A stretch of DNA of 51,276 bases from NCBI GenBank assembly GCA_026025795.1, contig JAPEUG010000088.1:1-51276 (forward strand), in the 5' to 3' direction. Each line of letters starts with the position of its first letter. Within the stretch, counting starts at the first letter, position 1. The translations under genes and the position numbers were made by a program. The notes under the pieces are model-generated. The model saw only the letters and a program-made list of their open reading frames with translations, had not been told where the DNA came from and made no database searches. This DNA is from Thelocarpon superellum (taxonomy: Eukaryota). Below, piece after piece: positions 1 to 51,276 of the stretch.

Positions 1-402
1 AGCTCCTCCCCTTCGCCCAGCTCGACGTGGATGCTGCGGTCGGCTCCCATGGCCATGGCGGTGCGGAGCACGTCCGCGGCCTTGGCGGGACCGGCGGATA
101 CGGCGACGATCTCGGTCACGGGCAGAGAGCGCTCGCGCATGCGTACCGCCTCTTCGATGGAGAGCTCGTCGAATGGGTTCATGCTGTGCTTCACCCCCGT
201 GGTCTCCACGCCTGTTTGCGTCTTATTTACCCTTGGTTTTACCTGTATGGAGCCGCATAAGTAGAAGCTTACCCCAAGGCGGATGAGAGGGGAAAGAAGG
301 AGGGGGAAGAGGAGGAGGGTGGAGGGAGGGCATTTGGGATCCGCATACCGCATAGTCTATCACTCGCTTCACCGGTACTAATATCCGTAATGCCGTCGTC
401 AT
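1..402 (-). CDS. ETFB: Electron transfer flavoprotein beta subunit (5' part; runs off the window start)
   Basis: Manual translation: exon 1 (402-349) [27 protein letters not shown] intron 348-243; exon 2 [37 protein letters not shown], the typical ETF-beta N-terminus (yeast CIR1). Not called by the ORF track. Confidence 0.93.
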
Positions 403-845
403 TGTGATGGTCGAGCTCTTTCTTCTCCTCCTCTTCCTTCTTCTTCTCCTCGCTGATGCAATGGCCGTTCCTTGTTCGGTGTTCGTACGGCGCTCAATTG
501 CGGCGTGGGTGGGGGTGGGGTTGGTATGTGGAAGGGGTACGGGTAGTGTCGAATCGTCGTCACTCTGGACTTCTGTCTCTGCCAGTCATGCTATTACGCT
601 TTCGAGGCGTTTCGCGTACCGTAGTGCACACCAGATCGCAGAGCGCACAGTCGAGCGTCTTGCCCCGTGCTCCGCTTCGACGAATAGATCCTACTTATCA
701 AAGTTGACTCAGATGCGTATGCGAAAGAGGTGTATGTATAAGTGTATGTATAAGTGTATGATCAGGTGCGCTCTCAGACGAAGCAAGAACACGAAGATGT
801 AAGATCGACACGTAGATGTGAGATTTCCTGCTGCATGTACGTCCC

Positions 846-1984
846 TCACAAGCCCATGGTAAAATCATGCTCTATCCCTGGTGTCACGCTGGCCATGAAC
901 TTCAAAAACACCACCAGGTATTGATCCACCCGGATCGCCACCTCGTCTTCCTCCCCCTGCCCCGCTTCGTGCTGCAACACCTCCCACTCATCCCCTCCGT
1001 TCCCACCGGCCGCCGCCACGCCGCCGGCGAAGCCTCGCTCGTCGAGTCCCAGTCTCCGCGTGTCGTCCACCAGGCCTTCCAAGCCGCTGGCCACCTTGCC
1101 TTGTGCTTCGCGTCCTTCGCGGTGTTTCCGTAATCGGATCTTCAACGCGGCGTCAGCCCGATCGAGGAGGACCTTCATTACCGACGCATGCTTGCACGGA
1201 TGCACCGACGCCATCTTGATCGTGTTGTTGTAGAAAGGAAAGTCTTCTAGCGTCACTGTCTTGTCCTTGTAGTCGCCCACGATGTCTTCCATCATGAGAT
1301 GGGGCGGTAATGGTTCCGACGCCGACTGATAGCCCGAGAGGTACAGGCGGGGGGTGCGGTAGTATGGCGTGTAGGTGATGTAGAGTGTGTAGGTGCGCAG
1401 AGGCCTATCGCGCAAGTCAGCCGAGCCCGGACATGGCGCTTCTCCTCTCGAGGGGCGTACGCTCGTGTGCCTTCGCCGCCCTTGGGATCCCGGATGATGG
1501 CCTCCTCGTCATCCTCTTCGTCCTCCATGTCGGGGATCTCGTCGTCCTCTTCCTCTTCCCGCTCGCCCATGTTCCCGCTCTCGTCCACCGTTCGCACGTC
1601 GCGAGCCTTGGCCTCTTGCGACGCGGCGAGGCCGCCGGTCCTCAACCAGCCATCGTCCCCAGCGCCCCCCTCGCCGGCCGCAAAGCCGTCTTGAACCATG
1701 GTCTCATCTTGTCCCGCGTCGCCCGCGAAGTTGTCATCCAGCCGTCGGTGACACGGCACGCCGCGGGTGACGAGGTACTGCTTGCCATCCGGAAGGTAGT
1801 TGACGCGTTTGCCCGGCTCCTCGGCGTCGGCCCAGGCCCAGGTCGGGAACTTATACACCAGATAGTCGCCGGCGCGGACAAACTCCTCCGGCGTGATCTG
1901 GCCGGTGGAGCGAAAGGTGGAGGTGTGCGAGATGGGGGCGAATCGATCGCGCAAGACGTCGAGGGTGGAGTGAACGATGTTCAT
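846..1984 (-). CDS. ATG3: Autophagy E2-like conjugating enzyme Atg3
   Basis: Starts MNIVHSTLD; contains [32 protein letters not shown], catalytic HPC (SVHPCKHA) and C-terminal [18 protein letters not shown] 56-nt intron 1460-1405 (GTACGC..CTGAC..TAG) joins the two ORFs. Confidence 0.96.
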
Positions 1985-2539
1985 GGTGGAGATGGTCACT
2001 GGGGGAGGTGGTTGTGGCAATCGAGAATGAGTACAAGTCCCTCTGCTCGCCGACGCCCGATATTGTAGTGGCTGACGTGGGCGGTGCCGGGGTTGCCTGG
2101 AGCTCGGTGACTGGCCGATGGGCTCAAGTTCCAGCCCAACCCAACCGCGTTTCTGCTGCGGCTGCTGCTGCCACTGGGAGTAGTGCACGAGGTACTACCG
2201 TAGTATGGTGGAGCAGCAGAGAGGTTACTCGCCTCTGTCTCGGTACGAGTACCGAACTGGTGCTGGGTGGGGTGCAGTGCAGGTGCTGGTGCTGTACTTC
2301 ATTTTCACTGACTTGAGGCGGGGCACATGACGTGACGTGTACGCAGGCGAGATGTCCAATCAGCTGTGGTCCGTCAACGGGTCACCTGTAACTTCCGCCT
2401 GTACCACCGGCACTGCCCACGACCCATCGTGACCCGAACCGATGACTACGGGTATCTCCAACGTGGCCGAATCTGTCGGACCACGCTAGACCGGTAGTCG
2501 GAGACGAACCCAAAGTGTTGATTTCATCCTCTGCGACCT

Positions 2540-4164
2540 TCATCTAAATCGTGCATACCATTCTTGTTCCTGCCGTCGCTGCTCGACAAGCTGAAGGACA
2601 GTGTCATTGTAGACTTCGGCCACGGGCTCGTGGCCCTTGAGCACCCTTTTCTCATGCGATGCTGCCTCCTCCTTGGTCATGCACACCAAGTCTCGGAAGC
2701 ATAAGCGGGTAAACTTCTGCCCATGCGTCCGCTTGTCCACCAAGTCCTCACCCGGCGCTTCCCACCTCACCAGCGCCAGCCGCGTTGATAAGCCGCTGAT
2801 CACGCTGCGGCCGCGGTAGACCTCCTCCACTAGATAGCCAACGTCGTCCCGGGTGACGGGAATCTTCAGTCCAATGACATCCTCGCCCATGGCACTGGCC
2901 AGACGCTCTTCCGAGCTTTGTAGGCTCGACAAGACGCTCTCGTACGTCTTCTCGCGTCCCTTGGCCGGGACTTCTTCATGTGGGTAGCGAGTGAGGTCGA
3001 GTATGACTTGGTTCGCCGCCGTGTAGCCAAAGACCGCCGGCATTGTCCCCAAGACCGGAAGGATACGGGCTCGAAAGTCTGGGAGCACTGAGAGCTCGCC
3101 CACGCCGCCTTTGACAAACTCTTCTTCCGGGAGCGGCAGCAGTTGTGCCTTGCCGGGACCGGGCTTCTCGGTCGAATACACCACTGGCACCCCCTTCTGC
3201 ACCCCGAGCGCCCGCAAGCGTCGTCGCGTGCTACGGGACAGAGGGTCTTCGATCGAGGCTGAGATGTCACCGACCGAGACTCGCGTCGGGTCGGACTTGC
3301 ACCCCGCGCCCATGGACGAGATCACCGGCAACGAATGTTTGACGCAATAGGCGAGGAGGGCCACTTTGCTGTCGACGTTGTCGATCGCGTCGATCACATA
3401 GTCCACCGCTTCTCCCGCGAAGGGCTGGAGTAGCCGCGAGGCGGCCGACTCGCTGAACAGCTCATTCCGGCAGTCAAAACGCACCCACGGCGTGACCTGC
3501 TCCAGTCGTCTCCGAATGCAATGCACCTTGGGCGTTCCGACATCCGCCAGCGTCGCCAGAGCGTGACGGTTCAAGGACGAAAGGGTGACTTGGTCAAAGT
3601 CGATCAGCCGGAGCTGACCCACGCCGGAGCGTGCCAGCGCCGCCGACGCGTGCGATCCCACTCCGCCGCACCCCACCACGATCACGCAAGACGCACGCAG
3701 CCTCCCCAGGCCGGCGTCGGTTAGGAAGACGCGGTTGCGCGCCAGCTGCTCGAGGATCAGCCCTGCATCCGTCGTCAGCGGCCAGCCCGAGACCGCGACG
3801 ACGGGTCAGGTCGGACACCTTGGTCATAGTCGCCCCGCTGCGCGCGTAGTGCCAGGGTCATGCCCTTCTCATCCTCCTCATTGAGCGTCACGTCGGACGA
3901 GGCAGCTCCATAGTCTGTGAGCTGTGCTTGCACCATGGGTCAGCGATGGTCTTGTTGGAGGGCGTGGTGAGGCCTGCCTACCTGATCAATGACATGCTCT
4001 TCGTCATCCCCAGGAATAGATCGCTTCAGGTCTTCCACCAGTGCTTGGCGTCGTACATGCTGATATCCAAGGATGGCTCCCGCCACCAGCGCCCCGGACA
4101 CGGCCGCCGTGGCTACTAGCTGGGCCTGGTGCGATCCAACCGTCCTTGAGATCCAAGACGACAT
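2540..4164 (-). CDS. TCD2: ThiF/E1-like tRNA threonylcarbamoyladenosine dehydratase (Tcd1/Tcd2 family)
   Basis: N-terminal hydrophobic anchor, then GCGGVGS, DFDQVTLSSLNRH, SSMGAG, DPLSR and PVLGTMP motifs. Introns 3981-3922 and 3818-3763. TCD1 versus TCD2 cannot be resolved. Confidence 0.9.
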
Positions 4165-4498
4165 GGTCTCCGGGTTTTGATCCTTGTCCTCCTCGGACTG
4201 ATCGGGCGCGACGTCGTTATGACCTCGAGACCCCATGGGCGACGTGATTGATGTGCATGATTGGGAAGGTTGCCAGGACTGCAGTCGGTTACTTCGGCCT
4301 ACGTCCAGCTGCTCAACCACACGTCGAGACGTCCAATCTCGAATACTTGCGTAATGGAGAGTGACTTACCCGGCTATCACACCTACGCTCGGATGAAAAG
4401 CTACCTGAGCTTCACAGCCTCGCCCATCAGGTCCAAGCAGGTGAGTCTTCAAGCTCGTCCGCCCTCCGGAAACCGCTGGCTAATCGTAGCTGAGCCCT

Positions 4499-4621
4499 TG
4501 ATCTCCGTGACGAGAAACTTCACCCAAGAGCTTCCATGACGCCCGACGCCCATCGCACTGTGCTACAGTGTCGCGCGGCGCTGGCAATGACTGAGCATGT
4601 GAACAGAGATCGGAGAGATCA
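4499..4621 (+). ncRNA. Candidate box C/D snoRNA with variant boxes (element 1)
   Basis: 7-bp terminal stem TGATCTC (4499-4505) / GAGATCA (4615-4621), 3-nt bulge, box C GTGACGA (4507-4513), box D CGGA (4611-4614). The box variants create a C-G pair in K-turn stem II. Lies 58 nt after a GTGAGT donor (4441). Confidence 0.55.
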
Positions 4622-4687
4622 TCCGCTTGGCCTTGCCCTAGACCCCACGACGGCGGATCAATCTCAGCCGGCAAGTCTGGTTTGGAA

Positions 4688-4754
4688 CGGCGCCGGTCGA
4701 CGATGAGTGACGTCCAAAGCCGAAGTGACGACACACAGCACATCGGAGGCGCCG
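4688..4754 (+). ncRNA. Candidate small box C/D-like (K-turn) RNA (element 2)
   Basis: 7-bp stem CGGCGCC / GGCGCCG; tandem GA pairs then a 5-bp stem II (CGATG/CATCG); box D CGGA (4744-4747); internal D'-like CCGA and C'-like GTGACGA. The bulge is 4 nt rather than 3. Confidence 0.4.
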
Positions 4755-4987
4755 GCAGCGCGCGAGAAGGCAGACATGTCGGTCTCGTGGCATGCAGGGC
4801 CGCGTATGACGAATGTCTTTTGTAGTTTTCAATCGCAGACGCGTCTTAGTAGGTCTTGGAGAACCGGATGGAGTATCTGCAACTAACACTGCTTTCCATA
4901 GCCATTCATCTACGACAAGCGCGCCGTCTCGAAGCCGGCTGCAAAGGTTGTGAACTTTTTCTCACGTGGCAGCGAGGGGTCAAAGGG

Positions 4988-5115
4988 CGAGGTCCAGTGA
5001 TGATTTTGAGTGTCATTAGCCAAATCTGCTAGCCAACCTGCCCGGCCACTATCAAGCATGGCTGGCTGGGCCAGTGTTTGCCATGATCACTGTGAGAGCT
5101 AATCTGAGGACCTTG
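4988..5115 (+). ncRNA. Box C/D snoRNA (element 4, canonical)
   Basis: Box C GTGATGA (4997-5003), box D CTGA (5104-5107), 8-bp terminal stem CGAGGTCC / GGACCTTG with a 3-nt bulge, extended stem II (GATT/AATC), internal hairpin GCCCGGCCA / TGGCTGGGC. Flanked by a putative donor (4947) and branch/acceptor (5161/5184). Confidence 0.78.
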
Positions 5116-6014
5116 GACACGAGGACCTAGTCGATGATTTCCACGGACGGAGATTCTCTTCTGATCTTGGCGTCTGGTATGTAGCAGAATAGACCCGTTT
5201 GTCGAAAAATTCATGGACGTGAGTGCTCATCAGTTGTTGTATTGCACAGGGACATGTAAGGGACAGGCGATGTCGCGAACACGATGGGAATTCAAAGTGA
5301 GGACGAGCAACAGAGTTTACGACATGGTGCATGTGGTGGAGGGCGCCACCAGTTGCTTGGCCCCCCCCCCGTCGCGCCACGCGGCGTCGGTCGAATTTCG
5401 GTTTGGTCCGCCCTTTCCGGCCACGCACCTTATCTTTGAATGGCCATCTGGAGGAAACGCGGACGACTTGTACCATTAAATACTCGTCCCACCCTTGCTG
5501 CCGGCACAGTGGCTCTTCACCCCTGATCCGGTGCCAGGAGAGGCGCATCCGGAGAGATCGAGCGTAATGCCGATGCAAGATTGATCACTGCTAGTACTAT
5601 TAATAGTGCCCGCACGAGGTACAATAATGGCACGAGTGTGATGGGATTGATGCGCATGGCCATGCCAGAGGTAATCTCCGACAGTACGTGGCGAGACGCC
5701 GAATGAGCGTTTGGACTCGTGTGGACTTGTGTGGGATCGTAGCGACCCATGAGGATTGCGACCGAACAACTCTTGGCATTGACGGATCCCTCATGTTGCG
5801 GAGCCGGTAGCTAAACTGTAACGCGCGGAAAGGATTACGACGCCTGTGTTGTTCGCCTCGATCTCCCTCCTAGCTAAGTAGTGCCAAACTACCAGCTCAG
5901 GATGTCTCCCCCCACAAACTTAACCTACAGGTCCCACCCACGCTACAGGTGCCATCCGCCTCTCAAATCTTGGCAGCTTCTGTCGACGAAGGCAGACCGT
6001 GGAGGTCGCGTGCC

Positions 6015-7545
6015 ATGCCTTTGCCATCACTCGCCGCGGACTCTGGGGACCACGGCGAGAGTGACGGAGCCGATCGACGACGTCCGGACCATCGTGATCG
6101 ACCGCCATCCCCCGGGCCCCTCCGCAAGACGCTGCCGACGCCGCTGCCGACGCCGACGCCGACGCCGACGTCGTTTCCCGCCTTACCCGCCGACTCGGCC
6201 CAGGGGTCTCGACCGAACAAGGTCGACCTCCCGATGGAGGACGACATGAGCTTCCGTCCGCCCGTCACCGCCTACCAGCCGTCACGCCCGCGATACCTCA
6301 TCGACCGGGTCAAGAACGAGTGGAGGAACAAAGCACGGTTCGGACCGGACGGAAGCTGGCCCGGCGACCACTCGGACGAGTGGATCTGCGAGATTATGAT
6401 TCGACCCTCGCGCTGGAAGCGGTCCGTCGTCGTGGTGCTCACTGTGCTCACCTTCTGCTGTATCTCCTACGTGCGGTGGGTACGACCATGGTGGTCCGAA
6501 CGATCGGCCTTGAACCATAGCCTACGACTAGACTCGCACGCCCCAGGCTATGGATGGTACGGCGTCAACGTGCGACCGCAGTTCTCCGACATGACCCAAG
6601 TCGGGGCCCTGAGCGAGAAGCTCCTGCCCACGACGCATCCAGAACCCATCGAAGGATCCCCAAAGGGCAGGCGGTTGATCTTTGTGGGTGACGTTCACGG
6701 ATGCAAGACCGAACGTGCGACGACCCCGGCGAAAGGCGGACCACCCATTGTGTCCATGCTAACGAGGAGAACAGTGGTCAAGCTACTGGAGGAAGTCGCC
6801 TTCTCCCCCGATACTGATCATCTCGTCTTCACCGGTGATCTCATCGCCAAGGGACCCGATCCCACCGGCGTCATCGACCTGGTTGACTCACTCGGCGCGT
6901 CGTGTGTGCGCGGCAACCACGAGGACCGCGTGCTCTTGGCCTACCGTGATCTCAACTCTCAGCACGTCCCGATCGTGGACAATGCGCACCCACCTGAGCA
7001 TGTCTTGGCCCGGTCGCTGACGTCCGAGCAAGCCAGATATCTGGGGGAGTGCCCGGTGATTCTCAAAGTCGGGAATCTCAGTGGCATGGGCGACGTCATA
7101 GTCGTGCACGGCGGCATCGTCCCGGGCATAGCGCTGGAAGACCAGGATCCCGTACACGTCATGACGATGCGCTCCATCGACCTTGACACGCATGTCCCAA
7201 GCGACAGCAAGGCCGGCACGCCATGGACCAAGGTCGGTTCCTCTCTCGCCTTCCCCTGGTCCTCCACATACTGACCCGCCACAGCTCTGGAACCACTTTC
7301 AGAAGCACCAAGCAACCGACGCCCGATCGACTGTCATCTACGGACACGACGCGAGCCGCGGCCTGACGATCAAGAAATACACCAAGGGCCTCGACAGCGG
7401 CTGCGTGCGCGGCGGCAAGTTGACGGCGCTGGTGATTGACGGCGGGGCCAAGAAGTTGTCGGAGAAGGTGGTCAGTGTCAAATGCAAGGACTATCGCACC
7501 CACCATGGCTCGCGTCGGCAGGTCCAGAGTCGGGAGCCGGAATGA
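6015..7545 (+). CDS. Calcineurin-like metallophosphoesterase with N-terminal TM segment (Ppn2/YNL217W-like)
   Basis: GDVHG, GDLIAKGP, RGNHE, VHGG, YGHDA and GLDSGC motifs. Introns 6715-6774 and 7233-7284. Start codon uncertain (6015 is the first in-frame ATG). Confidence 0.88.
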
Positions 7546-8248
7546 GGGGTCCGATGGTCCTTGCCTCCACACCCCCTGGAACGTGGAACGCGGCGGGGTC
7601 GATGAAAACACACCCCGCCGTTGTTGGATGAGGTACCGCTCTGCGCAGCCTCCCATCCATGCCACGGCATGCCACGCTATGCCACACCACGCTATGCCAC
7701 ACCACGCCACGCGTCGAGTCAATCTCACGACGCAGCAGGCAAACAGCCAGGCTCTACTTGACGGACTCGAGCAGCCCAACTGGTCCTTGAGACCATTAAG
7801 AGAACCCTTTTTCGACCCGTGGCAACTTTGTCTTTATAGTACTTCGATGTATGTATCATCAAAACGGAGGAGACGGAGAAGTATCTCCTCTTGACAACGC
7901 AAATGCGTTGTATATGCAGATACGTTGAATACGCAAATATGTCGTACATGCATATATATATGCGTATATGTCTGTAGAGCAGGATATTGAAAGGCAAGAT
8001 GAGGCGGTTAAGATGAGTGTAGATTCGAGCGACTGAGTCGATGAACCGAGCACCCATGCAATGAATCAACAGGTGTGTCATCGCACATCCATCTATCCAC
8101 CTCTGCAAAGAACGAAAGCCGGCACCACGTACTTCGTACAAGAAAGAAGAATCACCTCTAGTGCTGAACTCCCTCCCTTCCCTTCCATTCCCTTCCATCT
8201 TCATCCCGCCCACGCTCATAGGCGGGCCGTATCACACAACGCAATGCC

Positions 8249-9881
8249 TCACGCATACCACCCCCTAGCGCCCACAGGCCGCGCAGCGGCATCCGCGTCG
8301 ATAACGGTACGATCGGGAATCATAGGCCGGGCGATTTCAAAGGCCTGGACGAGATCGCGCCACGTTTGGTGGTCCAGGGAGAATATGGCCTGGTGTTTTC
8401 GCACGTTTTGCTCTTTTATCTCTGCAGCTTTGCGCGGTTGTGATGCGTCTACAGCAATTCATTATCCGACTTTGTCAGTCACGTGGTCAAGTGGGAGGGG
8501 ACAAAGGGGTGAGAGGGCCAAAGGTGGGACAAGGGGGGGAGGCGTGAATAAGAGGGCGGGGCTCACGTAATGTAGGCAGGCGGTCGCTGTCAGATCCAAT
8601 CCCCACGCTGCCGTCGCGGATCAAGAAGCTGACGTAGAAGAGATTCTCTACGGTTTGGCCGAACGAGTGCGGGTTGATGACGAATTGGAACAGTCCCACG
8701 CCGCCGTTGTCGCTGATCCCGTGTCTCTTCATCAGCGCTTTCGCTTCCGCCTCGCTGATGTCGTCGTCCGCTTCGGCAGTCACCGCGATCTCGCCGTCCG
8801 TTTGTGCTTTGACCAGCACGTCGCGGATGCGTGTACAGATGACGGTGAGGTTCGAGTTCTCCGCTTTCTCCAGGTCCTGCGCTCTGAGTTCCTCGGGCCG
8901 CACCACATCGGCTGGATCGCGGCGCTGCAAGCGTCCTGTGCGCGCTCGTGGTGCGCGCACGCGTCGTTGAAGGGATAGCGGGCCGAGGAGGAAGCCTGGC
9001 ACCGCGGGACGCCGGCCGTAGGGGTAGCATGCCCGTCGGCCAAAGAACTCCCAGTCCAATGCGTCGCCCTCGTCGGCGCTGTCGTCCTCGTCGTCCAGCT
9101 CCTCCCTGGGAACGTTTGCAGTAGACCGCCGTCCACGCCGCTGAGTGGATGTTGGCATACGTGATTCATCGACACGATGCCCGGGCCCTTTCCGCATGAA
9201 TGTGATGCACTTGGATACAAATTCATCCACATCGATGCCTTGCGCCGCATCACCCAGATTGAGCTGAGCCGTCTTCTTGTAAGAAAGGTCTGCTGTCGAC
9301 ACCAGGAGCCGCGAGTCAAGCGTGGCGTCTGATGTTTGCTTGACGGCGTGGAAATATTCGTTCGCCTTGTGCAGCGTATCCACCAGCCCCGTCGATCCTG
9401 GCGCAAGATATTCGGCCCGTGAATCTGCCCGACGCTCGTCAGTCACAGCCCTCTTCCGTCGGCCCAGGAACGACCTACCGCTCAGATCCCGGGTCAGGTC
9501 GCGAAGCGCTTTACGCACCGCCCTCCGTTCCGTCATATCCTGGTCCGGGTCGTAGTATTGGGCATCGGCCACTTCATCCAGTTCCCGTTCGTGGGCCATT
9601 TGGCTGGCCGAAGGGGCATCGTCCACCACGTCCAGTCTCTTCCGCTTGGCACCTCTTTGCATGTACGCTGTGCTGGAGTCCACGCCAGGAGTCGGTGCTT
9701 GTGGCGGTCCCATGGGGGCCTTGCCCTTGCCTTTCTCCATGCTCGATGCCCGGACGGACTGGCTGTTCTCCTTGTCCGATGACACAGACACCGCTGGGGA
9801 GGGCGTCAGGGATGCCGACCGACCCACCGTGGGGCTGCTGGAGCCTCGCGAATGGAGGTCGTCCTCCCGCTCGCTGTCCAT
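8249..9881 (-). CDS. NSE4: Smc5/6 complex kleisin subunit Nse4
   Basis: YYDPDQD, VKQTSDATLDSRLLV, FLLGPLS and FVINPHSFGQTVENLFYVSFLIRDG. Introns 9478-9425 and 8566-8449; last exon ..KHQAIFSLDHQTW..GWYA*. Confidence 0.93.
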
Positions 9882-10566
9882 GGTGGCCGAGCGCTCCTCC
9901 GCGAGCAAATGTTTCTTCCGACCGTGGCGCGCCTAGATGACGATCGTGACGCGGGACAGGGTGCTGAGGACGGTCCAACGAGGCGCAGCCGAGACGTCAA
10001 CGCGGCTTGGATAATCTGCCGTGGCCCAAGGGTCCCGTCCCGAAGAGAACGGTCCGCACGTGTTACGTTCCCGAGACAGAGATATAAACAAACGCTTCAC
10101 GTCACGTAAGTGAGGGAGACGTGACGTGATGTGACGTGACTTGACGGTGCTACCATGAGTTAGTCGAACTGGACCAGCCCCGTGGACCTGTAGACTCGTC
10201 GAACTGTCGTGCCGTTGACCCGTCACGAATACTTTTCTTCTCGTCCCACCGGATCCCGTGGTTACATAACCCAAACGAGCCAGTTCGCCTCACGGTGGTC
10301 CGTGCGTCGAACCCTGGCAATCAGTGGGAGCATCCCCCCGTCAGCTTACCTGGAGATCCCCCACGTCACCCGATGCACGGAAGCCGCTCGAGACCATGTA
10401 GCAGCCAGCACAACAGGGCAGCTCCGTTGGAGGAGCCAGGTCGATGATATCTGCCGTGCCTGCAACGACTTGACTGGCAGCAGCCATAGGCAGCGATGAG
10501 TGAACGAGCAGGGCGCATCTCGACCAACCGCGACTGGTGGCCTGCAAAATTCAGCATCCTCCCGTC

Positions 10567-13500
10567 ATGGAACCCTTCTCTTTTGCCAGCTCCGAGTCCT
10601 TGCATCTTCCCGTAAATGTCAGAATGTTGGTCAACGCCAGCCTTGTAACACGCATGGCCACCAAGCTGATGCAGATGTCCACTGAAAGAGGTCGCCTTGA
10701 AGGCCAACGGACCCCCGTCCCCTATTCTACCCTGCTAAAGCGGCCCGACCTACGGCATGTCGGCTCCAATCTTAGGTGAGTCCCAGCCCTTGGGGAGCAG
10801 CTCGAGATTTCAGATGCTGATGTTATAAAGCCTGTGCTCCGATCTCTACGTGACCGTGCAGCTGTGGGCCGACTCTAAGCCCCTGTCAGTACCGGTGCAG
10901 ACGGCCTATAAGTCGTTCAAAGCCAATCGGACGTACGCCTGATCCTCGTTCCTCGTTCCTCGGTCTTGGGTCGGGCCATGCTGACGACAGACGTAGGTGG
11001 AATGAATGGTTAACCCTGCCCATCACCTATGATACTCTTCCACTCGGTGCTCAGCTCGCCATTACCGTCTGGGACCTCTCTCCCTGTGGAGGCGACGGTG
11101 CCAAGGGACACGCCGTTCCTTTCGGCGGAACCACGGTCCCACTGTTCGAGTCGGAAAACACGCTCCAGAAAGGTCGTCAGAAATGTCGAATCCATCGTCA
11201 CAAAGCCGCCGATGGCTTTTCGTTCTCTACCACTCCTGCCGTACTGCCGCCACCACGGCGGAGCGATCGAAAGGCACCGCTGAATGGAGGTGCCGAGGCC
11301 GCCGAGATGGACGAGATGGAACGGCTAGAACGATTGTTCAAGAAACATGAGATGGGAGAGATCCCACGCATCGACTGGCTCGATCAGCTGGTCTTTCGTG
11401 GCGCGGAGAAGCGTGGCTTGGAAGCCACGAAAGCAGCCCAGAGGTCGTCTGCCCAAGGTACTTTCCTGAAGCAGCACCACGAAGCGGGACCCAATGGTGC
11501 TCTTCTTGCCTCTCATGAGGGGTTCGCCGACCATGCCGGTGACGTGGAAGACTTTGCCTTGTATGTCGACTTCCCCCGGTTCGATTTTCCAATTGTCTTC
11601 TCCGATCACGAATACCCGCCTCCTCCCATCTCCGCCCATCCCCATCACACACCCTCCTCATCCAATATCAACCTCAAACCGCCACCTGAGGTGCAATACG
11701 GGCCGGGCATCGATGGCGTCGGCGCGGCCGAGAATGGATACGGCGGTCGCCTGGTGACCATCTATGACCCCGAAGTTGCGGCGAGAGACAACCCGGCCGA
11801 GAGCAAGCACCGCCGGCTGGTCCGAAGCCATCGTACCGGCGTGCTAGATCGAGATCTCAAACCGAACGCAAAGATTAGAGATGAACTGAATGTCAGCTCC
11901 CCCTTTGATCCTATCCGCGGGAACTCACTAACTTGTATGAAGGTCATCATGGCCTATTCTCCCACCGCCGAGCTCAATCCCGAGGAGAAGGATCTGGTGT
12001 GGAAATTCAGGCATCATCTGACGCGAGATAAGAGGGTACGACGTCCGTTGCCGTCCATCACGCTGGTACTCACACCAACGCAGGCCTTGACCAAGTTTGT
12101 CAAGTCGGTGGCATGGCATGATCAGAGCGAAGCAAGGCAGGCCGCACAGATCATCCCCAAATGGACCGAGGTTGACGTGGACGACGCGCTCGAACTTCTT
12201 GGGCCCACCTTCAACAATCCCGTCGTGCGGGCATATGCCGTGGACCGGCTGCGTAAAGCGGATGACGAGGTTTGCGCCCTCATTCCATGAGCGGAGAAGA
12301 CCTTACTGAAGATGGAGATAGGAGCTACTCCTCTACCTACTGCAACTCGTGCAAGCGCTCAAATTCGAAAAGATCTCGCCCGAGGCGATGGAAGATGCCA
12401 CGCAAGATTCGTCGCTCGCACGCTTCTTGATCTCGCGGGCGAGCAACAATTTCGTGCTGGGAAACTACCTTCACTGGTACCTGATGGTCGAGTGCGATGA
12501 CGCCAGTCCTGAACAGGGTAGCGCATATCGCAAGCTCTTTGCCCGGGTCGAGTATGACTTTATGACCGAGCTCTTGACGGTAAACGCGCGCCATGCGCCC
12601 TGGAACAGAAGTGCCGGCTAAATGATGTCTGACCACAGACCCCGAAGGGACCGGAGAAGCGAAAGATCCTCCTGCGGCAAGCGGAGTTGATCACCGTGCT
12701 TTCCAAACTGTCCAAGGAGATCCGCATCTCCGCTGGCGATCGCCTCCAGAAGATCGAGCGGCTCAAGCACTTTGTGGCGGACCCGAAGAATGAGCTCAGC
12801 TCCTTTGATCCTCCGCTGCCGCTCCCTCTGGATCCGTCGGTGTCGATCGTGGGATGCTACCCCGAGGAGTCGATGATCTTCAAGTCCACCCTCCTTCCCC
12901 TGTTCATCTCCTTCAAGACCTCGGACGGTCGAAAATATCCCATCATCTTCAAGACGGGCGACGACTTACGCCAGGATCAACTCGTCATTCAAATCATCAC
13001 GTTGATGGATCGACTACTCCGCAAGGAGAACCTGGATCTCAAGCTCTCACCGTATCGGATCCTTGCCACCAATGCCACGGCTGGTGCCGTGCAATTCGTG
13101 GGCTCGATGAGTCTGTCGGCGGCCGCGACGAAATATCGTGGAAGCATTCTAGCCTATCTCAAGGCGAACAACCCCGACGAGGGCGAGACTTTGGGGGTCC
13201 GCAAGGAGGCCATGGAAACGTACATCAAGAGCTGCGCAGGATACTGTGTCATTACCTATATCTTGGGCGTTGGGGATCGCCATCTCGACAACCTCTTACT
13301 CGCCCCTGATGGTACGTTTCCCTGACGGTGACGTCCCCCCTTCCTCGCCGCTGACCCCCGCCATGCAGGCCACTTCTTCCACGCCGATTTTGGCTTCATC
13401 CTCGGACGCGATCCCAAACCGTTCGCCCCGGCCATGAAGCTCTGCAAAGAAATGGTCGAGGGTATGGGCGGGTCGTCCTCGCCGCACTATGCCGCATTCA

Positions 13501-13769
13501 AGCAGTACTGCTTCACGGCGTACACGACGCTGCGCAAATCATCGAATCTGATCCTGAACTTATTCAGCCTCATGGTCGATGCCAACATTCCGGACATTCG
13601 GATGGAGCCGGATAAAGCGGTGCTGAAGGTGAAAGAACGCTTCCACCTGGAGATGAGCGAGGAGGAGGCGATTCGGCATTTCGAGGCCTTGATCCAGGAC
13701 AGCGTGAACGCGATCTTCCCGGTGGTGATTGATCGTTTACATGGCATCATTCAGGGCTGGAGAGCATGA
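10567..13769 (+). CDS. VPS34: Class III phosphatidylinositol 3-kinase Vps34
   Basis: C2 domain ([18 protein letters not shown]), helical domain, kinase domain ([27 protein letters not shown]). Eight introns: 10626-10688, 10776-10830, 10933-10996, 11892-11942, 12036-12083, 12270-12321, 12580-12638, 13312-13368. Confidence 0.96.
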
Positions 13770-14377
13770 GGTCGACGTTGTCTTTCGCTTTGTATCTCGA
13801 TAGATGACTGGTAATACTCGACCGCGTCTCGTGAGTCTGACGTTGCCGAATGGAGAGACACGCCCTTGAGGCTGTGGTTGCTGGGCCCCCTGACCAGTAT
13901 CCTGGTCGGTGCAAGGTGGACGTATCACATAAGCGAGCAGCGGTGGCCGTCCCATTCGATCAGAACACCCGCGGGAGGGTTTGGACTGAAGAAGGGAGAT
14001 GTGCGAGGACGGCAATTCCGTACAGATCAGCATACCGAGGATGTCCGAGGGCTGTGTGGGTGGTTGACCTGCCGTGCGTATCCATCGGTGGATGCTCTCG
14101 TGCACGAACTCTGCATTCTCACATCCGCATCCGCATCCGCATCCGCATCCACACGGGCGACAGCCGAACTCGGACGAAATCGTGGGGACCTCCTACCACT
14201 ACCCTCACTGCCGCCTCGACTTCTCCGCCCACCTCGCAACGAGCGGGCGAGACAAATCTCGACACCGATGCAGTACGTGGCTTGTACGTTCCTTGCTCGA
14301 AGCATCGCACGACAGAACATCCACCGCAGAACATCCCACCCCCCACGCTTAGAGCCAACCATTCGATCACCACCACC

Positions 14378-15391
14378 ATGGTAAGTACTGCGTCATTGGC
14401 ACCGCCTTCGGACTCCTCCCTCCTCCCCTCGCTCGACTGACCCCGCGCAGGCGCGCAACTCGGAAAAGGCACAGTCGATGCTCTTCCGATTCCGCGAGCA
14501 ACAAGCCGCGGAACTCGGCGTGATCGACGCCGGCCGCACGCGACGTCCGCGCATCATCACGGAGGTGAACTCGATCCCGACGTGCGAGAAATGGCGCGGC
14601 CAGGTCCTCAAGGAGATCTCGCGCAAAGTGTCCAAGATCCAGGATCCGAGCCTCAGCGACTACCAGCTGCGCGACCTCAACGACGAGATCAACAAGGCCA
14701 TGAGGGAGAAGCACATGTGGGAGGTGCAGATCCGGAATCTCAACGGGCCGAACTACATGCGCGGGGGCGGGAAGGTGTACGATGACGAGGGGCGAGAGAT
14801 TCCGGGCGGCGGGAAGGGATACCGGTACGTGGGAATGAGGGCGTGCATGGCGAGAACGAGGATGAGGATGAGGATGAGGATGAGAATACTGCAACAGAGA
14901 GGAGAGGAGAGGAGAGGAGCGGAGCGGAGCGGAGAGGAGAGGAGCGGAGAGGAGAGGAGCGGAGAGGAGAGGAGAGGAGAGGAGAGAAGAGAATACCGGA
15001 ACTGAAGCCGTGCTGATTCCGCGTATCTACCAGGTATTTTGGTCGCGCGCGGGAATTGCCCGGCGTCAAGGAGCTCTTCGAGGCCGCGAAGCCGCAAGCG
15101 CCCAAGGAAAAGCGGCTGGAAGACCGGGCGGACCTGCGCAAAAACGTCGACGCCGCGTACTATGGTTACATGGACGAGGACGACGGCGAGATGTTGGCGT
15201 ATGAGGCGCGGCGGGAGAAGGAAGCGTTTGAGAATCTGGCGCAGAGCGGCGATGACAGCGTGCCGGCGGGATGGGAGCCCCTGCCGGGTGATGCGGGTGA
15301 TGGGCAGCGGTGGCGGATACCGACGCAGGAGGAAGTGCAGGAGGAGCTGGTGGAGCGGAGACGTCGGCGACTACTCGATAAACTGGGATGA
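14378..15391 (+). CDS. ISY1: Pre-mRNA splicing factor Isy1 (NTC)
   Basis: Spliced product MARNSEKAQSMLFRFR..RDLNDEINK..GYRYFGRARELPGVKELF. First coding exon is ATG only; introns 14381-14450 and 14825-15033. Confidence 0.95.
14858..14990. repeat. Compound microsatellite (GAGGAT)4 plus (GGAGA/GGAGC)n in ISY1 intron 2
   Basis: Directly visible tandem hexamers and pentamers. Confidence 0.9.
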
Positions 15392-15479
15392 GAGACAGGA
15401 TGAACGAGGTGAGGTGGGGTGGGGTATCACGGGTTGCATCTGACGGGTTGGTTTGGTTTACTTCTACATGGCACGGTCG

Positions 15480-16580
15480 TCATCCTGCTTCACGACGCTT
15501 CATGCGTATCTTCTCTCTCCGTCCCTCCCGCTCGGCCTTTCGGGCCTGGTTCATGCTGCCGCCCAGGTCCTGGTCCTCCTGCACCTTGCGCTCGTAGGCG
15601 TCGTCCGCGACGGTATCCAGCACAAAGCGGCCCAGATGACCGCCCCGCCATCGCTGGATGAGCCACAGCGCCGTGCCCTCGATATCCGGCACCGCGCCCT
15701 TCTGCAATCGCCCCGTCTGACGGGCGATGGCGTCGAGCAAGGTCATGATATCGTTGGTGGGCGGGTGATAGAGCGCGTAAGACGCGGGGCTGTGGAGGTT
15801 CAGACGGTACAGCAGGTAATCCGCCAAGGTGGTGGGCGGCACGATGGTATCTTTGACGCTTCCACACAGCGCCAAGCGCAGCATGGCCTCGGCGTCCGGG
15901 ACGTAGGGAACGAAGACGCCCGGAGTATCCACCAAGTACACGCCTTCGCCGTCTTCATCGCCCTCGACGATGCGCACGCCCGAGGCAATCTTCCGCGTGA
16001 TGCCCGGCTGCGCGCCCGTTTGGGCCGCCTTACCCTTGCTGACGCCGACGTGGCGCAGCGCGTTGAGCAGCGAGGATTTGCCGACGTTGGGCATACCGAC
16101 CACCAGCATGCGAGCGGCGGTCAGGGAGCATAAGGACGAGGCGTAGTCTTTGGCATAGTCCAGGATCTTCTTCACGTCGCGCCGGTCATGGTGATCGGAG
16201 AAGAGCACGGCCGAGGGCCGGTGCCAACGTCTGATGATTTCTTCTCGCTACATTACATCCAACGAGATGTCAGCGCGTGCGCCTTTCCTGATCCTGGGCA
16301 TGCTACCAACGCCTACCCTTCGATCCGCCTTGGCCCCCTCACTCCCCAAATCCCGCTTGGTGTAGACGATGAGGCGGTGTCGTCCCGCGAGACTTTCCTC
16401 AAAGAGAGGGTTCCTGGACGTGAGGGGCACGCGATAATCTCGGCATTCGATCACGAGATCGATGCTCGAGAGCATCGTCTTCATCTTCCCGAGTCCGGCA
16501 CGATGGTGGCCCAGGAAGTAGGAGCGGGGGAGGGAGGTCAACGTCGGGAAGATGGTGCGCGGGGCGAATGGCGCCGCCAT
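15480..16580 (-). CDS. MTG1: Mitochondrial ribosome assembly GTPase Mtg1 (RbgA/YlqF family)
   Basis: YFLGHH, ECRDYRVPLTSRNP, TKRD (G4), GMPNVGKS (G1), PGITR, DTPG (G3) in circularly permuted order. Intron 16316-16248. Confidence 0.93.
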
Positions 16581-17046
16581 GGCGCTGGTAAGAGTCGCAC
16601 GTCCAAGCTACGGACGACAGAAGACGGACATGGTAGCATCACCGAGTAGGAGTTGCTGTACGGATCGAGTATGGTGCATGATAGAGAACAAGGTCTAAGA
16701 CGATGTCTCGCAATCCTCGTCCTTGGTGCAGAATCTCTTCGCCTTCGAGAGGCTTGACGCGGAGCTCGGGAGTCGTGAAAGCTTTAGCCAATCCACGTGC
16801 GGTTGACGGGAGCGATGACAGGGATAGAGTCAACGGGTTTCCGGCGAAAGACAGTGGGAACGACGTCATGGCTGCTTGGCATGGGTTCCACACCTTTTGA
16901 CCACGTAATGCGTGATGATTGCCAGTCTGCCGTGTCGGTGTTTGATACGTCTCTCCTTCGTCAGTATCTAGATGCAGGGACATGCACTTGTTTCAGAGCG
17001 TCCAGTGCCAAAAGCAAGCACTTGACGGGCGCTATTCGCCTCGCCC

Positions 17047-18922
17047 ATGACGAAATGTGGCGGACCATGGGCCCTCCGGATGCGCCGCCTCTTCACCCGA
17101 GGAGGCCCCCTACAGCCCTTTCGCCTACTACGGCACGATGTGAAGAACGTACTCGGCCGATACGCCTCGGACTGGACCCTATTCAATCAACAGATCTTCG
17201 CCAGTGCCGTCTATGTCTTTTTCACCAATCTCCTACCCGGCATTACTTTTGCCAGTGATCTGGATGTGTACACGGGTCAGAATTGGGGGACCGTTGAGGT
17301 CGTCTTCAGCACGGCTCTCTGTGGGATCATCTTCTCCCTGTGGGTGTTTGCTCTCGTGCCGGTGGTAGATGGCCTCTTGATTCTGATGGTCGGACAGCTT
17401 CTCCGCCCAGCCCTTGACCATCCTTGGCGTGACCGGGCCCTTCTCCATTCTCGCCGAGAACATATATTCATTATGTGACACGTCTTTCAATGTCCGTCCG
17501 GTCACTGTCCTCCCCAGACCTGCCACTGACTCTTGCTCCCGTAGATTCCCTTCCTGCCATTCATCGCGTGGGCCATGATCCATGCAGCATGGATGCACTA
17601 CCTGCTCGCCATCTTCAATGCCCACGACTGGACCATGCGATATGTGACGACTTTCTCCGCCGAGATCTTTTCGCTCTTGAACAGCATCATCTATTTCCAC
17701 AAGGCCGTCCAAGAGCTTCAACGAGCGCATGATAGCCTCTCTTTTGCGGCCTTCCTCTACGCCATCATCGGCGCCAGTGGAACCCTTCTCATCGCGGTGG
17801 CGCTATCTACGGCGGAGAGCTGGCGACCGCTCTTGCACCGCTACGTCCGCATTGGCCTCGCCGAATACGCCGCAGCCATTTCCATCATCATCTTCATCGG
17901 CATGCCCCACATTGGCGAGCTAGCCGACCTGGACAAGCAAACCCTCGAAGTCAGCACTTCCTTCCGCCCTACCAACCCGGGCCGATCCGTCTTCTTCGTG
18001 GAGTTCTGGCGGCTGCCGCCGAGCTGGATCTTCACCGCCGTGGTTCCCGGCTTGATCATCACCGTTCTATTCTTCTTCGACCATGAGATCAGCAGTATCA
18101 TCTGCACCATCGATCGCTATGGCACGCAGAAACCCCGAGGGTTTGCCTGGGATGTCGTCCTGCTCGGCACCACGACGGCCATATGTGGTATTCTGGGCAT
18201 TCCACCCGCCAACGGGCTCTTGCCCCAGGCCCCGCTTCACTCGGAGAGCCTCCTACACGAAGTGCACACCGGCGATGCGAGCCTGGTTGCCGGCCGGGAG
18301 AAAGCCGACCGTCCGCGGCACAGGGTATACGAGCAGCGGTGGAGCCATTTCCTTCATGCAGGGGGCATCATGGTCTTCGTCAGCCCGCCTTTCATGCACG
18401 TTCTCGGCTTGACGCCCACGAGTGTCTTGGCCGGCCTGTTTCTCTTCATGGGTGAACAGAGCCTGAGCGTCAAGTACACCTGCCCTCACCATTCATCGCT
18501 CGCGACGGTACTGATGGTATCATTCTAGTCCGATCCTCTATCGTTTCTTCCACATGCTCACCCCACCATCCGACCTTCCTCCCTTGCCAGACAGCGTGCG
18601 TAGCTACTGGGGAGTGCACCTGTACACCACGGCGCAGATAGTCATCACCGCGGGCATCTTCATCGTCACCTTGACCAAAGCTGCCCCTGCCTTCCCGATC
18701 ATCATCATCGCCCTGGTACCGTGTCGGCTACTCCTCATGAATCGATTGTGGAGTCGTGAGACGCTTCGCTTTGTGGACGCATGGGCGTGTCGTCCGGGAA
18801 CGCCCGAGGACGATGAGGACGCGGCGTTGCAGAGACGGGAAGTTTTGCAGCACGGCGTTGGTGATGCAGGCTTCATGCAGCCTGGCATATATTCCACGGC
18901 TGAGGCGACTCGCGTTGTCTAA
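17047..18922 (+). CDS. BOR1: SLC4/HCO3- transporter family anion exchanger (Bor1-like)
   Basis: YASDW, FTNLLPGITFA, QPLTILGVTGP, LFFFDH, GIPPANGLLPQAPLH, EQRWS, VLAGLFLFMG. Introns 17340-17397, 17492-17544, 18474-18528. Start may be 17047 or 17080. Confidence 0.9.
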
Positions 18923-19051
18923 GGCGCGAGGGATTTTGGTCAGCGAGTGTTAGAGTGTAGATAGTAACGGCCCCTCACCTAGGCAATGAAGCCTGCCGGT
19001 AAACGATTGGGCCACACGGGCGCAACATCGATTCGTCAATCCTCAAAAGAT

Positions 19052-19923
19052 TCATCCCGTATTTCCATCCTCCTCTTCATGCACGCCCACGCCCTCTGAC
19101 ACATCTCCGCCACTGGACGGAGAAGCGACGTCCTCGGCGGCCTCGACATCGAGCTCATCCGCATCGATCTCATCAATCTCCCCTCCCAGCGGGCTGACGC
19201 GCTCATCCAGCAACTCCAGATCCTCCAGCTGCTGCCGACTCGACAGCTTCCAGAGACTCGTCGCGCAGATGCGGTCTTTGGTCAACAGCTCATCCACGAA
19301 CTGATCGATATACGTGACCGTGAAGCCCGTGCGCGTGCGCCGCTTGAGCTTGCGATAGTCCGCCAGGAGCGGTTCCAGCGTCTTGTACACCTCTGCCGGG
19401 TCGAAGGTCAGACGGACGTAGAAAGCGGCCAGGGCTCTAAGATATCTGGCACCCACCCCGACCTCCAGTGTCAGTACACGTGCCGTGTGCGTTTCATCGT
19501 ACATGTCACCATGAGCTTCATGATCCGCTTGCAATCAAAACACGTGAAGGTGGAAGTTGGACGTCGAGAAACCCACTTGAAATCCTCGTTCCCCAGGTAC
19601 TCCAACACCACGTCCCGCTCCAGATTCAGCTGCAGCATCTTGAACGCCAGGCACAGAAACGGCGACGGTCGCTGCTGCGGGCCGAAGGTGCCGCCGACGA
19701 AGGTCAGTTCGACGGCGCGATCGCACAAGGTGGCTTCGTTGAGCCCGAAACATTGCTCTTTCCAGTAATACGACTCCGTGATGCGGTCGCGCACGGGCTT
19801 TTCCATCAGCAGGGCCGGGTTCTGCCCGCGGATCAGTTTGCCGCTGTAGCCTCGGTCGTCGAGCATGTATTTTGCGTCGGCGCGGTGCGTCATTGTCCCC
19901 GCCGTGCCCTTGGAGTCTCCCAT
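19052..19923 (-). CDS. PRP38: Pre-mRNA splicing factor Prp38
   Basis: IRGQNPALLMEKPVRDRITESYYWKEQCFGLN, PSPFLCL, FKYLRALAAFYVRL. Intron 19576-19446. Confidence 0.95.
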
Positions 19924-20065
19924 CTTGCCGGCGGGTGGTAGCTGGCTGGGAGGTAGTCCGTGGGATCAATCTAGAGAATGGGGGACGGCGAACAGCTTTC
20001 TCAGTCTCAGCGACAGCGAACGCGATCCTGCTTGGCAGTTACGAGTACTCGCTATAGACGATCTA

Positions 20066-20185
20066 ACGTAGTTCCTCAGTTAGCGGCCACCTCCTCAGTT
20101 AGCGGCCACCTCCTCAGTTAGCGACCACCTCCTCAGTTAGCGGCCACCTCGTAGCTACCGTAGTCCCTCAATTAGCGGCCACCTC
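20066..20185. repeat. 19-bp direct repeat array (CCTCAGTTAGCGGCCACCT x4 plus one offset copy); probable solo Fot1/pogo-type terminal repeat
   Basis: Units at 20074, 20093, 20112 (one mismatch), 20131 and 20166 (one mismatch), preceded by TA-ACGTAG. No spacers between the first four units and no transposase nearby. The repeat itself is certain; the transposon origin is inferred. Confidence 0.85.
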
Positions 20186-20414
20186 GCCAGTGGTGGTGGT
20201 GGTGGTGGTGGTGGAGGTGCAAGTGCGCGATCTAGTCTTATCTGATTGTTGTTGTGGCGACCGGCATTTACCGATGCTTGTCGACATGACCCTCGAACCA
20301 GCAGCAAATCGTATATCCTGAACCATAGCGGCTCGCTCGAATCATGAATGGGAGAAACGTACAGTGATCGATTGACTGGCTACATTGATTGATCGTCTGT
20401 CAAATGTTACCCAG

Positions 20415-22005
20415 ATGTTGCTCACCAGCGGACAAATATCCATGACCATTTCGTCATGTATCGGTAAGAGAGGGAGAAAGCCACGACGCAGACCCACATC
20501 CACCAGATCAAATGCGAGAAGCTGACGAGGAATGCGGAACGCGCAGTCTTCATCTTCACATTCCTCCTGTTTCTGTCCGGCTACGTGCTGCAGCAGCAGA
20601 CGGTGCGTAATCTGCAAGCGGTGATCAAGCCCCCGCCACGACCTACACCCACGCCCACGCCCGAATCCTTTCCCTACTCTCCCCCCCTCACCTCGCTCGA
20701 GATCGAAGACCCGTCCGACGCAAGAGGTCACCATGTTCTCGGATCCTTCTTCTCCGGCGCGGCATCGGGCGCACTCGGGAGGAAGTTCAAGGGCAAGATG
20801 GCCTTTGTGCAGGTCGTGACGGACCACATGCAGATCTGCAATGCGGTCATGTTGTTTGCGAGCCTGGAACGGAGCAAGAGTCGCGCCGAGCGAGTGCTGC
20901 TTTACCCCGCTGCGTGGACGGAAGATGGGGCGGCGCGGACGGCGCGCGGTGGAAGTCGACACGTGGAAACCACCAAGCGGCTTCTCAACATCGCTGCCAA
21001 GCGATACGACGTCATGATTCGATCGGTGCCGTCTCTGCCGGAGAGTGGTGGTGGGTGGCGCTGCTCCCGGCCTTGTTACCCGGGACCACTAGTCCAGTCG
21101 ACTGACTCGTTCCAGATGGCACGCTGTCGACGGCAGCTCTCGGCCACCTCCTGTCGATGACTCGGTATAAGCGGCTGCTCTACCTCGCGCCCTCCGGACT
21201 ACTGCTGAATCCCGCGCGGCTTGAGTCCTTTGTGCTCGAGTCCTCCCTCGACCAGGCCATCGCCACCCTGCCCGCCATCGACCAGATCTCCGCCTCCCAG
21301 CCTCCGTCGCTCATGATGATCGAGCCGTCCGAAGCGGAACACGCGCGCGTCAACGCCATCCTCTCGTCGACGCCCTCGCTGCGATCCTCGTCGTCGTCAT
21401 CCTCCTCCCCGTCGAGGCAACTCCTCGCACTGCTCAAGAGACACTACATCTCCAGCACCTTGAGCGTCGCGTCGTCCTTCTTCTACGCTAGCGGTGCCGA
21501 CAGCGACGAAGACTCTCCCTTGCTCCTACATACATCCACCCTCCGCTCGTCTCCCCCTTCAAACCTCAACGCCAGCATGGCCATGAAATCCACCGGCTAC
21601 ATCCACATGCAGCACTCTTCTCCTTTCACCACCACCTCCACCGCCACCGCCACGGATGAATTCTTCCTGCCAGGCCCTGAATACGATATCCCGCGCTCGA
21701 CGCTCACGCAGGCTCGACCCGACCATACGAACCCAGAGGGCCAGCGCCTGTGGGACGCAGCGTACGAGCGCTTCAGAGAGGACCGTATGGCCGTGTGCGG
21801 ACTTGATCTGGAGCCGTGGGTTGGTCCTGCGCTTCGCCCTTCGCCGGCTCGCGTCAGCTCGGATGTGAGTGAGGAGATGCCTGAGACGCCGGATGCACTC
21901 ACCGGGCGCCGTGGACGGAGACGACGACCGAATGATTTGGCGCAGGATGCGAACACGGAGGTGGATGGAGTCGGGGATGGAGAGGACGAAGAGTTGAGAA
22001 AGTAG
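20415..22005 (+). CDS. Type II membrane protein with degenerate GT8/Gnt1-like glycosyltransferase fold
   Basis: Spliced N-terminus MLLTSGQISMTISSCIVFIFTFLLFLSGYVLQQQTVR; AFVQVVTDHMQICNAVMLFASL..SRAERVLLYP resembles the Gnt1-like AY-QYAT..CN region. Introns 20464-20546 and 21051-21115. Confidence 0.75.
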
Positions 22006-22163
22006 ACGGGTGAATGGATGGATGAGGGATGAACGGATGGATGATTGAGCGGGTATGCGTGATTGGGTATGACACGATAGGATTGGGTCAGGGTATATCG
22101 AGATCAGGACAGGAACTGGGGAATGACAAGGCAGTTGTGCAGTCTTACGCACAGTACCATCCA

Positions 22164-24268
22164 TCAACCCTGTAACCGCCTCATCCTCTCTTCCGCCGCG
22201 CGCGCCCTCTGTTCCCGTTCCAACATCCGCTTCATCTCCGGCGTCATCCCGCGTAGCTGTTCTTCGCGGGACTGGGCGCCGATCGGGAATCTTGCTCCTC
22301 CTCCTGCTGCTCCTTTGCTGCCCTTCCCTCCTCCAGTGATCTTTGGCCCCTCCTTCTCCAGCCTCAGCAACTCTGCCTTTCGCCGTTCCATCTCCTCCTT
22401 CTCTGCGTCTTTGCGCTCGCGCTCGGCGCGCCGATCGGCCTCTTCGCGGCTCAAACCGGCCGGTACCCGTGCTCGCTTCCAGTCCCAAGTCTCCTCGCCG
22501 ATCTCGTGTCGCGCTACGCGGAAGGCGTCGCGTGTGGACCGCTCCCCCGCGAGATCGAACGCTGGCCGTCCTTCGCCGTTGGGTGTGGCGGGGTCCACGC
22601 GCAGTTTGGTCAAAAGGGTCATGATAACCGCGGCGGCGTTGGTGCTTGCCGCGAGATGCAGGGGCGTGCTGGCATGGTGGATGTGCGGCGCGTCTGGCGG
22701 ATGGAATGCGAATGATGCTGGCACGTTGTGCTGGGCGTAGAATGCGGCGACTGCGGGGGCCCTCGCTTGTCGGACCAGTTGCTGCAGCTGCCCGGTAACG
22801 AAGTCTGCCCGTTGCTCCTCCTCCGATTTGGCCGGCTGGCGGGGGCGCGCGGGGGCCCTGTTCGCCTTCTCGCGAGCAGCTCGGTCGCCTTCTTCGGCGG
22901 CAATGTTGTCGGCGTCGAGGCTGGCCTCATCGACGTGTCTGACTTTGACTCTTGTGAGCTCCACAAAGGCCCGCATCAGCTCCGCCTGCGTCGCTCGTCG
23001 AGTGCTGAAGGGAAAGGTGCGTAGTCGTGGATCCGCCGGTCGCAGCACTTGGTTGTCGTACGGGCCAAATAAGGTCTTGCGATTCGTCGTTCCCGTCGCC
23101 CGGACGAAGAGTAGCTGGGCGGTATCAATCATGGATTTCCATTCGCCGAGTAAGACGCGGACCTCCTGCGTCAACGCTTCTTCATTGTACCGTCGCAGGG
23201 ACGATCCCGCAGAGTGCGCCGCTCCTTTGGAAGCATCATTAGCGGCTTGGCCGCCTCCCTGCTTTCGCCGCGTTGTGTATCGATGAAAGGTCTTGTGCGC
23301 CAGCACCGTGACCTGCCGCTCCTCCATTCCCGTCGCCTTTTGGCCCAACTTCGGCGCGAGCGACACAACCATCCCGGCAAAGTGCCCGCCACCAATCATA
23401 CAGAGAAAGATGTGAGGACTTGTACCTGACGCTGGCCACGACGCGCCGCTGGAGGCATCCGCCGTAGTTCTTGCGGGTGGCTTCGGCGAGAGCTGCTTCT
23501 GCCGAATGGTTTCGACAATCTGCGTTTCGTACTCTTGCTCCTGGGCGGTGAAGATGGCACGGTAGATCCCCAGCGAGATGTCCGAGGGTAATGCAGGCGT
23601 CGTGAACCACCAGAGCGGAGCTCTGCCAGCACCACGTTTCCGTTTGTTAGACGGAACGTCTTCGGCGGCAGAATCGGGAGTAGATATGATCGCCTGCCGC
23701 TTGAGCAACGCGGCCATCAGACTATCTTTGCTTTTTGCCGACTCATCTTCCTCGTCCTCATCCGAGTGAGACGAATCTGAGCCAGAGATGCTCTCGTCAA
23801 GATCTCCGAAAATTAGGTCGGCCTGGCAGGTGCAGAAGGAGGAGCGTAACCTACCACCGATCATTCTCTCAAATTCCATTTCCGTGACGGGTTTGAGACC
23901 TCTCATCCGTTGCTTGAGGTTATACCGATGCACGTCCGATCTGACATGTTCCCGCTGAGCCTTGACATTGCCCAGCGTGAGGCCGCACAAGGCGCAGGAT
24001 ATGGCAGGGGAGGTGCTTGGGTCGACGCCTGGGTCGGGACTAGGCGGGCCAGTTGACCTCGCGGCCGGGGTCATCGATTCTGATTCCTTCGGACTCTGCT
24101 CGACATCTTTGCGTTGAAGGTTGTTCAGGATTTGCGGGGGAAGATCAAACACTGGTGACAAGGACCTAAATCAACATCCATCCCACTTCTCCAGACCGTC
24201 GCTGGCCGGAGGGTTTCAGGATACATACCATAAAAGGGACGCCGAAGAAGATCCTCCCCCTGAGACAT
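22164..24268 (-). CDS. VMS1: Vms1/ANKZF1 ribosome quality-control factor (C2H2, VLRF1, ankyrin, coiled coil)
   Basis: RPFYVFDLP N-terminus, CALC..H..SDVH zinc finger, GGGHFAG, HKTFHRYTTRRKQGGGQ, HSAGSSLRRYNE, ankyrin TPLHLAA, C-terminal RAAEERM. Introns 24228-24152 and 23854-23804. Confidence 0.93.
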
Positions 24269-25401
24269 GACGCCACCCCGGTGCATCAAATGATGAAGAC
24301 GTTCTCGATCTCTGTCCGTGGCGCCTACTCGTCCGATGAGGACCTCATTCTTGAGCGGCCTCTTCGCTTATTGTTATGAGTCCGCCATTGACTGATGGGG
24401 CCCGTAGAATGGTGGGGCAAAGCAGTTCGGTACGGACACGAACTAATGATCTGGTGGAGCTGTCTATGGTCTCGGGGCACTAAGGGAGCTGCAGGAAGAT
24501 CCCGTCATTTCTCGCGTGTTTTTGAGCACGCACCCCAGTGTGATTCATCACAGAGGGCCCCCAACGTACCCAAGGCTGCCCATACAGCTCTCCCTAATGG
24601 ACAGGTGCATCGTGTCTAGAATTGATTGACGTGAGAAACGAGATGTCACCACAATCGGCTTCATGAGTGACGTCGAGGCGATCGGCTACGTTGATCTCTA
24701 CCTTTCCATATCGACGACATACTCCTCCAGCAATCTACGCGTCCATCACTAGGCCCCCCGGTGCTGAGCATGTGGATTGCACCTGCTTTCTCTACCTGTC
24801 GAGCAACCGTCGACTGATGCACTTTCCGCCTCTTTCCGGCGTGGCTTCGAAAAGGCCTGTCTTGATATTCGCCAGGCCCGCCCGCAACGAGAAGTGGATG
24901 AAGGTCAACTGATCGAACAAGCGATACCCGTGCTGGATGATTGCAAGACACTCTCATTTCGTAGTGCAGGGTCACCCATCCTCGTCATGCGCTGCCATCT
25001 TCTCTTGCCGAATCTCATAGCCGCCCCATGGCGGTTGAGGACCGGAGTCAGGACGCTCGGTTGGTGATCAGGCCTAGGGAAGCGCCGGACACGGCTACCA
25101 TGCTCAACCAACTTCTTCTCACCAGTTCGTTTGAGAAGGTCGGGTGTTGGCTCTTCATACAACACGCCATTCCCCTTGCGTCTTCTGCCTTTTGCTCGTT
25201 CCCGCTGTTCGAACATACGTTCCACGACATAAGTATGTACGTACGAACCTTGGTATGTCGCTGATCTACTGGATCGGCCACTCCACCCCATCGTATCTTG
25301 TGTCCGACGGAGGGTAGCTCATCACTCCGGCCCTGCCCGCGCGAAGACTATCATCCTAGCTACAAATCATCCACTCTCGTCGCTCTCATCTCTTCCCGCT
25401 C

Positions 25402-26469
25402 ATGCGAGAGAGTTCATCACTAACCTCGACTATGTCCTTTGTTCTGCCCCTTCTCATCCTCCTCTCGCCCAAGCCATTCAGCAATCAATCCGGCGACCCT
25501 TCCGGCAATGCGTCCGCCTTCGTCTGGCAGCATTGGTGGTGGCTACTCCTCGTCGACGTCCTCTTCATCGTCAACCTGTTCGTGGTCTTGTCCAACATCG
25601 TTCCCAACCGGATCGGTCGCCGTACCCATGAACGAGCATCGTACATCGTGCTCTACCTATGGCCCTGGGTTCTCACAATCATCATCTGGGTCTTCTGGTG
25701 TCTCATCCTCCGCGGTGCGTGGTCCTTGGGCGGCAAAGCCGAAACCGAACTCAGATCCAAGCTCCACTGGCTCGGCGCCTACAGCATCGCAGTCATTGTT
25801 ACCGGTGGCCTCCTACTCATCCTACGCCTCATCATCCCCTTCCAGGGAGGTTTGTTCACGCCATTCATGCGAGCGAGGCATATATACGCCTGCGCTCTTC
25901 CCTCCATCGCCATCGTGACCATCAACATCATGTGGTTCCTGACACTTCGCTTTATCGGCCTAATGAACGGCCGCCGAGTCTTCCAAGGTGACAACGCCTG
26001 GACCATGGACGAGTTCAATGGAACGCTCAAGGTCATGGGTCCGCTGGTGGCCGTCTGTCTTGTCCTCAACTGGGCGTCCTTGGTCGTCTACGTGGAAGGC
26101 ACCCTCCAGCTGTATCAACTCCTCTCCAAGTCACGGGATACCCCTGAGGCACATGCCTCACCCGATCTGGAGCGGGGTTTCTCCCATTCAAATGGGAGAA
26201 GATACAGTGGATTTCCCAGCATCAGGGATCCCGCAGCCAACCCGCTGTCTTTCCGGGTGTCCCCTCCAAGGACATCCCCTGCCTCTTCCGTGGCTGTTTC
26301 GAGCGCCTCGCCCCCGTCGTCCCCGCCGCCCTCAACCTGGGGCGGTAGGTTACCCACACATCCTATCGATGAGACCGAAGACTCATCGGCCGAAACGTTT
26401 CGGGGGCCCGAGGGCCCCCAAAGACCAAGGATCTTCAAGTTCCGGGAGATTTTTTCGCGGGGGGACTAG
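25402..26469 (+). CDS. Hypothetical multi-pass membrane protein (about 5 TM plus Ser/Pro-rich tail)
   Basis: 355-aa ORF with five clear hydrophobic segments and C-ending codon bias. No family recognised; 5' end uncertain. Confidence 0.7.
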   Translation: MRESSSLTSTMSFVLPLLILLSPKPFSNQSGDPSGNASAFVWQHWWWLLLVDVLFIVNLFVVLSNIVPNRIGRRTHERASYIVLYLWPWVLTIIIWVFWCLILRGAWSLGGKAETELRSKLHWLGAYSIAVIVTGGLLLILRLIIPFQGGLFTPFMRARHIYACALPSIAIVTINIMWFLTLRFIGLMNGRRVFQGDNAWTMDEFNGTLKVMGPLVAVCLVLNWASLVVYVEGTLQLYQLLSKSRDTPEAHASPDLERGFSHSNGRRYSGFPSIRDPAANPLSFRVSPPRTSPASSVAVSSASPPSSPPPSTWGGRLPTHPIDETEDSSAETFRGPEGPQRPRIFKFREIFSRGD

Positions 26470-26921
26470 TACTCCACGAATCGGTTTATCGTTGGAGCTG
26501 AGCAGTCAGGTCTGGGCGCCCCCGCTTGGGCAAGGAGAGCGCCCCACCATTAGTTGCTACCAGTAGGCAGACAAAATCCTAATCCATTTCATTCGCGTCC
26601 ATCTCGATCGGGAGGTCGGCGCGGATGATGATGTCCATCCAGGTATTCGGTCCGTCCACTTTCCAACTCATTTGTTCTTTTCATTAGCCGTTTGTTGAGC
26701 AAACTTTCAGTCAGACGACGGACCCAGAAGGGACCCAGGAAAAGATGTCCCGCCACAAGAGGAGTGGTATGATGGGATATCGACTGACCAGCCGCCAACA
26801 GAGCTTTCCGTACCTCGTCCTTGCCCTGATATTTCCTGTCTTCCCCTTCCATTCTTCATCCTTCCTTTCTCCATCTTCACCCCCCTCACCTGCTCCCATC
26901 TGCTTGCCAGCGTACGCAACG

Positions 26922-28016
26922 ATGGCTCCTTGGTGTACGGGCGTGCACGTCTCGCTGACCATGGTCCTCGCAAACGCAGCGGTCAACTTATCCCTCTTGA
27001 TTATCAGCTATAGGCATTCGAAGCGCGGCATCTTCGACAAAACTTGGCACCGGCGTCTCGCCATTGCCATGTGCTTGTTGAATCTCAGCAGTCTGGTCAA
27101 CCTGCTGTTCCATTGGGGCCTGATTTTCTCCACGGCGCGCACCCTCACCGGAGCCGCCGGTGAGGCAGCAAACTGGGTATATCGATCGCTCCGCTGGCCC
27201 CTCTTCATGCTGAGCCTTCCCTTGGCCATCTTCATGGTCGTGGCAATCCTCACCTTCGCGCCCACGTGCCAGAAACCGCTCCGACTGATCTGGCCGGCCA
27301 CGCACCAGGTCAAAGGCTCCGCCTACTTCGTACTCGCCTGGATGGCCACCCTCGTCAGCGTCCACGTTGAATCCTTCCGCGACCAGCCCACCTCGCTGCT
27401 CGGCGCGCCCCTCGACCAGTATCAGGTGGAGTCGGGTGTGCTCTGGACCGCCGCCACGTTCATGTTCACGGCTGTGTTCGTCGTCGCCGCCATTTTCCAC
27501 GGCTACGAAGGCCTCGCCCAAGCCTTTGCGATGCATCTTTACCACGCGCAGAGCACCGCCGGCGGCTCGGTGACCCCGACCAACGCAATCGAGCTGCAGC
27601 CAATCTCATCGCCATCGTCGTCGGCTGGGATGCCGCCTGGAGATCACATCGTCGATATTCCGCCCACAAACATCACTACGGTCACGAGGGGCATCATCAA
27701 CAGCAGCACCAGCTGGACTTATCCCGCCGTGAATCGGCCAGAAGATGCCCATCTCGAATCCACGGCGTATATCGAGCAGTACACGCCGACGAACTCGTTC
27801 ACGTCGTCGGCTGCGGCGCCGGGCTTGTCCGCCTCTTCCCTCATGCCGCCGCCGGCGCCGGGGTATTCGCCTTCGTCGTCGCCGCCCCCGCCTTATATTC
27901 GAATTACTCCTTCCCCTTCGTCCTCAATTACAACACTGTCGGGCTTTGTCACGCCGCGGTCACAGGCCTCTTCCACCACGGCAGTAAACAGTCTGGCTTC
28001 TGAGTACGCAAGTTAA
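26922..28016 (+). CDS. Hypothetical multi-pass membrane protein (about 5 TM plus Ser/Pro/Thr tail with PPPY)
   Basis: ORF open from 26745; ATG 26922 has the better context (ACGATGG). Five hydrophobic segments; no family recognised. Confidence 0.72.
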   Translation: MAPWCTGVHVSLTMVLANAAVNLSLLIISYRHSKRGIFDKTWHRRLAIAMCLLNLSSLVNLLFHWGLIFSTARTLTGAAGEAANWVYRSLRWPLFMLSLPLAIFMVVAILTFAPTCQKPLRLIWPATHQVKGSAYFVLAWMATLVSVHVESFRDQPTSLLGAPLDQYQVESGVLWTAATFMFTAVFVVAAIFHGYEGLAQAFAMHLYHAQSTAGGSVTPTNAIELQPISSPSSSAGMPPGDHIVDIPPTNITTVTRGIINSSTSWTYPAVNRPEDAHLESTAYIEQYTPTNSFTSSAAAPGLSASSLMPPPAPGYSPSSSPPPPYIRITPSPSSSITTLSGFVTPRSQASSTTAVNSLASEYAS

Positions 28017-28383
28017 CCCTAGGAACTTACGATTAGGTAGGGATGATCTCCCCTGTAACTTATACATGCAGGGAAGGAGGGGTCTGGTGGAATTGGGTAT
28101 AAACGGGTGGTCCACGTCAGGATCTCGAATTGACCGGGGTATAGGAAACGGAATGGAGAGGGTGGGAGGCCATGTGTTTATCAGGGACTTGGTTCCTTCT
28201 TCGCAACGAGGAAGGGAGGTGGCCATCGGGTGTCTTTCTCAGTCCAATCTGTCACACTAGAAACAAGGGTGGATCATGCAGAACGTAGGATAGTTGGAAT
28301 TGATGGCTTTCCATTGTATTCTCATGCCTGCCTGCCTACGTACCAGTACAGTGGGAGTAGTAGTAGAAGCAGGACCATTTGTC

Positions 28384-28443
28384 CAGTCCCAGTCCCAGTC
28401 CCAGTCCCAGTCCCAGTCCCAGTCCCAGTCCCGGTCCCGGTCC
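28384..28443. repeat. (CAGTCC)n microsatellite
   Basis: About 8 perfect hexamers followed by CGGTCC variants, between convergent 3' ends. Confidence 0.9.
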
Positions 28444-28690
28444 GTTCATGTCCAGTCCAATCCATCCCATCTTACCCGTCCGTCCTTCCGTCTGTCCATT
28501 CGTTCATTCAGCTGTCCATCTGTCCAACCGTCCAGTAAAATCCATCCATCCATCTGTCTAGTAGTAGATCAGGCAGAACTTAGAAACCATGAATCCAAGA
28601 CCAAAAGAACATCTCCATTAACGATGAATGTAGACATCCCCGCAAATGATGAACAAGATCGATTGTGGTGAACCAGAATTCAACTCGACG

Positions 28691-30195
28691 TCACCCCACC
28701 TGGACGTAATTGGCGGGAAATGAGCCTCGTTTGCCCATTAACTCGCCCTCCCACCAATCGTCCGTACTATCCGTCTTCTTGACGACGCGGATTTTGTCGC
28801 CCTCGCGAAAAGCGAGATCGCCTGCGTTCTGGCCGTCGAATGCGTACAGGGCCGTCACGTAGAGCCCGATGTTGGACGGGTTTCGCTTGGGTGGCGGACG
28901 CGGCGGTGGTGGCTTTTTGGCTTTGGCCGCTGCCGCGGCTGCCACGGAGAGCGTCGCGGTGCTGGAATCGGAGGGCATGCGGTCGCGCGAGAAGTAGTCG
29001 GTGCGTGGCGCGGCGGGCGAGTGCGCCCCTCCGGCTCCGGCCCGGTATTGGTCGCTCGGTGATGGGCTGGGTGCATCGGAGACGTAGGCGGCGGGAGAGA
29101 GCAAGTTATTTGAGGATGCGGACGGCGAGGGGCCCATGATGGCCGGCTTCTGCTCGAGCGAGGGCGAAGGCGGGGCCGGAAGAGCTTGTCGGCTTGGAGA
29201 CACAGAGGGCTTTCGGGCTGCGATTTGATTGCTGGGACGACGACTGGACATGCCGTTTCGGATGTTCATGCCAGTGATGCTGTTACCAGCCTGATCTTCG
29301 AATTTCAGTGGCTGTCGCACGGCCTTGCCAGACGCCACCGTGCTGATGCTCGTTTCTAGCTCGCGCTGGGCGGGTTTGAAGTCGGCCTCCCACGCGCGAA
29401 TGACCTCTTCCATTGGGGGTGGCGGAGAGGGATAGCCCTCTTCCTCGCAATACTGGTGCAAGGCGGTGTAGTATTGTGCCAATAATGTGTTCTGGATGAG
29501 GATCTGCGCGGCGAGGAGATGCGGGAGGATGGAGAAGGACGAGGTGATGACGGGTGGGAGGGTACTTTTCAGGTGATCGTCGGCGGCGTGGTATTCCTCT
29601 GTCGCTCGGGCCAAGTCCTTTTCCGACTTGGCCAAGGAGATGTTGTCCCGTTCCGATCGTTTGGATTTCTTCTTCATGTTGTCCACTCGACTCTGGTAGC
29701 GTTCAAAGTCGAGCTTGTGATCTTCGCGCTTCTTGATGACCTTCTTCATCGGCTGAATCGAGTCCTTGGCCTGCATGGCAGGGCCAATGATACGTGCATC
29801 GACCTGATTGACCTCCTCGAGCAATTCCGTCCGAAGCTCTTCGTAGAGCTCCCTCAGCTTCGTCGTCCGTTCCAAGATGGCATCTGGTGTCTCGGCATAT
29901 TCCAGCGCCCCACCAGCCTCGCTGGCGCCGGGGATGGGATTGTACAGCAGGTGGTATTCGTGGACGAGTCTGAATTGCGTCCCCAGGATGGATACCCACG
30001 AATCTCTCCACGACTTGGAGGCATCGATGATCTTGTCGAGGTGAGTGTCGTGACCACGCGGACGACGTTAACCATGACGCGTACCTTGGACAACAATTTA
30101 TCGGCATCATCAAAGTCCTTGAGGAGCACCGATACTTGAGACTCATCGGCAGTCCGTGGCATGAACTTGCCGAATCGACGCTGAACTCGCATCAT
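28691..30195 (-). CDS. BAR domain plus C-terminal SH3 protein (amphiphysin-like)
   Basis: Helical BAR region (IKKREDHKLDFERY), Pro-rich linker, SH3 ALYAFDGQNAGDLAFREGD..WWEG..GSFPANYV. Intron 30084-30032. Confidence 0.88.
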
Positions 30196-30876
30196 CTTGC
30201 CGGTGGCGGATGGAGGAAATGCGAAAGGGGCTGTGCGGGCCGAAGCAAAATACGAGGAACGTCAGATCGGGCGTGGAGTTCGCGGCACGCTGGTCACCAG
30301 CTTATTGAGCAATCATCCGACGCTTGCCGGGTGGAGCGTGTGTTGATATGTTGGGTCTGTTTACGCCGGTCGATTCGGATTGCGGTCACCAATTTATGAC
30401 ATGTGGGCGGGAATCTGGGGGTCTGAGGGGCTGGGAGCCTGGGCTTCTGCGCATGTCACGTTGTGATACGTTATGGGTATTACGATGACAGGAAGTGGGA
30501 GGGCAAGCTGTCTCTATGCGGTTAGACTGCTTCAGGTGCTTCCTCACGGTCGGGACTCCACGCTGGAATGGCAACTGCCCTCGACCGTGTCCCGAGAGGA
30601 TAGTCAAGCGGTATGGATGGCATCGCACAGCGTCTCTCACAAATTACAGTAGGTTACCCAGGAGTGGTAAAGGGCATCTGAATGTCAGAATGAGCAACGG
30701 CGTTCAGGTCATTCTGCCCTCGTGACCACCTCATCCTCGTCACGTGAAGCCGCGAGGTCTTACGCGACCCTGATTGGCAAGGGCGCGTCTCCTGAGGATC
30801 CAAGAGGGACCTGGTGATATGAGCAAGGAAACAAGAAGCATTATGAGGAGGAATCACCTCTCAGGACAAGCCGAAC

Positions 30877-32352
30877 ATGACCTCATTCATGAGCGCAGTG
30901 ACGCCGAGGTCGACCTCTTTGCAGATCCCCTCCACGCAGAATACGGCCCCGATCCTCGACTTTCGCTGCCTGTACACCCACGACCTCCGCCGGAAGTCTA
31001 AGCGCTGGCACGATGGCATCATGCGATTCCACACCTTCAACAAGCGCATCATGGTCTACGACGTTTCTCGGAACTTTATCGGTGACACGCACTGGCGGGA
31101 TACGGTTGAGGTGGGGGATGGGGACGAGCTAGAGCTCGAACATGGCGGGGCGATGGTGCAGGTGGGGGAAGCCACGGGGAAGACGGAGCAGGACATCTCG
31201 GGCCTTTTTGAAAAGAAGACTCGAGAACGAGCGGACGGGCGGAGAGGGGTGACAAATGGAGGCCCACCGATTGCTCATCCTCCGTCCTCGACTTCGACGG
31301 GGCCGTCTCAACCCCGGCCTTCCTGGACTGCGACTCCGAGAGGGCCTAGTTTGACGCCTGTCCGACCTCATCCGCCCTCCTACGCCCCGAAGGGCCCCTA
31401 CGGTCGAGCCATGGTGTCAGCCATATCACCATTTGCGACGGTAGCACGGCTTGGGGCACAAACTCCGACAGAGCGTCTGACAGAACGTCCGACGAAGCGA
31501 CGGAAACAAGAGGCAAGTCCTCGACGAACACCGGCAGCAAGACAGGACGGTCCAGGTTCGGTCGCTCCGGTGCAGCGAACATCTCTCCAAATGGGAACGA
31601 GTCGAAGACCCACCTCCGAACCGATCGAGATCATCGAGATACCCGATGATGACGGACCGACGGCCCTTTCAATGCCTCGAGCGAAAAGAATATCCAGCGA
31701 GCGATCACCCCTCCGAAAACGACCCACAGCTCTCACCACAGCACCGGTTGAGAGACCCATCGAGAGAATTCGAGCAGAGGACGGCCATGCGAAAAACCCC
31801 GCAACAAAGCCTCTACGAATAGCGCCCCGATCGAATCGAAAGAAACTCCTCTGTCAGACAGGCACGCGACCAGTGCCTCCTCCACTCCCTCCTCCTCCTC
31901 CTTCTCCTCCTTCTCCACATTCACGGCTTCCCCCGCAGCCTCCTCTCCCTTCTAGCTCCAGCCAACCCGGTACCAAGCGCGACGTGCACGGTGACTATGA
32001 CCTTGACGAAGACACACAACTACCACACGACGACGACGACGACGAACGTTATGAACGACACCACCCTTCGCGCACGAGAGCAGAAAGCCTCATCGAAAGG
32101 GACAAAGTAGCTGCCCCGCCTCTGAAGACTCAACCCACCAGACATGTGGCTGCCTCTTTCACAGAGCATAGGCTCTCCACGTCCACGTCTACGTCCCCGA
32201 CAATACCAACGAGGCAGAGGCAACGTGGAGGCCACAGCGAAAAGCAAGCCGCGGTGAAAGAAGCCCCAGTCCTAGACACAACCAGCGCAGCACGCAATGA
32301 GACTGGCCCATGGAGCCGCGAGGCTTTTGATCTGTTTGGCGCCATGGAGTGA
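30877..32352 (+). CDS. DUF2439 domain protein (Mte1/Dbl2/ZGRF1 N-terminal-like)
   Basis: FRCLYTHDLRRKSKRWHDGIMRFHTFNKRIMVYD N-terminal domain, disordered body, C-terminal GPWSREAFDLF. Confidence 0.82.
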   Translation: MTSFMSAVTPRSTSLQIPSTQNTAPILDFRCLYTHDLRRKSKRWHDGIMRFHTFNKRIMVYDVSRNFIGDTHWRDTVEVGDGDELELEHGGAMVQVGEATGKTEQDISGLFEKKTRERADGRRGVTNGGPPIAHPPSSTSTGPSQPRPSWTATPRGPSLTPVRPHPPSYAPKGPYGRAMVSAISPFATVARLGAQTPTERLTERPTKRRKQEASPRRTPAARQDGPGSVAPVQRTSLQMGTSRRPTSEPIEIIEIPDDDGPTALSMPRAKRISSERSPLRKRPTALTTAPVERPIERIRAEDGHAKNPATKPLRIAPRSNRKKLLCQTGTRPVPPPLPPPPPSPPSPHSRLPPQPPLPSSSSQPGTKRDVHGDYDLDEDTQLPHDDDDDERYERHHPSRTRAESLIERDKVAAPPLKTQPTRHVAASFTEHRLSTSTSTSPTIPTRQRQRGGHSEKQAAVKEAPVLDTTSAARNETGPWSREAFDLFGAME

Positions 32353-32427
32353 TTGCTGTCCCCTGCCTTTTCTCCTTTTTTCTCTCTTTCTTCTCAATCT
32401 TTTCTATTCAAGGCTAGTCATGTTTGA

Positions 32428-32454
32428 AGATGATGATGATGATGATGATGATGA
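32428..32454. repeat. (GAT)n microsatellite
   Basis: About 8 tandem GAT units in a 3' intergenic region. Confidence 0.85.
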
Positions 32455-33388
32455 CGTCTGAAACGACGTAGTCATACATTCAGGCAAGGCTCGCGTTACT
32501 TATACCACTACCCAGACCACCCTCATCTATCTATTTCCACTTCCACCATCACCGTCTTATCGTCATCCTCCTCCTCATGATGGATGGTAGCAGTAGTAAG
32601 GCGAGCAGAGAGATGCACTAAGATTTGAAAGGTGGAAAGAAAATGAGACGAGCAGGTGGTATGAAGGTACGTGGGTTAGAATAGCTTTAGGTGGATCGTC
32701 TCTCTCCTTCTCTCCCTCTTCCTCCACTCCTTCACTGTCTCCCTTTCCCTCCCTTTCCTTCCCTTCCCTTCTCTTCTCCTCTTCGTGGGTAAGTCCACCA
32801 GATCCGGTCCGATCCGGTCCAGTCCAATCCAGTTCGGTTTGATCTGATTTGTGCCATACTGGTGCTGGTACACTTCTCATCACGGCGTAATATGTGAGCC
32901 GACGTTCATCCATTCGTCCCCTATGCATGAAATCATAGCACCTCATCCCCAATCAATCAATCAATTTCTCTCTCCTCTCCTGCTCTCCATTCTTCTTCCC
33001 TCCTACAACTTTCTCCATCTCAATTCAACCTGAACTTCAATCTCATCATGGATGAACAGCCACGAAGAAAAAAAGAGAGCCAAATGAACAGACACAAAAC
33101 AAACAAAAACGCATACACATGCCATCGTGGTCGGGAGAGTAGGTCAAAGAATCGGGTATTGCGAACGGTGCTTGGCGGGGAATTATTGAGAGACGACATT
33201 TGCGATCATGGGCTCGTAGGACGAGTGCTGGGTGAGGACAAGACAGGTTAGGAAATTGTGCACCCTCGGCGTACCTCGGGTGTAGGTGCAGTTGTAGTGC
33301 AGGCGTGGAGTGGCGGGCGGACGACAAAGACGAACCGGAATGAAATGAAATGAACGTTGGCTCCGATCAACGAACGACAAATGACTGC

Positions 33389-36300
33389 TCATTCCTGCAC
33401 TGGAGTCACAGGCGTAGGTGGCTGATGTTGCGACTGCTGCTGCTGACCAGAACTACTCCCCGCCTCTTGGTCCACGCCCCGCGAGTGAGCATGATCATTG
33501 CCGAGTAATTGTTGAGAATATCGACTGGTTCGGCTCCCGTGATGATGATGACCTTTCTTAGCCAAATGTCCTACGTCATGTTTGCCTGGTGCCCCAGTCA
33601 GCGTCCGTCCCAGCGGTCACGTATTCCCTCTTCACCCAAGCTCACCATCACAGCATGCCCGCACATTCTCCAATCGGTCCACATCATGTTCCTGTCGCGC
33701 GTAGGCCTCGCGAAGATCCTCCGCCGAGTCGTGCACCTCGCTCGCGTTGTAGATGCTCTCACGCGCGCTGTTGCGACTCTTGCGACTCGAGAAGCTGCCG
33801 CGGATGGCCGTGCCCGAGCGCAGCATCGTGCTGAACCGCGCCATCGATCCCGGCGGCCCGCTCGCTTGCGACGTGCGACTCGCCATCGAATTGACCACCG
33901 GCTGGCCCGAGGGCCCAAGGCGGGACCGCGACGGGCTAGCGACGTCGCGTCCGGGCGAGGTGTGGCGCGTCGTGCGGCTGTTGTAGGACGAGAGCGACGC
34001 CGCGCCGCGACTGTGGTTGCGACGCACCGACGACGGGTTGAACTCGTCCACGTCCTCGGCTGTCATGCTCGAATAGTACTCGTGCGGATCATAGGTCGGC
34101 GCGGAGGATCCTTCGGTCCCATTGCGCACGAGCAGATAGGAAAGTGCGTTGAACCACGTCTCGTGTAGGCGCTGCGTCGTCGCCGTAAACTTGACCGACC
34201 GGCCGGGCGTGACGACGACGATGCTCTTCCGGTGCAATCCCGGCGGCATCGGATTGTCATCCGTCACCACCTGCACCGACTCGATGTGCACACTCTTGGC
34301 CTTGACCTCCGCCCGTCCGGCCGTCGCCGGATTCGTCTCGCTCCAGTACAGCGTCCGGGTGTAGGGGTGAACCCAGAAGAAGCGACGGTGGCGCTTGTCG
34401 GATGTCTGCGAACGACCGGCCTTGCGCGTGTACTTCCAGAGGTACTCGCCGATCATGGTCGAGGTGATGGCCTGGATCATGCGGGGATCCGTGCCGGGCA
34501 CATCGAGGCTGTGGGTCATGAGTCCATCGGTGCGGATGTTGAATCGTTCGTCCAGCTCCGAGGCAAAGGACGACACCGACGACCGCCGCGTCCCCACTGG
34601 GGACGTGACGTCGCTGCGCGCCGAGTAGCGCGCACGTGGCGTCGTGCCACCACGCGTGTTGGGGCTCTGTTGAAATTGCGAGCTGGGCGTGTGGGGCCGG
34701 CGCGCCGACGTATTGGCGCGGTAGGCGGATGCGGGCACGAGCGGCGGACCCATGAGACCCGTCTGGTCCAAGGACACCCGCTGTGCCGCCGCCGCGATGG
34801 CCTGTTTGTGGTCCGGCGGCAGCGGCGGATGCGCTCCGGTCGAGCTCCGGACGCTTCCCGAGCTGCCCGGTCGCTTGAACGTCTTGAGCGCCGCAAGCTC
34901 CTCCCGGCTGAAGCCCGGCTCGGACAATCGAGTGCGAGCGCGGCCGACGCTGCCACCCACGCTCTCTTGCGACCTGTTACTGCGGAGCACCGGCGATCCA
35001 TGGAGCGATCGGGACGGCGAGAGCGGTGCCACCACCGCCGCCTTCTTTCCTTTATCTCTCATCAGATTCTCAATCTCCTCGGCCGACAGCATCGTCTGCG
35101 CTCCTTGATCCGCCACCTCCATGATGGGCTTCGCGGGCGTGCTGACCGACTTGCCCGTCACGATAGACAACGGCTCCCGATTCTCCGACCCGCGATCGCC
35201 AACGTTGTGCGAGATGTCGCCTAAGGGGGCTGGCCGTTCCTTCACAAGGACACCGGCCTTTTCCGGCGTCTCGCGAGGACTGGCATCATCCGCCGGTCGC
35301 AAGGGGGCCGATCCCGACGGCTTCCGCCAATTCAGTACCGATCCAAAGAGACTCCGTCGGGGATAGTCAACCACCCGGTCGGGAGTACCGCTCCCATCGG
35401 TCGGTGTGAATGCCCCCGGAGAGGAGGTCGAGGCCGACATCACCGTTGGGCTTGCCGTCGTAGGCGACGGTTGCAGAGGCTCGGTGGCTTGCGCACGGAT
35501 GGGGGAGAAGGCCAGGGGAGGTGGGGGCGGTGGCTGACGTGTCGGCTCGGGTGGCGCCTCCATCGACGAGGGTTCCAGCACCGGCTGCGTCTGCTGCGAT
35601 TGGATGCCCGAAATCTGCAACGGAGGTCCGCGCGACGTGCCGCTGATATCCAACGGGGCCGCGTGGAAGGAGTTGATCATCGATTCCGTCAAGGGATGGA
35701 ACGCCGGTGTTGGGCTGGGTTCCGACTGCGTTGCCACGGACGCGCTGGGGGCGCGCGCCGCGACGGTCGGCTTGACCAGGGGGAATTCTCGTGGCGGCCG
35801 GACCGGCTCCCACGGCTCGGTCATGATAGCCGCGTCTCTCATCTCCGCCCTGGGCGGCATGCTGCCCCAATTCGCCGGCGTCTTCTGAACCGTGTTCGGA
35901 CCCGAGCGGGGGGTCGCGCGTGACAGGAGGCTCGCCCGGCTTGGCGTATTATCCGCATCGACATTCGCGGTGTCGTCGTCCCCGTCATTGAGCTCACCCA
36001 GCTCCGAGTACAGACTCTGTCCCACGGGTCCAGCGGGACTGCTGTTGCTGACGAAGCTCGCCGGCGAATCTTTGGCCATGGCGGGGCTGTACGGCGAGGT
36101 CCCCAGCTCGGCGCTGGCGCGAGACCGGCGTGCCGGTCCGCCGCGGCCCATCTTGAGCCGATAGCGCTGTTGCTGCGGCAGGGTCGGTGTGCGCAGATCC
36201 GTCTCCACGTCGTCATCAGCCGACGTGGACGCGGTGCTGGCGAAGGAGTTGCGATTGCCGGGCATGGCCAGTGTAGCCTTGGGCGCTCGCGTGCCACGCA

Positions 36301-38128
36301 AGGTCCCACCTCGCGCGACACCGGCCTCGGTCTCGGTCAGCTCGTCACTGCTGTCGCCACCGAGGCTCTCGGCGCCGGTCTGGAAGGCATCATTGTCCGT
36401 CTCACGCTCGTTGGCTGTCTCAAAGGCGTCGCTGCTTTCGGTGGGCGGCTCGGCGACTCCTCCGCCAAACGTGGTGCGCTTCGCCGCCAGTGCCGCGTTC
36501 GGATCGCGGCCGACGCCGTTCTCGCCCATGTGGTCCTCCCATCCAGCCTCGTCCAGGAGCACCTCGTTGGTGCTGGCCCGGCCGGCGCCTAGCAGGGTTG
36601 GCTTCACCGGCTTCTTGAAGAGCTCCTTCTCGGAGCCGGGCTTGCGCCGCTTGGAGCCGCTGTTAGGCGCCCCATTCGATTCGTTGCGACGCATCTCGAT
36701 CTCATCTCTCGCTTCCTGCAACATGCGTTTGAGCTCGATCTTCTCCGTCTTCTCGCGCGTGATGTTGCCTTTGAGATTCTGAATCATGCGATGAGCATGG
36801 TGGAGGGAGCTCTTCAGCGTCTCGGATTCGAGCATGCTATGCCGCGGCGTGCCCTTGCTTGGCGATGGTGGGGGCGAATTCTCAGGGGTGGTGAACTCGG
36901 CCATGACGTCCATGTTGTCCTCGGACAGGTCGCCCACAGGCGCAGCGTCTTCGTGTCGCAGGCGTCCGGCTACGGCCTGGGCGAGCTCGTTGTTCTGGCT
37001 GTTGAGCTCCTCAAGCTTGCGTTGCAGCACCAGCTTTTCGCTCTCGCCCGCAGTGAGATCGCGGCGGAGGCTGGAGAGCTCGAGGTCGTGATGCTTGAGC
37101 ACCGCGGCATGATCCTCGCTCAGCTTCCCGTGGGCCTGACGTAGGTCGTCCAGGTCCTTCTCCGTCGTCGACTTCTCGGAGCCGGCGAGGGTGAGCTGGT
37201 GGGTCAGCTTCTGCTCGCGCTCGGCTGCATGTTTAAGCTTAGCGATGAGCTCGTGCATCTGCGTCTCCAAGGTCCAGTTCTCATCCTTGTAGCGCTGCTC
37301 GCTCTCGTCCAGGCCACGAAGACGCTGGGAGAAGCCCTCCGCCTCTACTTCCAATCGGGACTTTTCGAGCGTGACGGCCTTGAGGGACTCCTCTCGTTCG
37401 GCGATGACGGCCTGCAGGTTGCGCACCTGGGCGAGGAGCGACGTGCTGATCTCGGCGTAGAACTCGCTATCTTGGACGCCGTTGGCGGCTTGATTTCGGC
37501 CCCTCCGCGACGGCACGCTCATCTTGGAGGGAGAGTCCGGGGCATCGGACGAATATTTGTTGGGGCTAGCCGGGCGTCCACGGCCGTCGACAGGAAAGGG
37601 AGAGGCAGCGGCACCTTCGCCGGCAGCGAGGGTCGATTTGGGTCCCAACATGGCCCGGGCACTCTCGCGGCCCACCTCATGGTATTCCTTTTCAATGTCG
37701 AGCAGCTTCTGCTTCAGCTCAGGGCCAATCTCGCCGCTCTTCTGCTGCGCCTCAACGTCTTTCAGGCGACGGGACAGGTCACGTCGCTGCTGGACTAGGG
37801 TGGTGCCGAGCTTGGAGGCATCCTGAATCCGGCGTTCGGTCTCGGCGAGGTGGGCTTCCAAGACCTGCCTCATCTGCGAGGGTGACGATGCGGATGCGAG
37901 ATCGAAGAGTTGCGGATCAAACTGCGAGAAGCGGTGAGGCGGCGCATTGGCCGCGGTAGGAGTGCTTTGAAACGGGTCGTCGTCAGACCGGGCAATGTTG
38001 TATGGATTTCTGGACGACAAGGACGTCGATCTCGACAGTGTGATCGGGTTCGCATCCGAAGCTTGCCCGTTAGTGGGAAGGGGCACCGTGGATGGCACAG
38101 GCGGAGCGCCGCTCATCGTTGTTGACAT
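33389..38128 (-). CDS. apsA: Cortical dynein anchor / nuclear migration protein ApsA/Num1/Mcp5
   Basis: N-terminal coiled coil (DASKLGTTLV.., LESETLKSSLHHAHRMIQNLK), C-terminal PH domain (MIGEYLWKYTRK..HRRFFWVHPYTRTLYWS), LENVRACCDGKHDV after intron 33645-33586. Confidence 0.93.
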
Positions 38129-39678
38129 GGTTGACGTGAAACGCGGATCCGGTGGGGGTGACGAAACGACGCGGCGCGTTGTCCAGGACCACGATCAGGG
38201 AAGAGAGGTGATCAGTGAGGACTCAGGCGGAGGCAGCTGATGGCTCTGGGCGAGCGTTCATTCAATCTGCTCCACGCCGCTCATCACGGGAGGTTGGAGG
38301 AGGTGACGGTACAGCGGAAGCCAGGAAGGTGTTCAAGTCCAAGCCGGGCGGGCGGCAGAAAGGAGGGCCGTCGCCTGTACGCGTAGTGTGGGTGTGCAAG
38401 CGACGCTCACAGCGACGACGAGACTTCCGTCCGCATCGGTCGGGCTGCTGCTGCTGCCACGCTGCCGTGCTGCATCAAGGATACCCACGGGAGGGGCACC
38501 GGAGGAGCTGGAGGGGAGATGACAAGCAAAGTGGAGGATAGTGAGGACGATCGGAGGGATAGGTGGATGACCTGTCTGTGGCGTTTGATGCGTACGGCAC
38601 TCAAACAGCGCCTTGTTGACGGATGGACTGTGCCCTGTACGCTGCGACGCGCTCTGGGCACCTGGATTTCCTTGGCGACCAACTCTCAGGAGCGAGTATC
38701 ACTCAGTATGGTTCGGCCCAATGACGAGTACCGGTACGGGCGGGTCCGGCACGACTGCGGTACGGGGTCTCATCCAGATAGCTCTAGTCGCGCACACACG
38801 GAATCGCCAACGGAGGGGAGATCTCGTCCGTGGCCAACTAGCGACCATGCCCGCGTCTAGAAGCCTGGAACTACCGCCTGGTGAGCAGGACATGGACGGG
38901 CTACGGACCACGCCCATGCCCACGTCCACAGCCACGTCTACGCCGCGACCAAGCAATCAACAGCCCATGCAGTCAACCATCATCGGGACTCGTCTAGGTT
39001 GGGCACACCAAAAGCGCCCACCGCCCGGGGCAAATTGCACCTGATCCACCCACGATCCACTTCACGGCCATCGTGTTTCTCGGGCACGGCACGATGAGAG
39101 TGAGCAACATTGCTCAGGGGAGACGTGGGTCCTGTGCGACCCAGATGTTTGGGGCTCGCAGACTAGGAAGGTCGTTGCCATGAGCCAGACCCTATTGATC
39201 TGCTCACCGGAAGACGAGTTCGAGCCGGGACTATGATTGGCCCCGTGCGCAGATTAGCGTGTCAGGTACCGGTACTTGTCAGGTCGAGGTCGCTTGAGCC
39301 CTGTGCGATCAATTGCATCATCGAGGATGGACCAAATTCGGGAGGATGCAGCAGATCATTCACGTAGGACCTTGGCTGACCGCACCCGCCTGAGAGCACG
39401 AGTGATTCTTTGGTTCGAGCAGGAGAGCGCCGCTCCTGCAGCCAGCAGCGGGTATAGCTCAGTCTCCGATGCAGTCCTGGCCCAATCGGGGTCTCGGGCC
39501 TGGGCGAAGATTCGGTGGCGTTCCAACCAACATTACTCAGCCGAGCTTTGGACAAGGATGACATAGCATCTGTACGATGTGGCCTAGGGCGGGTGAGCTC
39601 ACGATATATCAGCGACCACGAGAAGCCCGACCTGATTCCACCGAACGAGACAAACTCGACCGCAACGAGGGGTGCAGG

Positions 39679-40830
39679 ATGGATTCTATCGAGACGGTGT
39701 CGTCGGGGGCGCCACCGAAAGAGCCCGTGGCGCTCTTCAAGAAACGATTCGGCAAGGCCAAGACGAGCTTCAGGAAGCGGCCGGCGACGCCACCGCCGAC
39801 CGGGTCCGATTCTGAGTCAAGAGAATACTCATCCGAGGAGGACGAGAATGGTCGGCAGATCAAGCGGCGTCGACGGCACGCGACCGTCATTACCGCCTCA
39901 TCGGGTGCGACACGGGCGACGACGAACAGCGTGGATGAGTTGCAGGCCTCAAAGCACGCCGCGGATCGCACGGCTGCCATTATCTCCACCAACGACGCCA
40001 CGCGACAGTCCAACTGGTACGACGAGGCCTCGGCCGATGCGCTCAGCTCAAAGAACCTGCTGGGCACCACGCGGGCCCGGTCTGGTGACGCTGTCGGCGA
40101 CGGCGATGGCGGCCCGCGCGATAGTACCTACAAAGGCGCGGCCAACTATCAGACCTTCATCCAGAAGAACCCCAACGCTCCGTCGCGGCAGGTCGGGCCT
40201 GTCAAGGCCCCGACTAACATCCGCACCATCACGGTAACTGACTTTGCGCCCGACGTGTGCAAGGACTACAAGCAGACAGGCTTCTGCGGCTTCGGCGACT
40301 CGTGCAAGTTCCTCCACGCACGAGAAGACTACAAGCAGGGCTGGGAGCTCGACCGAGACTGGGAGGTTGGGAGCAAGGGCAAGAAGGAGGTTGGCAGCAG
40401 CGGCCATGTCGTGGCGTCTGCCAGCCGGTCCTCCAGGGGACAGGCGGGCACCGCGGCCGACGAGGAGGATGACGAGGCCAAGGAAGAGGCGCTCCTCGAG
40501 AGCATCCCCTTCGCTTGTATCATCTGCAAGAAATCCTACACCAACCCCATTGTCACCAAATGCGGCCACTATTTTTGTGAGGCGTGCGCCCTGACGAGGT
40601 ATCGGAAGAGCCCATCCTGCGCAGCCTGTGGTGCCGGCACCGGAGGAGTCTTCAACGGCGCCAAGGGACTACGGAAATTGTTAGGCCGCAAACGGGCGAG
40701 AGCGGAGCGGATCCGACACGAGGAGGGCAGCGGTAGCGAGGACGAGGGGGAAGATGCTGCGGAGGGGAAGGCGAGAGGTGACCACGGTGCCGGCGACGAT
40801 CATGACGAGGAGGATGATCATGACGAGTGA
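39679..40830 (+). CDS. CWC24: Pre-mRNA splicing factor Cwc24 (CCCH plus RING)
   Basis: GPVKAPTNIR, DVCKDYKQTGFCGFGDSCKFLH (CCCH), IPFACIIC..TKCGHYFCEAC (RING). An alternative upstream in-frame ATG exists at 39577. Confidence 0.94.
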   Translation: MDSIETVSSGAPPKEPVALFKKRFGKAKTSFRKRPATPPPTGSDSESREYSSEEDENGRQIKRRRRHATVITASSGATRATTNSVDELQASKHAADRTAAIISTNDATRQSNWYDEASADALSSKNLLGTTRARSGDAVGDGDGGPRDSTYKGAANYQTFIQKNPNAPSRQVGPVKAPTNIRTITVTDFAPDVCKDYKQTGFCGFGDSCKFLHAREDYKQGWELDRDWEVGSKGKKEVGSSGHVVASASRSSRGQAGTAADEEDDEAKEEALLESIPFACIICKKSYTNPIVTKCGHYFCEACALTRYRKSPSCAACGAGTGGVFNGAKGLRKLLGRKRARAERIRHEEGSGSEDEGEDAAEGKARGDHGAGDDHDEEDDHDE

Positions 40831-42845
40831 GATGTGCCTTTAGTCATGAATGTAAAAAAGGTAGCCCTGTGAGATCATAGGAGCGGGGGCTAGAAGCTTT
40901 TCGCACTTCCACGCTGCCGGTGATTTGTTCCTCACGGTCAGCGCTGATACGACGATGTTAGCCAAACGTCATGCCTGCAGAGACTTCTCTTTGCAGATAT
41001 CTGCTAGTGGCGTTCTCTTGGTAGAATTTCCTTCGTTCATCGCCATCGTTCATACGAGTCCGATCGTTCAACACCAACAATAGATCTTACCCCAGCATTC
41101 ATGCACCATGCGTTCGTTCAGGGGAAGCCGATTCAAAGCGGCGCTCGAGAGGATGGAGGATAGCATATGATGCCATAGTCGCTCAACTTGGGATCAAAGT
41201 GATGAATGTAGCAAGTCCCTGACGTGTCATCTTTTGGCACCATTGTTGCGTGGAGGAGCATCTTGTCCCACAAGCGATGCGCTACGGCGGCCATCGCCGA
41301 CCATCATGCCTCGGGTGTAGGCGATCATTATGCGCCCGCGGTGTCTGAGCGTGTTTAGCTAAGCTTCCTCTAATTGCTACTTGTCTGTACGTTGAGAGTG
41401 AAGGATCCTGGTATGATTACAACGGATGTGCACGCTCGTTGCGGTGCAAATAGAGCGATCAGAATCACGAGCCCGCGCGCCCCTGGTCCCGCGTGGGAGA
41501 TCAATTCCTGGCGACACGGTGTCAAGCGAGAGTGGCAGGGATCGGGCCGACTTCAGCGCGCGGCGACGGGGTCGACTCCGTGAGCCAGGCTAGCGTGGAA
41601 GACGTTTCACGGCCTTCTGGAAAATCAAAAGTGTCAGGCTAGACGGAGATCGTCGGCCACTCAAGGGATCATAGATCGGGAGAATATGGGGATAAGGTGT
41701 ACGGGGCATCGTGTCGGCATCTTGACTGATAGACCAACACACCTGTCACAGGTGGGTTGTCGCTCCGTCAGTTCCTAATGAGACGTAGACCGTCGACATC
41801 TGCCATTGAGATTGGCGCACACTCCAGGTGCTCGTAGATGACCGGGACCGAAAGAGCCGGAGACAGCCGAGACGAATGCTCATGGCAGGTAGACGACCTT
41901 TTCAAAAGTAACGATTGTTGCCGTGCCGGCTCTTAGGCCGAAGAGACGGTAGAGGGTAATTTGACGGATGTTTTGCAGGATGCCCGCAGGGTTACCAGCT
42001 GTTTACGCGGCTCCAGGAAAGAAAGACTCGGTTGCCGTGGCCTCACGCCATCCTACCGGACCACGTCAGGGTTTCACTGAGGTGAGAACTCTCGCGGCAA
42101 GCCACCACTTTGCGCGGCGACCATCAATTGTAGGGCTGCCGTGGATGTTGATCGTCCAACTGTCGGAGGTATCTTAGCGCGGATGCTGGTGTCGATCCGC
42201 AGTTCGAAGCGGCGAAGGAGCGGTGTCTGGAGGCGATGTGTCGGCGGCGGCCGGTGCGCCAGCTGGTTTGGCCCGAACAGACAGGGGGTTTCCTGAAGTT
42301 GCGGGTGGCTCGTTCGCCGTACTAACAGCGGCCCCCGGATGGTCCTGCAGCCTCGGATCTTTGGGGCAACTCCGCGCAACTTTGCGCAACGTGAGCAAGC
42401 TGTAACGTCTCCTGCCGCACCAGACCATCGTTTCACCCTCTGGCCGGCATTCACCGTAGGTGCCGAGGGGCTACCCCGCCCACGCGAGCCTTCTGCTTCT
42501 CGGACGAGCAAGTTGATTATGGTTCTGTCGCACCGTGACCCGCCAAAGATGGTTCCGTCCGGCCTGTTCTACTGACCTCGTGCACCTTCGATCGTCCATC
42601 ATGCTACTTGTTCTGACCTGATGCAGCCTTCTAGCTCTCCTCGATGCGGGAACCCCTCGTTCCGAAGACAGGGTTTCCCTTAGCGTGAAGGTCCCTCATC
42701 GTGAGGTACGATCAAGAGCCTTGACTGGAAGATGAGGGAATGCCAAGTGCTCGATCAACCGGCCCCGTCGCTCGCTGACGCCCCCGCGGGAGGAGGATGA
42801 TCATGAGAGTATCTTGGCAGGATCGATCTCCAGTGAATGGCGGCC

Positions 42846-42851
42846 TATAAA
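42846..42851 (+). promoter_or_regulatory. TATA box (TATAAA) of the small secreted protein gene
   Basis: CTATAAAG about 200 nt upstream of ATG 43048, followed by a CT-rich leader and a possible 5'UTR intron (GTGAGT at 42925). Confidence 0.55.
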
Positions 42852-43047
42852 GAGGCTGTAGACGTCGGGATGGACGTACCTGCCGCACGCTTCGACTCGA
42901 GCCTCTAATCACCCACCATCTTCTGTGAGTCTCCGCGAGGAGTCCGGTATCCATCACGTTCTCTTTGATAGAGACATATATTCAGTCCTATACTTGCCAT
43001 CTCTCCATCCTTCTCGTTCCGTCCTCACACCTCCCTTATCCGCCATC

Positions 43048-43434
43048 ATGAAAGCCTTCCAGCTCCTGCTTCCCCTCGTCTTCGCCCTCGCCGTCCAGGC
43101 CGCTCCCGTCCCACAGACAGCGCAAACGGTTCCAACCAGCACGGGCGGCGCCACCGAGGTCGTCACGACCAACGGCAACGCGGCAGCTGCCCAGCCCCAG
43201 GTGCAGGCACAGGTCACCACCACCCCGGTCAACTCCGTCACGGGAGAGTCGGTTGAGCCCGCTGTGGCCGAGGCAGATGTTAATGGAGGCGGAGATGGAG
43301 GCGTTGTGGGTGATCTCCTCGGCAACGGAGGTGTAGTTGGAGCTGCTGGGGGAGCAGTCGACGATGTCCTCGGGCTCGCAACCGGCGTGGTCGGCGACGC
43401 TGTCAATACCGTTCTCGGCATTCTCCGAGTATGA
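43048..43434 (+). CDS. Small secreted cysteine-free protein (128 aa)
   Basis: Signal peptide MKAFQLLLPLVFALAVQA|APV, Thr/Gln/Ala-rich middle, Gly/Val/Leu/Asp amphipathic tail. The 3' end could be extended if GTATGA (43429) is a donor. Confidence 0.8.
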   Translation: MKAFQLLLPLVFALAVQAAPVPQTAQTVPTSTGGATEVVTTNGNAAAAQPQVQAQVTTTPVNSVTGESVEPAVAEADVNGGGDGGVVGDLLGNGGVVGAAGGAVDDVLGLATGVVGDAVNTVLGILRV

Positions 43435-44551
43435 GTACAACTCACTGGCGCCTATCCCACACGCGCGCACACGCGCACTCGCCCACACGAATCTCCCGCT
43501 CCGCGCCGGAGTGATTGCAAGGGGGCGAGGAGAGGCGAGACCGGGCAGTCCGCCGAGGGTCATCAGGAATGGCCCCATGCTGACGATGGGGAGGCAAGAA
43601 GGCGCCTGGATCCACGGGGACGAAGTGGACAGGAGACGGAGGACGGCACTCATCACACTTCTTCTTCTCTTTTTCACACTGCGCCCTACACCACTTTAAC
43701 TTCACCTCTTTCCACGTCGGCCCTGCTAGGTGGCTGGCCTACTGGTATTCTTGACATCTTTTCGCAGCCAATCACGCAGTCGGTCTCTTCCCTGGAGCCA
43801 AGCCCACTTAGGTAATCGACATGCTTCCTCTTTGATGCTGGGTCGTACTTCCGCATGTGGTATAGAGGCGTTCTTTGTAGCATATTATCATAGATCGCGT
43901 GCGTCGTTCCCGAATACCATGTCAAAAATAATGTTCATCTTTTCTCTCACGTCCACATCTTCACGCTGATACGTACTTTATAGGCCCTGTGCTGGCGGGA
44001 AGAGTAGAAATGGGAGATATCATTGCTCAAGCCTTAGCTGAACTGAGCAAGGGCGGGCTATCCGATCCTGTACGACCATAGTACCCGCAGAGGATGTCCA
44101 ACGCCTGGTGCGATCATGACGCACCCACAAGTGCAGACCCATCCTTGTACGAAGAACATCAAATCCCATGCCACACAGCAGCTCCTCAGCACTGGGGAAG
44201 GCCCTCGGTCGAGATCGGCTTGAAGGTTGCCGACGCCGAGGACAGAGAGAACGCGTATATACAAGGTGATCGGGCAGGAAAGATGGAAGAGGAAACGCCA
44301 GAAATGCCATAGGGTGGTGATGGTGATGATGGCGAGGTGAAGGTGTTGAAGTTCTCGTCGTGTAGGCCCTTTTCGAATCCCAGAAGAGGCCCCCTCGTAC
44401 CTCGTCGCATGCATCCTTCTATGTACCGTGGTCAGGTGCGCCATGTCCCGACGCTCGCAGCGATCGCAGATGCCAGATCGCAGATCCCGTCTATGATATT
44501 CCGCTGCGCAACAAAGAAAGTCGTCAAGGATGACTGCCGCAAGGCGGGCCA

Positions 44552-45785
44552 TCAATCATAGATCTCGCCAATGTGCCGTTCGCTATCGGGCTTCCACGTG
44601 CCTGCGTGCGTTGAATCAGCGTTCGTCGTTCGTCACGATGCGAGATGGCGTACCCTCAAAATCATGCTTGACAAAGGCCATGGGATCGTCTTCATCACCA
44701 GCACCCATGGTCTTGACCCCCGGGCTGAAACTTGTAATGGGAAGGACGATGACGTCGCCCACCCGCTTGCCTTCCTTCATGCCCGTAAAGTTCTCAAACG
44801 AGATATTGGCCCGGCTACCCGTCATCTCGAAGTAGTCAGGGTTGTTGAAGAAGGCGAAGAGCTGGTCCGTCCACAACGCCGGACCCGTAAACTCCACGAT
44901 GCTCGTGTCCATGTCCTTGGTCAGGGTGCCTTCCCTCTTGCGCTTGAGCGTCTCTTCGGTGATGGCGGCGACCACCTCGCGCAGGACGGGATGTCCTGGC
45001 TTGGACTGGATGGTCCATTGGCAGAACTGGATCCGCCGTGAATACCAGTCGGCCCAGTCCGGACGATCGGGATCGGCCTCGATGCCGACCACCAGACCAA
45101 ACGATGAGCGCGGGACCGAGTCAGGCACCCACTCGGGTGCCGACTTGATCGCGATCGTGTCGATGTCAGTGTAGATGCCGCCGCGCGCGAGGAGGATCAG
45201 GTAGCGGAAAAAGTCGGCCTTCATGATGGCGAGCGGGAGAGCCTTGTAGGCATCGAGCACGGCGGGCACGGCGGCGTACAGGTGTCGGATCAGATGTACC
45301 GCCACCTGGTCGGTGATGACCTCGTGCACAAAGCCCGGGTGTTTCTCCGTCCAGCTGGCCTCACCAATGCGGAACTTCTCGAGGAACTCGCCCGACCCGG
45401 GAGTGACCTTCCACGTCTGCCAGATGTAGCCGGGGAATTTTCCCTCGACGTCGTAGGGAAATTGGTACCGCAGCTGCTCCGTGAGCGACTTGCCCGTCAT
45501 ATCGGTCATCGTCTGCTGCTTGCCGTCCTTTACATGGGGCGTCATGGTCTTGGCCTTCCACTCCGACGCTGAAAGGTCAGAGACACCCTGTGCCGGACCA
45601 GTGCTGGAGCCTTTCGGCGCCGAGTCAACCTCTGAGCCATGAGCCGGCTCGGCGTCGGGCTGAGCCTGGTCGTGGACGGCGGTGGCCGACAAGGGTGAGG
45701 AGTGGGACGAGTGTGACGATCGGAAGAAGTAGACGAGGGTCAGGAGGCACAGTGCCAGCAGCAGCGCTCGTCGAAAACTGATCAT
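44552..45785 (-). CDS. OCH1: Initiation-specific alpha-1,6-mannosyltransferase Och1 (GT32)
   Basis: Type II anchor, FPYD..FPGYIWQTWK, KADFFRYLILLARGGIYTDID (DxD), IEADPDRPDW..QFCQW, TGPALWTD. Intron 44653-44602 gives HDFEGTWKP. Confidence 0.94.
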
Positions 45786-48604
45786 CTTGCTCGGGCAATC
45801 GAGTACGGCCTGTCAACAGGACTGGCACCCGTATTGGGGGAGAGACTGGGCGGCGCTCTAGCCGAGGAAAAGCTGCGCTCCGACGATGTCCGGCGTCGGG
45901 ATCTGCCGTGATGAGGGCCACGGGGTCGTGGTGTTGACGGCGATGCTGGAGGGAGGTTGATGATGGAGAAAGAGGAGGCCCGAGAGGTGAGGTTGGGGGT
46001 GGTGGTGAGAGAAACGCAGGCTTGCTCCGCACTTGGCGGCTGAGTAGACTCCGTGGCTTCCTGACCTTCAGGTTGCCCACATTACCCACACAGGACACCA
46101 CCGAGACAAAGCGGAGGGCTCGTGCGGGCGCGACGGTCCTCGGCAGGGCGGAAGGCACGAAGGAGGAAGTCGTGGGAAGTGGCCCGACTTAATACCGGGC
46201 CGGGTGTGGGCCTAGCTCGCCCGTCGCGATTCGTTTGGCTCGGCTTGGCAGTTCCACGGAGGAAACGATAGACGTCCCTGCGCGAAGCACCCAACCACGG
46301 TTTGTTCCACCACGCCTAACTAGAAACACTTAACAGCAAGGCCAGTAAGGCCGACCACGCCGATTGGGACTCAACCAGATGGACGGGCAGGCGGCATGAA
46401 GCACGGTCCGAGGGGCGCCCATGAAAACAAGAGGCGGATGGCTGGGATAGAGTGGGGGTGAGGGCGAGCTTAAGCACGAACATGAGCGTAAGCGTAAGCG
46501 TGAGCGTGAGCGTGAACGAAAGCGCGAATGATGTAGCGGTCAGGCCAATGCGGTATCCGGACGTCGGCCACTTGCTCCACTTCGCTCCATCTGCCATACG
46601 AGAACGAGGGCTGCCCCGTCGTGGATGCATGCAGGCCTACCAACTTGCGCAAGATTACGAGTCAGATTGAGCCGGGAACGACAACGGTCGCAGGCTGAGA
46701 TCGCAAGCGGACCGGCCCAGGCCGCGAAGGAGGCCGAGGGCCCGGTGTCTGCCCTTCCTTGCCTGGTTGCACCACAGGCTCCCCTTCTCCGTCCCTGCGC
46801 TTCGCAGATCGGGCCCATGGACGAATCCGAGCAGCGAAGGAGAGGGCATCAACGAATGGCCGCACGCCCACACGCACACGCGCAGGGCATGACGGGTGCA
46901 CCTCACTGACCACTCTGAACCACCGGCGTACCATCGGGTAGTCCTCGGGAAATAGCCGAGGGCACAGGACGCAAGCCTCTCCCGCAAGCAAGTCGCCGCC
47001 GAAGCTTCCCTGTGTTTCCTCTCGCCAGTGGATCTTCCCACGCCGCGCGTACCGGCCACCCCTCCAATTCCGAGCGACGAGTGGTCCAACGCGTTGCAGC
47101 CATGATGGCGACCGCCCACGCTAACATCGCCGCGCCGCCCGCCGTCATCCACGGCTGTCAGATTTCTATTTCCGGTAGTGACGGTGGCCATCCTCCTGCC
47201 AACCACATTCCGCCTTCGTCCAACACCTCCGTTCAGAGACAGATTGCATGACGTCGTGACTACGATTACTCGGTCCACGGGAAGAGGGCAGTCGGGCCAA
47301 CGCATGCGTCTTCTCATGTGCTATCGTGCTCGGCCGCTAAGGCAAGGTCCGGATGTTCCACGGTCGGGTTGGTTTGGATGGATGCAACACGGCGTCATGC
47401 ACGAGATTGGCCGACAGGACCAGTCTTGGGGAGAGATGAATAGTGGAGCCCACAACAACGAGGGAACGAATCGCGACGAGTCGCATGCCGTCAGGTGTGT
47501 GGTTGTGATGCGATGTTAACGCGGTCGAGGGCGGAGAGGGACATGGTCGGTACGGCTGGGGGGCCGTCCAAAGACCACCCTATGTTTCAGCCTTCCGTAG
47601 ACCCCGCCCAGACCCTGCACACAGGGGACGTGACACAGGATCCGCAAAATGAGGGATGAGAGCCCCAACGCCGTCTACTGTCCAGGGCAGGCGGCACTTC
47701 GATCGACGTGCGTCCCGCCGTCCTGAGACGGAGGGCGAGACCAAGCAAGAGGGCGCGACGCTCCTTCGGGTGATTCGAGCACTCGAGAACATACTCAGGC
47801 GAGCCCTTTCGAACGCCCCGGTGAAGCTTCCAGGAGCATTGTTGCCAGCGGTCCTGGACAGCGAGCGTGCCTCCGTTGGGTTAGGCAGCTGTACGTCGGT
47901 GTGTTACGTATGCCCACTGCTGGAAGGTTCGGATTCCCTGCCTGGAGGCAGTTCGTAGCCGCGGTTATCAATTGCGGCCCACTCCTTGGGAAGGATCTCT
48001 GTGTGGTTCAAACCACCAACGCCTCCCTCCCTTTCATACCACCCAACTGCCTCTTTAAATCCAACGGCCAACCCTGCGTTGCGTTATCACGATCGACGTA
48101 GGGCCCTGTACGAAGCCAACGCGGGGAGACCCCAGCACGAGTGCATCCACATCAACGACGACGTCAACATCCACGTCCACGTCCACGTCCAGATTCACGC
48201 TCCCATGCGCGAACGTGACCCGTTCCTTTCCCCTGGCCTACGAGTACTCGTGCCTGGCAGGGGCGTGTGCAAGGTCGATCAGTCAGCCACGCTGAGGAAT
48301 GCAACTAGCTTCCAAATGTCTCATACCGTAGATTCCGGCATTCCAGTGGACCATCACGTGGACGAAAGGAGACGGCTGCGAGCAAGGTACCTTGCTTCTG
48401 ATAGACATAGAAATGACAGCGGGGAGATGCATTGGATATGGATTAACGGCCATTAGATCTACCGCCGCAGTCCTCAGGAGGTCGTTTGACGGGGCCCCCC
48501 ATGTTCCACGCCTCTTTCGTACTTGATCCCCCCTCCACGCCACAGATGTTGATGCTCCCAGTATATGCGCCGACGCAAGGGCCACGAGGCAAATACCCCG
48601 CTGT

Positions 48605-50191
48605 TCATGCAAGAAATCGCCGGACATTTCCCCCAATGTGCTCAAGGTCCAAGAGAAAGGTGTCGTGGCCAAAAAGGCTGATATCTTCCCCCAGCTCGAC
48701 GTGCGTCACCTGCTGGTTCCCTGTGTGTCGCAGAGCGGCAGCCACTTCTCGCTGCTGCCAAGCAGGGAAGAGCATGTCGCTGGCGACGCCCATGACCAGC
48801 GTTGGGTGATTTCGCAAGGGTGCCAGGCCCGCCACGAGATCCGTTGGAGGCGCCCCGGAGCGCGTGGACGGCGCCTCCGCATCGATCCCTGTCGAAGGCT
48901 GTTCCTCATACGCCTTCTCTGGTAAGGTCAGCGAGCACGCCGGATCTGACGGAGCATGACGTGTGCCAGGCGTGAAAGTAGCCATGCTCTCGGCTCGTCG
49001 CGCCTGCATGCGACAGTGATTGGCTTTGCCAAGGTCGAACAGGTCCATGGCTTTGCTGACATACAGCATGCTATTCGCGTCGTACTCCGTAGAGAACTTC
49101 TCGCCGGCGTGATCGAGGTAGGTTTCGATGAGGAAATCCGGACAGAGCGCCGGTGGACGACTGGGGTCTGCGCGTCGTCGACCGAATCGTTGCTCCCACT
49201 CAGGGCCGCTGCGGTAGGTGACCGTGGCAATCTCGCGCGCCAGCTTCATCCCTGCGTGAGGCGGCACGCCGCCGTAGTAGTAGCCTCGAGCCCAATTGGG
49301 ATCCATCATGAGCACCTGGCGCTGCGTGTGACGCATCGCGATGCTGTATGGGTGGCTCCGGGCACAGCCGCTGATGCTGACAATTTTGCCCACCCGCTCG
49401 GGAAAGAGGACACCGGCGGCGAGGCTCTGCATCCCGCCCATGCTGGAACCAACACTGGCATACAGCTTCGACACGCCCAGGGCATCGAGTAGCCGAAATT
49501 GCGCCCGTACCATGTCTTGCATGGTCAGAATGGGGAACCGTGTAGCATATCGCTGCCCATCAGCCGGGTCCACGCTGCTCGGCCCGGTGGAGCCGTAGCA
49601 GCCACCAATGACATTGGTGCAGACAACGAAGTACTTTTCGGTGTCCAGGCTTGAACCGGGACCGATAAACTTCTCCCACCATCCGGGCTGGGGGTTTTCT
49701 GGTGTGGAATGTGCGTGCGACGACGCCGATAGACCGGTGTGGAGGAGGATGGTGTTAGAACGATCAGTGTTCAGTTGTCCCCATGTCTCGTAGGCGATGG
49801 TAAATTGCGGGAGCACTCCACCCCAGTCCAGGAGGAGCGGATCTTTGCAATGATAGTCCAAGTGTTTCCCGGTCGTATATGACGGCTCAGGACCACTTGA
49901 TACGGTGCGAGCTTGCAAAGCCTCAGTCTTGCTCTCCACCGCGTCCAAGCAAGGAAATGTCATGGGAGGGTTGGACGAGTCCGACCGCGGCTGGGTATCG
50001 CCATCTCCGTGCCGCCCATCCCATGCAGCCTCCCTCATCAATCGATCGCTTCCGTGCAAACATCGTTTCGGACGGGTGGCGAGGATCCTGCAACACTCCC
50101 TCTGCCACAGACAAGCGCTGGGACGGGCGGCGGGGAGATGATCACAAATTCGGGCAACAGTCCGTGGGGGGATGAGTCTTGACACGAGCAT
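48605..50191 (-). CDS. cys2: Serine O-succinyltransferase (Cys2/CysA; homoserine acetyltransferase-like fold), mitochondrial-type presequence
   Basis: [21 protein letters not shown] nucleophile motif, YRSGPEW, GHDTFLL, and an Arg-rich N-terminal extension. Intronless. Confidence 0.88.
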
Positions 50192-51276
50192 GCTTTGATT
50201 GAACCCGGCTTACCGGGTGACGATTGGCAATACCATCGTGAACGATAGGGCTCCTGTATCCTAAATCAGACTCATTGACCGAGCTTCGGGAGCTCCGCTG
50301 GCGGCATTGCACGTGACAAGCGATATGGTGGGGCCCCTCAACTTCCCCAATTTCCGACCTCCGCCCTCCGACCCCCGCCAATGACGGACGGCAGAAACAT
50401 GACTCGGCGCGGGAACAGAGCATTGTCATATACGGACAAACATGAACCACGCATCGGTCGACAATGCTTCTTTTATCCTGGCACGCTGTATCATCATATG
50501 CCGAGTTTTGCCGATCTTCCGGGCCACTTTCTGAAGAAGATACGATACGTGGTACTACCGTATTCTGCTTTCTGAACCGTTCGTAGTCCCATGTCCCTGC
50601 GTTCTCAAACGCTTTGAGTCCTGTCACACATTGCACTGCATCTGTGGCCTCTCTCGCGAGGCTGTTTAATTCTCTGGTGTGTCTCCAGTGCAATGTATCC
50701 TCGAGACTCCAAATTCGATTAATTCGACCGCTTCAGCGTCCAAACCAGCGTCACCATGCTTTTCAGCGATGGGCTATGGGAGGATCGTTTTACGTGATCC
50801 TACCTCGGCTGATATGGCGCGAGGGTTAGTCAACATCACGTCAGAGAGTGAGCCAATGCCGGTCGTCGACTAGCGACACAGGGTCCCAGGATCCCCTCTC
50901 CGTAACAGCGTCCAATAACGCAAGCGTCCACAGCACCCTCATTATGCCAGCTCCGCTATCGAAAATGCAGGGCGCTCACGAGGAACCAGGGGCAGGGGGA
51001 TTGTCTGATCAGTGGGTCAAGACCTGAAGTGGGAACGGAGTTGAATAGTAAAAGGCATTGCCCCGCTGGCTGCCACTATTGTCGCATGGGAGCAAAGTGG
51101 CGGCAATGTAGCGAGGGCAGTCAAGCGTGCGGGCGTGCAAGCGTCGATCAATCACAAGCCGACACGCCGAGTAGCTAGCTCGCCAGCTGCTCTATCTCGG
51201 CACTCGCGTAGAGAGGCCAGACGGTAGCAGGGAAGCGTCGGGCAGAGCTTGAAGGTTCCGGCGCTTGTCGTCGCCC

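Follow-up and report, generated by a model that had tools for sequence, protein, structure and literature searches.

The window analyzed here is a contig of Thelocarpon superellum, 51,276 nt long, in which a group of short units on the + strand occupies a locus at 4.5-5.1 kb, between a tRNA-modification gene (TCD) and a phosphoesterase gene. TCD is a ThiF-family gene (Pfam ThiF, E 6.5e-46) with its main exon at 2540-3805 on the - strand. The gap between the two genes had been described, in an earlier note made from the sequence, as holding no credible protein. Five open reading frames of 92-161 amino acids lie in it or overlap it, and none of them matches a family in Pfam, the database used for this check. 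On the + strand, no frame in the gap is longer than 104 amino acids, and the spliced transcript described below has no long open reading frame. There are four units with a box C/D-like layout, at 4499-4621 (unit 1), 4688-4754 (unit 2), 4801-4843 (unit 3) and 4988-5115 (unit 4), and their terminal stems of 7, 7, 5 and 8 bp, respectively, directly follow the D box or D-like box. The earlier note had proposed units with exactly these boundaries, and we found all of the motifs that it named at the positions given there. In our view the 4.5-5.1 kb stretch is likely to be a polycistronic, non-coding gene for box C/D snoRNAs, on the + strand and divergent from ThiF/TCD, with its units in exons. The cluster is real and of a known kind, an ordinary gene type common to many fungi. 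Three of the four units have unusual box sequences, and for those three no targets have been found so far.

Unit 4 is a canonical box C/D snoRNA. It has an 8-bp terminal stem (4988-4995 with 5108-5115), a C box GTGATGA (4997-5003; RUGAUGA in general form) near the 5' end, and a D box CTGA (5104-5107; CUGA in RNA) near the 3' end, immediately preceded by the D guide AGAGCTAAT (5095-5103). Between these lie the conserved sequence AGCCAAAT (5018-5025), a D'-like CTGC (5026-5029) followed by an internal hairpin, and a C'-like ATGATCA (5083-5089). A stem of at least 8 bp was found in 9 of 200 dinucleotide shuffles (mean 0.045 per window). When both strands of the 51-kb window were scanned for strict C/D boxes, there were only two matches, unit 4 among them.

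The earlier note had named a lack of conserved boxes or stems in related species among the findings that would speak against its reading. A metagenome scan with a pattern taken from unit 4 (the C box, then 75-105 nt, then 14 nt made up of guide and D box) recovered 67 loci. These represent 49 distinct sequences, all but one of which (L047/L092) share the architecture, and 45 distinct homologues of unit 4 were identified in which the layout is the same and the stems covary. The terminal stem was 99.5% paired, with three of four pairs changed on both sides, that is, with compensatory changes; the internal stem was 89% paired, with four of seven pairs changed on both sides. These values were reached in none of 500 shuffles, and slid controls were paired at 23-46%. 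The alignment columns of the C box and of the guide plus D box are fixed by the search pattern. The D' and C' boxes are degenerate across homologues (YTGC; TGAGAA or ATGATCA). A ThiF-family homologue was present in 25 of the 67 loci, in 22 of them upstream and on the opposite strand. The head-to-head arrangement with TCD, also claimed earlier, recurs in 22 of the 48 loci with 1200 nt or more of upstream sequence.

Two further elements of 11-13 nt, B and A, neither of which was part of the search pattern, are conserved upstream of unit 4. Element B (GAACAGAGATC) was exact in 21 of 46 loci and had at most one mismatch in 32. Its counterpart here is unit 1 (unit B), which has a 7-bp stem (5' arm 4499-4505, 3' arm 4615-4621) that is closed in the MFE fold, a spacer C at 4506, a C-like GTGACGA (4507-4513), a C'-like ATGACTGA (4587-4594), the conserved element TGAACAGAGAT (4600-4610) and a D-like CGGA (4611-4614). 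In 19 of the 32 loci the terminal stem reached 5 bp or more; 200 arm-swap controls gave 3.0 such loci on average and 9 at most. The stem covaries, one spacer nucleotide always precedes RUGAnGA, and the CNNA box leads directly into the 3' arm. TGACGA was found upstream of the element in 17 of 32 loci (background expectation 4%), and the D-like box was CTTA in 20 of 32.

Element A is the 11-mer AGTTTTCAATC; of 46 distinct loci, 40 have it upstream of unit 4, at a distance of 88-346 nt. The tetramer after it is CGGA in 30 of 39 loci, and TGACGA occurs upstream of it in 18 of 39, again against a background expectation of 4%. Near the 5' end of unit A, homologues have RTGACGA, then 11-14 nt, then a D'-like CTGA, CGGA or CTTGA. 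The terminal stem of unit A was not above control (9 of 39 loci had at least 5 bp, and controls averaged 4.1 such loci, with up to 9). In the window, unit 3 corresponds to the 3' half of unit A: it has a 5-bp stem (4801-4805 and 4839-4843), a C- or C'-like ATGACGA (4806-4812), the conserved element TAGTTTTCAATC (4823-4834) and a D-like CGCA (4834-4837). Unit 2 is a compact C/D-like hairpin (fold z -2.06) with a 7-bp stem (4688-4694 with 4748-4754), a C-like ACGATGA (4700-4706), a D'-like CCGA (4720-4723), a C'-like GTGACGA (4725-4731) and a D-like CGGA (4744-4747); its two spacers are 13 nt and 12 nt long, the second at 4732-4743. Positions 4725-4747 of unit 2 have their counterpart in unit A of other fungi, namely in its C box, its first guide and its D' box. 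No 11-mer of 4612-4817 recurred in three or more of the homologous loci.

Judged from sequence, units 2 and 3 are probably descendants of one snoRNA that is a single unit in other fungi, and in this genome the ancestral unit A would exist as two halves, each with its own closing stem. On the basis of this one sequence, units 2 and 3 may be separate RNAs. The earlier count of three to four closed units holds in that all are present, and units 2 and 3 are probably not two old genes. The cluster would have three ancestral units, namely B (unit 1), A (units 2 and 3) and the canonical 125-nt snoRNA (unit 4), and in homologous loci the order from B through A to unit 4 is kept at conserved distances.

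The earlier note had proposed a comparison with Rfam, and this was unproductive: no family matched any unit, with zero matches at the gathering score in the window and 15 homologous loci and no match at E values up to 5 in 16 loci. Fold z-scores of the units are modest, from -0.4 to -2.1. Both results would fit motifs that are functionless chance features of a GC-rich intergenic region. That explanation is already contradicted by the 45 distinct covarying homologues, the conserved neighboring elements and the RNA contigs described below, and we regard it as extremely improbable. The claim of an unannotated same-strand cluster of guide-RNA-like genes is supported, and the cluster is conserved in many fungi.

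Units 1-3 fall outside the strict definition of the C/D boxes: in place of box C they have UGACGA or CGAUGA, and in place of box D, CGGA or CGCA. Across loci the upstream units have RUGAnGA (mostly UGACGA) and CNNA, and in the D-like boxes of B and A the G of CUGA is often missing. These non-canonical boxes, together with the absence of a target in the rRNAs searched, the unit A stem that is no better than control, and an RNA contig that has unit 3 sequence only within a longer precursor, would fit a different explanation, in which unit 4 is the only snoRNA. The elements conserved in units 1-3 would then act in cis, as processing hairpins of the precursor, nuclease or termination signals, or parts of a shared promoter, and would not be separate trans-acting RNAs. 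We think this unlikely, because in 19 of 32 loci unit B combines the full C/D layout with a stem that covaries, the most highly conserved bases are at the guide position directly 5' of the D-like box, and in many A units the C-like box is followed after 11-14 nt by a D'-like box.

RNA contigs document transcription and splicing of the region. A 234-nt contig (2 differences) joins 4822-4848, a short side of 27 nt, to 4902-5108 with GT..AG ends. The sequence removed is a 53-nt spliceosomal intron at 4849-4901 on the + strand, between unit 3 and unit 4, with donor GTAGGT (4849), branch site ACTAAC (4882-4887) and acceptor TAG (4901). The prediction that spliced RNA is made from the region is thus borne out by one junction, 4848 to 4902. 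Of the splice signals listed in the earlier note, ACTAAC at 4882 and TAG at 4901 have RNA support, and the donor is at 4849, not at 4441 or 4671. Unit 4 and the last part of unit 3 are present on the same contig and are therefore co-transcribed, and the units lie on one strand with short spacers, as in a polycistronic cluster. Because the two RNA runs gave identical contigs, we count them as one observation, and RNA levels cannot be read from contigs. Runs X1 and X2 had no cover over 4500-4800, which is evidence neither way. A contig of 123-143 nt from a relative matches 5073-5110 and then continues into adapter-like sequence, presumably the Illumina adapter. This places an RNA 3' end 2-3 nt downstream of the D box and is a hint of a stable small RNA.

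The only supported intron falls between units, and therefore the snoRNAs lie in exons of a polycistronic precursor. It had been suggested that the units are intron-encoded, and a UHG-like spliced host with every unit in its own intron would have precedent in Neurospora crassa, in which 45 of 55 C/D snoRNAs are intron-encoded and some have non-coding hosts (PMC2780460). CTGAT at 5161 and TAG at 5184 are also present downstream of unit 4. We judge such a host very unlikely at this locus. The intron at 4849-4901 holds no unit, and the 234-nt contig runs straight from 4902 to 5108 through the donor proposed at 4947 (AAG/GTTGTG), GTTGTG being a poor donor. Among 43 homologous loci, only one had both a donor-like signal and a branch-and-acceptor signal around unit 4, and in 26 of 41 loci the stretch from element A to unit 4 was free of intron-like signals. 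In the other 15, the window included, such a signal starts 10-17 nt after element A. A possible leader intron (GTGAGT..CTAAT..TAG, 4441-4489, + strand), which is a prediction only, would end 10 nt before unit 1. Leader-intron-like signals ending within 25 nt of unit B were found in only 4 of 21 homologues, and the one in the window was not counted because just 2 nt separate its branch site from the TAG.

The exonic, polycistronic arrangement suggests how the units would mature. The precursor is spliced at 4849-4901, and the C and D boxes beside the terminal stem would fold a kink-turn in each unit, to which Snu13, Nop56, Nop58 and fibrillarin would bind. Because the units lie in exons, we propose that endo- and exonucleases free them by trimming the precursor back to the bound core proteins, without intron debranching. 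In the C/D motif of A and B, the first G.A, G-C and A-U pairs are invariant and the second and third positions vary. Kt-23-type ribosomal kink-turns have a second pair that is not G.A; units A and B are like them in their variable second pair, the Kt-23 examples being ribosomal. We met no description of this pattern for terminal C/D motifs of snoRNAs in the literature, which was consulted without a targeted search.

An LSU hairpin, which we take to be H77 of the L1 stalk, has a loop and 3' strand whose sequence matches element B (GAACAGAAAUC(U)) exactly and in the same sense. Because the sense is the same, B could be a mimic or competitor of this element during 60S assembly, and B and A would then be a distinct class of kink-turn RNAs and not methylation guides. 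It would fit the terminal motif of B and A, reduced to the first G.A, G-C and A-U pairs (RUGAnGA with CNNA), and the outcome for their ultra-conserved elements, for which the rRNAs tested held no antisense match save weak ones to unit A. We find this proposal doubtful. The same identity prompted a minus-strand reading of the cluster, which we rejected because there are no C/D boxes on that strand, the G/A variation of B fits pairing with U when the + strand is read, and the intron is GT..AG on the + strand.

If the units are guides, the conserved 9-13 nt beside the D box would pair with a conserved RNA. Box C/D guides pair with rRNA or snRNA through 10-21 nt beside D or D', with the target at the fifth pair. 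The search for such targets covered rRNAs only, from protist and contaminant contigs and not from fungi. For unit 4, the LSU segment ATTGGCUCU is the only candidate, and a weak one: the duplex with LSU ATTGGCTCT is 9 bp with one G.U and was found in eight LSU loci and L108, and two other matches of at least 9 bp were present in one 6-kb rRNA set. The paired G of LSU AUUGGCUCU may be the target position. An assignment of the unit 4 D guide to yeast 25S Gm2288 (the snR75 site) was withdrawn after the numbering was re-derived from the H69 pseudouridine spacing; we assume that yeast 25S A2280, A2281 and G2288 lie in GUAGCCAAAUGCCUCGUCAUC. Internal matches of 10-11 bp to GGGAUAAGGAU in L048 and L061 are taken as chance. 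In the same protist and contaminant-contig rRNAs, unit B and the spacers of unit 2 gave no duplex of at least 9 bp, and unit A gave weak matches only. A scan of viral contigs for an rDNA primer gave no match.

These results add a widely conserved fungal snoRNA cluster that Rfam models miss and of which scanners for canonical boxes would detect just one of the three to four units. The box variants, which are kept across lineages, are a natural test set for what a C/D kink-turn requires, and the division of an ancestral unit into two halves, each closed by itself, would illustrate how guide modules separate in evolution. If the targets prove to be conserved rRNA or snRNA sites, they would be new modification sites in filamentous fungi.

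Unit 4 may be compared with the snR13 family, of which Nc CD1 is 125 nt long, like unit 4 (PMC2780460). A northern probe for yeast snR13 implies GCCAAAUC within that RNA (PMC5389607), which resembles the invariant AGCCAAAU of unit 4. A search of unit 4 for a conserved guide to the snR13 target brought up none, only 2 of 46 sequences pairing over at least 10 bp; the segment used was not the snR13 site, and the result therefore has no bearing on snR13. Kinship of unit 4 with the snR13/Nc CD1 family, for which there is no Rfam match, is a lead only.

The N. crassa clusters are likewise filamentous-fungal, consist of C/D snoRNAs only, and have spliced hosts with only short open reading frames (PMC2780460). 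They mostly have one member per intron, whereas the supported intron here holds none, and one of them also has an exon-encoded member, CD6. Like the polycistronic clusters of budding yeast and the snR72-78 cluster of Ascomycota (PMC2780460, PMC5824354), the cluster described here has several C/D snoRNAs on the same strand, separated by spacers of roughly 60-330 nt, with order and spacing kept across lineages. It differs from them in its members and in having a short spacer intron in some lineages.

Scanning both strands of the 51-kb window for strict box C/D RNAs (RTGATGA, 55-160 nt, CTGA, and flanks pairing over at least 4 bp) gave two matches. One of these is unit 4 (4988-5115), the last of four guide-RNA-like units that the earlier note had placed at 4499-4621, 4688-4754, 4801-4843 and 4988-5115 (units 1 to 4). 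It has an 8-bp stem, and stems of at least 8 bp occurred in 9 of 200 dinucleotide-preserving shuffles (mean 0.045 per window). The second match, at 45902-46048 on the plus strand (GTGATGA .. CTGA, 136 nt), has a 5-bp stem; about two matches per window with a stem of at least 4 bp are expected by chance from the shuffles.

We scanned metagenomes with a pattern based on unit 4 (C box, a 75-105-nt gap, 14 nt guide plus D box) and recovered 67 loci with 49 distinct sequences. A single architecture is common to all distinct sequences except one (L047/L092), and L047, which lacks it, was rejected as a chance match. From the 5' end, this architecture consists of a terminal stem, the C box, an invariant AGCCAA within A-rich flanks, a YTGC motif, a GGCAGCC/GGTTGTC stem enclosing a variable hairpin, and a TGAGAA motif. 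The columns of the C box and the guide/D box were set by the search pattern and are no proof of conservation; the remaining columns are independent of it. Covariation was counted on an alignment of the window with 45 homologues. In the terminal stem, 99.5% of cells were paired and both sides had changed in three of four pairs (CG to UA in 15 and 6 sequences, GC to AU in 3). In the internal stem, 89% of cells were paired and both sides had changed in four of seven pairs. None of 500 shuffles equaled these values, slid controls were 23-46% paired, and the terminal stem was recovered independently by RNAalifold. We conclude that unit 4 is a genuine box C/D snoRNA and is conserved.

Units 1-3 were missed by the strict scan because their boxes deviate from the consensus. 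All motifs listed in the earlier note are present at their positions by direct reading, and the sequence and folds bear out its description of the closing stems of units 1-3 as directly following the D-like box. MFE folds close the stems of all four units, with fold z-scores of only -0.4 to -2.1. When 11-mers of 4165-5870 were checked for recurrence in the loci homologous to unit 4, those recurring outside unit 4 formed two islands only: element A (TAGTTTTCAATCG, 4823-4835, within unit 3), present in as many as 40 of 46 distinct loci, and element B (TGAACAGAGATC, 4600-4611, within unit 1), in up to 21 of 46. Element A lies 88-346 nt and element B 252-453 nt upstream of unit 4, in constant order and on the same strand. 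No 11-mer of 4612-4817 was common to at least three of the homologous loci searched. Element A is missing in six loci: L041, L043 and L080 (less than 210 nt upstream), the chance match L047, L038, and one copy in L053. The last belongs to a metagenome contig (L053/L054) with two inverted copies of unit 4 about 930 nt apart, each with its own element B.

The layout of unit B (unit 1 in the window) was drawn from 32 loci with element B, allowing one mismatch. Its 5' part comprises a 5' arm, exactly one spacer nucleotide, RUGAnGA (found as GTGACGA, ATGACGA, ATGCAGA, ATGAAGA and TTGAGGA), a semi-conserved TCA..GAGCT and a variable loop. This is followed by ATGAnTGA, about 5 nt, GAACAGA(G/A)AT, a tetramer CNNA (CTTA in 20 loci, CTGA in 5, CGGA in 3, CGTA in 2 and CGCA in 2) and a 3' arm that can pair with the 5' arm. 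Covarying arm pairs include CCTGC/GCAGG, GACTC/GAGTC, CTCCC/GGGAG, 10 bp of GCGACCCAAC/GTTGGGTCGC and, in the window, TGATCTC/GAGATCA. Stems of at least 5 bp formed in 19 of 32 loci; swapping 3' arms among loci gave a mean of 3.0 and a maximum of 9 (200 trials). By eye, L053, L060, L067, L072, L073, L075, L084, L095, L101 and L103 share a TCGCGTC-like motif some 45-55 nt before unit B; in the window, the 60 nt preceding unit 1 do not show it. This motif may serve the cluster as a promoter or start-site element.

Unit A, the ancestral unit that matches units 2 and 3, has the following layout in many loci: RTGACGA, 11-14 nt, CTGA, CGGA or CTTGA, a loop, a C'-like motif, about 10 nt, TAGTTTTCAAT and CGGA. 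Its terminal stem was no better than the control (9 of 39 loci had at least 5 bp; in the control the mean was 4.1 and the maximum 9). On the plus strand of the window, unit 2 has GTGACGA (4725-4731), a 12-nt spacer and CGGA (4744-4747), resembling the 5' module of unit A elsewhere (in L044: ATGACGA, CAAACAGCACACGT, CTGA). Unit 3, also on the plus strand, has ATGACGA (4806-4812) followed by the conserved element and corresponds to the 3' module. Each module is closed by its own stem in the window (7 bp, 4688-4694/4748-4754; 5 bp, 4801-4805/4839-4843). From these correspondences, we think that units 2 and 3 are two halves of one ancestral snoRNA, an arrangement seen in one sequence. Unit 2 can also be read as a compact C/D RNA, with an additional C-like ACGATGA (4700-4706) and a D'-like CCGA (4720-4723).

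The variant boxes recur. TGACGA is found upstream of element A in 18 of 39 loci and of element B in 17 of 32, compared to about 4% expected from its frequency elsewhere in the loci. The D-like tetramer of unit A is CGGA in 30 of 39 loci, CGTA in 5, and CGGG, CAGA, CGGC and CGCA in 1 each. Under the pairing scheme established for C/D kink-turns, units A and B keep the first sheared G.A, G-C and A-U pairs invariant, with the second and third positions varying; the A-U pair uses the T preceding the D-like box. UGACGA together with CGGA would place C-G where U.U is usual.

Two metatranscriptome runs (X1 and X2) share about 7% of sampled words with the DNA, and RNA contigs from both were placed on 3500-6500. 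The contigs and depths here are identical, and we therefore treat the runs as one observation. The runs are filed under different studies and years; they may be the same data or share a common contaminant. A 234-nt contig with two differences covers 4902-5108, and its other 27 nt end at 4848. It omits 4849-4901, a 53-nt intron with GT..AG ends. The ACTAAC at 4882 and TAG at 4901 previously proposed as splice signals are thus used, with GTAGGT at 4849 as donor in place of those suggested at 4441 and 4671. The contig runs unbroken across 4947, where a second donor had been proposed, and through unit 4. A 143-nt contig matches only 5073-5110, with six differences, followed by 20 further letters that we take to be Illumina adapter; compared by eye, the 30 letters preceding the match look similar to an internal hairpin found in one group of homologues. 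We read this contig as a relative's RNA of about 123 nt ending 2-3 nt past the D box.

In 15 of 41 loci, including the window, element A is followed after 10-17 nt by an intron-like signal (donor, CTRAY branch site and YAG acceptor, spanning 46-71 nt), which was not found there in the other 26. Of 43 loci, one has donor-like and branch-plus-acceptor signals together on the two sides of unit 4. Four of 21 loci suggest a leader intron whose end lies immediately before unit B; in the window, GTGAGT 4441 to TAG 4489 as such an intron is only a possibility. The earlier placement of the units, one per intron of a spliced non-coding host, does not hold: since the supported intron lies between units and signals around unit 4 are rare, the units lie in exons of a polycistronic precursor, whose spacer intron is lineage-specific.

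The neighboring genes are a ThiF-family tRNA-modification gene, TCD (2540-3805, minus strand; Pfam ThiF, E 6.5e-46), and a metallophosphoesterase gene (5874-7274, plus strand; Pfam Metallophos, E 6.3e-12). TCD homologues (67-84% protein identity) occur in 25 of 67 loci. The divergent arrangement noted before recurs: TCD is upstream on the opposite strand in 22 loci, out of 48 that extend 1200 nt or more upstream, and downstream on the same strand in 3 loci. The phosphoesterase neighbor recurs in one locus. In L038 (322-450), L056, L039 (1236-1360) and L057, the strand of unit 4 carries a further box C/D candidate, located about 650-1090 nt upstream. The D guide of this candidate, CAAGAATGGATAT, is conserved across three lineages and was not found in the window at up to 2 mismatches.

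Guides were compared with eukaryotic LSU pieces from contaminant contigs of prokaryote assemblies (found with a published primer as pattern; not fungal) and two protist rDNA contigs from one bin. The D guide of unit 4, AGAGCTAAT, directly 5' of the D box, forms 9 bp (one G.U) with ATTGGCTCT, in the conserved LSU context ..cttcgggataagg-ATTGGCTCT. This pairing is present in 8 LSU loci and in L108, whose 6-kb rRNA set holds two other matches of at least 9 bp; ATTGGCTCT is therefore a candidate target and no more. An initial assignment of this guide to yeast Gm2288 was an error and is withdrawn. L108 belongs to G001 (L105-L110), a bin filed as a Saccharibacteria MAG. It has several eukaryotic rDNA contigs, with 3 strong 5.8S matches and with complete SSU and LSU that contain group I introns, and the assembly thus looks contaminated. 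In 20 of 29 loci the D'-side element of unit 4 pairs with GTTTGGCT, over only 8 bp. In the protist and contaminant rRNA, unit B and unit 2 spacers had no pairing of at least 9 bp, and unit A had G.U-rich pairings only. Of 29 LSU-like loci, 13 contain, in the same sense, the A variant of the unit 1 element (4600-4611), GAACAGAAATC; it lies there within a conserved hairpin (..gaGAACAGAAATCtc..) to which the element has no antisense relation. LSU loci with GAACAGAAATC are L005, L007, L010, L011, L014, L023, L027, L029-L031, L033 and L035.

The earlier note identified the units correctly, including the odd-boxed ones, and its divergent TCD neighbor and its splicing are borne out; its intron placement and donor sites are not. 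The snoRNA cluster, of a known kind, is real, conserved and unannotated, with variant boxes, orphan guides and a same-sense LSU match as its unusual points. Rfam gave nothing at gathering score in the window, and only two chance-level matches (E 2-4) on 4100-5900; among homologues, nothing was found at E up to 5 for any unit (16 loci) or at gathering score (15 loci). No description of this cluster was found in the main texts of the literature searched. Nc CD1 is given as a 125-nt homologue of snR13 in PMC2780460, and GCCAAAUC, implied for snR13 by a probe printed in PMC5389607, resembles an invariant sequence of unit 4; a relation to snR13/CD1 is a lead, nothing more. Divergent C'/D' motifs and extra base-pairing are described for yeast in PMC3116282 and PMC5389607. 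The fungal snoRNAome includes a conserved cluster that, like the present one, is polycistronic but is made up of other families (PMC5824354).
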